DNA of 64,000 nucleotides from an uncultured bacterium (GCA_965541585.1 CBEUCH010000001.1:1-64000); one strand, 5' to 3'. Shown: positions 1-64,000, counted from the first letter of the stretch. Notes: generated by a model from the sequence alone, not told the origin. Made by a program: numbers and translations.

Positions 1-391
1 GAATGCCCCCAGTCCGTTCACCGAAGATGGATGGTTTGATACCGGCGACCTCGTGGAGGTTGACGGTGATTACATTAAATTTCTGGGCCGTAAATCGGAT
101 GTGATCAACGTTGGCGGTGAAAAGGTCTATCCTGCTGAAGTTGAGAGCGCTATTCAGGAACTGGATAACGTGGCAGAGGTTGTAGTTTCCGGCGAGAAAA
201 ACCCGATAGTCGGTAATATAGTATGCGCAAAAGTTAGATTGTTGCATGATGAGGATCATAAGCAGTTTACCGCCAGGTTGAGGAAATATTGTCGCCAGAG
301 ATTGCAGAGTTATAAGGTTCCGGTAAAGGTTGATATCGTTGAAGAAAAACAGTATAGTAGCAGATTCAAGAAGCTCAGGCGTTCTGAGTAA
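1..391 (+). CDS. AMP-binding (acyl-CoA synthetase family) enzyme, C-terminal part; 5' truncated by window
   Basis: Frame is open from position 2: DGWFDTGDL...GRKSDVINVGGEKVYPAEVE...YKVP, the C-terminal motifs of adenylate-forming enzymes. Confidence 0.9.
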   Translation, partial: NAPSPFTEDGWFDTGDLVEVDGDYIKFLGRKSDVINVGGEKVYPAEVESAIQELDNVAEVVVSGEKNPIVGNIVCAKVRLLHDEDHKQFTARLRKYCRQRLQSYKVPVKVDIVEEKQYSSRFKKLRRSE

Positions 392-410
392 TCCTATCTG
401 CCAGTGATTT

Positions 411-1460
411 GTGTTCATGAGTCCAGGAAAAAGAACACTTCATATAATTATAGGGTGCGATACCGATCCCGATAGACAAGATTCTGTTGATGGCGTCTCT
501 GTGGAGAGGTTTTCATGGCGGGGAATGTCGGAGGGTATACCTCTCGTCAAGAGGATGGTTGACGATCTTAAGGATAGTGATGGGCGGGCTCCGATATTCA
601 CCTGGCTTTTGCGAGTCGACGAGCAGATCCGGATACTGTATGGTGATTGTGGATGGATTCTGGAGAATTTTCGACGGTTGCTGCTGGATCTTGAGTCAAC
701 GGGCGATGAACTCGGCTGGCATCCTCACCTCTACCGATTCGACGAGAAAAAGAAAAATTGGTTCCAGGAAATCAATGATGTCGAATGGCAGACAGGAATG
801 CTGCAACAGGCTTATGATGCCTATATGAACATTTTTCCCGGTCGGGCCAGAAGCGTTCGCATGGGCTGGGATTATCATAATAACGCCACTATGAGGACAT
901 TGGATGAACTGGGTATTAAGATAGATTTCTCAGCCGTTCCGGGACTCAGCACGAAAGCGACTTCATCAAGAAAGATACATAATGTATATGACTGGTATGT
1001 AAGCCCACGAAAACCATTCTTTCCGTCAAAGACCGATTACCGTAGGGGAGCTCTCGTGGGCGAAGAATCGCTGTCTATTCTGGAATTGCCCAATTTTACT
1101 TCGAAATCGTTTATCTGGGGAATAATCGGCGGGCTGCAGTTTATGAGGAAGATGCATGATATGTCGCTGATGTTAAAGGCGATAAAACGTCCAACCTACT
1201 GGATAAATCTCACGGGAAAGCCCGGACTGTTTTCGCCCATTGCATCTCAACTCAGGAGGGATTTGAAAAACGCGAATCAGCCGGAATTGTTTTTTGCGAC
1301 CTATTTTCATGCGGACGAACTCCTCGACAACAAGAGCTTCCTTTATGACAGAAGCAGCCTGCGAACAAATCTCGAGACCATTATCAAGATTTGTGGAGAC
1401 GAGAATTATGCTGTGAAATTCTCAAGCGCTAGGGAAATACCGAGCATAATTCAAACCTGA
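411..1460 (+). CDS. Polysaccharide deacetylase-like (CE4/NodB-fold) protein
   Basis: N-terminal acidic motif (GCDTDPD), ELGWHPH metal-binding motif, RMGW motif and late YFHADE motif. Confidence 0.6.
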   Translation: MFMSPGKRTLHIIIGCDTDPDRQDSVDGVSVERFSWRGMSEGIPLVKRMVDDLKDSDGRAPIFTWLLRVDEQIRILYGDCGWILENFRRLLLDLESTGDELGWHPHLYRFDEKKKNWFQEINDVEWQTGMLQQAYDAYMNIFPGRARSVRMGWDYHNNATMRTLDELGIKIDFSAVPGLSTKATSSRKIHNVYDWYVSPRKPFFPSKTDYRRGALVGEESLSILELPNFTSKSFIWGIIGGLQFMRKMHDMSLMLKAIKRPTYWINLTGKPGLFSPIASQLRRDLKNANQPELFFATYFHADELLDNKSFLYDRSSLRTNLETIIKICGDENYAVKFSSAREIPSIIQT

Positions 1461-1546
1461 GTATTAAAAGACCAATAAAATATCTATTAACTTCAACAAT
1501 CATAGGATAATTGGATCTATAATTACCATTATATTGCATTAATCCC

Positions 1547-1575
1547 TTGACTCTGATCGTGGACAACTATATCAT
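1547..1575 (+). promoter_or_regulatory. Putative sigma70 promoter
   Basis: TTGACT-N17-TATCAT about 40 nt upstream of the 1615 start, which has a GGGAGG RBS. Confidence 0.55.
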
Positions 1576-1614
1576 AATTAATAAAGAGCCACATTTTAAG
1601 GGGAGGAAGACGCC

Positions 1615-4302
1615 ATGAAGTCGTTTTATAAATTTTGCGTGGTTATATTATTTTGCTGGGGCTCGCTTGCTCTGGCCTCCACAATACATGTGCCCGGAGA
1701 TTATCCCACAATTCAAGGTGGAATAGACGCTGCATCCGAAGGGGATACTGTTCTTGTGGACGACGGCACGTACATTGAGAACATTGATTTTATGGGTAAA
1801 GCAATTGCGGTCATGAGCGAAAACGGGCCAATTTCCACTATTATCCATATCGCTTTATCTGGAGTTCCCGTTGTGTATTTTCATAATGACGAGGGCAGGA
1901 ACTCGGTTATTCAGGGATTTACCATCAGCGGTGATTGGTCATATTGGGGAGTTTACTGTGTTTCTTCATCTCCTTTAATATATAACAATATTATCAAAAA
2001 TCATGAAACCGGGGTAAGAGCTGTATATGGTAGCCCTTTGATTAGGAGAAACGAGATTAGCCATTGTGATCACTCAGACATTGCCCCGCACAAAGGTGGA
2101 GCAGTCTTCCTTGAGTATTCGTCTAATGCTATTGTAGATTCCAATTTCGCTCATCATAATGGAGCACACGTCGCTGCCGGAATGGATTTCAGTTTTTGCA
2201 GTAACATTCTAATTGAGCGAAACTTGATAATGTCGAATACGGCCTCAGATTACATTGGCGGTTTAGTTTTGAATAACTGCAATGGTATAGATCTTCTAAA
2301 CAATACAATCGTCAAGAACGTCGCCCTTGATCTTTATTTGGGGTCCGTAACTTTTCATCATTGCGAAGGCATTAACATTGTGAACAACATATGTTCGTTT
2401 AATCAAGAATGGGGCATTCTGGATTATGGCGCTAATAGTGGCGTAACGGTTGATTATAATGATGCTTACAATAACGTGGCGGGAGATATTGGGGGTCTTA
2501 CTCCAGGGCCAAACAACGTCTATGAAGACCCACTTTTTGTGGATTTAGAGAATGATGATTATCACCTCCAGGCGGAATCTCCCTGCATAGATGCTGGAGA
2601 TCCGGCATCGCCGCTGGATCCTGATGGTACTATAGCGGATATGGGTGCGTATTACTACTTCGCGGGCACGACTACATACGGTCTCACCATCGCCAGCACC
2701 TTTGGCGAAAACGGGCAGCCGGTGGATCTGCCTGTCATCGCATACGGCTTGGAAAACCAGGAGATTGCGGGAGTGGAGTTGCATATAGATTATGACGAGG
2801 CTTGCCTGGAATATAACGATTTCTCATCCGACTATCTCGCCGACGCGCTGGTTAACGTAGTCGACGGGGAGATTCATATATTGTGGGAAGATTACTTAAG
2901 TCCGATTGTGGTGCCGGACAGCGCGGCGATGCTCGATCTGCAGTTTACCGTGCTGGGCCAGCTTGGCGATAACTGCTCCATTGCATGGCTGGAAGACAAC
3001 GAACTGGTCGATTCCCTCGGTGAGGCAATCGAAGATCTGACCTTTGTCGATGGAAGCGTCAATGTTGTTGAATTTCACGATATAAGCGGGAACGTTGTCT
3101 ACTATGATCTGCTTACTCCGGTGGCCGATGTCACGGTGGAACTGACGGGCGATTATGGCGCCTCAGACATCACCGGTGAGAACGGCGCCTACGGCTTTGA
3201 GGATCTATTCCCCGGAGAGTTTACGATCTGCCCGTCGAGATCCGAGGACGATGCAGGTGTGACCGTTACCGATATCGTTCTTATAAGGCGGCACATTGTC
3301 TGGCTTGAGCTATTTGATACCCCGTATAAGCTGATAGCGGCGGATGTGAACGAGAGCGGCGGTGTCAGCGTGGCGGATGTAATTAAGATGCGACGGTATC
3401 TGGCGGAACTCGACGAACTCCCCGGCGGCAACTGGACATTTGTAGATTCCAGCTTCGTAATCACCGATGAGAACTGGCCGGTTGCGCCCGGGTGTATGGA
3501 TGTATCGCTGTGGGATGCCGACCTGACCGATTCGAGTTTTGTCGGTATTCGGATGGGCGATGTTGATTATTCCTGGGCCCAGGGCCGTCTGGGGATACCG
3601 CCTCCCAAGGTAACGGATACGGCGGTGCTCGATCTGATGGACTGCTACGGGCAGCCGGGGGAAACGGTTCAGATGCCGATCAATGTATCTGGTTTTAGCG
3701 ATGTCGCAGGTCTGGAGCTGCATATTGAGTTTCCATCGGAGGGGATGAGCTTTATCGGCTTTGGCTCCGATGTTATGGCCGATCCGACGACCAACGGCAC
3801 CGACGGCGAGATTCACTTTGTCTGGGAAGACATATTCAATGTAGTATCGTTAGAAGATGGCGAAGAGGTTGTGTCTATCGCCTTTGAGATCTCGGAAGAC
3901 GCATCGGATTCAATGCTGGTATCTTTTACCGCCGCATACGTTGTTGATGAAGAGGGAATCGATTTCATAGTTGACTCCCGCGCCGGATACGTCCTGTTGA
4001 ATCAGACCCCCAATTACGGCGATGATATCGTATTGCCGGAGTCGTATCGGTTGAGTCAAAACTACCCCAATCCTTTCAATGCGGGGACCGTTATCGAATT
4101 TGATCTGCCGGAACAATCGTATGTCGCAATCGAAATCTATGATCTTCTGGGGAGACGCGTTGAGACCATTGTCGATCAAATCAAAGAAGCGGGTTACCAT
4201 CAGGTCACCTGGAATGCCGTAGATCAACCGTCAGGGATATATTTCTTTAAGATAGAGGCAAGTGATTTCGCCCAAGCGAAGAAGATGCTGTTATTGAAAT
4301 AG
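1615..4302 (+). CDS. Secreted T9SS-CTD protein: parallel beta-helix, cohesin, Cna/carboxypeptidase-regulatory-like domain, dockerin, second cohesin
   Basis: Signal peptide; TIHVPGDYPTIQ start and Asn-ladder beta-helix; DYHLQAESPCIDAG cap; two homologous cohesin-like repeats (AGVELHIDY..GEIHILWED / AGLELHIEF..GEIHFVWED); dockerin-like AADVNESGGVSVADVIKMRRYL; LSQNYPNPFN...KKMLLLK tail. Confidence 0.8.
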   Translation: MKSFYKFCVVILFCWGSLALASTIHVPGDYPTIQGGIDAASEGDTVLVDDGTYIENIDFMGKAIAVMSENGPISTIIHIALSGVPVVYFHNDEGRNSVIQGFTISGDWSYWGVYCVSSSPLIYNNIIKNHETGVRAVYGSPLIRRNEISHCDHSDIAPHKGGAVFLEYSSNAIVDSNFAHHNGAHVAAGMDFSFCSNILIERNLIMSNTASDYIGGLVLNNCNGIDLLNNTIVKNVALDLYLGSVTFHHCEGINIVNNICSFNQEWGILDYGANSGVTVDYNDAYNNVAGDIGGLTPGPNNVYEDPLFVDLENDDYHLQAESPCIDAGDPASPLDPDGTIADMGAYYYFAGTTTYGLTIASTFGENGQPVDLPVIAYGLENQEIAGVELHIDYDEACLEYNDFSSDYLADALVNVVDGEIHILWEDYLSPIVVPDSAAMLDLQFTVLGQLGDNCSIAWLEDNELVDSLGEAIEDLTFVDGSVNVVEFHDISGNVVYYDLLTPVADVTVELTGDYGASDITGENGAYGFEDLFPGEFTICPSRSEDDAGVTVTDIVLIRRHIVWLELFDTPYKLIAADVNESGGVSVADVIKMRRYLAELDELPGGNWTFVDSSFVITDENWPVAPGCMDVSLWDADLTDSSFVGIRMGDVDYSWAQGRLGIPPPKVTDTAVLDLMDCYGQPGETVQMPINVSGFSDVAGLELHIEFPSEGMSFIGFGSDVMADPTTNGTDGEIHFVWEDIFNVVSLEDGEEVVSIAFEISEDASDSMLVSFTAAYVVDEEGIDFIVDSRAGYVLLNQTPNYGDDIVLPESYRLSQNYPNPFNAGTVIEFDLPEQSYVAIEIYDLLGRRVETIVDQIKEAGYHQVTWNAVDQPSGIYFFKIEASDFAQAKKMLLLK

Positions 4303-4323
4303 CGCTTACGATTATATCTATTC

Positions 4324-4350
4324 AAGCCCGCCTCGAGCAGGCGGGCTTTT
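4324..4350. terminator. Intrinsic terminator (possibly bidirectional)
   Basis: AAGCCCGCCT-cgagc-AGGCGGGCTT followed by T-run, between convergent genes. Confidence 0.8.
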
Positions 4351-4409
4351 GTTTTGGCTCAGGATAGCGGATCCGTAATCGTTGTGTTTAATATCAAGGT
4401 CTATGATGA

Positions 4410-7400
4410 TCAACGGCAGGGAACGAAGCGGACACCGCCTTTCTTATCCTTGATGATTTCTTCCAGCATGGAAAGAGTAAAATCGATCTGCTCCGTGGTA
4501 TTTCGCAATCCCAGTGAAAGGCGGATTGCGCAATGAGCATCCTCTTCAGATAAGGACATGGCCAGCAGGGCGTGAGAGGGTTCCGGCGATCCGGATCGAC
4601 ACGCGGATCCGGACGAAATCGAAACGCCTCTCTGATCGAGAGCCAGCACCAGAGACTCCCCCCGAATGCCTGGCAAAGTCATATTAAGCGTGTTACATAA
4701 ACGCTCGGTCTTGTGCCCGTTCAACTTCGCCTCAGGCACCAGTTTTTTGATACCATTCTCCAGCCTATCCCGCAGTTTGCGAACCTCTTCCATCCGGGGC
4801 AGCCGCCGATCCGCCAAATCCGCTGTCTTACCCAACCCGATTATATTGATAAGATTCTCCGTTCCGGCTCTCCAACCGCTCTCCTGCCTGCCTCCATGAA
4901 TCAACGGATGAAGTTCGACTCCCTTTCTTATAAACAGAGCGCCTACCCCCTTTGGGCCGTATATCTTATGACCGGATAAGGTAAGCAAATCGACTTCTGT
5001 CGCTTCCACATCCACCGGGATCTTGCCAATTGCCTGTGTCGCATCGGTATGAAATAGTACTCCATTTTCTTTTGCAATTCCAACCAATTCCTCGATCGGC
5101 TGGATGGTACCCGTCTCATTATTAGCCATCATCATGCTGACCAATGAGGTTTCAGGCGTAATGGCATTCCTCAAATCGGAAGGATTGACTCTTCCGCTGC
5201 GGTCAACCTCCAGGTGTGTTATATGGAAACCGAATCTTTCTAACCACCTGCAGACCTCAAGCACCGAGGGATGCTCAATTGTCGACGTGATAATATGATT
5301 CCTGCCGCTCCAATTGGCGAAAGCGATACCCTTGATAGCCAGGTTATTTGCTTCTGATCCACCGCCGGTAAATATGATCCGTTTTGCAGTGCAATTGAGC
5401 AGTTGCGCAATGCTACGTCGAGCGCCGTCCAGAACTGCCCTGGCATCTCTTCCTTCACCATATATGCTAGAGGGATTGCCGAAATATTTCTCCATATGTT
5501 CAGACATAACCGCACGCACCTCGGGATCAAGATACGTTGTTGCATTGTGATCCAGATAAATTCTATCGGATTGAGATCCTGGCTGTGTTGAAGAGATAGC
5601 GATCTCTGCAGATTCGACATATTCTCCGGAATCAATTGATATAATTTCCCCTGCATCATCCAGTTTGACAACTTCGCAGAGTAGGGCCTTATAGACCGGA
5701 AAACCCGAGATCGGATCGTACCTGTTAAGATCGGTCAAATCGTTTATGTTACATTCCTGCCAGGCCGTAGGACCCACGGGCCCTCCTCCTCCCATGTTGG
5801 CATCGACGGCGCCCTGCGCGATATCATCGCTGACGAATGCCCTCATGGTAACCTGTCCCCTCGGCGAACTGACACGCACCAGATTCCCGTTTTTAATATC
5901 GCGAGCCTCAGCATCGACTGAATTGATGGTTACGGTGGGTTCCGGACGTTCTTTGCATAGCTCCGGAATGCCGTGATGCTGGGAGCGAAAGTCGGTGGTA
6001 ACCCGTGCCCCCGAATTAAACACCAATGGAAACTGTTTCGCTATGGCGGGCTGCGAGGAAGGACTTTCTTGTGGTTCCGTATATACCGGCAATGGGTCAT
6101 ATCCGTGTTCTTCGAGGATCGTCGATGCGATTTCGAACTTGCCCGATGGAGTATCAAATCCCGGCTCTCCATCGGGACGAAGCAGCCCCTTTTCCCATTT
6201 TTTGTATTGCATCATGGTGCCGGATGATTGCACAATTCCTCCCGCTTTACGAACATCCTCGGGGGTAAAACCTGATCCTTTCAGCGCGTGGCGTAATAAC
6301 TCCTCCTCGTTTTGAGGGTAGAGCCGGCCGTATCCCAGTCTATCAGCCAGTTCGGCCATTATAAGAAAATCATTGCGAGCTTCCCCGACAGGTTCGATAA
6401 CTTTTTCCCGAATACGAAATACCGGACCATAAGTCATGTAAGATTCGATCTCATACATAGTGGTAGCAGGCAGGACTATATCCGCATAGGCCGCATCAGC
6501 AGTTAACTGACGATCGATACAAACCAGGAAATCAAGAGCATTTAGGGTCTTTCTCCAGATCGACGGTTGCGGCCAGGCAGTTATAATGGAAGCTCCATGA
6601 ATTATCAGAGCGCGAATCTGATATGGTTTGCCATTCAGTACTGAATCCGGCAGTGCAATGGCATGTGACTCACCCCGATAGGTGCTGTAAACCGGGAATC
6701 GGTCTCTGCCCAATGCCTTCTTTAGATTGGGGTTAGGTATGTGGCCCGATCGGTTAACCGGGAACTGATTTTCGCGCATGGTAAAACATCGGCCACCAGG
6801 AACATCCAGTTGCCCGGCAAGCGCCCATAATACGGAAGTGGCCCGTATCGCCTGCACTCCGCTTTCACTGTACTCGAGGCCGCTATACATAACCGGTGAG
6901 GCCCCGTTTGCCCCTGCGATCCGGCGAGCCAAAGAGATGACCATCTCCGCAGGTATGCCGGTAATCTCCTCTACCACCTCGGGTCTGAAGTGCTGAACAT
7001 ACCGGGAGAATTCGTCAAATCCCCGGGTCCAATCCCTGACAAAGGATTCGTCAAAGAGCTCTTCTGAGATCAAGATATTAGAAAGTCCCAGCGCCAGGGC
7101 GCCGTCGGTGCCCGGCCGGATGGGAATCCAATCGGCATCGGTGAGCTTGGCGATCATTGTGCGACGGGGGTCTATAACGACGACCCTGGCTCCGCGTTTA
7201 TGCGCCTTGAGGATGCGTTGAAAATCATAAGGAGGACAATCAGTGGCAGGATTAGCACCCCAGATTACGACGAGCTCGGCGTTTTCGATGTCCGAGAACA
7301 TATTGATTAACATGCCGCCCATGGTAACATGCGGCGCAATCATCGCAAACGCTACATAACATAGAGCGCCGACCCCCATGGTGTTTGGCGAGCCGAATGG

Positions 7401-7829
7401 GAACAGGACGCTGGATGCCGAGGAAACCGCAACTCCCTCCGGCTGGAACAGATCGCACAAAGCCGGCTCGAAAGCTCCTCGACCAGTATATATGCAGGCA
7501 GACTCGGGTCCATATCTGGATTTGAGAGTATCTAGATTTTTGGTGATAGTCTCATAGGCGTCATCCCATGAAATTCTCTCGAAATCATACGTTCCTTTTG
7601 GGCCTTTGCGTCGCATGGGGTGCCGGATGCGGTGCTCTGAATAAACGATATCGGCGGAATGTTCTCCCAGCTTGCAGATCATTCCCAGTTCCGAGCTTTC
7701 GTCGGGTCGAACTTTAGAAATTCTCCCATTGATGTCGTAAGTCACCACGACCCAGCATCCTGTGGGGCAAATACCGCATATGGCACGCCGCTCCTTATCT
7801 GAGTGATTAGCTGATTCTCTCTGTCTCAT
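4410..7829 (-). CDS. Molybdopterin (DMSO reductase family) oxidoreductase fused to IscS/NifS-type cysteine desulfurase
   Basis: N-terminal CGICPTGC...C Fe-S motif, WGANP, IRPGTDGALAL, ADIVLPA and C-terminal bisPGD-binding domain; then YLDHNATT, SGHKIYGPKG (PLP Lys) and SSGSAC (catalytic Cys). Start placed at Met39 of the listed ORF (7943 is an alternative). Confidence 0.9.
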   Translation of the reverse strand: MRQRESANHSDKERRAICGICPTGCWVVVTYDINGRISKVRPDESSELGMICKLGEHSADIVYSEHRIRHPMRRKGPKGTYDFERISWDDAYETITKNLDTLKSRYGPESACIYTGRGAFEPALCDLFQPEGVAVSSASSVLFPFGSPNTMGVGALCYVAFAMIAPHVTMGGMLINMFSDIENAELVVIWGANPATDCPPYDFQRILKAHKRGARVVVIDPRRTMIAKLTDADWIPIRPGTDGALALGLSNILISEELFDESFVRDWTRGFDEFSRYVQHFRPEVVEEITGIPAEMVISLARRIAGANGASPVMYSGLEYSESGVQAIRATSVLWALAGQLDVPGGRCFTMRENQFPVNRSGHIPNPNLKKALGRDRFPVYSTYRGESHAIALPDSVLNGKPYQIRALIIHGASIITAWPQPSIWRKTLNALDFLVCIDRQLTADAAYADIVLPATTMYEIESYMTYGPVFRIREKVIEPVGEARNDFLIMAELADRLGYGRLYPQNEEELLRHALKGSGFTPEDVRKAGGIVQSSGTMMQYKKWEKGLLRPDGEPGFDTPSGKFEIASTILEEHGYDPLPVYTEPQESPSSQPAIAKQFPLVFNSGARVTTDFRSQHHGIPELCKERPEPTVTINSVDAEARDIKNGNLVRVSSPRGQVTMRAFVSDDIAQGAVDANMGGGGPVGPTAWQECNINDLTDLNRYDPISGFPVYKALLCEVVKLDDAGEIISIDSGEYVESAEIAISSTQPGSQSDRIYLDHNATTYLDPEVRAVMSEHMEKYFGNPSSIYGEGRDARAVLDGARRSIAQLLNCTAKRIIFTGGGSEANNLAIKGIAFANWSGRNHIITSTIEHPSVLEVCRWLERFGFHITHLEVDRSGRVNPSDLRNAITPETSLVSMMMANNETGTIQPIEELVGIAKENGVLFHTDATQAIGKIPVDVEATEVDLLTLSGHKIYGPKGVGALFIRKGVELHPLIHGGRQESGWRAGTENLINIIGLGKTADLADRRLPRMEEVRKLRDRLENGIKKLVPEAKLNGHKTERLCNTLNMTLPGIRGESLVLALDQRGVSISSGSACRSGSPEPSHALLAMSLSEEDAHCAIRLSLGLRNTTEQIDFTLSMLEEIIKDKKGGVRFVPCR

Positions 7830-8098
7830 TGAATTTCTCAAAAAATTTGCGTTAATTCTCAGACTGGTCGAATTTTCTGACCCCTGGTTCAGAATGAAAT
7901 GTCTGTCAATCGTATAACTAATCGGTGGGTGCTGGTTTGTCAAGCAGCGGGATGGTTCGATTCATCACGTGATATTCCCTGCCGATAAATAGATCTGGAA
8001 ATCGATGGTCGGGCAATTTAGCCATTAACTATCGATTTGATCGCTTTATGGAAGCCTGAAATAGAATTTATCGATAATTAGGAATTTGAGGAGGTACC

Positions 8099-9208
8099 AT
8101 GGCTGTCATGATGGAAGTTATCGAATGGATGGATATGGTCGGAACCGACATGATACATCGCTTCCCGGAATCCGGTTCGCTGGATATAAAGGCGGGCGCT
8201 CAGCTTATCGTTCGGGAATCTCAATCGGCTGTATTCTTCAAATCCGGTAAGGGGTACGATATTCTTGGTCCCGGGAGGCATACGTTGTCTTCGTTAAACG
8301 TGCCGGTACTTACTCGCGCTCTTTCATTACCATGGGGATTCAAATCTCCGATCCGATGCGAGGTTTATTTTATCAATCACAAGGTTTTCACGAATCTGAA
8401 ATGGGGCACTCGCGATCCCGTGGCCTTCCGTGACAAGGAATTGGGGCTTATCCGCCTGCGTGGCTATGGCGCCTACACCTGCAGAATCGTTGAACCGCTT
8501 CTATTTATAAACAGCCTGGTGGGAAGAGAAGCGGCTTTTTCAACCGAAGATATCTCCGGCTACCTGCGCGACGTAATAGTAGCCCGGATCAACGATCTTT
8601 TCGGCGAAAAGCTCGAAACGATACTGGACCTTCCGAAACAGTACGACGAACTGGGACAGGAGATAAAAGAGAAGATCTTCGGCGAATTTTCAAAATACGG
8701 CTTAGAGTTAATTGATTTCTATATTACCTCCATCACTCCGCCCGATGAGGTTCAAAAGATGATCGATGAGAAATCGTCGATGAAGGCAGTCGGCGATCTT
8801 GATAAATTCATGAAATACTCCCTGGCGAAAGCGATGTCATCGAGTGGCGGAACGGCGCAGGCTGGGGCAGGCCTGGGGATGGGAGCCGGTATCGGACTGA
8901 TGGTTCCTGCGATGCTTTCAAACGCTTTCTCACCGGACGAAAAGAATCTCGCCAACGAGGCGCTTCCCACCGTGACATGCCCCAAATGCGGAATAGCTAC
9001 ACCTCAGAATTCCATGTTCTGCTATAAATGCGGGCACCAGATGGTGGCGGCCGACCGTTGTCTCGAATGCGGGCAGGATCTTCCGGGTGAGGCCAAATTC
9101 TGTTTCTCCTGCGGAAAAAAGTTGCATGAGAAAACTACCTGCGCCAAATGCAGTGCCAAATTGCCGCCGGGATCGAAATTCTGCACCGACTGCGGTGAGA
9201 AACTGTAG
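8099..9208 (+). CDS. SPFH/band-7 domain protein with C-terminal double zinc ribbons (YdjI-like)
   Basis: GAQLIVRESQSAVF, GPGRHTL, KWGTRDP motifs; Gly-rich GAGLGMGAGIG; six CxxC pairs; GAGGAGG RBS. Confidence 0.85.
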   Translation: MAVMMEVIEWMDMVGTDMIHRFPESGSLDIKAGAQLIVRESQSAVFFKSGKGYDILGPGRHTLSSLNVPVLTRALSLPWGFKSPIRCEVYFINHKVFTNLKWGTRDPVAFRDKELGLIRLRGYGAYTCRIVEPLLFINSLVGREAAFSTEDISGYLRDVIVARINDLFGEKLETILDLPKQYDELGQEIKEKIFGEFSKYGLELIDFYITSITPPDEVQKMIDEKSSMKAVGDLDKFMKYSLAKAMSSSGGTAQAGAGLGMGAGIGLMVPAMLSNAFSPDEKNLANEALPTVTCPKCGIATPQNSMFCYKCGHQMVAADRCLECGQDLPGEAKFCFSCGKKLHEKTTCAKCSAKLPPGSKFCTDCGEKL

Positions 9209-9224
9209 CTCTTAAGTTAAGGCT

Positions 9225-10616
9225 ATGTCTAATTATTCCGCGATCTTTAACTGCCCGGGATGCGGCTCGCCGCTCGAGATTCAGGAGGGGACGATAAGTT
9301 TGAGTTGTTCTTTTTGCGGACTTATCATGCGAGTCGGATCCCCGGGTAGAATATTGAAATATTTCTACAAATCCGACCTTGACGATTTCGCAGTGAGATT
9401 CGCCGTTGAACGGTATCTTAAAAAGAAGGGATTCCCGCTCAAATTCGAGAAATTGGAAAGCAGGCAATTCCATCTGCCTTTTTACAGGTTCCGGGGGATG
9501 TCCTATGCACTTCTCTCTGAGAAGGTGGGCGGGGACGATGACGACGGCGATGGACAAGTCATGACTTTGAAAAAGAAGGTGTTCCATCGAAAATGCCGCC
9601 ATTTCGATCTTACCATCCCGGCCTTCGATGACAAATCATTCGGCCTGGATTCTCTGGGCATTCGCCCCGAGGTTATGCCGCTTACCGCGTATCAAAAGGA
9701 GATCTTCCCAGCCGAATCGATTCAGGCCGATATCGAGGTATCGCCCGAGGAGGCCAGGGAAAAGGCCATGGCCATGTTTTTTTTCAATCTCGGTTTCGCC
9801 GCTGCAAATAAAGAATGTATGTCATCGGAGATGATCGGCGAGGGTCTCTCGGTAATCTATTATCCCGTCTGGGCCTGCAGTATTCAACAGAATAATATGT
9901 CCAGCACGATGTTTATCGATGGTCTCAACAAAAGGGTATATAATGAAATACCGGGAACGTTTGAGTATCGGTCATCCGGCACGGACCGAAGCAGGGCCGA
10001 AGAGATGAATCCGGTGCAGCACAAATGCCCCAACTGCGGTTTCGATCTGCCGACATCCGAATCGTCTCTGTTTTACTATTGCTCTAACTGTCAGAGATCG
10101 TATTTGATCGAAGACGACGATTACGTTTCTGCGGAAATGGTCGGCGCCTCATACGAAACGGGAGAACATTTTCACCCGTTCTGGCAGTTTGAGTATGCCG
10201 TGGAGGATAACGACACGGTGGGGAAGTTCTCTAAGATTCTCACCGGTGAGATTCCTCTGATTGCGAAGTCGAAGGCGAGCAATCCATTCTATCTCTATGT
10301 GCCGGCATTCAGATCGACAAACCTGAGCACACTGACATCAGTTGGCATCAGGCTTTGTCGCGTTCAACCGGAAATCGAAATCCAGAGGAGAGCTTTCTCC
10401 CGGGATGCGGAGATGGTTCTCCCCAAAGACGAAGCAATAGAACTGGCCAGGTTTTACTGGAATGTCATACGTTCGAGATACCTGTACCTCGGCGGCTCCA
10501 AATTTGATTTCAACTCGCGCGGATTGAGGCAGGGAAAGATCATCTGGCTGTCGCTTTCCAGATCGTATAGCCATTCAAAGAAACACAGAGCGGAAAAGGC
10601 GAAGATCTATTCCTGA
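9225..10616 (+). CDS. Zinc-ribbon-containing protein (YdjG-like partner of SPFH protein)
   Basis: CPGCG..CSFCG at the N-terminus, CPNCG..CSNC internally, repeated PFY/PVW/PFW motifs; 16 nt downstream of the SPFH gene. Confidence 0.6.
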   Translation: MSNYSAIFNCPGCGSPLEIQEGTISLSCSFCGLIMRVGSPGRILKYFYKSDLDDFAVRFAVERYLKKKGFPLKFEKLESRQFHLPFYRFRGMSYALLSEKVGGDDDDGDGQVMTLKKKVFHRKCRHFDLTIPAFDDKSFGLDSLGIRPEVMPLTAYQKEIFPAESIQADIEVSPEEAREKAMAMFFFNLGFAAANKECMSSEMIGEGLSVIYYPVWACSIQQNNMSSTMFIDGLNKRVYNEIPGTFEYRSSGTDRSRAEEMNPVQHKCPNCGFDLPTSESSLFYYCSNCQRSYLIEDDDYVSAEMVGASYETGEHFHPFWQFEYAVEDNDTVGKFSKILTGEIPLIAKSKASNPFYLYVPAFRSTNLSTLTSVGIRLCRVQPEIEIQRRAFSRDAEMVLPKDEAIELARFYWNVIRSRYLYLGGSKFDFNSRGLRQGKIIWLSLSRSYSHSKKHRAEKAKIYS

Positions 10617-10642
10617 ACTCGATCTAGCTCATACCTTCCATA

Positions 10643-10671
10643 TTGACAGATCGGATCAAAATCCCTACCAT
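10643..10671 (+). promoter_or_regulatory. Putative sigma70 promoter
   Basis: TTGACA-N17-TACCAT upstream of ggt. Confidence 0.5.
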
Positions 10672-10772
10672 GGCTCAAATGGTTTTCTTTCAGAATTGCT
10701 CAGTGGTCTTATGTTTATGATCCAATTCTGCAATTGATGCCCTTTATCTGAATGCGTTTGGAGAACGATAAT

Positions 10773-12353
10773 ATGTTTGACTGGGATTTTCCATATGCCT
10801 CGCGGCGGATGCCTGTAATTGCCCGAAATGTTGTTGCCACCTCTCAGCCTCTGGCGGCGCAAGCTGGTCTGAGGATGTTGTTGAAGGGGGGCAACGCGGT
10901 CGACGCGGCTATAGGGACGGCCATTGCACTGACAGTCGTGGAACCGACCAGTAACGGCATAGGCAGCGATGCCTTCGCAATTGTCTGGGAAGGAAACGAA
11001 TTACAGGGTGTGAACGGTTCAGGCCGTTCCCCTTCTAGCTGGAACTACGAAAAGTTTGCTCATTTAGAGAAAATGCCTATGCGCGGATGGGATTCGGTGA
11101 CCGTTCCGGGAGCAGTATCCGTCTGGGTGGATCTATCCCGGAGATTCGGACGGTTGCCTTTGGCAGATCTCTTCGAACCGGCTATCCATTATGCCGCGGA
11201 CGGATTTCCCGTTTCCCCGAAGACTGCCGCCGCCTGGGGTACTGCCCTTGAGGATTATAAGGATTTCCCGGATTTCGGGAAGACATTCCTGCCGGGTGGA
11301 CGTTCGCCCGATGCGGGTGAGATATTTAAATGCCCGGACCAGGCTAAGACGTTAGAGGAGATAGCAAATACATCAGGAGAATCCTTTCACCGGGGAAAAC
11401 TGGCTGAGAGAATAGCAGATTATTCAAAGCGCCAGGGGGGATCTTTATCTTTCGAGGATTTAGCGACGCATAAAACCGAATGGGTAAAACCTCTCTTTCA
11501 AGACTACCGCGGATTTGTTTTACATGAGCTCCCTCCGAACGGGCAAGGGCTGGCTGTTCTCATAGCAGTCGGGATATTGAAGCACTTCGATTTGGGAAAG
11601 TATCCAGTCGATTCGGCGGATAGTATTCATTTGCAGATCGAGGCGATGAAATTGGGTTTCGCCGACGTCGAACGACATTTGGCTGATCCTGAATACATGT
11701 CCGTGGATTATTCTGCTCTATTGGATGATGACTATCTAACCTCAAGAGCGAAATTGATCGATATGCAAGAGGCTGGATTTCCTATCACGGGAATTCCGCA
11801 TGAAGGTGGCACAGTCTATCTGACTGCAGCCGATTCGGATGGCTTGATGGTATCATTTATTCAATCGAACTTCCGGGGGTTCGGTTCAGGCGTTGTAATA
11901 CCGGGTACCGGGATCAGCATGCAGAATCGCGGCTGTGGTTTTACGCTGGAACGAGGACATCCGAACCAGGTCGATGGGGGGAAGCGCCCTTACCACACAA
12001 TAATGCCCGGTTTTGTGACAGGGAATAACCTTCCCGTTATGAGCTTCGGGGTAATGGGCGGCCATATGCAGCCCCAGGGGCATCTGCAGATGATGGTGCG
12101 GATTTTTGATTATCGCCAGAATCCTCAGACGGCTTCCGATGCTCCTCGCTGGTGTCTCCTCGAGGATATGCGGGTGGCCGTCGAGCCCGGCTTCTCACCC
12201 GGTGTTCTGGATCAACTATCTGATCGTGGGCATAAGATCGTAACAGGTTTGCCGGAACAAACGTTCGGCGGCGCACAGCTTATATACAAGACGGACGACC
12301 ATTATATTGCTGCATCGGATCATCGAAAGGATGGTTTGGCTGTCGGATTCTGA
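10773..12353 (+). CDS. ggt: Gamma-glutamyltransferase family protein (cytoplasmic, YwrD-like)
   Basis: VATSQPLA, GGNAVDAA, SVTVPG, ELPPNGQG, GTVYL (autocleavage Thr), RPYHTIMP, GVMGGHMQPQGH; no signal peptide. Alternative start at 10752. Confidence 0.9.
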   Translation: MFDWDFPYASRRMPVIARNVVATSQPLAAQAGLRMLLKGGNAVDAAIGTAIALTVVEPTSNGIGSDAFAIVWEGNELQGVNGSGRSPSSWNYEKFAHLEKMPMRGWDSVTVPGAVSVWVDLSRRFGRLPLADLFEPAIHYAADGFPVSPKTAAAWGTALEDYKDFPDFGKTFLPGGRSPDAGEIFKCPDQAKTLEEIANTSGESFHRGKLAERIADYSKRQGGSLSFEDLATHKTEWVKPLFQDYRGFVLHELPPNGQGLAVLIAVGILKHFDLGKYPVDSADSIHLQIEAMKLGFADVERHLADPEYMSVDYSALLDDDYLTSRAKLIDMQEAGFPITGIPHEGGTVYLTAADSDGLMVSFIQSNFRGFGSGVVIPGTGISMQNRGCGFTLERGHPNQVDGGKRPYHTIMPGFVTGNNLPVMSFGVMGGHMQPQGHLQMMVRIFDYRQNPQTASDAPRWCLLEDMRVAVEPGFSPGVLDQLSDRGHKIVTGLPEQTFGGAQLIYKTDDHYIAASDHRKDGLAVGF

Positions 12354-12476
12354 AAATTCTGATGTTTTGACAGAGTTTATATGCTGAAATTGAAAACGGC
12401 TTCCGGTGGCTGTCTGTAAAACGGGGTATATCTTTCGGTGTTTTTATTAAAGGCTAAATCAGCTGGGGATCTTGAA

Positions 12477-13571
12477 TCAACCGATCTCCAGCATCCTGTC
12501 TAATGAAGCACGGGCCTTATTCATTAGATTTTCGGGGAGGGTGATCTCGTATTGTGTTTTCTCCAGAGCGGCCAGGGTATCTTCGAGCGTAATCAGGTTC
12601 ATATGCGGGCAGCGGACACTGCATAGCCGGAGCATCTTCCTTTGCGGATTTTCCGCGGCGATATTATCGCCCATGCTGCATTCGGTCAGGAGCAAGTAGC
12701 AGGGGGCATGGATATTCTTGACATGCTCTATCATCGCCTTAGTGCTGCCGGAGAAATCGCAGGCCTCGATCACCGCGGGGCTGCATTCCGGATGGGCGAG
12801 GATTACGGTCTCCGGGAACTGCTTTCTGACATTCTCTATATCCTCGACCGTGAACTTCTCATGGACCTCACAACGACCCTGCCAACCTATGAGGACACGC
12901 TTGAAGTTGCCGGGATCATCGTTTCCATTTCCACGAGGATGGAACGGGAAGACAATCGGCATGCCAATTTCCGCAGCCACGTTTTTCGATAGGTACTCGT
13001 CGGGCAAAAAGATGATCTTATCATATCCCTTCCCGATGAGGTATCTTATCACGGCCGCTGCATTTGAGGAAGTGCAGCAAATGTCGGTCTCAGCCTTAAC
13101 GTCGGCGTAGGTGTTGACATAGCTAACCACCGGCACTCCCGGATATCGTTTCTTCAAGCGTCGAACATCATCGCCTGTGATGCTTGCGGCAAGAGAGCAG
13201 CCTGCCTTTTCGGCTGGAAGCAGTACCGTCCGCTTCGGATTTAGAATCTTAGCCGTCTCCGCCATGAAACGAACCCCGCAGAAGACTATGGTATCAGCAT
13301 CGGTTTCCGCCGAGATGCGGGCCAGTTCCAGAGAGTCGCCAGTATAATCTGATACAGAGTGGTATAGAGCAGGCTCCATGTAGTTATGAGCCAGAATGAT
13401 GGCATTCAGTTGCTTTTTGAGTTGATTTATCTTGAAGGCCAGTTCGGCTTTATGTGGCAGTTCAAAATCCGGGACGATACCGTGGAGCCTTACCCTCATG
13501 AGCTCAAGCGTCTCCTCGATACTTAAGGCATCCGGGATATTCGGTTTAGATATTGCCGTTTCGCTCTTCAT
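12477..13571 (-). CDS. nadA: Quinolinate synthase A
   Basis: ILAHNY, FCGVRFMAETAKIL, AGCSLA, CTSSNA, CEVHE, AHPEC, GST, CPHM motifs. Confidence 0.95.
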   Translation of the reverse strand: MKSETAISKPNIPDALSIEETLELMRVRLHGIVPDFELPHKAELAFKINQLKKQLNAIILAHNYMEPALYHSVSDYTGDSLELARISAETDADTIVFCGVRFMAETAKILNPKRTVLLPAEKAGCSLAASITGDDVRRLKKRYPGVPVVSYVNTYADVKAETDICCTSSNAAAVIRYLIGKGYDKIIFLPDEYLSKNVAAEIGMPIVFPFHPRGNGNDDPGNFKRVLIGWQGRCEVHEKFTVEDIENVRKQFPETVILAHPECSPAVIEACDFSGSTKAMIEHVKNIHAPCYLLLTECSMGDNIAAENPQRKMLRLCSVRCPHMNLITLEDTLAALEKTQYEITLPENLMNKARASLDRMLEIG

Positions 13572-13679
13572 TTTTCACAGCCAAAAACAAATTTATATTT
13601 GTCCTACATTCTATGCTAAGAACCAATTTCGCATTCCATGTTGTTCCCTGGTGAGGATATCGACGATGACGAGGAGTTC

Positions 13680-14816
13680 TTACGCGTCGGCGCCTTTTAG
13701 ATTTTCTTTCGAGAAGGCACTTTCCAACTCAGGGTCGGTGAAAACGCCGTCTTCACGGATCAATTTGCCGTCGAATAGGATCTCCCCGCCACCGTAATCA
13801 GGACGCTGAATCTGCACCAGATCCCAGTGAATGGCGGAAATGTTGCCGTTTGGCGCCAGTTCATAGCACTGGCCGGGGGTTAGATGGAATGATCCGGCGA
13901 TCTTCTCGTCGAATAAAGTGTCCTTCATGGGATGAAGTATGAATGGATTCAGCCCGATTGCGAATTCCCCGATATATCGGGCGCCCTCGTCAGTGTCCAG
14001 GATGCCGTTTAGCTTCTTGGCCAGGCCGTCGCAGGTCGCCTCGACAATCCTGCCGTCTTTGAAGGTGAATGAAATATTGGTGTAAACGGTTCCCTGGTAA
14101 AGGGATGGCGTGTTATAGGCGATTGTGCCGTTGATTGATTCTCGGACTGGAGCCGTGTACACTTCGCCGTCAGGAATATTCCGTCTGCCGTCACACTTGA
14201 CAATCGGTATCTCCTTGATTGAAAAGGTCAGGTCGGTGCCCGGGGCCTTGATCTGCACTTTATCCGTGGCCTCCATCAACCCGATCAGCCCGTCCATAGC
14301 TTTTGACATCCTGGCGTAATCCGCACAGCAAACATCATAGTAGAAATCCTCGAACGCCTCCTGCGAAGTCTCTGCCAGTTGCGCCATGGCATTATTTGGA
14401 AATCGAAGAACCACCCATTTTTTCCGCTGGACTCTTTCCTCCAGGTGAACCGGTTTGTAGAAAAGGGTATTATTCCTATCGATCTGTTTTCTATCGATAT
14501 CGGCCAGATCGAACGGGTTGTCGGGTCCCCTGAGACCGATATAGGCATCGGCTCGCTTCATCAGCTCGAGATGCAATTCGGCCTGTTTTCTGAACTGATC
14601 GTCGCCGGCGGATTTTACCCATTGCCGCACCAGGGATTCGTCGCTATAAAACCAGAAGGGTGTCGCTCCTCTTTCGGTTGCTAACCTGATAATCTGTTTG
14701 CCCAGTTCGAGAGCATCCTTACCTTTTATCTCCAGATACAGCACCTCTCCCTTTTGAAGTCTGATGGAGTAATCGATCAATTGCCGGGCCAGAGTCTCGT
14801 TTCTTTTATCCTTCAT
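13680..14816 (-). CDS. Aminopeptidase, peptidase M29 (AmpS/AmpT) family
   Basis: NIPDGEVYTAP, GEFAIGLNP, LFDEKIAGSFHLTPG, SAIHWD; AGGAG RBS before Met at 14816. Confidence 0.92.
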   Translation of the reverse strand: MKDKRNETLARQLIDYSIRLQKGEVLYLEIKGKDALELGKQIIRLATERGATPFWFYSDESLVRQWVKSAGDDQFRKQAELHLELMKRADAYIGLRGPDNPFDLADIDRKQIDRNNTLFYKPVHLEERVQRKKWVVLRFPNNAMAQLAETSQEAFEDFYYDVCCADYARMSKAMDGLIGLMEATDKVQIKAPGTDLTFSIKEIPIVKCDGRRNIPDGEVYTAPVRESINGTIAYNTPSLYQGTVYTNISFTFKDGRIVEATCDGLAKKLNGILDTDEGARYIGEFAIGLNPFILHPMKDTLFDEKIAGSFHLTPGQCYELAPNGNISAIHWDLVQIQRPDYGGGEILFDGKLIREDGVFTDPELESAFSKENLKGADA

Positions 14817-15049
14817 TCGAACTCCTATCCAAGTAATCCGATAATATGAACCATGCCATGATAACGATTGGGCTGTTTTTATGCAACAGACAGTCATCAG
14901 ATATTTTGGAGTATTGCCGACAAAAAAAAGAAGCGATCTTTGAAGAACTTTTCAGATCGGATTGGCGTTATTGTCAACGCTGGCTGCCCGCTGATAGGGG
15001 CATTGAATAAATTATTTGTTGCGATAGGTTTTAAGAATAGGAGAAATAG

Positions 15050-17332
15050 ATGGCTTACGTCGAAATCAGGGATTGGATCAGGGAGTTAAAGCCCGGGAAG
15101 AAAAAGGATGGAGTATTAAAAGAATACGGAGGAATCTCTCGCGAATCTCTGGAGAAAATGTATCGCACCATGGTGCTGGCGCGCCGGATTGAGCATGAAG
15201 AGAAAATGCTGCTGCGAAAGGGATTCACCCGGTTTTTCATCGGTTGCGGGGGTAAAGAGCTTATTGACGTCGTAGCCGCACAGGCGCTCAACCCGGGCGA
15301 TCCGTTTATCGGTTATTACCGTAATAAGGCATTTGATGTATATCGGGGCGTTTCCATCAAGCAGAAGATTTACGAGGCGGTTGGCGATTCCCGGGCAGAA
15401 TCGACGGGCGGCATGCTGCAGCCGTCGCACTCATCATACCCGGAATTAGGGATTTTGCCTCAGGCATCACCCACAGGTTCCAACGCCCTGGAGGCGGCTG
15501 GTCTGGGGGAGGCCATCAAGAATCCGACGCCGATAAACGGACCGGTGGGAATCCCCGGTGGCCGTTTCAAGCGGGATGCCATCGTATTTTGCGCCATCGG
15601 TGAGGGTTCCACGTCATCGCCGGAGTTCCATCGGGCGGTCTTCTACTCCGTTTATAATAAGACACCGAATATTTTCGGCATCTATAATTGCGGCTGGGCT
15701 ATCTCGACCAGCGTGCATGAGCAGTTTCCCGAGGGCAATCCCACGACGTCGTTCGAGGGCTTCCAGAGATTCGGCCTGCTGATAGAGGATTTCGACGGCA
15801 CCGACATCAAGGAATCGATCGCGGCCTTCGGCCGAATCGTCAAGTATGTAAAATCCGGCAAAGGCCCGGTCATCGCCAATATCAATGTCACCAGGGAGGA
15901 TTCGCATTCCGGCTCGGACGATCAGACGCACTACATGGAATTGAAGGAGCAGAAATATCATATCGAGCATGACCCGCTTAGAAAGGCGGGCAAGCAACTT
16001 ATCGACGACGGCCTGTTTACGCCCGAGGAACTGGCATCCATGTACGATGATATCGACAAGGAGGTGGCAACGATCTCGGCGGAGGTGATAGCGGATATCC
16101 ATTACAAAAAAGCGTCGCAAATATTGACAAAGGTCTACAGCTATAATCACGATACCGCTCTTCAACGCTGGGATAAGCTCTTGAAAGAAAAAGCCGGGAT
16201 CAGAGCGGAACGCTACAAAGAATTTCATGAAAAAGGATATTTCCCCAGCGCCGATTTGCCTGAAAACCAGGGCCCCATGAGTATGCGCACGGCCATAAAC
16301 TATTCGCTATTCGATATTTTTATGATGTCCGAAAACAGTATTCTATTCGGCGAGGACGTGGCCGATTTCGCTCGGGAGGTATTCGAAAAAGGCGAAGAGG
16401 CAATCAAGGGGCTCAGAGGAAAGGGCGGCGTTTTCCTGACCACCAGGAATCTCCTGAGGGCATTCGGGCTCAACCGGGTCTATAATACACAGCTTGACGA
16501 GGCCGGCATTCTGGGGCGGGCCCAGGGGCACTCCTACCAGGGGAGGGTACCGTTCCCGGAGATCCAGTTTATCGATTATGTCAGCCCCGGCTACCAGCAG
16601 CTCAAGGACAGGATCGTCACCGCCCACCAACGCTCCAATGGCAAGGTGCAGTTGCCAATGGTTATCAGGGTCTCGTACGGCGGCTACAAGCAAGGTGCGG
16701 GGGCCATGTGGCATTCGGAGGCCAATCTCGGCACTTTTATAAATATGCCCGGCCTACATGTGGTGGTGCCGTCCAACGCCGCTGATGCCGCCGGACTTCT
16801 GCGCACGGCCTTTGTGAGCGGGGACCCGGTGCTCTATTGCGAATCGGTGGCACTATATAACCGTCGCGATTGGGACGGCTACAATATCCTGGCCAAATAC
16901 CCGCCCATCGAGGAGTTGATTCCGTTCGGGAAGGCGGAGGTCTATAACGAGAGCGCCACGGATATCGCTATCATCAGCTACGGGATAACGTTGCCGATGT
17001 CTCTCAGGGTAATGGAGCAGTTGGCGGAGAAGGGGATAAATGCCAGGGTGGTCGATCTCAGGACGGTCAAGCCGATGGACTGGGAGACGATTGAAAAGGC
17101 GGCTGTTGACTGCTCAAAGGTATTGATCGTCTCCGAGGATCGCTTCTACGGCGGCGTAGGGCCCACTATATCGGCCTATATAGCCAACCAGCAGTTCGAG
17201 CATCTCGATGCCCCCGTGCGGCTCATTACGGCCCAGGATGCGCGGGTAGCCTACGGCCCTGACGGCGACGAGATCTGCCTCCCTCAGCAGGATAAGGTGC
17301 TTGAGGCGGCGGTGGAGCTGGCGGAGTATTAG
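15050..17332 (+). CDS. 2-oxoacid dehydrogenase E1, fused alpha/beta subunits (branched-chain type)
   Basis: GEG...N ThDP motif, HSGSDD, FGEDVA, GGVF, EIQFIDY, WHSE, VDLRT. Confidence 0.9.
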   Translation: MAYVEIRDWIRELKPGKKKDGVLKEYGGISRESLEKMYRTMVLARRIEHEEKMLLRKGFTRFFIGCGGKELIDVVAAQALNPGDPFIGYYRNKAFDVYRGVSIKQKIYEAVGDSRAESTGGMLQPSHSSYPELGILPQASPTGSNALEAAGLGEAIKNPTPINGPVGIPGGRFKRDAIVFCAIGEGSTSSPEFHRAVFYSVYNKTPNIFGIYNCGWAISTSVHEQFPEGNPTTSFEGFQRFGLLIEDFDGTDIKESIAAFGRIVKYVKSGKGPVIANINVTREDSHSGSDDQTHYMELKEQKYHIEHDPLRKAGKQLIDDGLFTPEELASMYDDIDKEVATISAEVIADIHYKKASQILTKVYSYNHDTALQRWDKLLKEKAGIRAERYKEFHEKGYFPSADLPENQGPMSMRTAINYSLFDIFMMSENSILFGEDVADFAREVFEKGEEAIKGLRGKGGVFLTTRNLLRAFGLNRVYNTQLDEAGILGRAQGHSYQGRVPFPEIQFIDYVSPGYQQLKDRIVTAHQRSNGKVQLPMVIRVSYGGYKQGAGAMWHSEANLGTFINMPGLHVVVPSNAADAAGLLRTAFVSGDPVLYCESVALYNRRDWDGYNILAKYPPIEELIPFGKAEVYNESATDIAIISYGITLPMSLRVMEQLAEKGINARVVDLRTVKPMDWETIEKAAVDCSKVLIVSEDRFYGGVGPTISAYIANQQFEHLDAPVRLITAQDARVAYGPDGDEICLPQQDKVLEAAVELAEY

Positions 17333-17361
17333 GGAATAAAATAATTTTCGATTGTATATTT

Positions 17362-17586
17362 CGTAGGGGTCGGGTTACCCTACCCCTACGGAGAGTATTA
17401 AATGTCCACTGTGCCGTCAGACAGTAGATCGGGTTCCCTGCGGGTCCTGCGGATCTGTATGATCGTATGACCGAATGCAGCAAAAGGGAATGAGAAACCC
17501 GACAAAAGTGCTGCTTTTCGTAGGAGGGAAGCTTGCTCCCCGCCCCTACATTTCTTTCGTAGGGGTCAGGTAACCTGAACCCTACG
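17362..17586. repeat. Cluster of three GTAG-type REP-like palindromes
   Basis: CGTAGGGGT..ACCCCTACG (17362-17390), CGTAGGAGGG..GCCCCTAC (17519-17549) and CGTAGGGGTCAGG..CCTGAACCCTACG (17558-17586), between convergent genes. Confidence 0.75.
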
Positions 17587-17602
17587 GAACACATCAAATA
17601 GC

Positions 17603-19231
17603 CTATCCCAGGAAAGGATACTTGTAATCTTTAGGTGGTACTAAAGTCTCTTTTACGCTTCTGGGGGATGTCCAGCGGATCATGTTCAGCAAAGAGCCCG
17701 CCTTGTCGTTGGTGCCGGAGGCTCTCGATCCGCCGAACGGCTGCTGTCCAACCACGGCCCCCGTCGGCTTATCGTTGATATAGAAATTACCGGCGGCATG
17801 ACGCAATATGGTGGAGGCTCTGTCTATGGCCGCCCGATCCCGCGCGAAAATAGCGCCGGTCAGGGCATAGGGGGATGTCTTATCGCACAGTTCGAGCGTT
17901 TCATCGTATTTGGCGTCCTCATAAACATAGACGGTCATCACCGGCCCGAATATCTCCTCCTCCATCAGCTTGAAATGGGGATCGGTGGTCACGAAAAGTG
18001 TCGGCTCGATAAAATACCCCCGGGAATCGTCGCAGTTGCCACCGTAGACCAGTTCCGCATCTTTGGATTTTTTGGCGTAGTCTATGAACGATTTAATGGA
18101 ATCGAAAGCGTCTTTATCGATGACGGCATTGACGAAGCAGGAGAGATCGTCGGGATCGCCCATCTTCATCTCTTTTGCATGATCGATCAATATCTCTTTT
18201 AGCTGCGGCCAGAGTGATTTCGGGATATAGGCCCTGGAGGCGGCGGAGCATTTCTGCCCCTGGTACTCGTAGGCGCCCCTGGTCATGGCGGCGGCGGTAG
18301 AATGCAGATCGGCGGAACTATGCACTACAATGAAGTCCTTCCCGCCGGTTTCCCCGACAATGCGGGGATACGATCTGTAGTTTTTGATATTCTCGCCGAC
18401 CACTCGCCACATGGTATGGAAAGTCGCTGTGCTGCCGGTGAAATGAATGCCGGCCAGATTCGGATTATTCAATATCAATTCACCGACGTCGCTACCGCGA
18501 GCTGTTACCATATTGACCACACCATCGGGCAGGCCGGCCTCATGCAGAATCTGCATTATCAGGCGAGCCGTATAGACCACGCTGGATGCCGGTTTCCAGA
18601 TCACGGTATTGCCCATGATGGCAGGCGCGGTCGGCAGGTTACCCGCTATAGAGACGAAATTGAAGGGTGTAGCCGCAAAGACGAATCCCTCGAGGGGGCG
18701 ATATTCTAGCCGATTCCACATGGCCTCGCCGGAGTCGGGGTTGTCGGGCTGCATATCGAAAATCTGCTCGGTGTAATAGACGTTGTAACGGAAGAAATCC
18801 ACAAGTTCGCAGACAGCATCGATCTCGGCCTGAAATACATTCTTATCGTGCGCCAGCATGGTGGCGGCGTTCATCTCATAGCGATATGGCCCCGCCAGCA
18901 GGTCGGCGGCTTTCAGGAATATGGATGCCCGGTGCTCCCAGGGCATGGCTTCCCAGGCAGGTTTGGCCTTCAAAGCAGCTTCTACAGCCGCCTCGACCTC
19001 GCCTTTGCCGCCTCTGAAATAATGCCCCAGAACATGCTTGCGATCATGGGGGGTGGTCATGGGAACCTTGTTCGAAGTTGTAATCTCCTGGCCGCCGATA
19101 ATCATGGGGGCGTCGATCTGCATGTTCTTAAGCCGGTGCAGTTCTTCAGTCAGTTTCGCTCGCTCGGGGGAGCCGGGAGCGTACGAACAGACAGGCTCGT
19201 TTTTTGGCACGGGTACCCTGAAATTACTCAT
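17603..19231 (-). CDS. pruA: L-glutamate gamma-semialdehyde (P5C) dehydrogenase
   Basis: QAEIDAVCEL, PFNF, FTGST, GETGGKDF, EYQGQKCSA, EEIFGP, KPTGAVVGQQPFGG. Confidence 0.95.
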   Translation of the reverse strand: MSNFRVPVPKNEPVCSYAPGSPERAKLTEELHRLKNMQIDAPMIIGGQEITTSNKVPMTTPHDRKHVLGHYFRGGKGEVEAAVEAALKAKPAWEAMPWEHRASIFLKAADLLAGPYRYEMNAATMLAHDKNVFQAEIDAVCELVDFFRYNVYYTEQIFDMQPDNPDSGEAMWNRLEYRPLEGFVFAATPFNFVSIAGNLPTAPAIMGNTVIWKPASSVVYTARLIMQILHEAGLPDGVVNMVTARGSDVGELILNNPNLAGIHFTGSTATFHTMWRVVGENIKNYRSYPRIVGETGGKDFIVVHSSADLHSTAAAMTRGAYEYQGQKCSAASRAYIPKSLWPQLKEILIDHAKEMKMGDPDDLSCFVNAVIDKDAFDSIKSFIDYAKKSKDAELVYGGNCDDSRGYFIEPTLFVTTDPHFKLMEEEIFGPVMTVYVYEDAKYDETLELCDKTSPYALTGAIFARDRAAIDRASTILRHAAGNFYINDKPTGAVVGQQPFGGSRASGTNDKAGSLLNMIRWTSPRSVKETLVPPKDYKYPFLG

Positions 19232-19512
19232 TCTATCCTCCAGGCATCATCAATAATCCATATCCCGCACCGTGCGCCCATGCGCACGAATCTACATAGA
19301 AATTGATATAGTCAATTTAGTCAAGCAATTATTGGTACGCCGGCTTAGTGGGCTCTAAGGTTATTTGACATCCGGGAGATTTGATTGTAGATATTCAAGC
19401 GCGGAGTGGATAGTATACTTAAGGGAGTTTCAGCCGAATTAAGGAAACCAAACGGCTGCCGATGAGGTATCATTAAGTCAAAGAATCTAACCCGGATAAA
19501 CAAGGAGGAGAT

Positions 19513-20109
19513 GTGAAAAAGGCATTTATTATTCTGCTGGGCGCCACGATTCTGCTGGGCTGTGGATCATCGCGGAAGGTTACTCGTCTGGAGAGCGATA
19601 CGGTCACGGATCTCAGCGGCAAATGGAACGACACGGATTCCCGCCTGGTTGCCGAAGAGATGATCTTAGACTGCCTTTCGAGGCCCTGGATTATGGATTT
19701 CGTAGCGGTAGCCGGTGAAAAGCCCGTGGTGACAATCGGCACGGTCCGCAATCTTTCCAACGAGCATATCAGCACGGAGACATTCACCACCGATATGGAG
19801 CGGCAGCTTATCAATTCCGGCCAGGTGAGATTTGTGGCCAGCCGTGATCAGAGACAGGAGATGCGGATGGAGAGAGGCGAACAGCAAGAATACGCCTCGG
19901 ACGAGACGGTCAAGAGGATGGCAGAGGAAACCGGATCAGACTTTCTGGTGCAGGGCTCAATAAAGACCATCGTCGACCAGATCAAGGGTACAAGAGTGGT
20001 ATACTACCAGACTGATCTCGAGATGATCAATGTCGAGTCTAACGAGAAGGTCTGGATCGGATCCAAAAAAATAAAGAAAGAGATCTCCAAGAAAAGCACC
20101 AAATGGTAA
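19513..20109 (+). CDS. LpoB-family lipoprotein (penicillin-binding protein activator-like)
   Basis: Lipobox LLGC; VTDLSGKWNDTDSRLVAEEMI motif; AAGGAGG RBS with GTG start. Confidence 0.8.
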   Translation: MKKAFIILLGATILLGCGSSRKVTRLESDTVTDLSGKWNDTDSRLVAEEMILDCLSRPWIMDFVAVAGEKPVVTIGTVRNLSNEHISTETFTTDMERQLINSGQVRFVASRDQRQEMRMERGEQQEYASDETVKRMAEETGSDFLVQGSIKTIVDQIKGTRVVYYQTDLEMINVESNEKVWIGSKKIKKEISKKSTKW

Positions 20110-21500
20110 ACTATAGATCCGCCGGTAATGCCCTCCGGGTGTTACTGCCGCTGGCGGTTATCTATAGCTGCGGTGCTGTAGCTACCAGGACGAAGTTCCA
20201 CGAGCCGATAGCAGAGGAGCTTCAATCGGGAAATTACGATCTGGCCGTCAACGGGATCGAGGCAGCCAGGGCGAAGGGTAAATACGGCGAAAAAGATCGC
20301 CTTCTGTATTATCTGGATTCCGGCATGATTAACCATTATGCCGGGTATCTGGATACCAGCAACGTGAGGCTCTCCTCGGCCGAGGATGCCGCCGATGAGC
20401 TGTTTACAAAGAGTATATCCCGGGCGGCGGCCTCTATGGCTCTCAATGACAACGTTCTGGAATATGCCGGAGAGGATCACGAAATCCTGTATACCAACCT
20501 CATAATGGCCCTGAATTACATCTCCCTCGACGAATTCGATGAGGCTTTCGTTGAAATCCGAAGGGCGAACGAGAAACTGGAGCTTTTAGAACAGAAATAC
20601 GACCTGGCAGCCGAGGAATTCAATACCGCGACCGGGGATGAAGAAGATGTTGAAATCGATTATGAAGCCGCCAAGGTCAGGTTCAACAATGATGCTTTCG
20701 CCCGTTATCTGAGTATGAGAATATATGCAGCCGAGGGCAAGATGGATGACGCAAGGATAGACTTCGATTGGCTTCTCAACGCATTTGAAACCCAGCCGCA
20801 CATCTATGATTTCGATCCGCCGGATGTGAAAATGGCAGCTGATGGCGGGGCGCTATTAAGCGTGGTCGGGCTGACCGGGCTGGCACCGGTCAAGGAGGCC
20901 TTGAATCTAAGAATCAGAACCGATAAGGACCTGGACCTGGTGCAGGTGCTCTACACCGATTCGGAGAGGAAAGATGTCGAATACGGGCATCTTCCCATTC
21001 CGGTAAGCGCGGATTATTATTTCAAATTCGCTATACCGAAACTGGTGCCGCGATCCTCGGTAGTAAGCAGGATCGAGATCCTGATCAATGGTAAACTTAT
21101 TGGCGAACTCCAGCTAATTGAGGATATATCCCTTGTGGCTGGCGAGACCTTCAAGGCCAAGAGCTCTTTGATCTATCTGCGTACGGTGGCGCGAGCGGTG
21201 GCCAAAGGGCTGGCGGCGCACAAACTCAAGGTCAAGGCCGATACCGGCGGGCTGGAAGGCTGGCTGAAGAAAGCGGCGGTGGATGTCGCCACGGATCTCT
21301 CTGAAAATGCCGATCTGCGCTGCGCGCGATATCTGCCGGGCAAAATATTCATAGGTGATTTCGAGATCGAACCCGGCGTATATGATCTGGGGATAAGGAT
21401 CATTGATTGGGATGGTGCGGAAATCGAACATATATTTATTCCGGAGTATCATATCAGAAAACAGGAGCTAAACCTGGTGGAGGCCATCTGCCTTAAATAA
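20103..21500 (+). CDS. COG3014-like lipoprotein (TPR-like)
   Basis: Lipobox-like IYSC; LLYYLDSG, YAGEDHE, ADLRC..LP motifs; overlaps the lpoB-like stop, a usual pairing. Confidence 0.7.
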   Translation: MVNYRSAGNALRVLLPLAVIYSCGAVATRTKFHEPIAEELQSGNYDLAVNGIEAARAKGKYGEKDRLLYYLDSGMINHYAGYLDTSNVRLSSAEDAADELFTKSISRAAASMALNDNVLEYAGEDHEILYTNLIMALNYISLDEFDEAFVEIRRANEKLELLEQKYDLAAEEFNTATGDEEDVEIDYEAAKVRFNNDAFARYLSMRIYAAEGKMDDARIDFDWLLNAFETQPHIYDFDPPDVKMAADGGALLSVVGLTGLAPVKEALNLRIRTDKDLDLVQVLYTDSERKDVEYGHLPIPVSADYYFKFAIPKLVPRSSVVSRIEILINGKLIGELQLIEDISLVAGETFKAKSSLIYLRTVARAVAKGLAAHKLKVKADTGGLEGWLKKAAVDVATDLSENADLRCARYLPGKIFIGDFEIEPGVYDLGIRIIDWDGAEIEHIFIPEYHIRKQELNLVEAICLK

Positions 21501-21751
21501 GTATTTGACGGCCCGGGATGAGGGGGCGTCATCGCAAGTGTATCGGGCTATCCCAAAGTTCAATTCCAATTCAGCATACGTATAAGTAGTGGTGAGAAGA
21601 TTCTAAATAAAATTGCAGGATCGATCTTGGTATAAAAGCTGATTGAATCATATTTCTATCGAAGTTTAGCACTTGACCATTCCTTGTGAATCTGATACGC
21701 TTATTCAAATTTAACTGTTCAATCGCCAACCCTTCAGGAGAGGGATTGAAT

Positions 21752-22363
21752 ATGCCAAAGCAAATTGATCGCGAGAAGAAAAGAGACCTGATATTGCAGG
21801 CCGCAATGCGGTTGTTCGCCAGAAGCGGAATAGAGAATACCAAAATGGAGGACGTGGCTAAAGCAGCCGGCATTGCCAAGGGAACGATTTATGAATATTT
21901 CAAGAATCGTGAAGAACTTCTGCATCTGTCTTTCAATTACCTGCTTGTTTTGATGAACAAGCTGGTGCGGCAACGGATGTCGGAGACGGAGGGCCCCGAG
22001 GAGAAAATCAGGGCCGGTTTCCTTGCATATCTGGACGTTGGATCATTACAAACAGAGGATTTTGTAGAGATCCTGCCAGACCTCTGGTCGCACGGTTTAC
22101 GGAAGAAGGAGAGCGATGGCGATCTTGAATTCGACCTGGTATGGATATACCATCAATACCGTGAACAGTTCGGTAACGCTCTGAAGCAGGGGATTATAGC
22201 CGGCCGGTTTCGCGAAATCGATACCGCGGCTACGGCATCGGCGATAATAGCCGCGGGCGACGGTTTTTATCTGCAATGGATGGCGGATCGGCAGAATTTC
22301 AATCTGAAGAAAGCCTCTGAGGATTTTATAGATACTTTTATAGAGGGAATTAAAAAAATATAA
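21752..22363 (+). CDS. TetR/AcrR family transcriptional regulator
   Basis: ILQAAMRLFARSG...VAKAAGIAKGTIYEYFKNREEL. Confidence 0.92.
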   Translation: MPKQIDREKKRDLILQAAMRLFARSGIENTKMEDVAKAAGIAKGTIYEYFKNREELLHLSFNYLLVLMNKLVRQRMSETEGPEEKIRAGFLAYLDVGSLQTEDFVEILPDLWSHGLRKKESDGDLEFDLVWIYHQYREQFGNALKQGIIAGRFREIDTAATASAIIAAGDGFYLQWMADRQNFNLKKASEDFIDTFIEGIKKI

Positions 22364-22422
22364 AAGGCGCCGGCTCTGGAACGGACCAGGGCAGAAACCC
22401 CGGATTTTATCTTAGATTCACA

Positions 22423-23139
22423 TTAAGGGAAGATCACTCTCTCCTTCGCATGACCGATTTCTATGAGCTTTTTCCGCAGATCGAGTTGCATCATGGGCGG
22501 GCCGCAGGCGAATATCACAGTATCGTCGGACGGTCCCGGGAGTTTGTCTTTCATCAACTCGGAATCGATCCTGCCAACGCCCATCTCCCAACCGTCCGGA
22601 GCCTTAGTGACGACGTAATATCGTCTGAAATTATCATATTGATCGGCATAACGGTCAAATTCGTCTTTGAGGATGATATCGCCAATAGTCTTGTTGGCGA
22701 ATAGCAATGACATCTCCACGTCGATGTCTTGTTTGAGGATGGTCCTTATCATCGAGATCATGGGGGTGATACCGGTGCCACCGGCAACCATGCCGACCCT
22801 TCCGGCCATTCCTTCCTCGAAATGACCCCCCTCATGGGGACCGCTCATCCAGACCTCATCATCGTACTTCCTGTCATGCATGAATCCTGAGACCAATCCA
22901 TCGGGATACCGCTTAATTATCAATTCGAAATGATCCTCTGTGTCCGGCGTTGACGTAGGGGTGTAGGGTCTGAAGTCAAGCGGCCGGTTTCTATCGGGAT
23001 ATACCTTCACATGATCACCCGGCAGGAGGTCAAAGGAGGTGTTTTCGGGTAGTTCGAACCTGAACAGTTTGGTATCGTGCGTTAAGTTGACAATATCTAT
23101 GACGCGGAATGCAGATATATCGGATTTATTGTCGTCCAT
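22423..23139 (-). CDS. FAD/NAD(P)-binding oxidoreductase, cytochrome b5 reductase-like
   Basis: RPYTP, G..S, AGGTGITPM, CGPPMM. Confidence 0.85.
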   Translation of the reverse strand: MDDNKSDISAFRVIDIVNLTHDTKLFRFELPENTSFDLLPGDHVKVYPDRNRPLDFRPYTPTSTPDTEDHFELIIKRYPDGLVSGFMHDRKYDDEVWMSGPHEGGHFEEGMAGRVGMVAGGTGITPMISMIRTILKQDIDVEMSLLFANKTIGDIILKDEFDRYADQYDNFRRYYVVTKAPDGWEMGVGRIDSELMKDKLPGPSDDTVIFACGPPMMQLDLRKKLIEIGHAKERVIFP

Positions 23140-23154
23140 ATCGATTCTGACAGT

Positions 23155-24336
23155 CTAATTATCGCAGACCTGCCGGAATACCCGCATGAAATTTCCGCCG
23201 AGTATCTTCTTGATATCATCATCAGAGTAGCCCCGGGTCACAAGCCCATTGGTGATATTCGGCATCAGCGAGCAGTCGTCGATCCCCTCGGGCATGCGGT
23301 GGACGCCATCGTAGTCGGAGCCGAGCCCCACATGATCCGGCCCGACGAGTCTGACGATATGATCGATGTGGTCTAAGACAATATTAACGTCAATATTGAG
23401 CGAGTCGACGATCTTGTTGAATTCGGCGTAAAACGGCCGCATAGCCTCTCTCCGCTCGTTATAATCGGGATATAGTGCTTTGAATGAGTCTATCTCGGTT
23501 TTGTGTTCTTTGTCAAAAGCCTTGTCAAGTTCGTAGAATTCTTTTGAAAGATAACCGGTATAGAAATTTATCCCGATCACGCCGCCGTTAGCGGCGATTG
23601 CTTTTATCTGATTGTCAGTTAAGTTTCTATCGTGCGGGCATATTTCATGGACACAGGAGTGAGAGGCGATGACCGGGTCGGATGTGATTTTCAGTATTTC
23701 CTCAACCGCCGTCGGATGAGCGTGGGAGATATCGACTATCATTCCCAGCTCGTTCATCATTCGCACGACATCGCGGCCGAAATCGGTCAGGCCGTTGAAG
23801 GCCGGTGCTGTATCCGCCGATGATATACACCAATCGTTCGAGGCGGTGTGTGTCAGAGTCAAATATCGGATGCCGCGGTCGTAGAAATGCTGGACGTTGT
23901 CGAGGTCGTTAGCGATGGCTACCCCGTTCTCGATAGCCAGAAGTGCCGCGATACGGCCGCTTTCAATGATATCCTCTGCTTCTTCTGATGTTCTACAGAT
24001 AGCTATCCTGTCGGGGTTACGTGAGATCTGCGCCTCGAGCGAATCGATCAGCTCATCCACCGTCGAACGGCATTCTTTCAGTGGTGTTTTAGTGTCGAGC
24101 CAGCAGGCGAAAGCCTGTAGATCGATTCCACCCTCCTGAAGGCGAGGGATATCCATGTGACCGGTGGTATCGCGCGTGGAGAAATCGAAGCCCTCCTCCA
24201 CCATACGAAGCACGGTGTCGCTGTGCAGGTCAGCGACCAGCGCGTCCCGATGCAGTTTCATCGGGTCGCGGCTTGCTGTTGAGCAGGCCAAAAGCCCTCC
24301 TGTCAAAATCGCAAGGATTGTTATTATTTTTTTCAT
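23155..24336 (-). CDS. Membrane dipeptidase (peptidase M19), lipoprotein
   Basis: Lipobox LLAC; DLHSD, IENG, DISH, ASHS, RNL, GLGSDYDG. Confidence 0.92.
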   Translation of the reverse strand: MKKIITILAILTGGLLACSTASRDPMKLHRDALVADLHSDTVLRMVEEGFDFSTRDTTGHMDIPRLQEGGIDLQAFACWLDTKTPLKECRSTVDELIDSLEAQISRNPDRIAICRTSEEAEDIIESGRIAALLAIENGVAIANDLDNVQHFYDRGIRYLTLTHTASNDWCISSADTAPAFNGLTDFGRDVVRMMNELGMIVDISHAHPTAVEEILKITSDPVIASHSCVHEICPHDRNLTDNQIKAIAANGGVIGINFYTGYLSKEFYELDKAFDKEHKTEIDSFKALYPDYNERREAMRPFYAEFNKIVDSLNIDVNIVLDHIDHIVRLVGPDHVGLGSDYDGVHRMPEGIDDCSLMPNITNGLVTRGYSDDDIKKILGGNFMRVFRQVCDN

Positions 24337-24464
24337 GGTCGGTGTATAATAATTTTGAGAGGGTAAATCAAGCGGAAATCAAAAAACCGCCGATAATCCC
24401 GCCTAATGTAAAATGGGACTCCAAACCTTGTTCAGTGTTTCTTGAGACTATAAAAAAAGTTGCC

Positions 24465-24737
24465 CTAAGCCCTGACCTCTCTTTTCGCCCTGGCAATAAA
24501 GTTATACAGCCAGCCGAATATTACCCCGCCGATGAAACAATCCACGAAAGCCCAGATAAGCCCTATAAAACTCCCGAGCGGTGTTATGGAATAGCCCCGG
24601 TAAATCCGGCTTATAAATACCGGCCCGGCTTGAGCGCCCTCGAAAAGCATGATCCACCAGGTGATGAAGAAAAGCCCCAGGCCGAAGAGAAGCCCCGATG
24701 TTAACCCCAGCGCCCATACATTGAATCGACACGGCAT
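24465..24737 (-). CDS. Small two-TM membrane protein (family often labelled holin-like)
   Basis: Two hydrophobic segments around IYRGYSITPLGSFIG..WAFVD..GG.IFGWLYN; AAGGAG RBS. Confidence 0.6.
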   Translation of the reverse strand: MPCRFNVWALGLTSGLLFGLGLFFITWWIMLFEGAQAGPVFISRIYRGYSITPLGSFIGLIWAFVDCFIGGVIFGWLYNFIARAKREVRA

Positions 24738-24878
24738 GATTTACTCCTTTCAGCGTAAAATGAATATCTTCCCGGATGCAAACTCGTCAGGTTGAATTTA
24801 CTGCTAACAGGTTTATCATACCGCGTGCAAATACAGAGGTCAAACGAAATCGACCGCTCGATGGAGGAAGGGAAATAT

Positions 24879-25118
24879 TCAAGAATCGTCACTTTTCAGC
24901 GATGGCGCCGCCTCCTTCAATCCCTGGAAAAAAGCGGGAATATCGCTTTCGAATATCATGATCCGGTTGCGCTGCCATTCGCCGTCGACCTTGCGAGACT
25001 CGCAGATAGTCAGATACTTATTGCCGTTGGACGCCTCTTTCACGTCAAGGAAGTATGTTCTTCCCTTCGTCTTGATCGTCTTTGTGAAGATCGCCTCTTT
25101 TTGAGTCTGGTCAGCCAT
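24879..25118 (-). CDS. DUF3276 / PUR-domain nucleic-acid-binding protein
   Basis: GRTYFLDVKE..NGNKYLTICESR...RIMIF motif; AAGGAGG RBS. Confidence 0.8.
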   Translation of the reverse strand: MADQTQKEAIFTKTIKTKGRTYFLDVKEASNGNKYLTICESRKVDGEWQRNRIMIFESDIPAFFQGLKEAAPSLKSDDS

Positions 25119-25330
25119 TTTGCCTCCTTTTTTGAAGAAACTCGTCCCTTTGCCTGTTCAAATGTATAGGTAGGGACTGACAGAATCGGTCAGTTTGATT
25201 AGAAAAATATTGGCTCTGGCGAAGTTTTTTGTGTAAAAAAACGTAAGGCATACTTGATGTCCGATATAGGCGGTAGAATTACATGCCAGCACTTATTCTG
25301 ATCTCGGTAAGTCTCTTAAAGGTACCAGAG

Positions 25331-25359
25331 TTGACATTGCTTTTGGACTGTAGTAATAT
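25331..25359 (+). promoter_or_regulatory. Putative sigma70 promoter
   Basis: TTGACA-N17-TAATAT just upstream of the 25368 ORF. Confidence 0.5.
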
Positions 25360-25367
25360 ATGATTAA

Positions 25368-26057
25368 ATGCGACAGTCTGGGACCTTTGTGAAAGTCAGG
25401 GGTCTAAATAGTTTTCAATTTATTGGCTTAACCGCCTTATTTATTCTTATATCCGGGTGCTCCCATGTGGCACACAGGGCAGGCGTAGAGCCCGGCCCAA
25501 ACGTCTCTGTGCTGTATGGTCGCAGCTATGAGAGATACGATCCGCCGCGCCAGTGGGAAGATCCGAGCGAGAAGCTGTCCGGATATGGCCTCTCGGCTCT
25601 TCAGGTTAACTGGGGACACGCCTGGAGGCTAAAGAACGGGGATAAATTCTTGTTGCAGGGAGTCTTTGCTCCTATTCAGTCGACTCCTTATTTCTTGCCG
25701 TCTCTCGATATGTACTGGCAGTTCAGTTCGCAGCCGCAATATTCGGACGGGGGGTTTGGCACGATTCTGGGGCTCGATCCGATGCTCTACTTCCTCTGGG
25801 GGCGGGATTTCATCGGAAGGTACAATGGCAAATTCAGCAGCGGTGTTGATGTTGGAATGGGGATTGCGGCAGGTTGGTCGTTCCTGGGTCAAGTAACATG
25901 GTCTGTTAAATATGGGAGCATGCAGGCTGGCATTGGTGCAGAATACAGGTATTATACGCAGGTCCTGAATCTGTGTGTCGACAATTGCGGCTACGACGCT
26001 TATATCAGAACCCGCTGGGTTTTCAGCATCATAATTACTCGGCTGCCATCGAACTGA
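25368..26057 (+). CDS. Hypothetical lipoprotein, possibly outer-membrane beta-barrel
   Basis: Lipobox-like LISGC; Gly/aromatic alternating strands. Confidence 0.5.
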   Translation: MRQSGTFVKVRGLNSFQFIGLTALFILISGCSHVAHRAGVEPGPNVSVLYGRSYERYDPPRQWEDPSEKLSGYGLSALQVNWGHAWRLKNGDKFLLQGVFAPIQSTPYFLPSLDMYWQFSSQPQYSDGGFGTILGLDPMLYFLWGRDFIGRYNGKFSSGVDVGMGIAAGWSFLGQVTWSVKYGSMQAGIGAEYRYYTQVLNLCVDNCGYDAYIRTRWVFSIIITRLPSN

Positions 26058-26254
26058 CTATATCTGTTATGAGGGATACCATTTCATAAAAAAGTCCATC
26101 TACTGACGTCGACTCTCCGCAATCAATGGCATCATAGCTGTTTGCCTCAGTATGGAAGCTATAGGGCCAATACTGCGAAATATCCTGCCCAAGAATGCTC
26201 TTGCAATAACCTGAACCATCTGATATTTTGATTTGCGGTATGGAGCGGAAAAAC

Positions 26255-26327
26255 GGGGCAGTAGCTCAGTTGGGAGAGCGGTACGTTCGCAACGTACAGG
26301 TCAGCGGTTCGATCCCGCTCTGCTCCA
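26255..26327 (+). tRNA. tRNA-Ala(CGC)
   Basis: GGGGCAG/CTGCTCC acceptor stem with G3:U70, anticodon arm GTACG-TTCGCAA-CGTAC, GGTTCGATCC T-arm; CCA not encoded; TTGCAA-N17-TATTTT promoter candidate at 26201-26229. Confidence 0.95.
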
Positions 26328-26335
26328 TTAGGATT

Positions 26336-26623
26336 GTCGTGCTAGGCGGGGAGTTAGCGGTGCCCTGTAACCCGGAATCCGCTATACCGGGGCTGAATCC
26401 CCACCGGCGGTCCAGTTGACCGGGATCTTCGTCCGGCCGGAAGCGACCAATCCCGCCATAGGTGGGATAAAGGGTCAGGTCCCGCGCAACGGCCGGCCGC
26501 CTAACCCCGTCAGGACCGGAAGGTAGCAGCGGTAAGCGGCAGCGGCGTGTGCCGTGGGGTAATCTGGCCCAAGCGGAAGATCGGAACGAATTCTCGGATA
26601 GACGGAACAACGGTGGGTGCACG
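26336..26623 (+). ncRNA. ffs: Signal recognition particle RNA, large bacterial (Alu-containing) type
   Basis: 5' Alu-like GTGCTAGGCGGGGAGTTAGCGGTGCCCTGTAACCCG..ATCCGCT; helix 8 GTCAGGACCGGAAGGTAGCAGC; 3' GGGTGCACG closes with the 5' end; classic position upstream of dnaX. Ends approximate. Confidence 0.9.
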
Positions 26624-26649
26624 TTTAATTTTTGCAATAGAGATTTGAA

Positions 26650-28317
26650 ATGTCATACTTAGCTTTAGCCAGAAGATACCGTCCCGGTGATTTCGACACC
26701 ATAATGAGCCAGCATCATATCACCACGACCTTGAAAAATGCCGTCACCTCGGGACGGATTTCCCACGCTTACCTGTTCTGCGGGCCGCGCGGCACCGGCA
26801 AGACAACCACCGCCAGGGTTCTCGCCAAAGCCCTCAATTGCGAGAAGGGGCCTACCCCGGAGCCCTGCGGTGAATGCACCGTCTGCAAGGAGATTACGAA
26901 AGGCTCATCCCCTGACGTTTTCGAGATCGATGCCGCCTCCAACCGGGGTATCGACGATATCCGGGAGCTCAGGGAGAACGTTCGCTATAGTCCGGTGGGG
27001 GGGCGATACAAGATATATATCATCGATGAGATCCACCGACTCACCAGGGAAGCGTTCGATGCCCTTTTGAAGACACTGGAGGAACCGCCGTCGCATGTCA
27101 TTTTCATCTTCGCAACCACTGATCCGCAGGCTCTGCCGGCCACCATATTATCGAGAACCCAGCGCTACGATTTCAAAAGAATACCGGTTTCTGCCCTGGC
27201 GGAGGCGGTGAATTCGGTAGCTCACAAGGAGGGCCTGTCTATCGATCCCAATGCGGCGCTGCTTGTGGCTAAAAAAGCCGACGGTTCTCTAAGGGATGCT
27301 CTATCACTTCTAGACCAGCTTTCGAGCTTCAGTGATTCAAATATAGATATGGAGAGGGCCGCGGAGGTCCTGGGACTGGTTAAGACGGATCTACTGTATG
27401 GGATTGCTCAATCCATAATCAATCATGAGGCGGCGGAGGCGCTGGCACACTTAAGCGAATTCACGAAATCGGGGGGAGATCCTCCGGAGCTGGCCGGGGC
27501 CCTGTCTGGATATATACGCAATCTTCTTCTGATAAGAAACGGGGTCGATGATACTGAAATACTGGAACTCGATAAAGCGGAAATGGAAAAGGCTAATAAG
27601 CTGGTCGCTGATGTCGATCCTGTTGATCTCTTGCGATATTTCACGGCCCTGGCAGATTATAGATCGTCTGTCAGGCAAGGGCAAGATCCTGTGTTTACCC
27701 TGGAAACCGCGGTGGTGAAGATGGCAGCCATGGACCGGGCTGTTTCGCTGGAAGAGCTTTTGAGGGGCACGCAGATGCACTCAACATCGAGGGGATCAAG
27801 TGCGGGACACTCTCGGAATACCCCGGTAGTATCAGGGCAAAGAGATTCCAATAAGGCAAGAAGACCCGCTACCGATACGAATTCTACTGCAAGCGATACA
27901 CCTCCGGAAACGACTCCGAAGCGAAAACGAACCGGCGGATCGCATACCCTGGAGACGATTTCGGCTGAATGGGATGATTTCTGTAAGTTTGTTTTCAAAA
28001 GAGACAAGGCGATTTTTGCGCATCTGGGCATGTGCAGGCCTTCTTCATTCGATGACGGCCTTTTGACCATAACGGTAAACGGCAACGGTAATTTTCAATA
28101 CGAGCAGCTATCCAGACCGGGCAGGAAAACATCGCTGGAGTCCCTGCTCGAAGATTACTTCTCGCCGGGCCTTAAATTGAAACTGCTTGCAGGTTCATCA
28201 CCGGCGGAGAATCAGGTTTCTCCGGCCGTCAATCGGGAATCCGGGAAGATATTTGAAGGATCACCTGTTGTGAAAAAATTGTTTGATCTTCTGGGAGGGG
28301 AGATTATCGGACAATGA
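26650..28317 (+). CDS. dnaX: DNA polymerase III subunit gamma/tau
   Basis: LARRYRP, GPRGTGKT, CGECTVC, EIDAASN, IIDEIH, LLKTLEEPP, GSLRDALS. Confidence 0.97.
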   Translation: MSYLALARRYRPGDFDTIMSQHHITTTLKNAVTSGRISHAYLFCGPRGTGKTTTARVLAKALNCEKGPTPEPCGECTVCKEITKGSSPDVFEIDAASNRGIDDIRELRENVRYSPVGGRYKIYIIDEIHRLTREAFDALLKTLEEPPSHVIFIFATTDPQALPATILSRTQRYDFKRIPVSALAEAVNSVAHKEGLSIDPNAALLVAKKADGSLRDALSLLDQLSSFSDSNIDMERAAEVLGLVKTDLLYGIAQSIINHEAAEALAHLSEFTKSGGDPPELAGALSGYIRNLLLIRNGVDDTEILELDKAEMEKANKLVADVDPVDLLRYFTALADYRSSVRQGQDPVFTLETAVVKMAAMDRAVSLEELLRGTQMHSTSRGSSAGHSRNTPVVSGQRDSNKARRPATDTNSTASDTPPETTPKRKRTGGSHTLETISAEWDDFCKFVFKRDKAIFAHLGMCRPSSFDDGLLTITVNGNGNFQYEQLSRPGRKTSLESLLEDYFSPGLKLKLLAGSSPAENQVSPAVNRESGKIFEGSPVVKKLFDLLGGEIIGQ

Positions 28318-28377
28318 TAGGTTTAAGAGGAGCAAAGGATGCACGATTATTTTTTACGACTAATAAGAGGAGCTTAC

Positions 28378-28695
28378 ATGGCTAAGGGAATGGGCGAGTT
28401 AATGAAGCAGATGCAGGCGATGCAGGCCAGGATGGAGCAGATGCAGGAGGAACTCGCCGACAAGAAGATCGAGGCCTCATCGGGTGGCGGCATGGTCAGG
28501 GTAGTGGCCAACGGGAAGCAGGATATTCTCGAAATAAAGATCGACCCGGAGGTTGTGAATCCTGACGATGTCGAGATGCTGGAGGAATTGATTCTGGCGG
28601 CAGTGAATCAAGCCAAGGAGAAGGCCGGCGAGCTCCAGATGGAAGGACTTTCAGGATTGACCGGCGGGCTGAAGATCCCGGGATTGCCCTTTTAG
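28378..28695 (+). CDS. ybaB: YbaB/EbfC nucleoid-associated protein
   Basis: GGGMVRV, DDVEMLEELILAAVNQA; dnaX-ybaB-recR synteny. Confidence 0.95.
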   Translation: MAKGMGELMKQMQAMQARMEQMQEELADKKIEASSGGGMVRVVANGKQDILEIKIDPEVVNPDDVEMLEELILAAVNQAKEKAGELQMEGLSGLTGGLKIPGLPF

Positions 28696-28699
28696 GCGT

Positions 28700-29290
28700 A
28701 TGTCAAAGGCCCTGGATGAATTAATAGAGGCCTTTTCCTCTCTGCCGGGGATCGGCAAGAAGAGCGCGGCCCGGCTGGCTTTCCATCTGTTGAAAAAACC
28801 GGTAGAGGAGTCGGAGGAGATTGCAAAGCGGATAATAAACGCCCGTCGCAAGCTCAAAGCCTGCTCCGTATGCGGGAATCTTGCCGAGGTCGATCTGTGT
28901 GATATATGCGCGGATAAGTCCCGCTCGAGATCGCTTATATGTGTTGTGGAGGAACCTTCGGACGTCTCCGCTATCGAATCTACAAATGAGTTCAGGGGTT
29001 CCTACCATGTTCTGGGAGGCGTTCTGTCTCCCCTCGATGGTATCGGACCGGAGAATCTGAATATAGACTCTCTTAAGAACAGGCTTAAAGAGGGTATCAC
29101 CGAGATAATACTGGCGACCAATCCTTCCACAGAGGGTGATGCCACCGCTACCTATTTGACATCCGTCTTGAAGCGTAAAGGGATCAGGATAACGCGTATT
29201 GCTCGGGGATTACCGGCGGGGGGATCTCTTGAGTTTGCAGATAAGACTACTCTGGCCAGGGCCCTGGAAAACCGAACCCCCATGGAATAG
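28700..29290 (+). CDS. recR: Recombination mediator RecR
   Basis: LPGIGKKSAARLA HhH, C4 zinc finger, YHVLGGVLSPLDGIGP, Toprim domain. Confidence 0.97.
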   Translation: MSKALDELIEAFSSLPGIGKKSAARLAFHLLKKPVEESEEIAKRIINARRKLKACSVCGNLAEVDLCDICADKSRSRSLICVVEEPSDVSAIESTNEFRGSYHVLGGVLSPLDGIGPENLNIDSLKNRLKEGITEIILATNPSTEGDATATYLTSVLKRKGIRITRIARGLPAGGSLEFADKTTLARALENRTPME

Positions 29291-29328
29291 AGATTCAAAT
29301 CCTCGCTCCGGGATTCCGCAAAATGAAA

Positions 29329-29363
29329 CGGCCTCTATCCCGGAGGGAAGAGGATAGAGGCCG
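29329..29363. terminator. Hairpin between convergent genes (putative terminator)
   Basis: CGGCCTCTATCC...GGATAGAGGCCG inverted repeat; A-run upstream gives a U-tail on the minus strand. Confidence 0.6.
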
Positions 29364-29411
29364 ATTCGGGAAACTCAGGAACAGTTTTTCAACAGACCCT
29401 GATATAGATCA

Positions 29412-29852
29412 TTACCTGAGCGCCAGCTCACGCTCCATATTGATCATGAGTGATTCTATGGACTCCAGCTGCTGGAATTTGCTCAATTGCTCATATTCGA
29501 GAATAGCCCGCGCCTGGACGATGGCGTTTAGCTCCGCGGTCTTATACTGGGTAAGTATATCGTAATACTCCTTTATAAGCCCTCTGACGGCGGTGCCGTT
29601 CATATTTGTCCAGTTCGATGTGAATTTCTCGATTTCCTGAAGTCTGATGTCGGCCTGCATCCTGGCGTAGGTCATCTTTTCCCGGGCCGTATCCTCGATG
29701 ATTTTGAGCTTTTTGATCTGGGAATCTGTCAACTCAAGTGATGATCGGTGCTCGAGAATCTGCGATACCTGGGTTGACGGCAGGTTGCCCGCAGAGGCCG
29801 CGAGGGCCAACGATAGAATCCCTGCCATAAGAATTGCTGTGACTTTTCTCAT
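29412..29852 (-). CDS. Exported helical protein, Spy/CpxP-like
   Basis: Signal peptide; LELTDSQ and ILEYEQ resemble the two LTxxQ motifs; GGAGG RBS. Confidence 0.55.
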   Translation of the reverse strand: MRKVTAILMAGILSLALAASAGNLPSTQVSQILEHRSSLELTDSQIKKLKIIEDTAREKMTYARMQADIRLQEIEKFTSNWTNMNGTAVRGLIKEYYDILTQYKTAELNAIVQARAILEYEQLSKFQQLESIESLMINMERELALR

Positions 29853-30100
29853 TTTGTACCTCCAGTTAACGATTTTGCGGTTGACAAGAGCGAGTTTCAT
29901 AATTATCCTTAATACGTAGAGGGCAAATTAAAGCTGTCCTGCACGGGACCTGCGATCGTCTGGACTTATTAGGCGGCCAACCATTATTTCCGACGATCGC
30001 TTGCCCTCTTTTTTTTACCTTCAATTTGATATACGGAATTGCTTGCAGGCAGTTGCAAAAATATACGGAAATTGTGGAAGGGCTTTTGGTGAGAGAATTC

Positions 30101-30466
30101 CTATCCTTTAAGACTAACCAGCACCACGCCAACCAGAATAAAAGTCAAGCCCGCCCACTTTACCGTGCCGAACGGTTCTTTGAGAAAAAGAAAGGAAACT
30201 AAAACAACCAGCGCGTAGCCGGTGCTCATCAGAATCGGGTACGCTACTGATAGATTGGTTTTGGAGAGGACTATTATATAGCCTGCCACCGATGATACGT
30301 AACCGGCAAGACCGAGAAGAACATACGGATTCGCAACAGCAGATAATGCGAAATCGATGATCGACCTGTCGCCGATCTCCCCTACCTGATTTATCCCCAC
30401 CTTCAAGAAGACGTGTCCGCAGACGTTCAGGGCGATAACGCATGCCATCAAAAGTATTAAGGTCAT
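30101..30466 (-). CDS. SMR/EamA-type small membrane transporter (ArnE/F-like flippase family)
   Basis: Four TM segments; LSVAYP, FLKEP motifs. Confidence 0.8.
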   Translation of the reverse strand: MTLILLMACVIALNVCGHVFLKVGINQVGEIGDRSIIDFALSAVANPYVLLGLAGYVSSVAGYIIVLSKTNLSVAYPILMSTGYALVVLVSFLFLKEPFGTVKWAGLTFILVGVVLVSLKG

Positions 30467-30491
30467 AGCTGATCCTCGAATTATCTCTCCA

Positions 30492-31580
30492 TCAATAGGA
30501 TTTGAAAAACGCTCCCCAATCTGTCTCGTTGAGCCAGTCGTTGAATATCTTCTTGCCTCTAAAAGGGTACCAGAATTTATCGTGGTAGAATGCCGAGCCG
30601 AATACGAATATATACACCAGGGGAGTGTGAAATAGAAGCCTCTGCAGGATTTTCAATGGTGAAAACCAGAAGATATCGCCAACGTGCGACGCCAGATTAT
30701 CACCCACCTCGAAGCCGAAATTCAACTCGGAAATATCCTCGCCGACAATCTCCATCTCCTCGATCCGCCCGCACCCGAGGCCATTTTCGTGCCCCAATCT
30801 TATATATCCGATGCTCATGGGATCAAAGCCCATCATCTTCGCGGCCACAGCGTCGATGGCAACCTGGTCGGAGGAGGCCAGTATATAGTTTTTGATATGA
30901 GGGATCATCGTCCGCGGCCCGGGACCGGAGCCGGCAGTGGTGCCATCGGTGAAAGCGAAGATGCCGGGATGGATCTCCTTCTGTATGGATAACAGGTCTA
31001 CCAGCGTCTTGTGAATCTCCGAATGAGTGTAATGCCTTTTTGTGTTCAGGAGACCGCCGAATGCGTTTTTCATGGCTCCGGTGGTAGTGGTGTAGATATG
31101 GGTCTTCATGGTGGGGAGGTGAACTATGTTCTTGCCGACGAAAAACTCCGGTATACGGATGCCCCTGTCGTATATTCTGTCCAGAACAAGCATGGGAGAT
31201 CTGGGTGTGTATTCTATCCATTTTAAGTCGTCGGGATCGTTGTTGTATCGTTCCGGAATACCGTATTTCTCATAGACCGGTTTCAGTTTCAGGAGTTTCC
31301 CGCCAAGATAAGGGTCGGTGACCACGGTATCGTTATGCACCGCCACCAGATTGTCCACTCCGCTCGATTTCAGCGCTTTAATCGCTCCTTCAAGCTGCCA
31401 GGGGACTGTGTTGGCGGCGGGAAACGGGAGGTGCCAGGAGATATTATCCTTAAGAATTGTCGTTTTCCCCGACGGCAAGGCATCGTTAAGCCCTGCCATA
31501 TCGGCCAGCCTGATATAATCGTAAACGGCCGTCTCCGGCTTTGTCTTCAGAACTGCGACCTTCGATTTTGTATTTGCCAT
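30492..31580 (-). CDS. DUF362 domain protein
   Basis: LKDNISWH, HLPTMKTH..TTTGAMKNAFGG, G.GP, DQVAIDAV..MMGFDP. Confidence 0.8.
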   Translation of the reverse strand: MANTKSKVAVLKTKPETAVYDYIRLADMAGLNDALPSGKTTILKDNISWHLPFPAANTVPWQLEGAIKALKSSGVDNLVAVHNDTVVTDPYLGGKLLKLKPVYEKYGIPERYNNDPDDLKWIEYTPRSPMLVLDRIYDRGIRIPEFFVGKNIVHLPTMKTHIYTTTTGAMKNAFGGLLNTKRHYTHSEIHKTLVDLLSIQKEIHPGIFAFTDGTTAGSGPGPRTMIPHIKNYILASSDQVAIDAVAAKMMGFDPMSIGYIRLGHENGLGCGRIEEMEIVGEDISELNFGFEVGDNLASHVGDIFWFSPLKILQRLLFHTPLVYIFVFGSAFYHDKFWYPFRGKKIFNDWLNETDWGAFFKSY

Positions 31581-31593
31581 TTCGCCTTATCCG

Positions 31594-32463
31594 TCAGGAG
31601 CTTATTATTATTAAAACCGCAGCCAGCCAGAGTAAAACACAAACGAGCAGCGGCGGATCGGTCAGCATCAGCCTCGTCGGGTTGCCCCCCATTTCCTTAT
31701 GAAAAATCAAAAAGAGGTACCGAAAGATCCCGTAAAGCACGAAAGGAATCGTCAGCGAAAGCCACCTGGTGCCGAAATGATCGGCCACCTCCGGCGAAAG
31801 CGTATAGAAGGCATAGGCCACTACGGTGGAGGCGGTGACCACCGATATCATCTGATCCAGAAAAGGAGTTGAGTAACTTTCGAGCGATTTTCGATGATCG
31901 GTGGCGCTATCCGTGAGCAGGGTGAGCTCGTGGCGTCTCTTGCCGAAACCCAGGAAGAGCGCCAGCAGGGTGGTGCAGACCAGAAGCCAGGCCGATATAG
32001 GGACCTCGATTGCCAAACCTCCTGCCACGGCCCGCAAGACGAAGCCGGCGGCTATGGTCATAACGTCAATAATGACCACATTTTTTAAAATTGCCGAATA
32101 AGTGAGATTCAATACCAGATATGCCGCCAGCGCCAGCAATGTCAGCATATTGATGTAGGCTGCAATGGCGATCGAGAGGACGAACAGCGCAATGGAGACG
32201 ATAATCGCAGCCCAAACGGGGAGGAGTCCGGAAGCCAACGGCCTTTTTGATTTGAGAGGATGGCTCCTGTCACTCTCCCGGTCGAAGATATCGTTGACAA
32301 GGTAGACCGATGATGTTGCCAGGCAGAAGGCGACGAACGCCAGCATCGCCAGCCAGACCTTACCGGGCATCATGTAGACCTGCGCGAATATCAGAGCGGC
32401 GAAGACGATTAAGTTCTTGACCCAGTGAGCGGGCCGCATGCTGATTAGAATACCTCTGAACAT
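31594..32463 (-). CDS. Polyprenyl-phosphate phosphoribosyltransferase (UbiA family, DPPR synthase-like)
   Basis: RPAHWVKN, YLVNDIFDRESDRSHPLKSKRPLASG, GFVLRAVAG, KRRHEL, YGIFRYL. Confidence 0.88.
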   Translation of the reverse strand: MFRGILISMRPAHWVKNLIVFAALIFAQVYMMPGKVWLAMLAFVAFCLATSSVYLVNDIFDRESDRSHPLKSKRPLASGLLPVWAAIIVSIALFVLSIAIAAYINMLTLLALAAYLVLNLTYSAILKNVVIIDVMTIAAGFVLRAVAGGLAIEVPISAWLLVCTTLLALFLGFGKRRHELTLLTDSATDHRKSLESYSTPFLDQMISVVTASTVVAYAFYTLSPEVADHFGTRWLSLTIPFVLYGIFRYLFLIFHKEMGGNPTRLMLTDPPLLVCVLLWLAAVLIIISS

Positions 32464-32544
32464 AACGGATTAGAATATGGATAAAAAATAGAAAAGGTCA
32501 AGATGAAAGACCAGGAGACGACCTGATTTATTCCACATAAATTA

Positions 32545-32600
32545 TAGGGGCGTATAGCAATATCCATACGGCCCGTATGGGATCTGTAAGACGCCCCTAC
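32545..32600. repeat. GTAG-type REP-like palindrome
   Basis: TAGGGGCGT...ACGCCCCTAC arms enclosing the inner hairpin CCATACGG-C-CCGTATGG. Confidence 0.65.
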
Positions 32601-32662
32601 TTAATAAGAAATAGACGTCGGATGAAGATATCCGACGGCGTAATCAAGCAATCGTTTGGGTC

Positions 32663-32728
32663 CTATCTCTTCTTCTTAGCTTTCTTTCTTGCTGCTTTTC
32701 TTTTTGGTCTCCCCGGACCGTTATACAT
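32663..32728 (-). CDS. Putative 21-aa basic peptide MYNGPGRPKRKAARKKAKKKR
   Basis: ATG preceded by AAGGAG at 6 nt spacing; Lys/Arg/Ala-rich; below the ORF-track cutoff. Confidence 0.5.
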   Translation of the reverse strand: MYNGPGRPKRKAARKKAKKKR

Positions 32729-32822
32729 CGTGATCTCCTTTCAGTTGTTCAAGCGGAAATCGTTTCTCAGGTTGTTCGATGATGAAAATATATGAACATA
32801 TTGCAGCGCAAAAGCGATACGG

Positions 32823-33290
32823 TTATGTGCGCTTATACATCCATGTGAGGAGATGGGAGAAGCCCAGGGATTCCCAGAACCTGATGGTATCGGTGTTTTT
32901 TATAGCCACCAAGAGCTCGATCTGCCTGACTTTTCGCTTTGAGAAGAACGCCAGTGTGTCATCGATGAGCATTCGGCCCACTCCCTGCCGGCGATATTCA
33001 GGCTCAACGTAGAGATCCCCGATGAAACCGAATTTCTCAAGCTTGAAGTATTTCGGTTTATGAGAGATATAGGAATAGCAGAATCCCACCAGCTCGCTTT
33101 CGGTCTCAGCCACAATGAGCCGGCATTTGGAATCCTGGATCTTCTCGATCATTTCTTTAGAGAAAATCTCGGGTGCTTTTTTCCTGATTCTAAAAGCACT
33201 ATTGAACTCGGCGTTGTAGGCCATAAACTTCCCCCACAGCCTGCCAACCTTGAGCAGCTCCTCCTCGCGTGCTTCCCTGATTTTAACCAT
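32823..33290 (-). CDS. GNAT family N-acetyltransferase
   Basis: LYVEPEYRRQGVGRML, N...IRFWESLGF. Confidence 0.9.
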   Translation of the reverse strand: MVKIREAREEELLKVGRLWGKFMAYNAEFNSAFRIRKKAPEIFSKEMIEKIQDSKCRLIVAETESELVGFCYSYISHKPKYFKLEKFGFIGDLYVEPEYRRQGVGRMLIDDTLAFFSKRKVRQIELLVAIKNTDTIRFWESLGFSHLLTWMYKRT

Positions 33291-33377
33291 GCTTATTTGG
33301 ATATTAAACCGGGAAAATCTTCAAGTCAAGCTCGATGGCCGATCCGACAGCTGCGAAAAAAAGAAGGCTCCTTCAGA

Positions 33378-34151
33378 TCAATTGGCCCTGAGCTTGATTT
33401 CGATAAATCCTAAGGCCATTTCAATCTTTGCCTTAAGCGGTATCCTGGAATCGTCATCGGACATATATATTTCAAAACTGTCGCTCAATCCGGGGAATGT
33501 CTCAAACGGTATTCGCCCCTTGATCAGGGTTGCAGGGACAATTTTGCCATCTCGACCTGCGGTTTCGACCGTTGAAATAGATTCGATTAGAACCGAATCC
33601 GGTCTTGAATGGGCGAAAACCGGTATGTAGATCGGAGCCGTAAGGGTATCGTAGCTATCTCTTATTCGAAAGACCAGTGATATGGAATCGAAATAGCGTC
33701 GATCGACGTTTTCTATCTCCTTATGAGCGGTCGAGGTATCTATTCCATTGACGCGGTCCGATTTAATCCGAATTATGTTCTTATCATAGTCAAACCAGTA
33801 TTGCACTAATTTCTTGTTCTGCGCAGACCCCTCATCGCTGCTGAAATACAGTACGGTGTAATCGTCGCTAACGATACTCCGATAAAATCCGCTTACATTC
33901 AGAATTCCCGACGATTCAACGCGGCATTCCAATTCCCTGACCGTGTTCCCCTCTCGTTCATAGGGATTGCTTTCGGTAAAATCGATCTCGGCGAATTTAT
34001 AGCCGGCATAGCTGGCTTCATACGACAGGATCATCGGTGGGGCTATTCCTTCCGACGGTTCATCACCGAAAACGAGATATGAGCTTGACAGAATATAAAA
34101 TAGCGCTGCAAGAGCCAACGTTATCCGTATTATCGACTTTTCAATCACCAT
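33378..34151 (-). CDS. DUF3108-like exported protein
   Basis: Signal/TM segment; LSYEASY, FDSISLVFRIR, YMSDDDSRIPLK..IEMALGFIEIKL C-terminus. Confidence 0.6.
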   Translation of the reverse strand: MVIEKSIIRITLALAALFYILSSSYLVFGDEPSEGIAPPMILSYEASYAGYKFAEIDFTESNPYEREGNTVRELECRVESSGILNVSGFYRSIVSDDYTVLYFSSDEGSAQNKKLVQYWFDYDKNIIRIKSDRVNGIDTSTAHKEIENVDRRYFDSISLVFRIRDSYDTLTAPIYIPVFAHSRPDSVLIESISTVETAGRDGKIVPATLIKGRIPFETFPGLSDSFEIYMSDDDSRIPLKAKIEMALGFIEIKLRAN

Positions 34152-34275
34152 AGTCCAGATCCGGTCGTTGGAATATAACACAAAGGATGGTCGTGTCAAA
34201 TTCGCATTATAGCGGCATCACCACGGGATAGATTTGTCTCTTGACTGCCCGAGAGCTTATGGCTACATTTTTGCC

Positions 34276-34497
34276 ATGTCGGAATCATTATTTCAATTTT
34301 TCAGAGAGCAGCCTTTCTGGGCGATCTTCATAGCCGTGTTTATGATCCTTCCTATGATCGGGGCCGTCTTACATATCGTGCTGAAAGCACTGGGAAGAAA
34401 GGGGATTGACAATAGCCCGCCTGCGGCTGTTGTATCCACGCCGCCCGGGAACAACGGTGAATCCGATAACAAAGAACACCGCCGATCTCCTGATTGA
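34276..34497 (+). CDS. Small membrane protein
   Basis: Long hydrophobic segment; TTGACT-N17-TACATT promoter candidate at 34241-34269 immediately upstream (near-leaderless). Confidence 0.5.
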   Translation: MSESLFQFFREQPFWAIFIAVFMILPMIGAVLHIVLKALGRKGIDNSPPAAVVSTPPGNNGESDNKEHRRSPD

Positions 34498-34697
34498 AAA
34501 CGATTTTCAATAAAATGCGTCATAAATAGAACCGTTTTCTCCGGTTCAAATAAATGTCGGGTTGTATCCACATTTATGGGACATATCCAATGACCCGCCA
34601 TCGGATTTGCCGGAGCCTCCGTCGCGACAATATTCATAAGGTCTTAATGTTCAAATAGTTAAATACCTGTTTCATGTTTCAATGAGATCCCTGCGGC

Positions 34698-34713
34698 TGG
34701 AACGAAAATTGCA
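34698..34713 (+). promoter_or_regulatory. Putative sigma54 (-24/-12) promoter
   Basis: TGGAACGAAAATTGCA, exact GG-N10-GC spacing, in a ~330-nt intergenic region. Confidence 0.65.
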
Positions 34714-34824
34714 GCCTTGTAGGCCGGTTATTGAATAAAGTTAAGGCAGGTGCGTTCTCGCCGATAATCGTAGCGGTTCTTTTGAAACGTGAATATTGGC
34801 AGGACGCCCCGAAAAGGAGGGGCT

Positions 34825-34965
34825 ATGGCCAGAAAAAGAAAACCGCAGTTCAAGATGCCGGAAAAGACCTGCTGGCATCTTTACAGCCTGCAGAACCTGA
34901 ACCCTGAAAAGTTCATCAAGGTCGTAGGGAAAATACTCAAAAAAGAATACTTGCTGATAAAGTGA
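34825..34965 (+). CDS. Putative 46-aa basic protein MARKRKPQFKMPEKTCWHLYSLQNLNPEKFIKVVGKILKKEYLLIK
   Basis: Perfect AAGGAGG RBS before the ATG; lies downstream of the sigma54-like site; below the ORF-track cutoff. Confidence 0.6.
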   Translation: MARKRKPQFKMPEKTCWHLYSLQNLNPEKFIKVVGKILKKEYLLIK

Positions 34966-34978
34966 TCAGGAAAAACAC

Positions 34979-35007
34979 TTGACAGTCTGCTTACATCGAG
35001 ATAAATT
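34979..35007 (+). promoter_or_regulatory. Putative sigma70 promoter
   Basis: TTGACA-N17-TAAATT upstream of the M23 gene. Confidence 0.5.
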
Positions 35008-35043
35008 AGCCGGGGCTTTGGACATATGGTGAGGTGGCGCGGT

Positions 35044-35952
35044 ATGTTATCTAAAAAATATTCTGTTGTTATTGTTCCCGATAGCAATGAAAAAGTTATC
35101 AATCGGCAATTGAGCCGGGGATTTATAATATCTGTTCTCGTCGTAGCTTTCTCGCTCCTTGCTGCCAGCTCATATTTTGCCATCGGATTTTTAAATTCAT
35201 CGATAGATGGCCGGCGGATGGCTGAACTGACCACTGAAAACGGAATCCTGGCTTCGAAGATTACAGACTTGGAAAGCACCGTTCATAGCCTGAGGGCGGG
35301 AATGTCGGGTATAATTGAAAAGGATGACAATATCAGGCTAATCTTCGATCTTCCCCCGATAGATCCGGATCTCAGAGAGGTCGGTGTGGGCGGCGAAGCC
35401 GTCAATTATCCTGCGATAAATTCTGAACTCGGGGAGAGAACCTGGCTGGTAGAGGATGATATTGAGAAAATTCAAAGGCAGCTTGAATTTGAAAATGCGT
35501 CATTTGAGCAGCTTCTGTTGAAAGTGACGGAGAGGAAATCGAAACTGGATCATACTCCCACCATAAGGCCCTGTGATGGTATCCTTTCCAGAGGATTCGG
35601 CATGCATAATGATCCGTTCACCGGGTCGTTTCAACCGCACAACGGGATAGACATTGCCGCAGCCAGAGATACTCCCGTTCTCGCCACGGCCAGAGGCGTA
35701 GTAAGATATACGGGATACCAGACAAAGCTGGGAAACACCGTGGTAATCGACCATGGCAACGGGATTCGCACCTATTATGGCCATTTGAATAAGATAAAGG
35801 TCAGGAAGGGACAGAAAATATCCAGGCGCGATCTCGTGGGTCTTGTCGGATCTTCGGGTTACTCGACCGGTCCGCATCTTCATTACGAGGTTCGGATTGC
35901 GGGAAGGGCGGTCAATCCCTATAAATACATTATCAGATCGATTATTTCCTGA
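35044..35952 (+). CDS. M23 family metallopeptidase with TM anchor and coiled coil
   Basis: HNGID, YGHL, GYSTGPHLHYEV. Confidence 0.92.
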   Translation: MLSKKYSVVIVPDSNEKVINRQLSRGFIISVLVVAFSLLAASSYFAIGFLNSSIDGRRMAELTTENGILASKITDLESTVHSLRAGMSGIIEKDDNIRLIFDLPPIDPDLREVGVGGEAVNYPAINSELGERTWLVEDDIEKIQRQLEFENASFEQLLLKVTERKSKLDHTPTIRPCDGILSRGFGMHNDPFTGSFQPHNGIDIAAARDTPVLATARGVVRYTGYQTKLGNTVVIDHGNGIRTYYGHLNKIKVRKGQKISRRDLVGLVGSSGYSTGPHLHYEVRIAGRAVNPYKYIIRSIIS

Positions 35953-35974
35953 GATAATGATCAGTGGAGATCCC

Positions 35975-35998
35975 AGCCCCTTTAAATGGGGCTTTTTT
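35975..35998 (+). terminator. Intrinsic terminator
   Basis: AGCCCC-tttaaat-GGGGCT followed by TTTTT. Confidence 0.7.
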
Positions 35999-36035
35999 GT
36001 TGCCGTCGAATTCCGATTCCCTATATTTCAAGATT

Positions 36036-36470
36036 ATGCAAAAGGCTGTGATGGTGTCCAGATGTTTATCGGGGGAAAGATGCCGATGGGATGGCAACAT
36101 ATTGAAGGATGGTATATTGGAGAAGCTCAAGAACTGCAGGGCGGCTCTCATCTGCCCGGAGATGGATGGTGGTTTGCCATGTCCCAGACCGGCTTCGGAG
36201 ATCAACGGCGGCGATGGATTCGACGTTCTCGATGGAAAATCTACAGTGCTCGATACTGAAGGGCATGATGTTACCGATAACTATCTTAAGGGAGCTCAAG
36301 TGGCATTGAATAAGGCACTTAACGAGGCGATAAAGCTGGCTTATCTGAAAGAGAGAAGCCCCTCCTGTGGGGTAAGGGCCATTTATAACAGTGGTAAGCT
36401 GGTATCAGGTATAGGGGTGACAGCGGCGCTTTTGGAAAGGCACGGCATAAAGCTGGTATCCATGGGATGA
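36036..36470 (+). CDS. DUF523 family protein (2-thiouracil desulfurase-like Fe-S protein)
   Basis: VSRCL.G..CRWDG, CPE..GGL..PR, LKERSPSCG, G.GVTAALL. Confidence 0.85.
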   Translation: MQKAVMVSRCLSGERCRWDGNILKDGILEKLKNCRAALICPEMDGGLPCPRPASEINGGDGFDVLDGKSTVLDTEGHDVTDNYLKGAQVALNKALNEAIKLAYLKERSPSCGVRAIYNSGKLVSGIGVTAALLERHGIKLVSMG

Positions 36471-37393
36471 ATCACGAAGAGCACCAACATCATTCAGTCG
36501 CTGCCGTCAAGCCGGGTTCCGGTCTGGAGAAACGGCTTGTATGGGCGCTTCTGATAACATTCGGCATTTTCATATTGGAGATAATCGGTGGTTTCTTATC
36601 GAACTCCCTGGCGCTGAAGTCCGACGCCGGTCATCTTTTTGGCGACGTAATGGCATTGGGTCTTTCGCTTTTTGCCGTCAGGATTTCCCGTTGGCCACCG
36701 ACAATGAGGAGAACTTTCGGCTACCAGAGGGCCGAGGTTCTGGCTGCCATGACAAACGGCCTGACGCTATTAATTCTGGCCGCATATATTCTCTTTGAAG
36801 CGTATCACCGGCTGATGGCGCCGGAACCAATCCAATCGGTTCTTATGCTGGTGGTGGCCGTTATCGGGCTGCTGGCAAACATCATCGTAATATTCCGGCT
36901 GCGGGGCCATGCCGGAGAGAATCTCAACGTCCGGGCAGCGTTCCTCCATGTTGTTGGTGATATGCTTGGATCGGTTGGGGTGGTTATAGGTGGTTTGATT
37001 ATGTATTTTACCGGTAGCTATCTGGCCGACCCGATCATCTCGTTTTTTATCGGGACCATCATTTTGTTCGGCGCCGTGGGAGTTCTCAAAGAGGGACTCA
37101 ATATTCTTTTCGAAGGTGCCCCGGGCACCATTAAATACGAAGACCTGAAGGCAGATATGGAGGCAATCGAGGGCGTTATTTCGGTGCACGACCTTCACAT
37201 CTGGACTATTTCATCATCCAATGTAGTGCTCTCGGCGCATGTCAAAGTACCCGATCAGCCTACCCATGCCGCTCAACGGATCCTGAACTCTGTGACCGGG
37301 CTTCTGAAGAAGAAGTATAAAATCCATCACTCTACTTTGCAGATAGAATGCGAGTGTTGTGCCGAAGCGGATTGCGGGTGCGTGTCCTTTTAG
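36467..37393 (+). CDS. Cation diffusion facilitator (CzcD/ZitB-like)
   Basis: SLAL.SDAGHLFGD, FGYQRAEVL, AFLHVVGD, HDLHIW, HSTLQIE. Confidence 0.92.
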   Translation: MNHEEHQHHSVAAVKPGSGLEKRLVWALLITFGIFILEIIGGFLSNSLALKSDAGHLFGDVMALGLSLFAVRISRWPPTMRRTFGYQRAEVLAAMTNGLTLLILAAYILFEAYHRLMAPEPIQSVLMLVVAVIGLLANIIVIFRLRGHAGENLNVRAAFLHVVGDMLGSVGVVIGGLIMYFTGSYLADPIISFFIGTIILFGAVGVLKEGLNILFEGAPGTIKYEDLKADMEAIEGVISVHDLHIWTISSSNVVLSAHVKVPDQPTHAAQRILNSVTGLLKKKYKIHHSTLQIECECCAEADCGCVSF

Positions 37394-37523
37394 CCGCCGC
37401 CCCCGTTTTTTTCCCCGGTGCCGGTGATCGGATTCAAGTTGAAATGATTCTAATCAGAAACATTGAGTTTGTATTCCGGTATAAGAAAATGTAGCTTTAA
37501 GAGTTGAATTAGAAAGGGTATTA

Positions 37524-39062
37524 ATGCAAAGGTTCGGCTCGGTCATTCTTACCATAATCGTCGGCGGCATACTTGGTGGGCTTTTCATGGTTGCGGTGCT
37601 GGGATATTTTGATAAGGCCCCGCAGGAACTCGTGGATCCGCAGGCTGACCAGAGTATCGCCCGGGACGTCGAGACCGATACGCCGGATTCAGGCCTACTT
37701 GACCGGAAGGGAATCGAGATCGATGCTGCCTCGAACGATATCGATCTGTCTCGCCGTAACGCTATTGTCCGGGCGGCGGAAGAGGTTGGAGCGGCCGTCG
37801 TATCTCTCTCTGTTATCCAGGTGGTCCATACCAGGAACACCTCGCCTTTCGGCTCTGATCTCTGGGATTTTCTTTTCCTGCCCCCGCCCAGAAGAGAAAG
37901 AGCGGTGCTATCACTGGGTTCCGGTGTCATCATCAACCCGGAGGGGTATGTCCTGACCAACGATCATGTAGTGGGTGGCGCCAAGGAGATCAGGGTTACA
38001 TTGACCAGCGGCAATGAATACCCGGGCCACTTGATCGGGACCGATCCGGTTACGGACCTGGCGGTTGTTAAGATCGTGGCGGATTCTACAGTCCTGTTCT
38101 CCAACGCAGCCCTGGGAGACTCCGATGATTTAATTATCGGTGAATGGGCAATCGCAATCGGGAATCCTTTCGGATATCTACTCGACGATCCCAAGCCGAC
38201 GGTTACAGTGGGCGTTATCTCGGCCACCAATCGCGACATAAAGCCAGAGAGAGGACAGAAGGCGACCTATCGCAAGATGATTCAGACCGATGCCGCCATC
38301 AATCCGGGTAACTCTGGGGGCCCGTTGGTGAATGCACTGGGGGAGGTAATAGGGATAAATACCTTTATTTTCACCTCCAGCCGCGGATCGGAGGGCGTGG
38401 GTTTCGCCGTACCGATTAACCGCGCTAAATTGGTTATCAACGATATATTGAAATACGGCGAGGTGGTCAAAGCATGGATCGGGCTTCAGGTGCAAACTAT
38501 CACGCCGGCGATAGCCCAAAGTCTGGAACTCAAGCGGCAGAAGGGATTGATCATCTCCTCCGTAAGCGATAGATCTCCAGCTTCTAAAGCCGGACTTAAG
38601 GCCAGCGATGTTCTTATCTCGGTTGGTCAACAGGACGTGAGCCGCCGGGCCGATTGGGAGGAGATAGAGAGCTATGCGCGAGCCGGGCGTGCCCTGGGAG
38701 TAACCGTTCATAGAGGCGAAAAGGAACTTTCCGTGGTGGTTGTGCCGGAGGAGATTCCGACCCGCCGGGCTCCCACAAAAATGGATAAATTCGGGCTGAA
38801 GGTGGCTAAGATTACGCCGTCGGTAGCGAGCTATATAGGAGTCAGAAATACCGAGGGAGTAATGGTCATGGGGGCTGAGGAATCAAGCTGGGCTGCCAGA
38901 TGGCTGCTGCAATCAGGGGATATCATCCGGCAGGTAGGAAAACGGAAGATTAGAGACCTCGATGATTACGTCGAGACGATGTCGAAAATAAAGCACGGGT
39001 TCAGGATCGTTTTTATGATCGAGCGTAGCGGTGACATATTCTTCGTCCAGGGAGTAACCTGA
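37524..39062 (+). CDS. HtrA/DegP-family serine protease with two PDZ domains
   Basis: TNDHVV, TDLAVVK, QTDAAINPGNSGGPL; catalytic triad intact. Confidence 0.93.
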   Translation: MQRFGSVILTIIVGGILGGLFMVAVLGYFDKAPQELVDPQADQSIARDVETDTPDSGLLDRKGIEIDAASNDIDLSRRNAIVRAAEEVGAAVVSLSVIQVVHTRNTSPFGSDLWDFLFLPPPRRERAVLSLGSGVIINPEGYVLTNDHVVGGAKEIRVTLTSGNEYPGHLIGTDPVTDLAVVKIVADSTVLFSNAALGDSDDLIIGEWAIAIGNPFGYLLDDPKPTVTVGVISATNRDIKPERGQKATYRKMIQTDAAINPGNSGGPLVNALGEVIGINTFIFTSSRGSEGVGFAVPINRAKLVINDILKYGEVVKAWIGLQVQTITPAIAQSLELKRQKGLIISSVSDRSPASKAGLKASDVLISVGQQDVSRRADWEEIESYARAGRALGVTVHRGEKELSVVVVPEEIPTRRAPTKMDKFGLKVAKITPSVASYIGVRNTEGVMVMGAEESSWAARWLLQSGDIIRQVGKRKIRDLDDYVETMSKIKHGFRIVFMIERSGDIFFVQGVT

Positions 39063-39235
39063 GGATTTTGAAGGATGCCCTGATTGGCTTGTGGCCCTCG
39101 CCATCGTCCTCCCGCCCTGGATTGACAATTATTGGATCGAAGATCAATCTGAAGTTAACCAGCGTATATCGATGCCCGGGATTGATACCCGTGACCGAAT
39201 TGATTTAAACCGGAGAATTCATCTTGAATGAGTAT

Positions 39236-40603
39236 ATGAAACCGAGAAAAGGTGAGACATTAGAGCTCGAGGTCGAGGGTCTGGCGTTCGGGGGCAAGGG
39301 CGTGGCCAAACTCGACGGTTTAGTCGTGTTCGTGGAGGGTGGCCTTCCGGGAGACAGGGCGCTGGTGCGAATTTTCAAGGTCCGGAGCAATTACTTAGAA
39401 ACTAAAATCGAAGACTTGCTGGTGCCGTCAACGCACCGTGTCGCACCGGCATGCGAGCATTTTGGAGTCTGCGGTGGCTGCAAATGGCAGAATCTCGAAT
39501 ACTCCATCCAGAAAAAATATAAGGAGGATCAACTACGAGAGTCACTCATCCATGTCGGGGGTATCGCCGATCCCCCGGTGGAACCGATCATCGGCGCGCA
39601 CAAAATATATTATTATCGCAATAAGATGGAGTTTTCGTTTCACGCCGGGGATAACGGCGAGACTTTGCTGGGACTGCATGTCGCCGGACGTTTTCAAGAC
39701 GTCTTTCAACTGAAAACCTGCCATCTGCAATCCGAACTATCGAATAATATAGTAGAATTCGTACGCCGAAGGTCAACCGAACTGGAATTGCCCCCCTATC
39801 ATATTGTCAAACATGAGGGGTGTTTACGTTTCCTGGTTATCAGGGAAGGTAAGTTCACGGGTGAGACGCTTATTAATATCGTAACCGGCGCGGGAGAATA
39901 TCCGCAACTGGAGATCCTGGCGGAGGAATTAGGCAGGGAATTCGAACCTGTCGTCTCGGTTTCTCATACCGTCAATCCGGCAAGAGCCAACATAGCCAGG
40001 GGGGAAAAGGAAAAAATCCTCTATGGCGCTGATCATATCTACGAAAAGCTGGGGGAGAAAAGATACCGGATCTCCGCCAGTTCGTTTTTTCAAACCAACA
40101 GCTATCAGGTTCAGCGGCTCTATGATCTGGCAATCGAACTTGCCGAGCCGGAGAGATCCGAGAGCATGATAGATCTCTACAGCGGGACCGGCAGCATTGC
40201 GATTTATTTTTCAAATCTGGTTAAGGAAGTCATCGGCGTGGAGACGCTTGCCGAAGCGGTTGCGGACGCCAGAGTCAATGCCCGGGTCAACAGCGCTATG
40301 AATTGTAAATTTGTTGTCTCCGATGCTGAGGACTATCTGAAGCAGTTTGTTCGGGAAGGCGGGAAATGTGACCTCATGATCTTAGATCCGCCCCGGGCCG
40401 GGTGTCATCCTAAAGTAGTCAAATCCATATCTGCCATAAAACCGGCAAAGCTGGTTTATATATCGTGCAATCCTGCGACTCTTGCCCGGGATCTGAAGAT
40501 CCTTACAGATAACGGCTATGTCCTTGAAAAGGCCGTGCCGATAGATCTGTTCCCGCATACATACCATATTGAGGCCGCCTGCCGCCTGACCCTGCGGGCA
40601 TAA
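39236..40603 (+). CDS. rlmD: 23S rRNA (uracil-5)-methyltransferase RlmD
   Basis: TRAM domain, CEHFGVCGGC, YRNKMEF, SFFQTN, DPPRAG, SCNPATLARD, DLFPHTYHIE. Confidence 0.93.
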   Translation: MKPRKGETLELEVEGLAFGGKGVAKLDGLVVFVEGGLPGDRALVRIFKVRSNYLETKIEDLLVPSTHRVAPACEHFGVCGGCKWQNLEYSIQKKYKEDQLRESLIHVGGIADPPVEPIIGAHKIYYYRNKMEFSFHAGDNGETLLGLHVAGRFQDVFQLKTCHLQSELSNNIVEFVRRRSTELELPPYHIVKHEGCLRFLVIREGKFTGETLINIVTGAGEYPQLEILAEELGREFEPVVSVSHTVNPARANIARGEKEKILYGADHIYEKLGEKRYRISASSFFQTNSYQVQRLYDLAIELAEPERSESMIDLYSGTGSIAIYFSNLVKEVIGVETLAEAVADARVNARVNSAMNCKFVVSDAEDYLKQFVREGGKCDLMILDPPRAGCHPKVVKSISAIKPAKLVYISCNPATLARDLKILTDNGYVLEKAVPIDLFPHTYHIEAACRLTLRA

Positions 40604-40774
40604 TGCGGGCATTTATTAGCGGGCAATAAACTCCTGCTTCTTTACTCTATAACAATTTACAGCAATGGTTCGGAAAGTGGCCTCCGGAGTCGCCGCAACT
40701 CTAAATCTTTCCCTCGTAGCATATCGCCTGTCTGTTAATCCCCTGTCATAAGTGCCGATAATATTACCGAAGTT

Positions 40775-41890
40775 ATGAAGATAATTCATACATCAGCGGT
40801 CCACTTTGGGAGACCGTTCACAGATCCCGGAATGCCCGGCGATAAACTGAGGGCCGGGATAAAGTCTATTTTCTCAAAAATCATCGACATAGCTAATGAG
40901 GAATCGGCTGAACTGCTGATATTGGCCGGAGATACATTCGATAATTTGAATGTCTCCCAAAATCTGCTGGATTTCTTTATCAGCGAGGTTAAACGGTTGA
41001 ATAAGACTCGTGTGGCAGTTCTACCCGGATCTCAGGACCGATACGAAAAGGGAAGCTTCTGGGAGCAATGGAGGATACTCCAGCCGGCGGAGAATCTCTA
41101 TATTCTGGGCGATCCTGAGAAGCTGTACGTTGAGATTCCCGAGATTTCTGTTACCGTTTACGGTTATTCGCCAGCGAGCGATGATAAGGCCGATGATATT
41201 CCGGGACAGCTGAAAATCATCGATGGATCTGATTTTCATATAGCGGTTTTATATGGTCATCTGAACTCAGATCCAGATCAGAATCAAAGCGAATTCCCAT
41301 TGAGCTATGATAAGCTGGCATCTATCCCATTTGACTATATTGCATTTGGCGGCCAACCGGAGTTTCGGAGTTTCGTGGACGTCGGCTTGCGGGCCGCTTA
41401 TGCCGGTTCACCTGTGGTGCTATCGCCGGAATGGAAAGATGCCGGTAATATTCTATCAATAGATCTGCAAAAGGACTCGCTGAATGTGGAGCCAAGGAAG
41501 GTGGATGGATTCGTCTGGAAAAAGACCGAGATTTCGATGGAAGCAATAGCCAATCTGGAAGACTTGAAGAACAGGATTATCGAGATGGCCGGACCGAACA
41601 CCTCTTTGAAGGTTACTCTCTCGGGCCTGGCGCTTCTGGAGGCCGGATTGAATCTGGATCATCTTCGAGACGAACTGGAAGATCAATTTCTTCATCTCGA
41701 GTTTATCGACCGGACCAGGGTTTTGCCGGATAACATATCCGAGGTTAAGGTTCACGAGAAAACGATATTGGGCCAATACCTGAAAGTGATGGTCGATAAA
41801 TTGAACAAGGCCTCGGGGTCTGAAAAAGAGGATCTGGAAAAATCTATGAAGATCGGATATTCGCTTTTATCGGGCAGGGAGATCTGGTAA
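40775..41890 (+). CDS. Mre11/SbcD/YhaO-like metallophosphoesterase-fold protein with degenerate active site
   Basis: IIHTSAVHFG, LAGDTFD, PGSQD, DYIAFGG, YAGSP; adjacent to an SMC-like ATPase. Confidence 0.8.
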   Translation: MKIIHTSAVHFGRPFTDPGMPGDKLRAGIKSIFSKIIDIANEESAELLILAGDTFDNLNVSQNLLDFFISEVKRLNKTRVAVLPGSQDRYEKGSFWEQWRILQPAENLYILGDPEKLYVEIPEISVTVYGYSPASDDKADDIPGQLKIIDGSDFHIAVLYGHLNSDPDQNQSEFPLSYDKLASIPFDYIAFGGQPEFRSFVDVGLRAAYAGSPVVLSPEWKDAGNILSIDLQKDSLNVEPRKVDGFVWKKTEISMEAIANLEDLKNRIIEMAGPNTSLKVTLSGLALLEAGLNLDHLRDELEDQFLHLEFIDRTRVLPDNISEVKVHEKTILGQYLKVMVDKLNKASGSEKEDLEKSMKIGYSLLSGREIW

Positions 41891-41891
41891 A

Positions 41892-44009
41892 ATGCAGATC
41901 TCTCATATCATATTAAAGGATTTCGGCCGGTTTGGAGACTTCTCGTGTGATTTCTCACCCGGTTTGAATCTCATCAAAGGCCCCAACGAAGCCGGCAAAT
42001 CAACCCTGGCCGAGGCCATAACGGCGGTACTCTTCGTGGACCCGGCGTCGAGGGGTGAAAAAATCCCGAGGGCCGTCAACTGGGGGGGCAGCCACGGCCC
42101 GGTAATAGAAGCGGTTTTAGATGTCGATGGCAGTTCATTCAAGCTGACCAAAGATTTCGGGCAGGGTATCGTGGAGATGTCAAAAGAGAACGAAGCGGTA
42201 TCATCGGGCGAAACCGGGACCATTAATACCTGGGTATCTGATAAACTCGGAATACCTTCCCCGGAAATCTTCAAGGCCACGGCCTGCATTGGCCAGGGAG
42301 AGATAAGCCATATTGATGATTCCATTGAAGCGATTAAGGATAAACTGGAATCGCTGGTTACCGGAGGCAGGGAAGAAATGGCCGCCTCTATTACGGTCAA
42401 GAAAATTCGCGAGAGAATGAATCAGATTGCCGGGGAAGATGGCCAATCCGGGGGAGAAATCGGAGGAATCAAGGCGCTCGTTGATGAACTCGGCTATAAT
42501 GTCGATAGGCTTCAACGCGATATTGCGAGCCTGGGAGAGAAAAGAGCCGATCTGATACAGATGGAGACTACTTTCAGAAACGTAGCCGAGGACCTGTCAT
42601 CAAGTAAAGAAAAACACAAGCTTGGTTCAGAAGCCTGTGAATATGAAAAGAGAGTCTCAGCACAGGCTTCGGAGTTTGACCAACTCGATAAGAGAATAAA
42701 GCGGGCCGGAGAGGCGAAGGAGAAAATCGAGTCATTGAAATCCGAACGATCACAATTTATGAAGATAACCCGGGATGAGATAGTCGATATCGAGCAGATT
42801 GAAAGCAGCCTGAATCACCTGTCAGCCAAATATGCCGAGCTGGAGGAAGAAGCTTTAGAGACAGAAGGAGATTTAACCGGGTATAAGACTGGCGGGATCC
42901 ATGACGTACCGTCCCTGGTAGGGTTATTGTCCAGCGGTCTTTTTGCTATTTCACATTCTCAGGGTTTTTTCCCCGAATTCTATCCTCATTTGTGGTATGC
43001 GCTTGGCGGATCTCTTGCGCTTTTAATGCTCGGCCTTTCGATTATGATCTCAAGAAGGCAACATCGCACCTTTCTATCGAAGAGGTACGATAAGCTTGCC
43101 GGTAAGCTTGATAGTCTGAAAGGAGATATTGAGAGCCGGAAGAACAGGCTGTCCGAAAAGCTTCAGCAGTTTTCAGTATCTACTGTGGAAGAGTTGAAAA
43201 GGAGCCTCTGGGGGTTAGAAGAGAATGAAAAGCGAATCGAAAAGGAGACATCGTATTATAATGAGATACTCAGCGGCCAAACCCTCGCCGATTTGCAGAA
43301 GCAGCATAGCGATCTGAGTCAGCAGTTGGAAGCTGCATCCAAGGAGAAAGAGAGATTATCGCAATATATGACTGACTCTGCAGATCTCGAGAGGCAAAAG
43401 CTGGTGATCAATGAATTCGAGGAGAGGGTTAAGGATCTGGAGCGCGAGCGAGTTATTCTCCTTCAGCAGATCGAGACCGCGGAGGGGGGATCGGAGCTTT
43501 TGGCAAGCTACCTCGAGCGTAGCGAAAGGACGAAAAACAGAATGGAGGTCCTGAAGCGCGAGCTGGCCATTCTTGAACTGACCGCCCAGTGTATTGAGGA
43601 AGCCCGCTATAATGTTCTGGTCTCGAAGCTGGATGTTTTAAATAAGCAGACATCAAAAATCCTCGACGACCTGACATCGGGCCGTTATTCGAGAGTGCGT
43701 TTCGATAGATCGAATCTGAAATTTGAAGTCTGGTCAGATGATAAGGGCGAGTGGCTTTATCCGGAGAAATGGCTCTCGGCCGGCACAATGGACCAGATAT
43801 ATCTGGCTGCCCGTCTGGCCCTTGCCGATATAGTCTCGGAGGAAAAGAACTCAATATTGATACTGGATGATCCCTTCGCCAGCTACGATGAAAAGCGGTT
43901 GGAGAACGCTATGAAGGTCATAAAGGAACTTTCGGCAAACCATCAGATTTTGCTCCTCACCAGCCAGGACCATTACGATAAATGGGCTGACTCAACCATC
44001 AATTTGTAA
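41892..44009 (+). CDS. YhaN/SbcC/Rad50-like SMC-type ATPase with central TM hairpin
   Basis: GPNEAGKST Walker A, Q-loop IGQGE, coiled coils with two hydrophobic segments, LSAGT signature, LILDDPF Walker B. Confidence 0.88.
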   Translation: MQISHIILKDFGRFGDFSCDFSPGLNLIKGPNEAGKSTLAEAITAVLFVDPASRGEKIPRAVNWGGSHGPVIEAVLDVDGSSFKLTKDFGQGIVEMSKENEAVSSGETGTINTWVSDKLGIPSPEIFKATACIGQGEISHIDDSIEAIKDKLESLVTGGREEMAASITVKKIRERMNQIAGEDGQSGGEIGGIKALVDELGYNVDRLQRDIASLGEKRADLIQMETTFRNVAEDLSSSKEKHKLGSEACEYEKRVSAQASEFDQLDKRIKRAGEAKEKIESLKSERSQFMKITRDEIVDIEQIESSLNHLSAKYAELEEEALETEGDLTGYKTGGIHDVPSLVGLLSSGLFAISHSQGFFPEFYPHLWYALGGSLALLMLGLSIMISRRQHRTFLSKRYDKLAGKLDSLKGDIESRKNRLSEKLQQFSVSTVEELKRSLWGLEENEKRIEKETSYYNEILSGQTLADLQKQHSDLSQQLEAASKEKERLSQYMTDSADLERQKLVINEFEERVKDLERERVILLQQIETAEGGSELLASYLERSERTKNRMEVLKRELAILELTAQCIEEARYNVLVSKLDVLNKQTSKILDDLTSGRYSRVRFDRSNLKFEVWSDDKGEWLYPEKWLSAGTMDQIYLAARLALADIVSEEKNSILILDDPFASYDEKRLENAMKVIKELSANHQILLLTSQDHYDKWADSTINL

Positions 44010-44105
44010 ATCCCATCGATTTAGTATAATTTTTGCCTCGAACCGGCTGTCGGTTTAGAATTCTCTTGATTTGTCGGTCCGGATTTCTTTTTTTCATTAT
44101 GCCAT

Positions 44106-44600
44106 ATGGATAATTTATGGGCAGCTTGGCGACGAGACTTCATATTAGGCCCTAAGAAGAAGGGTTGTGTTTTTTGCACCCGGATCAGACAAAGAGCAGA
44201 TCGTCGGAATTTGATTGTTTATAGAGGCAAGCGGAATATTATCATTATGAATAAATATCCCTACAATGCCGGGCACCTGATGGTTGTGCCGAAAGCCCAT
44301 AAGGGAAAGCTCGGTAACCTGACCTCTTCCGAATCGAATGAAATGTTTGAATTGACCAGAAGATCGGTGGAGGTTCTCGAAAAGGCAATGCCTGCAGACG
44401 GCTTCAATATCGGGCTGAACATAGGTTCCGATGCCGGGGCCGGCATAAACGACCATGTTCATGTTCATATTGTTCCCCGGTTCAAGGGAGATACCAACTT
44501 CATGACCGTGGTCGGTGAAGTCAAGGTTCAGTCTTTCTCCATGGTCGATATATACGATATGATAAAGCCCGGCTTCGATCAATTGAGGACCAGATCTTGA
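44106..44600 (+). CDS. HIT family protein (Ap4A phosphorylase/FHIT-like)
   Basis: CVFC, NKYPYNAGHLMVVP, GFNIGLN.G..AGAGI.DHVHVHIVPR..GDTNF. Confidence 0.92.
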   Translation: MDNLWAAWRRDFILGPKKKGCVFCTRIRQRADRRNLIVYRGKRNIIIMNKYPYNAGHLMVVPKAHKGKLGNLTSSESNEMFELTRRSVEVLEKAMPADGFNIGLNIGSDAGAGINDHVHVHIVPRFKGDTNFMTVVGEVKVQSFSMVDIYDMIKPGFDQLRTRS

Positions 44601-46195
44601 GGATTCCGAAGAAAAAAGAGCTTTTAGAGCTTCAAAAAAAATATCGCACCGATAAGAAGATCGGCGAGGTCTATGGTGTCCCGGCACGTCTTGTGGCATA
44701 CTGGCGCAGCAAAAAGAAGATAGGCCCATATTCATTTCCGAAATATGGCGAGGAGAAGATCTTAGAGCTCTGGGAAAGGTACGGGGATGATGCCAGGGCG
44801 GGCGCGGAGCTCGACATCTCGGCGGCCGGTTTCAGGCAATGGAGGCGGAAATACGGAATTAGCAGAAAGCCGTTGCAATTGAGACTGGAACAGCTCGAAT
44901 TGGGTCTCATAGATCCGGGCCGGAAGAGGAATTCCCGAAGGGAGACTGCTGTGCAGAAGATACTGGCCAGAAAGTCGGGCCTCAAGAGAGTGGAGGTCGG
45001 GCAGATAGTCAACGTGGAGCCGGACCTCGCCATGTCGCATGATAATTCTGATCTGGTAATTGATTATTTCAAGCAGATCGGAGCGCCCAGGATCTGGGAT
45101 CCGAATAAAATCATAATAGTGCTGGATCGTAGAATGCCTGCCGAATCACATGAGGCCGCCGAGGCTCAGAGGACGATCAGGGAATTTGTAAAAAAACAAA
45201 AGATCAAGAATTTCTATGACATAGGCGAGGGCGTCTGTCATCAGGTAGTGGTCGAAAAGGGTTTTATGCTGCCGGGGCAGCTTGCCACAGGGACCGACTG
45301 GCATGCCACGTCGTATGGGTGCCTGGGTGCGGTATCGACCTATGTGAGCACCTCCGAAATGGCCGCGATATGGGCCGTTGGAAAGATATGGCTGCGAATC
45401 CCACCCTCATTAAAGATTATTGTCAACGGAAGCCTGGGGCGAGGAGTCTATGCCAAAGATATTATGCTGAAATTGATTCGCGATATGTCTCCCGATGCCA
45501 CAAACTACAGAGCGCTCGAGTTTCATGGTTCGACTATTGCTGGGATGTCGGTTTCGGAACGGTTCACAATGACGATTGTCGCTATGGAGATGGGGGCCAA
45601 ATCGGCGATGGTTCCATTTGATGACATCACCGGGCGATATTTGAAAAAAATCACCAAATCCCGGCTGACGCCGATCAAATCGGACCCCGATGCAATATAT
45701 GATGATGAAGTAGAGATTGACATCAGCTATCTGACCCCGCAGGTGGGCTGTCCCGAGGGCTCCAGAGGCGTGGTGCCGGTGGAGGAAACCAGCGGCAGGA
45801 GGATCGACCATGTCGTTGTCGGATCCTGCGTAAACGGCCGAATCGACGATCTGGAGATCACCGCCAGGATTCTTCGGGGGAGAAGAATTCATCGCGATCT
45901 AAGGATGATCATAGTGCCCGGCTCGCGGAAGGTGCTGACGGAGGCTCTTGACAGGGGATATATAAAGACATTCATCGAGTCCGGCTGTCTGGTTGTAAAT
46001 CCGGGTTGCTGGCCATGTCCAGGTGCTCACTCGGGAAACATCGCGAGGGGGGAGAGAGTCCTGACCGCCGCCGGCGCCGGTTATTATCGCAGTGACGAAT
46101 CTAACAATTCCGAGGTATATCTGGCTTCTCCTGCAACTGCGGCCGCCTCCGCGCTGGAGGGGGCCATCGCCGACCCCAGAAAGTATGTCAAATGA
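44597..46195 (+). CDS. Tandem-HTH fused to LeuC/HacA-like aconitase large subunit (degenerate active site)
   Basis: Two HTH-like repeats in residues ~1-90, then a LeuC-like body (TAVQKILAR, GVCHQ, AKD, GSCVNGRIDDL, PGCWPC, YLASPATAAASA); TTG start overlapping the HIT stop. Confidence 0.85.
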   Translation: MRIPKKKELLELQKKYRTDKKIGEVYGVPARLVAYWRSKKKIGPYSFPKYGEEKILELWERYGDDARAGAELDISAAGFRQWRRKYGISRKPLQLRLEQLELGLIDPGRKRNSRRETAVQKILARKSGLKRVEVGQIVNVEPDLAMSHDNSDLVIDYFKQIGAPRIWDPNKIIIVLDRRMPAESHEAAEAQRTIREFVKKQKIKNFYDIGEGVCHQVVVEKGFMLPGQLATGTDWHATSYGCLGAVSTYVSTSEMAAIWAVGKIWLRIPPSLKIIVNGSLGRGVYAKDIMLKLIRDMSPDATNYRALEFHGSTIAGMSVSERFTMTIVAMEMGAKSAMVPFDDITGRYLKKITKSRLTPIKSDPDAIYDDEVEIDISYLTPQVGCPEGSRGVVPVEETSGRRIDHVVVGSCVNGRIDDLEITARILRGRRIHRDLRMIIVPGSRKVLTEALDRGYIKTFIESGCLVVNPGCWPCPGAHSGNIARGERVLTAAGAGYYRSDESNNSEVYLASPATAAASALEGAIADPRKYVK

Positions 46196-46695
46196 AGAAA
46201 ATGATCAGGGGCCGCGTCCACCGGCTGGGGCATTATATCAGTATCCGTGACATATTTCCCGACTCGCACCTTTCGTTGACCGATCCGAGTGAGATGGCGG
46301 TACATGCGCTTGAAGGCTGCGATCCCGAGCTATCGTCGAAGATCAAAAAGGGAGATATAATTGTCGCCGGCAAGAATTTCGGGAACGGACCGCAAAGGGA
46401 ACAGGCAATCCTGGCATTGAAAGAGGCCGGTGTCGCATGTGTGGCGGCAACTTCATTCGGCCGTGTTTTTTACAGGGAGACGATAAATTCCGGGATGCCG
46501 CTGGTGGAGCAGCCTGAAGCTTATGAAAAAATCAAAAACGGCGAGACCATCGAAATTGACTTGGACGCGGGAGAAATCCACTGTAAGAAAGGGCCGCTGA
46601 AATTCGATCCCCTGCCGGATTTTATGATGAGGATGCTCGATGCCGGCGGCTTGATTCGGTATACGAAGGAAACTATAAAGAATCGACATTTATAA
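46192..46695 (+). CDS. LeuD/HacB-like small subunit (degenerate)
   Basis: GDIIVAGKNFG.G..RE.A, SF.R.FYR..IN.G.P, AGGL motifs; ATGA-type overlap with the upstream gene. Confidence 0.85.
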   Translation: MKKMIRGRVHRLGHYISIRDIFPDSHLSLTDPSEMAVHALEGCDPELSSKIKKGDIIVAGKNFGNGPQREQAILALKEAGVACVAATSFGRVFYRETINSGMPLVEQPEAYEKIKNGETIEIDLDAGEIHCKKGPLKFDPLPDFMMRMLDAGGLIRYTKETIKNRHL

Positions 46696-47021
46696 TCTTC
46701 ACTGTCTTGTCCTGGCTTCATCCGAATGTTTTCATCATCATAATCGCAACCTTAGCACAGGCCTTAAGGAATTCGGCCGAATTCTCAGTATTGGATGATG
46801 TATGGCACAATTTCCGCGATCCCCGATGTGACAGGGCAGCCCTGGGCCGAAACCTTAGATTATCCGCTCATCAGGGCGATCTTACACGCCGGTAGTTTTT
46901 TCCAGGAAGGGCGACTATTTTTCCGGATTTTGTATTGCAGATATTCCTTCCGATTCTAAGTTGATTCCATAACCTGTATAAAACTGGAGACTTACAGAGC
47001 CTCGCGATCAGCCGCATGGTA

Positions 47022-47037
47022 TGGCATGGGCTTTGAA
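47022..47037 (+). promoter_or_regulatory. Possible sigma54-like promoter of the polysaccharide operon
   Basis: TGGCATGGGCTTTGAA: good -24 element, -12 element is TTGA rather than TTGC. Confidence 0.35.
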
Positions 47038-47087
47038 TAATCCCTATTGGGAGATATATGGAAATGGCGAAAGAAACGGGGAGCGCG

Positions 47088-49409
47088 ATGGCCTTAAAAA
47101 GATTTGTGGTGCTGGCTCTGATATCGTTTTCGATAGCCACGGTAGCATCGGCGCAGATGACGCCGGAGCAGAAGAGATTATACGAAGAGTATCTAAGGGA
47201 AAGGGCCGGTGGCTCGACATCGGCCGGTATTAGCGATTTTGACCACTATATCACGCCGCCTGTTTTTTCGAACCGAGGTTTAGATCTTATAGATGAACGG
47301 GCTCCGAAGGACACGGTCGTGGTATCGCTGCCGTCATCGGCCGGTGAAATCAAGATGTTCGGTTATAACATGTTCGAGGGTTCCCCGGAGAGTTTTTCAC
47401 CCATAATGGAGGCCACGCCCCCGCCGGATTACAAGCTTGGACCGGGCGATAACGTCCTGGTTAACATCTGGGGCCGGGTCGATATGCAGCTGGAGTTGAC
47501 TATTGACCGGGAAGGCAAAGTCTTCATCCCGAAAGTAGGCGAGATTATCGCCTGGGGTCTGACCATGGAGGGTTTCAAGAAGCGTCTCCAGACTTCACTC
47601 TCCAAATACTATACCGATTATGAGCTATCAGTATCGCTGGGGAAGATCAGGCGGATTAAGATCTTCGTATACGGGGAGGTTAAGAAACCCGGAGGTTATA
47701 CGATATCGTCTCTATCCACTCTCTTCAGCGCTCTGCACATGGCGGGAGGGGCAAATGGAAACGGTAGCCTTCGCAACATCAAGCATATCAGACATAACAA
47801 AGTCGAAAATGAGATTGACCTCTACCGGTTCCTCTTGACCGGTGACAATACGCAGGATGCGGAATTGCATTCCGGCGACGTGATTTTCATACCAGTAGTG
47901 GGGCCCAAGGTGAGCATTACCGGCCAGGTGAAGAGGCCGGCGATATACGAGCTTTTTGGCGCTGAAAGACTATCCGATCTTATTGAACTGGCGGGCGGTT
48001 CTACGGCTGAGGCTCATCTGGAGATGGTCGATGTTGATCGGATCGCCGAGGACGACAACCGGATCCTGCTGACAGTAGATCTATCCGATGAACAATACGA
48101 TGATGACAATAATCTGGTTCTCTTCGATGGTGATAGAATCCGTGTTCCCTCTATGTTCGGGCTGCAGAAAAATACTGTGACCCTGGCTGGTCATGTCAAG
48201 CATCCCGGCTCTTATGAGTTAACCGATTCGATGAGGGTATCCGACCTGATCGATGGCGGAGAGCAGCTGATAAGAGATTCCTTCACCAAAAGGGCGAATC
48301 TATTCAGGACCTGGCCTGATCTGACTCGTGAAGTCTATGCCGTTGACATCGATAGGATAATTCGCGGGACAGATTCTGATAATTACCTGCTGATGGATAA
48401 AGACAGTCTTGTGGTTTATTCGCAGAGCGATATCAGGCGGCGGATGACGGTTTCAATCTCGGGCACCGTTAAGGATCCGGGAACATATGAGTACTTTCAG
48501 GGCATGAGGCTGTCGGATTTGATATTTCTGGCGGGAAACGTCCTGAAGCAAGCTTATCTCCTTCGGGCGGAGATCGCCCGCGTCGATCCCGGCAGGCCTG
48601 CGGATATGATCTTTGCAAATCTCGAAGAAGCAATCGAGGAAAAGATCGGGCCCAAAGATATCCTGCTCGAAGAGGACGATATTGTCTACATCAGATCCAT
48701 TCCCCGCTACCGAATTGGGCAGAGTGTTATAATCGAGGGGGAGGTAGAGTTTCCGGGGAGTTATGCATTAATCCAGGAAAATGAGCGGTTGCTCGATTTA
48801 TTTGAACGCTGCGGTGGATTGACACCCGATGCTTTCCTCGAGGGGATGGTCTTCAAGCGAGAATCTATAATAATGGATTTAGAAAAACATCAGGTCATAG
48901 CCATTCTCGCCTCCACCGAGGCTACGGTGCTGGACAGTCTGAATCGTCCAATACCCAAATTGACGGGGGAACTCAACATGAGCCGGGTCAACAGGATCAT
49001 CATAGATACCAACAGGCTATCCCGGAATCCTGATTCGCCCGACAACGTTGCGCTGCGCAACGGAGATTATATCTATATACCGCAGAAACCATCGGGTGTT
49101 CAGGTTCTGGGCGCGGTAGCATCATCAGGAACCATATCGTTTGAATATGATAGGAAGCCCGGATATTTCATAAACGAGGCCGGGGGATATACAGTCAATG
49201 CAAATAAGGGCCAGGTTAGGCTGGTCAAGGCGAACGGTAGGATTTTTGCCGGGAGGAGGGCCTTTAAAAGGGAGGTCGACTCCGGAGATGTCATTGTCGT
49301 GCCCTACAAGTTGAAAAAAGAGAGGGAATGGCTCCGTTCGACTGGATCGATGTTGGGAATCGTAGCATCTATCGCCACGACCGTATTCGTGATCGATAGG
49401 CTGCGTTAG
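47088..49409 (+). CDS. Polysaccharide export protein with multiple SLBB domains (Wza/KpsD-like)
   Basis: Signal peptide; PPDYKLGPGD, IDREGKVFIP.VG, repeated GEV..PG.Y / L...GG SLBB units; C-terminal amphipathic helix. Alternative start at 47058. Confidence 0.9.
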   Translation: MALKRFVVLALISFSIATVASAQMTPEQKRLYEEYLRERAGGSTSAGISDFDHYITPPVFSNRGLDLIDERAPKDTVVVSLPSSAGEIKMFGYNMFEGSPESFSPIMEATPPPDYKLGPGDNVLVNIWGRVDMQLELTIDREGKVFIPKVGEIIAWGLTMEGFKKRLQTSLSKYYTDYELSVSLGKIRRIKIFVYGEVKKPGGYTISSLSTLFSALHMAGGANGNGSLRNIKHIRHNKVENEIDLYRFLLTGDNTQDAELHSGDVIFIPVVGPKVSITGQVKRPAIYELFGAERLSDLIELAGGSTAEAHLEMVDVDRIAEDDNRILLTVDLSDEQYDDDNNLVLFDGDRIRVPSMFGLQKNTVTLAGHVKHPGSYELTDSMRVSDLIDGGEQLIRDSFTKRANLFRTWPDLTREVYAVDIDRIIRGTDSDNYLLMDKDSLVVYSQSDIRRRMTVSISGTVKDPGTYEYFQGMRLSDLIFLAGNVLKQAYLLRAEIARVDPGRPADMIFANLEEAIEEKIGPKDILLEEDDIVYIRSIPRYRIGQSVIIEGEVEFPGSYALIQENERLLDLFERCGGLTPDAFLEGMVFKRESIIMDLEKHQVIAILASTEATVLDSLNRPIPKLTGELNMSRVNRIIIDTNRLSRNPDSPDNVALRNGDYIYIPQKPSGVQVLGAVASSGTISFEYDRKPGYFINEAGGYTVNANKGQVRLVKANGRIFAGRRAFKREVDSGDVIVVPYKLKKEREWLRSTGSMLGIVASIATTVFVIDRLR

Positions 49410-49517
49410 GGAGCGGGTGAAGCGATTGATGGATATCACAGGCAAGGAATCGTTAAGCCGAAGAAGTTAGAAGCCGGGTAGAAAATTTCGAGGGATCAAT
49501 AAAAGCAGAGGTGTGAT

Positions 49518-50693
49518 ATGCAAAGGAGACTGGTTAGAATCGCAAATGCGGTATTGGATCTTGAGCCTTATAACGCTGCGGAGGGACGATATCCGCGCCT
49601 GAACGATTTGCGCTCTGGGATTCTGAAATTGGATCGGAACGAAACGACGGTTGGGCCATCGCCGGCGACAATCGAGGCGATCAAGGATTTTATAGTCAAC
49701 CGTCCGTTGAATTGGTATCCCGATCCTGACGCTGAAGAGCTAAAAATAAAAATCTCCAAATATGTATCGCACCCGCTGGATCACATAAGCTGTTATGGCG
49801 GAACCGATATAGCCCTTGAACATATCGCCAGGACGTATCTTGAGCAAGGCACAGAGATGGTGATCAGTGCGCCAGTGTTTTCAAATGTGTGCGTTGCTGC
49901 GAAAAGTACCGGCGCCAGGGTAATCGAGGCATTTCACCCGGATCCGTTCAATCCAGGTATCGAAACCCTCGTGGACCATATCGGCCCTCGGACCAGGATG
50001 ATATACATCTCAAATCCAAACGATCCAACGGGGGCGCTCTTTAGCGAGGCCGAACTCGTATTCCTGCTGGCTTATGCTGAGAATGTGATGATCGTCGTGG
50101 ATGAGGCGTATTTCGAATACTGCGGCAGGTCGGCCATCGACCTGGTAAAGAGGTTTCCCAATCTCACGATTGTCAGATCGTTTTCACATGGTTTTGGTCT
50201 GGCGTCGCTGGGAGTCGGGTATATAGTCTCTGCTCCGGAGAATCTCGAGTTTATCCAGAGAATCAAAACGGGATACAGCATAAACAGCGTTGCTCAGATA
50301 GCTTCATTTGCGGCCTTAGAAAGCCATGATTACTCAAAAGAATATATGGTCGCAGTCGACCAATCCAGGAAAGTACTTTCTAGCAGTCTTCCTGAGATTG
50401 GATATGAGTTCCGGATGACGCCGGCGAATTTCTTCCTCCTTAAGGTTTCGGAGCCCGAAGAAACCGCTGAATCTTTAGAGCAGAATGGGATTCTGGTTCG
50501 AAATCTGACGGACACAAAACAAATGGATGGCTATTTGAGGGTAACTATCGGGACGCTCGAGCAGACGGACAGGTTGCTTCTGGTACTGAGCAGGCTTGCC
50601 GAGAAATTCGCCACCGGTTTCAATCGAAATCGCATAGTAGAAGGAGCGGCTGAATCCGTTGACAGGCTAAAGAAACCGGTCCCGGTAAAATGA
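49518..50693 (+). CDS. HisC-like class I/II aminotransferase-fold protein lacking the PLP lysine
   Basis: KLDRNE, YPD, NPNDPTG, VDEAY, RSFSHGFGLASLGVGY, ANF, LRVTIG. Confidence 0.8.
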   Translation: MQRRLVRIANAVLDLEPYNAAEGRYPRLNDLRSGILKLDRNETTVGPSPATIEAIKDFIVNRPLNWYPDPDAEELKIKISKYVSHPLDHISCYGGTDIALEHIARTYLEQGTEMVISAPVFSNVCVAAKSTGARVIEAFHPDPFNPGIETLVDHIGPRTRMIYISNPNDPTGALFSEAELVFLLAYAENVMIVVDEAYFEYCGRSAIDLVKRFPNLTIVRSFSHGFGLASLGVGYIVSAPENLEFIQRIKTGYSINSVAQIASFAALESHDYSKEYMVAVDQSRKVLSSSLPEIGYEFRMTPANFFLLKVSEPEETAESLEQNGILVRNLTDTKQMDGYLRVTIGTLEQTDRLLLVLSRLAEKFATGFNRNRIVEGAAESVDRLKKPVPVK

Positions 50694-52102
50694 TGCGAGC
50701 ATCCTTGCATAATTTTTACAGGCGGACGGGATTCGCAGCCGTCGAGGCTGCCCGAGGTGCCGCGGCATTATTGCCGTTCGGACTCAATAAACGGAGGAGT
50801 TTCTGGCGGCATCTTAAGTTTTTGAGGGAATCACAGTGGAAGCCTCCGGAGTGGCACGTTGAATATCAGGAAAAACGGCTGAGATTATTGATGGATTTTG
50901 TATCCAGGGACGTTCCGTTTTATATCGATATTCTCAGAAAGGAGAATATTGCTCCCGATTCGATCCGAAACCTCCACGATCTTGCAAAGCTGCCGGTAAT
51001 CTCGAGATCGACCCTGAAGAATAATCTGCATAGATTTCTGCCCGGGGACGCCAAGCTTGGCCCGGCGTCCCACGGGTCCGGTGCTGTTTCGAAAACTGCA
51101 TCCGGCTTTCCGGTTGAGAAAGAAGCGGCGATAATGGAGGAGGCCCTCATCGCACGACATTGGGAGAATTGCGGGTATGAGTTAGGTCAGCCGGTAATTT
51201 ATCTAACGAACAGTTCGTCCGGTAAAGAGCGTGATCCCTATGTTTACGATGGAAATCATAACCGGCATTGTTTTGACGTAAGCCTGCTGACGGCAAAAAA
51301 TCTCTCGGAGTACTGCCGAAAATTAAAGGCGACTGATGCGGATTTCATATTCGGCTATCCCAGCGCTCTCGAAATCCTGGCGGATTCTATGATTCACTGG
51401 GGAATAGAGTTCGATTTTCTCGGCGTGATGAGCGCCCGGGAACTTTTGACCGATACGGCCCGGGCGAAAATAGAAGAGGGCTTCGGCGCCAAAGTTTACG
51501 ATTGGTACGGCCTGTCGTTCCCGGCCGCAAGTATGGGGCAATGTCATTATTGTGAAGGCTATCATCTGTTTTCCGAAGGCGGAATTCTCGAGCTGGTCGA
51601 TTTCGACGGGAATCCGGTAACGAGGAAAGGGACAGTCGGGCGGATGGTCGTAACAAACCTCACGAATCATGCCATGCCCTTAATTCGATACGATACGGGA
51701 GATCTGGGGGTCTACTGCGGCGAACCATGCCGTTGCGGGAGGGGCTTGCCGAGGATCGTGGAGAAGATTCCGGGCCGAACGCAGGATCTTCTGATAAGCG
51801 ATGATGGCCGGTATATAGAGCCGGGTAGTATTTATGCCCTGTTCTCAGAGTTCGGCATACCGGCGGCGAAATTCCAGATTATCCAGAACGACAGAGGGAG
51901 TTTTTCCATCAAATTGGTTCAGGATCTCGAATGTCGTGAGGAGATAATAAGTCGTCTGAAAAAGGCGCTGGCCGAACGTATCGGCGGAGAGCCGGAGATC
52001 GCGGTGGAGGTTGTTGATAAAATCGAGGCTGAAGGCGGCGAAATCATATCAGTTACCAGAAAGTTCGGTCTTGCTAATAAAGATGCCCTGCAGCCGGCAT
52101 GA
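50690..52102 (+). CDS. Phenylacetate-CoA ligase/CapK-like protein
   Basis: VPFY, LAKLPVI, GYPSAL, VVTNLTNHAMPLIRYDTGD, CRCGRGLP, GR..D. Confidence 0.8.
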   Translation: MMRASLHNFYRRTGFAAVEAARGAAALLPFGLNKRRSFWRHLKFLRESQWKPPEWHVEYQEKRLRLLMDFVSRDVPFYIDILRKENIAPDSIRNLHDLAKLPVISRSTLKNNLHRFLPGDAKLGPASHGSGAVSKTASGFPVEKEAAIMEEALIARHWENCGYELGQPVIYLTNSSSGKERDPYVYDGNHNRHCFDVSLLTAKNLSEYCRKLKATDADFIFGYPSALEILADSMIHWGIEFDFLGVMSARELLTDTARAKIEEGFGAKVYDWYGLSFPAASMGQCHYCEGYHLFSEGGILELVDFDGNPVTRKGTVGRMVVTNLTNHAMPLIRYDTGDLGVYCGEPCRCGRGLPRIVEKIPGRTQDLLISDDGRYIEPGSIYALFSEFGIPAAKFQIIQNDRGSFSIKLVQDLECREEIISRLKKALAERIGGEPEIAVEVVDKIEAEGGEIISVTRKFGLANKDALQPA

Positions 52103-52159
52103 AGAATAAGAGGATGACCGTCGGTCCAGATAAACATTGAGATTTTAGAGATTCAGGTG

Positions 52160-54232
52160 ATGAAAATGATAGAAGCGAGATTGAGGCCCTTTGTTGCCCG
52201 GGCCCGATTGGGAGGAAGAAAATGGCTAAAAAGAATGAAGCGGCGCCTGAGAGTAAAACCGATAGATGATTTTTTTGAAAGTCACTGGAAAGGGGCAGAG
52301 CCGTTATCCAATCGTTTTAGTCGCCGGGATTTGTCCTGTTTCTTTTTCACTTCCACCGATTATCGGAAATATGCGGAAGCTCTCAAATCACATTTTCCCG
52401 ATTCCTGTGATCAGGTCATCAGGAAAGCCTCTGATGTTGTAGACAACTGGTTCAATTTCCTGGGGACCGGTGATCTTCCTCTCGGAGAGGATATAGATTG
52501 GCATATCGACCATAAATCCGGGAAGCGCTGGCCGGACGGGCATTATTCAGGAGTGCAAATTGCCGATCTCAATGAAAATAAGGATGTGAAAATTCCGTGG
52601 GAGCTTTCGCGACTGCAGTTTTTCACCGACCTCGGGCGGGCATACTGGCTGACCGGAGATAACATTTATGTGGAAAAATTCAAGAATCTATTAAGCGACT
52701 GGGAGAGGAAAAATCCCGTGGATATGGGGCCCAACTGGACTTGCAGCATGGAGGTCGCGATCAGGGCCATCAATATTATCTGGGGGATCTATTTTTTCTC
52801 CGGCGCCGAGGCTATCGACGATGAATTTGTAAAGAATGTCATAAGGCTGCTTTATTATCATGGTTTGCACATAGAGAATAATCTCGAAGATATTTATGAC
52901 GGCGCCAATACGAACCATCTCGTGGCCGATTATCTGGGCCTTTTCTATCTTGGAGTTCTATTTCCGGAATTTGATCGATCCGAGGAATGGCGATCGAAAG
53001 CGATCAATGGCATGCAGAAGGAAATAGAAATACAGGTATATCCCGACGGCACCGATTACGAATGCTCGACGTCATATCATAGATTGAAGCTGGAGATGTT
53101 TCTCTCGGCGTTCATACTGGGCCGAATGAATTCTATCGAGTTTAATTCCGTATACAAAGAGCGTCTTCATCGTATGATACATTTCTCTGCGGCTATTACG
53201 GCGCCTTCCGGTAAGTCGCCTTTGATAGGCGATAACGACGACGGGTTCATAGTAAGGTTAGCGAACAATGATCCGGCCGATCATCGGCATCTGATCGATA
53301 CAGGCTCATTGATCTTCGGCGAAAAGGTGCCGGGGGATAATCCCATCTCCGAGGAAAGATTGTGGTATCTGGGGATAGACTCGCTGGTCCCCTATAGCGC
53401 CGGCGCGGAGCCGAGATCGCAATGGTTCAAGGATAGCGGATTCGTGATTATCCGGAATAGAAATCTGCACATGGTATTCAGTGCCATAAAAGCTTCAAAA
53501 CTTGCGATGAGCGGGCATAAGCACAACGATCTGTTGTCCTTCACGCTCGAAATCGACAGGATACCTTTTCTTATCGATCCCGGCACCTTCTGCTATACTG
53601 CGGATTACCAGATGCGAAATCTCTCCAGATCCACCAGACTGCACAATACTGTTACGATAGATGATACCGAGCAAACCCGATATTTCAAGAAGAGATTATT
53701 CTATATGCCGCCGGATGCTGATCCCAGAGTGAACCTGTGGGTGAAAGTCGGCAATTGCGCTGTGGTCTCTGCCACACATGACGGTTATTCAATGCTCGAC
53801 GATAACATCCTGCATAAGAGAAGCGTCTGGACGTCCATGGCAAATTATACCTTTCTGATTGTCGATGAATTTTCGGGAAGATCCAGGCACAGTCACACAT
53901 TTGACTTGAGGTTTATAACGCCGCTGGACAGGGTCGTACGGACTGACAATTCGGCCGTCTCGATTCAAAGCCGCCGAGCCGGGTCCCTGACGATAGGACC
54001 ATTGGATAGCGGGGCGGAGACGCTCAACATAGAGAAGGCCTTCTACTTCCCGCGTTACGGCGTAAGGCGGCCTGCGAATATCATAAAATATTCCTACAAA
54101 AGCAAGACGCCGTTTAAAGTCGCTACATTGATCTCCTACAGTGCGAAACTCAGCGGCAGTTCAAGTGAGCTCCGGATTGCAGCCCGGAATCTTGAAGAGA
54201 GATTTCAAGAGGTTGGAGTGGGGATTTCATAA
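52160..54232 (+). CDS. Heparinase II/III-family (alginate lyase-like) protein
   Basis: KIPWELSRLQF, NW..MEVAIRAIN, NHL, YE.STSYH, IGDNDDG, GHKHNDLLSF, DPGT..Y, HNTV. Confidence 0.88.
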   Translation: MKMIEARLRPFVARARLGGRKWLKRMKRRLRVKPIDDFFESHWKGAEPLSNRFSRRDLSCFFFTSTDYRKYAEALKSHFPDSCDQVIRKASDVVDNWFNFLGTGDLPLGEDIDWHIDHKSGKRWPDGHYSGVQIADLNENKDVKIPWELSRLQFFTDLGRAYWLTGDNIYVEKFKNLLSDWERKNPVDMGPNWTCSMEVAIRAINIIWGIYFFSGAEAIDDEFVKNVIRLLYYHGLHIENNLEDIYDGANTNHLVADYLGLFYLGVLFPEFDRSEEWRSKAINGMQKEIEIQVYPDGTDYECSTSYHRLKLEMFLSAFILGRMNSIEFNSVYKERLHRMIHFSAAITAPSGKSPLIGDNDDGFIVRLANNDPADHRHLIDTGSLIFGEKVPGDNPISEERLWYLGIDSLVPYSAGAEPRSQWFKDSGFVIIRNRNLHMVFSAIKASKLAMSGHKHNDLLSFTLEIDRIPFLIDPGTFCYTADYQMRNLSRSTRLHNTVTIDDTEQTRYFKKRLFYMPPDADPRVNLWVKVGNCAVVSATHDGYSMLDDNILHKRSVWTSMANYTFLIVDEFSGRSRHSHTFDLRFITPLDRVVRTDNSAVSIQSRRAGSLTIGPLDSGAETLNIEKAFYFPRYGVRRPANIIKYSYKSKTPFKVATLISYSAKLSGSSSELRIAARNLEERFQEVGVGIS

Positions 54233-55497
54233 TGAGTCTGTGGCATCAACTCAAGCGTTTTATTAAGCTGCTCGATATGGAGGTTCCGCAGGTGTCAAAA
54301 GCGGCGGCCCTGGAATTGGGGGAACATCGTGGCTTCACCGGTGAAAACATAGTCACGCTGTCTACCCAGGATTGGGCGGATCTCTGGACAGGTAAGCAAC
54401 GTTTCATGCTCCAGTTTGCAAGGCAGGGAAACCGTGTCCTGTACGTGGAGACCCAATTTCACTGGGTGACATACCTGAGGCTATTTGGAAGGCACTGGAG
54501 ACGAGCATTTCTATTTCTCCGGGGAGCAAGAGAGGTCGAGCGAAATCTATACATTTATACGCCACCCATATTATTGCCGGGATTTCAGATATTTCCGTGG
54601 ATAAACGTCATTAATAATTTCGTTCTCGGTATTTTCCTCAAATTAGTTCTTAAGAGGCTGTCTTTTAATGATCCGCTATTATGGCTTTATACGCATTTCA
54701 ATCGATCCCTTGTAAAGAGGTTGAGTTGCAAAAAGGCGTTATATTTTTGTGTTGACGAGCTTTCCGCCGCCAGGGGTCTGATCAGTAAAGAGGTTGTCGT
54801 CAGGCAGGAGGTCGATACGCTCGAATCCGTCGATGCCGCAATCGCCACTACGGATGTGCTCAAAGATACCAGGAATCGGTTTAACGATAATATTCATGTA
54901 GTTCCGAATGCGACAAACGTTTCTCATTTCAATAAGGCCGTGTCGGGCAATTGTCCGGAGCCGCAAGACTTGAGGAAAATACCAAGACCGAGGTTGGTAT
55001 TTGTCGGGGCCATAGGATACTGGCTTGACCTGGGGCTGCTCCGGAACATAGCGATATCGAGACCCCATTGGCAAATTGTCTTGATCGGACCCAAAATGAC
55101 AGACACCGGACTATTGAAGAATTTGGAAAACGTGCATTTTCTGAGGCGGAAAGATTATGATAGCCTTCCCGACTATCTGGCCTGGTGCGACGTAGCTCTG
55201 AATCCCTATAAAGACGATGATCTTGCCAGAGGATGTTCTCCATTAAAACTGTATGAATATATAGCGGCGGGGCTGCCGGTCGTTTCAACCGTAATGCCGG
55301 AAGCCCGACGTTTCAACGGTCTCGTGAGAATCGCAGAGAACCATGATGATTTCATAGGTGGGATAGAGGAGATTCTCTCACTCGAGGAAACGGCCAGATC
55401 CTCGAATAGACGTAAAGCCTATGAAGAATCGCAGAACCATACCTGGGAGAAAAGATTTCTCGAAGTAGAGAAAATTGTCAAGGAGATACTCGTATGA
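54232..55497 (+). CDS. Glycosyltransferase (GT-B, TuaH-like)
   Basis: RVLYVE, YFCVDE, VPNA, FVGAI, PLKLYEYIAAGLPVV. Confidence 0.85.
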   Translation: MSLWHQLKRFIKLLDMEVPQVSKAAALELGEHRGFTGENIVTLSTQDWADLWTGKQRFMLQFARQGNRVLYVETQFHWVTYLRLFGRHWRRAFLFLRGAREVERNLYIYTPPILLPGFQIFPWINVINNFVLGIFLKLVLKRLSFNDPLLWLYTHFNRSLVKRLSCKKALYFCVDELSAARGLISKEVVVRQEVDTLESVDAAIATTDVLKDTRNRFNDNIHVVPNATNVSHFNKAVSGNCPEPQDLRKIPRPRLVFVGAIGYWLDLGLLRNIAISRPHWQIVLIGPKMTDTGLLKNLENVHFLRRKDYDSLPDYLAWCDVALNPYKDDDLARGCSPLKLYEYIAAGLPVVSTVMPEARRFNGLVRIAENHDDFIGGIEEILSLEETARSSNRRKAYEESQNHTWEKRFLEVEKIVKEILV

Positions 55498-56675
55498 AGG
55501 TAGCAATCAAGGCAACTCATATTACGCATGGGGGCGGGCTTGTTCATCTTAACAAGCTGATTGAATGGTTTTCCAGAATATCACCGGAGAAGGAATTCGT
55601 AGTTCTCGGAAAATCGGGACAGGAGAAATTATTTGTTAAGGCTCCGGAGAATTTCGAATACAGGTTTTATAAAGCGCCGTCCTTGAACCTCTTTGCCCAG
55701 GTGTTCTGGGAGCGGTATAAGCTTGCGAGTGTAGTCAAAGAAATTGGATGCGATTTGCTGTTCGAGCCGGGTAATTATGGCGCCAGAAGCGTTCATTGCC
55801 CGAAGGTGACGCTGATACATAATATAGCGCCATTCGATAATCAATATATCAAGAAGGAAAATCCATACCAGAAGATAAGGCTAAAGCTTCTTAAGAGAGC
55901 GACCATCAGCAGTATGAGATCTTCCCAGGGCATAATTTATCTGTCCGAGTATTGCCGTGATTTCTTTTCCAGATACGTAGATAATTCCAGGCAGAAGACG
56001 GCGGCTATTTTTCACGGCAGGCCGGAATTCGTGGAGCCTGTGGATGAAACTGATGTGCTGTGTAGATATGGCATCGATGGCGACTATATCCTCTCGGTGT
56101 CGCATATATATCGTTACAAGAAAACCAAAGAGATGGTCCGGAGCTATCTACATGCGCTGGGGGATAATCCCGATCTGCCGCCGCTCTATATCGCCGGCGG
56201 CAATTACGATTCGGAATATGTCGAACAGATCAAACGCATGATCAGAAAGCAGTCAGGCAGCGGCCGCGTTCATTTTCTGGGAGCAGTTCCCGAGGCCGAC
56301 CTTCAGGCGCTCTACAGAAATTGCAGGGCATTCTTATTTTCCTCGGTACTGGAGACATGTTCGATAATTCTTATTGAGGCCATGACTCACGGCTGTGCTA
56401 TGGCTTGTTCAAATAAGGGTGTTATCCCTGAGGTCACGGGGGGAGCCGCGCTGTATTTCGACCCGGATGATATGGAGGATTTTGCGTTTAAGATAAGATC
56501 GATATGTGAAGATAACGAATTGAACTGGTTTTTAAGGGGGAAAGCTAGGGAGAGAGCCCGGTTTTTCTCTTGGGAAAAGGCTGCAAAAGAGACTCTTAAC
56601 TTTCTCCATGAAGTCATGGATTCGGACAGTATCCGCTCGAGGGAACGGGAAGGCCTGGAGGGGAAGCTTGCGTAA
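55494..56675 (+). CDS. Glycosyltransferase family 4
   Basis: GGG, HN, YKK, FLG.VP, E......EAM..G, ALYFDP, FSW. Confidence 0.85.
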   Translation: MKVAIKATHITHGGGLVHLNKLIEWFSRISPEKEFVVLGKSGQEKLFVKAPENFEYRFYKAPSLNLFAQVFWERYKLASVVKEIGCDLLFEPGNYGARSVHCPKVTLIHNIAPFDNQYIKKENPYQKIRLKLLKRATISSMRSSQGIIYLSEYCRDFFSRYVDNSRQKTAAIFHGRPEFVEPVDETDVLCRYGIDGDYILSVSHIYRYKKTKEMVRSYLHALGDNPDLPPLYIAGGNYDSEYVEQIKRMIRKQSGSGRVHFLGAVPEADLQALYRNCRAFLFSSVLETCSIILIEAMTHGCAMACSNKGVIPEVTGGAALYFDPDDMEDFAFKIRSICEDNELNWFLRGKARERARFFSWEKAAKETLNFLHEVMDSDSIRSREREGLEGKLA

Positions 56676-56715
56676 GATGGGATTTGAAAGAAAAACCTAA
56701 AAGCGGAGATTTAGG

Positions 56716-57927
56716 ATGGACTATTTGAAGCAGCCTCTTGGATTCAAGATAAAAAAGGTTCTCAGATACCTGAAGATGTATGGGGGCGGTAGAACCTACA
56801 TTAAGGTTTTGGGGCAATTGCATATGCGCAAGGAATACGAGTCGCTGGCGCCGTATATCGGCCGGATAGGAAAAAAGCAGACTGTGGGTTTGATTGGTTG
56901 CGGTAATTATGCTTTCTCGAATATAGCCTATTTCCTTAATAAGACGTTCGGAAAAGTACTTGCAGGCTGTATGGATATCAATGAAAACCGTGCGGCCTCG
57001 CTTGCGTCTCACTACGGAATACCTATCCACACGGGAGATTCCAACGAAATTATTCAGAACAAAAATATTTGTCTTATATATATAGCTTCGAACCACGCGT
57101 CTCATGCTGAATATGCTATTAAGGCTTTGAATCACGGAAAACATGTATATATAGAAAAACCCCATGTAGTATCTCTTGATCAGCTATTTAGATTATACAA
57201 TGCTATGAAATCATCCAAAGGCAAGATCTTTTTAGGGTTTAACCGGCCAAGGAGCCGTTTTGGCTCGTTGATTAGAAGATATCTTGGCGAGCAGAGCGGC
57301 CAAGGGATGTATAACTGGTTTATCGCCGGTCACGCAATCGACCCGGATCACTGGTATTTCAGTGAGGGTGAGGGTGGACGCGTTCTGGGCAATCTATGCC
57401 ACTGGATCGATTTTGTTTTCAGGATGGTCGCCGAAAATACCTATCCCCTTACAATCAACCCAACGCGTCACGTCAAGAGCGATTGCGATATCGTCGTCAC
57501 ATATGTCTTCGGAGAAGGCACGATTGCAAATATATCATTCTCTGCTAAGGGACACACATTCGAAGGCGTAAAAGAAAGTTTCAGGGCTCAAAAGGGAAAC
57601 GTGCTGATTACCATGGATGATTTCAAGCGGATGACGGTCGAGATCGCCGACGCAAAGAAACGCTACCACAATTTTTATCGCGATCACGGCCATAGGCATA
57701 ATATAGTATCCGCTTATAAGAACGTCCATTTCAACGAACAGTATTGCCGCGAAACGGAATATTCTCAAATCTTGAATTCGGCTTGGCTTTTTTTGAAGAC
57801 AAAAGAGGCTTTAGAAAAAAATGAACGTATAACTCTAAATTCCTTTGAGGAGTCGCTTGCCAATATGCCGGGAAACCGGGGTGAGAATATGATGGATAAT
57901 CAGAATTCCATTTTGCAGGAAATATGA
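56716..57927 (+). CDS. Gfo/Idh/MocA family oxidoreductase
   Basis: GLIGCGNY, HASHA, YIEKP, GFNR, GGRVLGNLCHWID. Confidence 0.85.
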   Translation: MDYLKQPLGFKIKKVLRYLKMYGGGRTYIKVLGQLHMRKEYESLAPYIGRIGKKQTVGLIGCGNYAFSNIAYFLNKTFGKVLAGCMDINENRAASLASHYGIPIHTGDSNEIIQNKNICLIYIASNHASHAEYAIKALNHGKHVYIEKPHVVSLDQLFRLYNAMKSSKGKIFLGFNRPRSRFGSLIRRYLGEQSGQGMYNWFIAGHAIDPDHWYFSEGEGGRVLGNLCHWIDFVFRMVAENTYPLTINPTRHVKSDCDIVVTYVFGEGTIANISFSAKGHTFEGVKESFRAQKGNVLITMDDFKRMTVEIADAKKRYHNFYRDHGHRHNIVSAYKNVHFNEQYCRETEYSQILNSAWLFLKTKEALEKNERITLNSFEESLANMPGNRGENMMDNQNSILQEI

Positions 57928-58053
57928 AATTGAGATTGACCAGGATATCAAAACGTCTTCACGGAATATTTCGAGGAAAAGAAAGGCAAGTTAGAGCAAT
58001 CTAGCTGGAGGAAAATAGCCGATAATAGCGCATAACGGGATGTAGAGGGGAAA

Positions 58054-60222
58054 ATGAAGCAGGTGTTACAATACAACCGCCAGCGGGCTCCCAGAGTCGA
58101 GGATATACCCTCGCCCGCTATGAAAGGCCCGGGTCTGATCGTTAGCAATAGATGTTCGCTGATATCCGTCGGAACGGAAAGACAGATAATTAAATTATCG
58201 CAGTTGTCGCTGGCGGGGAAGGCTCGCCAACGGCCTGATATGGTCAGGCAGGTTCTGGCAAAAGTGCGGACGGAGGGATTTGTCTCAACCTATTACAAAG
58301 TCAGGGGACGTCTGAAGACGCCGGTTCCACTGGGCTACAGCTCGGCGGGTACTATAGAAAAGGTGCACTCGTCGTTGGATAGATGGACTCCGGGGGAAAG
58401 GGTCGCCTGCGCGGGCTATGGTTATGCCTGTCACGCCGAGACGATATATGTGCCTACCAATCTGGCCGTAAAGATCCCGGACAATGTGACCTTTGAAGAG
58501 GCAAGTTTCGTCACCCTGGGGGCAATTGCCATGCAGGGTGTTCGGATAGCGGACGTTAGTTTAGGCGAAACCGTGGCTGTGATCGGATTGGGTCTCCTGG
58601 GGCAATTGACGTGCAGACTGTTGTCGGCCTCCGGATGCCGGGTCATCGGATTGGACATTGACGAAAATAAACTGGCCATTGCACAAAAAGAAGGAATCGA
58701 ATGGGCTCTGCCGGCCGACGATGCCTCCGTCGCAACGGTTTTAGATTTGACCTCCGGAAAAGGTGTTGACTCGGCCATTATCACCGCCGCCTCGGATTCC
58801 TCCGGTCCGGTGGAAACAGCCGGGCGAATTTGCCGGGATAAAGGAACAGTAGTAGCTGTCGGCTCGGTCGGGTTGAACGTGCCGCGGAAAATATTCTATG
58901 AGAAAGAGCTGGAACTTAAGCTTTCTCGTTCGTATGGGCCCGGGCGTTACGACTACAATTACGAGGAAGCCGGCAGGGATTATCCTTACGGCTATGTTCG
59001 CTGGACCGAAAACCGAAACATGGAATCGTTTCTCCAGCTGGTATCAACCGGCAGGGTAGATATCAAAAACCTGATTACCCATCGGTTTGATATAAGCCAG
59101 GCAGACAAGGCCTATAGCCTGATTTCGGGCCGGGATTCGGAAAGCTACTTAGGCGTGGTGTTGAATTATCCCGCGGAAAATCCCGAACGCCGAAACAGAT
59201 TGACCCTGCCAAAGAATAGCGCCATGAAATTGAGCCGATCATCGACGATCCCGATCGGTTTCGCGGGGGCGGGAGAGTTTGCCTCGGGTGTGCTGCTGCC
59301 TAATATCAAACGGATAGCGGCATACGATAACAAATTAATTATGTCCGGAGGCGGGGTTTCAGCCGCCACTGCCGCAAAGAGGTTCGGTTTTAAAGCGACG
59401 GTATCGAGCTTCGACGAGATTATAGGAAATCCGGAAATAGGGGCCGTCTTCATTGCAAACAGGCATCATCAGCATGCGGAAGCAGTGATAAAATCACTTC
59501 TTGCCGGCAAGCCCACGTATGTGGAAAAACCACTATGCTTGAATCGAGAGGAACTGGAGCAGATCAGGTCCGCTTACATGGCGACGGGGGCTCCATTGAT
59601 GGTCGGTTACAACCGCAGATTCGCACCTCTGATTAGAAAGATCAAGGAAAAGCTCAGGGGAACAGGCTACCCGGTTTCAATGCACTACAGGATCAACGCC
59701 GGATTCATTCCAACCGACAACTGGGTCCAGGATCCCGAATGCGGAGGCGGACGGATAATCGGCGAGATATGCCATTTCATCGATCTGCTCTCATATCTCT
59801 CAGGCGCCAGACCCGTGAAGGTTCATGCCGAGGCTCTATCCATGCCGAACGATCGATTTCGCTCCGACGATAACCTCCAGGTGATGATACGTTTTTCGGA
59901 TGGCTCGGTGGGCACCATAAATTATGTAGCGTCCGGGAATAAAAACGTTCCGAAAGAGTATCTGGAAATAATCGGCGGAAGCCTGGTTATCCAGTTAAAT
60001 GATTTCAAGATGCTGACGATCGCCGGTGATAAAGGATTACAGATGGATAAGAAACGGGGCCAGGATAAAGGTCATCGGAAAATGCTCGAACTCTGGAGCC
60101 ACTACCTGGCAGCCGACCTCGGATCTCCGATTCCTTTTGACAGCCTGATTGATACGTCCATAACAACATTCGAGATACTGGAATCATTATCGAGCGGGAA
60201 GCCAGTTTGGATAAACGGTTGA
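58054..60222 (+). CDS. Bi-domain oxidoreductase (MDR/Zn-dehydrogenase-like plus Gfo/Idh/MocA)
   Basis: ISVGTE, PLGYS, GLGLLG, SRSYGPGRYD..YE, RWTENRN; then GAG.F, VEKP, GYNRRF, GGRIIGEICHFID, DKGH. Confidence 0.9.
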   Translation: MKQVLQYNRQRAPRVEDIPSPAMKGPGLIVSNRCSLISVGTERQIIKLSQLSLAGKARQRPDMVRQVLAKVRTEGFVSTYYKVRGRLKTPVPLGYSSAGTIEKVHSSLDRWTPGERVACAGYGYACHAETIYVPTNLAVKIPDNVTFEEASFVTLGAIAMQGVRIADVSLGETVAVIGLGLLGQLTCRLLSASGCRVIGLDIDENKLAIAQKEGIEWALPADDASVATVLDLTSGKGVDSAIITAASDSSGPVETAGRICRDKGTVVAVGSVGLNVPRKIFYEKELELKLSRSYGPGRYDYNYEEAGRDYPYGYVRWTENRNMESFLQLVSTGRVDIKNLITHRFDISQADKAYSLISGRDSESYLGVVLNYPAENPERRNRLTLPKNSAMKLSRSSTIPIGFAGAGEFASGVLLPNIKRIAAYDNKLIMSGGGVSAATAAKRFGFKATVSSFDEIIGNPEIGAVFIANRHHQHAEAVIKSLLAGKPTYVEKPLCLNREELEQIRSAYMATGAPLMVGYNRRFAPLIRKIKEKLRGTGYPVSMHYRINAGFIPTDNWVQDPECGGGRIIGEICHFIDLLSYLSGARPVKVHAEALSMPNDRFRSDDNLQVMIRFSDGSVGTINYVASGNKNVPKEYLEIIGGSLVIQLNDFKMLTIAGDKGLQMDKKRGQDKGHRKMLELWSHYLAADLGSPIPFDSLIDTSITTFEILESLSSGKPVWING

Positions 60223-61547
60223 AAGTTCTCTATATATCTCACTATTTCCCCCCCGAGGTCAACGCACCCGCGGTTCGTGTCTCCGAGACGGCGGAACGCT
60301 GGGCGCAAAGGGGAGCGGATGTCACGGTTCTCACCTGTTTCCCCAACCATCCAAGCGGCATCATCCCGGAAGAATACCGGGGGTATAAACATCTCTTAGA
60401 GGTACGAAACAACGTACGGATTGTGAGAACCTATGTTTATGCGGCTCCAAACGCTGGTATTATCAGACGAATAATAAACTATTTTTCATTTATGTTATCA
60501 TCGATAATTCTCGGATTCCGGCAGGTGGGCGAACCCGATGTCATCATAGCAACATCGCCGCAGTTTTTCGTTGCCATTGCCGGTTATATTTTGAGCCGTC
60601 TTAAGCGATGCAAATTCATCTTTGAGGTCAGGGATATCTGGCCGGAGGAGATCGTTGCGGTGGGCGCCATGACGAACAGGATCGCCATAAGGACCTTAGA
60701 GGCGATCGAAGTCTTCCTGTATAAAAAAGCCGATCTCATAGTAGCCGTTGCACAGGGTACGATAGACCTGTTGGCAAAAAAAGGAATTTCCCAATCGAAA
60801 ATTGCTCTGGTGCCAAACGGCGTAAATATGAACCTCTTTCAGAGTGGTTCCGACGGGCTGTCGATCCGCAGAAAATTAAGAAAGCCGCATGATTTTCTTG
60901 TCGGGTATATCGGTACTCACGGGATGGCCCACAGGCTTGATATTGTCCTGGAAGCTGCGGAAATTCTACGGAATAACCGCGGCATCACTTTTCTTTTCGT
61001 TGGAGACGGCGCCGAGAAGAGCGAATTGATGCTGAGGGCTGAGAATCTGCAATTACCGAACGTAATATTCCATGATCAGGTCGAGAGGGCCGAAGTGCCG
61101 GATTATTACCGGGCCTGCGACGTTTGTCTTGTTCCCCTGCGGAAGGCGGATCTGTTCACAAAGAATATCCCCAGCAAGATCTATGAGATTATGGCCGCCG
61201 GCAAACCGATTATTATTTCTACCGAAGGGGAGTCAAGACGTTTAATCGAAAACGCCGGCGCCGGCCTGGCGGTCAGGCCGGAGGATGCCGGGGACCTGGC
61301 GGAAAAGATCATGATACTATTCAATGATCGGGAACTCTGCCGAAACTCAGGAAGAAACGGCTATTCATTTGCCCTGGCCAACTGTTCACGAAACAGACTG
61401 GCCGATCAATATCTCGAGATACTCCAGAAAGTTGTCAGCGGCAAGAGAGAGTTTTCACCGGCTAAACAGAAAAGCGTATCTACCGAAAATATAGATATAC
61501 CATATGAATACGCAGCGGAATCGGCGGAAACAGAAGCGGACGGGTAA
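60207..61547 (+). CDS. Glycosyltransferase family 4 (WbuB-like)
   Basis: HYFPPE, PNHPSG, ATSPQFF, EVRDIWPE, YIGTHG.AH, VGDGAE, PSKIYE.MA.GKP. Confidence 0.9.
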   Translation: MDKRLKVLYISHYFPPEVNAPAVRVSETAERWAQRGADVTVLTCFPNHPSGIIPEEYRGYKHLLEVRNNVRIVRTYVYAAPNAGIIRRIINYFSFMLSSIILGFRQVGEPDVIIATSPQFFVAIAGYILSRLKRCKFIFEVRDIWPEEIVAVGAMTNRIAIRTLEAIEVFLYKKADLIVAVAQGTIDLLAKKGISQSKIALVPNGVNMNLFQSGSDGLSIRRKLRKPHDFLVGYIGTHGMAHRLDIVLEAAEILRNNRGITFLFVGDGAEKSELMLRAENLQLPNVIFHDQVERAEVPDYYRACDVCLVPLRKADLFTKNIPSKIYEIMAAGKPIIISTEGESRRLIENAGAGLAVRPEDAGDLAEKIMILFNDRELCRNSGRNGYSFALANCSRNRLADQYLEILQKVVSGKREFSPAKQKSVSTENIDIPYEYAAESAETEADG

Positions 61548-61580
61548 ATAGCCCGTGATAGATCCGGTGAAGGGGAACAC

Positions 61581-62987
61581 ATGCTAAGGGAACGTATGCA
61601 CGTCTTGAAAAAACTCGTATTCGTTGCGGATTTATGTCTGGTTGCCCTCGGTTTCCAGCTCTCCGTAATAATAGACCATTTGCGAACCGGCACGAGCGTT
61701 AATATTTTTTCAAGCGATAACCTTATGTTACCGGCTATAATCATCTGGGGAGCCGTATTCTGGTTTTCACGTGATTGCTATAGCGTCCGGCTTAGAAAAA
61801 TCAAGGATATCCTGATAGCATCGTCAAGGGCGGCGCTGATTTCATCCGGCCTGTTTCTGGCGTTCATATTTGCGGCAGGTCATCTGGAGGAAAGCAGGTT
61901 CCGGATTATTCTGTTTGTCGCCCTGAGCGCCGCTTTCATCTGTGTATTTAGAATATTGATAACATTGCTACTCGAGTATTATCGCTCTCGAGGATACAAT
62001 TATCAGACGGTCCTGATGGTCGGCACTGGCGTTACTGCCAGAGGTTTTGTTGATAAGGTATTAGACAATTCTCAATTCGGCCTGAAGGTTTCAGGTTTTC
62101 TCGACTGGGAAAGGCGACCGCACCTCTGGCGCTACAGGGATATACCCTGCATCGGAGATCTACAGAGCCTGCCCGAGCTTCTGAAGAACAGGCAGATTGA
62201 CTGGGCGGTCTTCGCCGTGGGGAGGAAGTATCTGAGCAAGATTGAAAAATCAGTCGAGATCTGCGAACGGATGGGTGTGCAGATTGCCGTTCTGGCGGAT
62301 TTCTTCCCCATGAGGTTAGCCAAAAAAAGGGTCGATTCATTTTTCGATTCCCCGCTCGTATGCTATGACACGGCTCCGGAACAGGGCCTCCCCATCGTAG
62401 CCAAGAGCTTTCTGGATAGATTCCTGGCAGCGCTTGGATTGGTAATGGGAGCCCCGATATTGCTGGCCACGGCTGCTCTGGTAAAAATTACATCCAAAGG
62501 CCCGATCATTTTTGCTCAGGAAAGGTGTGGTTTAAACGGCCGGAAATTCAGGTTATATAAATTCCGGACTATGGTTCACAACGCCGATAACCTCAAGAGA
62601 GACCTGACGCAATTTAACGACGTGGATGGGGCGGCATTCAAGATGAAGAAGGACCCCCGGATCACACCGGTGGGAAGGTTATTACGAAGGGCATCAATCG
62701 ATGAGATACCGCAGCTATTCAATATCCTCAGGGGAGACATGTCACTTGTGGGGCCACGTCCACCACTGGCAGAGGAGGTCGCCAGGTACGATCTCTGGCA
62801 AAGAAGGAAACTCTCGATGAAACCAGGGTTGACCTGCCTCTGGCAGATTAACGGGCGTTCCGATATCTCTTTTGAAGAATGGATGAAGCTCGATCTGGAA
62901 TATATAGATAACTGGTCTTTATGGGAGGATGCAAAAATCCTGGCGCGGACCGTCCCGGTGGTTTTCAGGGGAACCGGCGCAAGGTAG
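61581..62987 (+). CDS. Polyprenyl-phosphate glycosylphosphotransferase (WcaJ/CpsE-like initiating sugar transferase)
   Basis: Four N-terminal TMs, Rossmann-like linker, KFRTM, DPRIT.VG, DEIPQLFN.LRGDMSLVGPRP, KPGLT..WQ, LDLEYIDNWS. Confidence 0.93.
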   Translation: MLRERMHVLKKLVFVADLCLVALGFQLSVIIDHLRTGTSVNIFSSDNLMLPAIIIWGAVFWFSRDCYSVRLRKIKDILIASSRAALISSGLFLAFIFAAGHLEESRFRIILFVALSAAFICVFRILITLLLEYYRSRGYNYQTVLMVGTGVTARGFVDKVLDNSQFGLKVSGFLDWERRPHLWRYRDIPCIGDLQSLPELLKNRQIDWAVFAVGRKYLSKIEKSVEICERMGVQIAVLADFFPMRLAKKRVDSFFDSPLVCYDTAPEQGLPIVAKSFLDRFLAALGLVMGAPILLATAALVKITSKGPIIFAQERCGLNGRKFRLYKFRTMVHNADNLKRDLTQFNDVDGAAFKMKKDPRITPVGRLLRRASIDEIPQLFNILRGDMSLVGPRPPLAEEVARYDLWQRRKLSMKPGLTCLWQINGRSDISFEEWMKLDLEYIDNWSLWEDAKILARTVPVVFRGTGAR

Positions 62988-63000
62988 AGAGGATCTGGAG

Positions 63001-64000
63001 ATGGCCAATATTCTGGTAGTGGAAGACGATTTTGCTGTTCAGAGCTGCATGGTTAGAGTTCTTGAGGCAGAGGGACATCGGATCTCCGCAGTCTCTGACG
63101 GGCTTGAAGCTTTAGGCAAGATCTATTCTCAGAGTTATGATCTTGCCATTCTGAGTGTCGTTCTTCCGCACGTTAGCGGCGCAGGACTTCTCGATGCGAT
63201 CAGAAAAAGAAGCCCTCGAACCATGGTAGTTATGGTATCCGGACAAGCGGATCGTGAATCCACAATCGAATCGCTGAGCAACGGGGCTTATGATTATATT
63301 AAGAAACCGTTGAAAGAAGGCGACCTTGAGAAAATCGTCCGCAATGCTCTCGAAGAGGGCCGCCTTATGAGGAATTCCGCTTATATCTACAAGGATAGCC
63401 GCAGGCAGGATAAATCCTCGATAAAGAGTGGAATCCGGTATGCGATATTCGATTCGTTACTGGCAGGATTTTCAATCTATCTGGCTTTCCTCGGCCAGAT
63501 CCAACTTTTCAGAGCGCTAGATCAGCCCTTACTCATGGGCCATAGCGAGTTTATACAAATGGCATTGGGCCTGACCTTTTGCTACGCGTTTTGGTTCGTA
63601 TTCCATCGTAATTACAGGGTAGATCTTCCTGGTTCCGGCCGGGAACTCGCGAGCCGGATCTGGAAAAATATAACAGGCGCCTATCTCTTGTTTGCTGCTC
63701 TGCTATTTCTCACAAGAAATATAAATTTCGCCGGCAGCAAGATAGCTGTCGGACTGGGATATATCCTGGGATTTCTGCTGATTCTGACCATCCGATTGAT
63801 CATAATTCCCGGTGCGATCACGAGATTTCAACGCGAGGGAAGGAAAGATATCATATTCGTTAGCTCCGGCAAACCAGCGGCTGGAGTAACTGAACAAGCC
63901 TTGCACCAGGACATGCCTGGAATTAGACACGGGCATATCGGGCGAGATCACACTGTAGGGAAAGGCATACCACCGAACGCCATAGTGATAACCAGCCGCG
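63001..64000 (+). CDS. Atypical receiver domain fused to a four-TM sugar-transferase-like membrane region; 3' truncated by window
   Basis: Own translation, open to the window end: MANILVVEDD..YDLAILSVVLP..VVMVSG..GAYDYIKKP, then four hydrophobic helices and KDIIFVSSG. Confidence 0.8.
   Translation, partial: MANILVVEDDFAVQSCMVRVLEAEGHRISAVSDGLEALGKIYSQSYDLAILSVVLPHVSGAGLLDAIRKRSPRTMVVMVSGQADRESTIESLSNGAYDYIKKPLKEGDLEKIVRNALEEGRLMRNSAYIYKDSRRQDKSSIKSGIRYAIFDSLLAGFSIYLAFLGQIQLFRALDQPLLMGHSEFIQMALGLTFCYAFWFVFHRNYRVDLPGSGRELASRIWKNITGAYLLFAALLFLTRNINFAGSKIAVGLGYILGFLLILTIRLIIIPGAITRFQREGRKDIIFVSSGKPAAGVTEQALHQDMPGIRHGHIGRDHTVGKGIPPNAIVITSR

Follow-up and report, generated by a model that had tools for sequence, protein, structure and literature searches.

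A putative beta-clamp-binding helix-turn-helix protein on a pseudoenzyme LeuC scaffold in the Zixibacteria

Introduction

IRP1 and IRP2 are RNA-binding regulators derived from aconitase, and IRP2 is catalytically inactive; their RNA-binding site is the aconitase cleft, and they lack a helix-turn-helix (HTH). The archaeal-type LeuCD-HacAB enzymes (M. jannaschii MJ0499, 4kp1, and MJ1003, 4kp2; PRK00402, TIGR02087) combine the same fold with a two-subunit layout and three cysteines. The roles of the catalytic residues His101 and Ser642 and of the three cluster cysteines are set out in the available text of PMC8184944.

The hexameric clamp-binding motif is given as Q-phi-x-[L/M]-x-[F/L], together with the residues of its pocket, in the accessible portion of PMC11139829. 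Hexapeptides that bind the E. coli clamp tightly include QLVLGL of Pol IV, QVELEF of Pol III alpha and QLSLPL of Hda, and on the B. subtilis clamp such peptides are at least tenfold weaker (10.64898/2026.05.27.728225, in the part available). A DNA-binding factor can also carry such motifs: phage MuC needs its clamp motifs for transcription (available text of bioRxiv 10.1101/2025.01.04.631326 and PMC12867686), and these are terminal pentapeptides of a small phage protein (PMC12867686, same portion). In the accessible parts of the literature surveyed, clamp-dependent control of transcription is represented by phage cases alone (Mu, T4).

Here, we analyse a locus from an uncultured bacterium of the phylum Zixibacteria, contained in a 64,000-nt stretch of DNA (GCA_965541585.1 CBEUCH010000001.1:1-64000; the window), in which a LeuC-type large subunit is preceded by tandem HTH repeats and a candidate clamp motif. 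A preliminary description of this DNA had taken the protein (HTH-LeuC) and its LeuD-type partner for a dedicated heteromeric Fe-S sensor that gained its HTHs as it lost catalysis. That interpretation, as a whole, is partly supported by the results below.

Results

The locus comprises three overlapping genes on the plus strand. A HIT-family gene (44106..44600) with an intact HxHxH, whose closest solved relative is an AP-4-A phosphorylase (3ano, E 1.3e-31), ends in a 4-nt overlap with the start of HTH-LeuC (44597..46195; 532 aa, TTG start), which in turn overlaps by 4 nt the gene for a LeuD-type small subunit without its catalytic Ser (46192..46695; 167 aa). Both subunit ORFs are intact, as had been read from the sequence at the outset, when translational coupling to an intact HIT hydrolase was also proposed. 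Residues 117-528 of the large subunit (44945..46180, plus strand) form a LeuC/HacA-type aconitase body under purifying selection, which matches NCBIfam PRK00402 at 456 bits (cut-off 385); the small subunit matches LEUD_arch at 166.5 bits (cut-off 109). The full-length AlphaFold model of HTH-LeuC has a mean pLDDT of 88.8, and its top Foldseek match is MJ0499 (4kp1; E 1.4e-51, rmsd 2.3), with IRP structures also among the fold matches.

This body is catalytically dead. Compared with intact relatives, it keeps the three cluster cysteines (C411, C471 and C474, spanning 45827..46018 on the plus strand) and six of 13 other active-site positions (H148, D177, H215, D234, H236 and E331), whereas the DH His (R178), the DSH Ser (W235), N327 (now Ile) and all four scored NRNF..GR positions are gone. 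In the small subunit DTD reads SIR and GSSRE reads GPQRE, with loss of the GSSRE serines. By a mapping of motifs to residues, we take R178 to be the equivalent of His101 and the GPQRE site that of Ser642. Of the attributes of an active LeuC/HacA enzyme, the fold and the three cysteines are thus present, and the catalytic His, the Ser base and NRNF..GR are absent. The full LeuC/HacA body, the cluster cysteines and the two LeuD substitutions had all been recognised in the preliminary description. Its account of catalytic motif loss needs one correction: the family normally has ME here (NLSMEMG), and in the N..E motif the Asn alone is lost and the Glu retained.

In the AlphaFold model the N-terminal head consists of two three-helix units with block pLDDT of 85-91, repeat 1 at residues 6-39 (44612..44713, plus strand; helices 6-16, 19-26 and 30-39) and repeat 2 at residues 52-85 (44750..44851, plus strand; helices 52-62, 65-71 and 76-85), as expected from the tandem HTH-like repeats first seen in the sequence. 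Profile matches are weak for the window's own protein (Pfam HTH_Tnp_1, E 0.016); among heads of the family, 15 of 21 match HTH_23 at E<=1 (best 3.8e-7). The structures closest to repeat 1 (Z 5-6) are DNA-binding domains of the HTH type, each match being weak by itself (best Z 6.1, rmsd 2.2, 44 residues aligned), and the head shows a three-helix HTH fold with a basic surface, its net charge ranging from +5 to +16. W59, G63, D65, W82 and R83 of repeat 2 are invariant across 118 heads; P92 and L95, upstream of the clamp motif, are also invariant. Fold searches placed the head in no named HTH family (GcrA, Fis, Mor/MuC or resolvase type), which does not show that the fold is new: there was no Foldseek match at E<=0.001, no match to the sequence of a solved structure below E 0.035 and no significant match to Mor (1rr7, E 2.1), and VIA Z scores of 4.5-6.1 were scattered over unrelated families, with Atlas scores of 0.76-0.78. 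No relatives of the head occurred in viral contigs among 64 candidate stretches.

Of 285 genomes of the phylum, 265 carry the head, among them 194 of the 198 of good quality, with one match in all but three genomes. Among the 120 matches listed, homologues are 526-547 aa long and cover 98-100% of the query, and every source name that gives a taxon gives Zixibacteria; among a set of 80 matches, 44 are labelled Zixibacteria and the remainder carry generic or other labels. Since the same architecture recurs across the phylum, the HTH-LeuC fusion is not due to chance. Of the best 150 matches in a 50%-representative library, 28 carry the LeuC body and the other 122 present the same HTH repeat in fragments or arrays, three of them with a clamp-like motif. 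Coverage beyond the phylum comes from these two sets of 80 and 150 matches. An alignment search for the head in eight of the 20 genomes that miss it found nothing, and two of these eight (G241 and G107) also have no HIT gene at E 1e-10. Two genomes of one family, f13 (completeness 95% and 74%, in 240 and 470 contigs), have HIT in another context and no head, so that the HTH-LeuC gene may not be essential. A locus scan with a single protein returned mostly ordinary LeuC genes. Members of the family are annotated as 3-isopropylmalate dehydratase.

Conservation of the head ends with QLELGL (residues 99-104; 44891..44908, plus strand), a candidate hexapeptide beta-clamp motif absent from the preliminary description and assigned here by conservation, modelling and the published motif definition. 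Across the 118 heads, Q99 is invariant (118/118), position 100 is Leu in 112, 101 is Glu in 100, 102 is Leu in 95 and Phe in 22, 103 is free, and 104 is Leu in 68, Phe in 48 and Ile in 2; at residue 105 entropy jumps and conservation collapses. The form Q-phi-x-[LM]-x-[FL] fits 93 of these heads, or 115 with Phe allowed at position 4. In the full-length monomer model residues 96-112 have pLDDT <50, so that the conserved motif is not packed on its own protein there. As 21 of the genome's 2817 ORFs contain the strict form QLxLx[LF] (and 106 a broad form), presence of the motif by itself means little; the argument lies in its conservation within a segment modelled as unstructured.

A complex of residues 1-116 with DnaN of the same genome, modelled with three controls, scored 0.75 against 0.00 for the best control. 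Among solved complexes 116 of 157 attain the pass mark, and among mismatched pairs 2 of 215, a calibration only roughly valid here, where our own alignments were used. The runs share 90% or more of their contacts, with a partner pLDDT of 74 or higher. In this model Q99 and L100 contact DnaN residues 365-368, 320 and 344, and L102 contacts 170-175, 246, 363 and 365, which by motif correspond to subsites II and I, respectively, of the E. coli clamp (pocket residues as in the accessible portion of PMC11139829). The motif is thus predicted to fit the canonical peptide pocket of its own DnaN. Because clamp-peptide complexes have already been solved, the pass may show likeness (a memory effect) and not binding, and any such hexapeptide might dock likewise. 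Judged from the motif and the model together, binding of the head to the beta clamp is, taken alone, likely. No Hda over the cut-off and no YabA was found in any of the five genomes tested, which leaves room for another clamp-linked regulator and does not point to HTH-LeuC.

The same head could also belong to an ordinary sequence-specific regulator, at first a trigger enzyme, that makes no use of the clamp and in which QLELxL is a dimerisation or HIT-binding strand. A tandem HTH with invariant recognition-helix residues would suit such a protein, as would the best fold matches of the head, which are repressors and activators (Z 5-6); AlphaFold draws residues 93-104 as a low-confidence helix, and the docking can be a memory effect. 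However, the conserved positions 1, 2, 4 and 6 and the free position 5 are those of the published clamp hexapeptides, the alternating leucines fit an extended strand, and no clear operator enrichment was seen upstream of the operon. This last point was addressed in a context set of the window and 120 further loci, from 18 of 20 families, chosen for long contigs and family spread and not at random. A search of about 230 nt upstream of HIT at these 121 loci for 7-mers, 8-mers and spaced dyads gave counts at or barely above the maxima of shuffled sequences (11 families against 7-9, 7 against 5-6 and 7 against 6-7); by eye, sigma70-like boxes alone recur there, and scanning the window for promoters yielded 7 sites where 4.3 +/- 2.1 were expected. 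We regard a clamp-free regulator as unlikely, though the best placed of the alternatives.

The cluster and the catalytic state were followed across the family in 114 copies of at least 470 aa, after seven short, split or cut copies had been dropped. Intact enzymes account for 17 of these, all in families f4, f15, f16 and f17, where LeuD is also intact at 16 of 16 scorable loci. The same head therefore sits on an intact active site in 17 of 114 copies, and the suggestion that HTH gain was tied to catalytic loss does not hold. The other 97 copies are dead: three cluster cysteines remain in 17, two in 6, one in 17 and none in 57. LeuD is adjacent in 32 of the 115 loci with enough downstream DNA. 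With catalysis, LeuD and the cluster dispensable across the family, a dedicated Fe-S sensor cannot be the family-wide job, contrary to what had been proposed for the pair.

Such a sensor could still be restricted to a lineage, as a LeuC-LeuD heteromer in which sensing of iron, oxygen or redox switches DNA binding, perhaps at the polysaccharide operon, and it would be compatible with clamp docking. The 120 best matches, a set biased toward close relatives, include 65 dead proteins, of which 54 keep all three cysteines; retention per site is 85-94%, compared with 8-29% at the His, Ser, Asn and Arg sites that were lost and a background of 62%. All three are likewise found in 8 of 10 copies of the window's own family (f1), in 7 of 15 of f10, and in G252 and G253, which keep only 1 of 13 other active-site positions; IRP1 is a precedent that also appears as a structural match. 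This selective retention in dead close relatives leaves room for sensing here and suggests that this lineage probably holds a cluster. Against a sensor, 80 of the 97 dead copies are short of at least one cysteine (57 of all three) with the head unchanged; a protein 89% identical to that of the window (P0007) has Tyr at Cys3; LeuD is absent beside the gene at 5 of 11 f1 loci; and the export gene of the polysaccharide operon lies near HTH-LeuC in 1 of 121 loci. The homologues with cysteines kept and His and Ser lost that the preliminary description had sought exist among close relatives, whereas family-wide the cluster ligands are not conserved wherever the head is. In this lineage the cluster is more likely structural than an essential signal, and we consider an Fe-S switch improbable.

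The polysaccharide operon is indeed next to the locus in the window, as first noted, but with its first (export) gene at a single locus of the context set we rejected a link between that operon and HTH-LeuC. The HIT gene, in contrast, immediately precedes HTH-LeuC in 119 of 121 loci and stands 0.9-1.2 kb ahead of it in the remaining two, the 4-nt overlap is found at 51 of 94 measured junctions, and HxHxH is intact in 106 of 106 aligned proteins; the other neighbours differ from family to family. The conserved partners are HIT and, judged from motif and model, the beta clamp. So fixed a coupling, together with the clamp motif, could be that of a repair or nucleotide-sanitising adaptor, in which the clamp and the HTHs recruit HIT to Ap4A produced at the fork or to adenylated DNA ends, regulation playing no part. 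SbcD-like genes (26/121 loci) and SbcC-like genes (32/121) would fit this, but the Sbc-like pair is missing from most families and the HIT protein resembles a mycobacterial Ap4A phosphorylase, and we hold such an adaptor to be quite improbable.

Loss of catalysis has not been followed by decay. Measured against the nearest relative (L031), dN/dS is 0.08 for the body and 0.06 for the head, and the median for the body is 0.16 over 15 dead pairs and 0.08 over 4 intact ones, numbers that come from few and non-independent pairs. Across families, identity among dead copies is 0.61 for the head and 0.28 for the body (0.75 among intact bodies), and what the dead body conserves, across 14 dead families, is mainly structural Gly, Pro, Asp and Glu positions. 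The preliminary description was therefore right to see an HTH-bearing pseudoenzyme and not a decaying copy, and the pseudogene reading was rejected. A decaying leuCD duplicate with no present role, to which the active-site motifs that vary at random among dead lineages, the intact paralogues and a few split or frameshifted copies (G261, G005 and G008) might point, is largely refuted by these values, by the conserved structural positions and by retention in nearly all good-quality genomes, and is very improbable indeed.

In a tree of head and HIT (62 rows, up to four per family, quick method, midpoint root), each family forms one group and the distribution of intact and dead states requires two or more changes, the deep branches being poorly resolved. 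If dead enzymes never revive, catalysis has been lost more than once. As to canonical aconitase-family genes elsewhere in the genome, which the preliminary description had proposed to look for, three other intact sets are present, beside idh, a LeuB-like gene and a PrpD-like gene. Genomes of intact-enzyme families have 3-4 aconitase-family matches each and those of dead families 2-5, so that no paralogue accounts for who kept catalysis.

Discussion

Four properties of HTH-LeuC were computed here: a basic tandem-HTH head, an exposed and conserved QLELx[LF], a LeuC fold that is under selection and non-catalytic, and a near-fixed coupling to HIT. On these grounds of sequence and modelling, we lean toward the view that HTH-LeuC is a housekeeping chromosomal DNA-binding protein tethered to the beta clamp and carried on a pseudoenzyme scaffold, a whole account that we grade below clamp binding alone. 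The beta clamp would enrich HTH-LeuC on DNA that has just been replicated, and there the two HTHs would hold the DNA at the loaded clamp. The output might be transcription, as for phage MuC, or replication or the state of the chromosome; it is the weakest step of the proposal, since no operator was found. The ancestor may have been bifunctional, an enzyme with a clamp-bound head, as f4, f15, f16 and f17 would still be. Catalysis would have been lost first, and LeuD and the cluster afterwards, more than once; these losses could have been tolerated because paralogues cover the chemistry. The present role of the body would be that of a scaffold, possibly one for HIT, which may turn over Ap4A-type nucleotides.

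Compared with LeuCD-HacAB, HTH-LeuC has a 112-residue head with HTHs and a clamp motif, has lost the acid His, the base Ser and the substrate Arg, and belongs to a family in which the small subunit is dispensable. It would share with Mor/MuC the nature of a DNA-binding factor with a clamp motif, clamp binding being modelled in the case of HTH-LeuC, but its motif is an internal hexapeptide and the protein is chromosomal, vertically inherited and enzyme-derived. Hda, Pol IV and the C-terminus of Pol III alpha have motifs of like form (QLSLPL, QLVLGL and QVELEF against QLELGL) for the same modelled pocket, whereas HTH-LeuC has no AAA+ or polymerase domain. The reuse of an aconitase fold for nucleic-acid control proposed here resembles that in IRP1 and IRP2, but the binding head of HTH-LeuC is a separate domain, and the cluster has been lost in most lineages. 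Finally, the upstream HIT protein resembles the mycobacterial Ap4A phosphorylase (3ano) and differs from it by its fixed coupling to HTH-LeuC.

The literature searched contained no paper on the HTH-LeuC family, in keeping with the earlier impression that the architecture is undescribed, although the table of a genome-wide clamp-motif survey could list it. We regard the parts as known, their combination as new and the function as putative, since the protein is not an active LeuC, is not an Fe-S switch family-wide and has a head that was placed in no named HTH family. Under its present annotation the family misleads metabolic reconstructions in lineages with a dead site.

The members of the family form a natural gradation between enzyme and pseudoenzyme. 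More tentatively, HTH-LeuC may be a phylum-wide, clamp-riding DNA-binding factor derived from an aconitase, which could have begun as a direct link between 2-oxoacid metabolism or Fe-S status and replication-coupled gene control, and of which all stages from enzyme to cluster-less scaffold would still be alive, with the head, the motif and the Ap4A-enzyme partner fixed. If the proposal is true, a chromosomal and near-universal HTH protein that docks on the clamp would represent a new link between replication and either gene control or metabolism for a whole uncultured phylum.

Variation among relatives of the HTH-LeuC protein

Among the catalytically dead homologues (P0003-P0122), former substrate-binding positions now carry new cysteines, which are found at the first N of NRN in 15 of 65 dead homologues and at the R of NRN in 16 of the 65. 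These residues might supply a fourth cluster ligand in the proteins that bear them. The window's protein has no cysteine at the positions where they were gained. In family f12 (loci L141, L143 and L144), a large subunit without the cluster cysteines is followed by a LeuD that keeps an intact GSSRE motif and is closer in sequence to another type of paralogue. Splits or frameshifts interrupt the large gene at L070 (genome G261), L125 (G005), L127 (G008) and L179 (G129), and these may be due to sequencing error.

Gene neighborhood and clamp-like motifs

Upstream of the HIT gene lies an SbcD-like and SbcC-like gene pair (window 40775-44009), with SbcD-like genes in 26 and SbcC-like genes in 32 of the 121 loci. 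The metal ligands expected in an SbcD-type nuclease are DxH and GNHD. Since HTSAVH and GSQD replace them at these motif positions, the SbcD-like protein of the window may be a degenerate nuclease. In L149, L150 and L151 (family f19), the gene preceding HIT, which may be RmuC-like, encodes short acidic xLF tails near its end. Downstream, window 47058-54232 encodes a polysaccharide export protein, a PLP aminotransferase, a 470-aa protein without a match in a Pfam search and a heparinase II/III-like protein; this group occupies that position only in the window's own genome. Elsewhere in the same genome, a 254-aa protein (G000:C4:183219-183983; L292:720-1484) ends in QLPLDF, another hexapeptide clamp-like motif. 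Pfam and NCBIfam searches with this protein gave no match, and its Atlas look-alikes are unnamed clusters (scores 0.91-0.95).

A possible origin of the head, and a second LeuC-type protein

Long tandem arrays of the head's HTH repeat occur in unnamed proteins (P0132, P0148, P0155, P0156, P0163 and others), one array protein being fused to a TFIIB domain, and such proteins are a possible source of the head. The genome also encodes a second, intact LeuC-type large subunit (G000:C1:455986-457459 and G000:C11:1-626; L293 and L294), whose gene is clustered with mdh-, sucCD- and idh-like genes. Its tail is a long Lys/Ala-rich repeat reaching past the contig end; contig C11 starts with the same repeat, followed by a very basic, histone-like stretch at the end. 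It is possibly another aconitase-family protein bearing a nucleic-acid-binding appendage.
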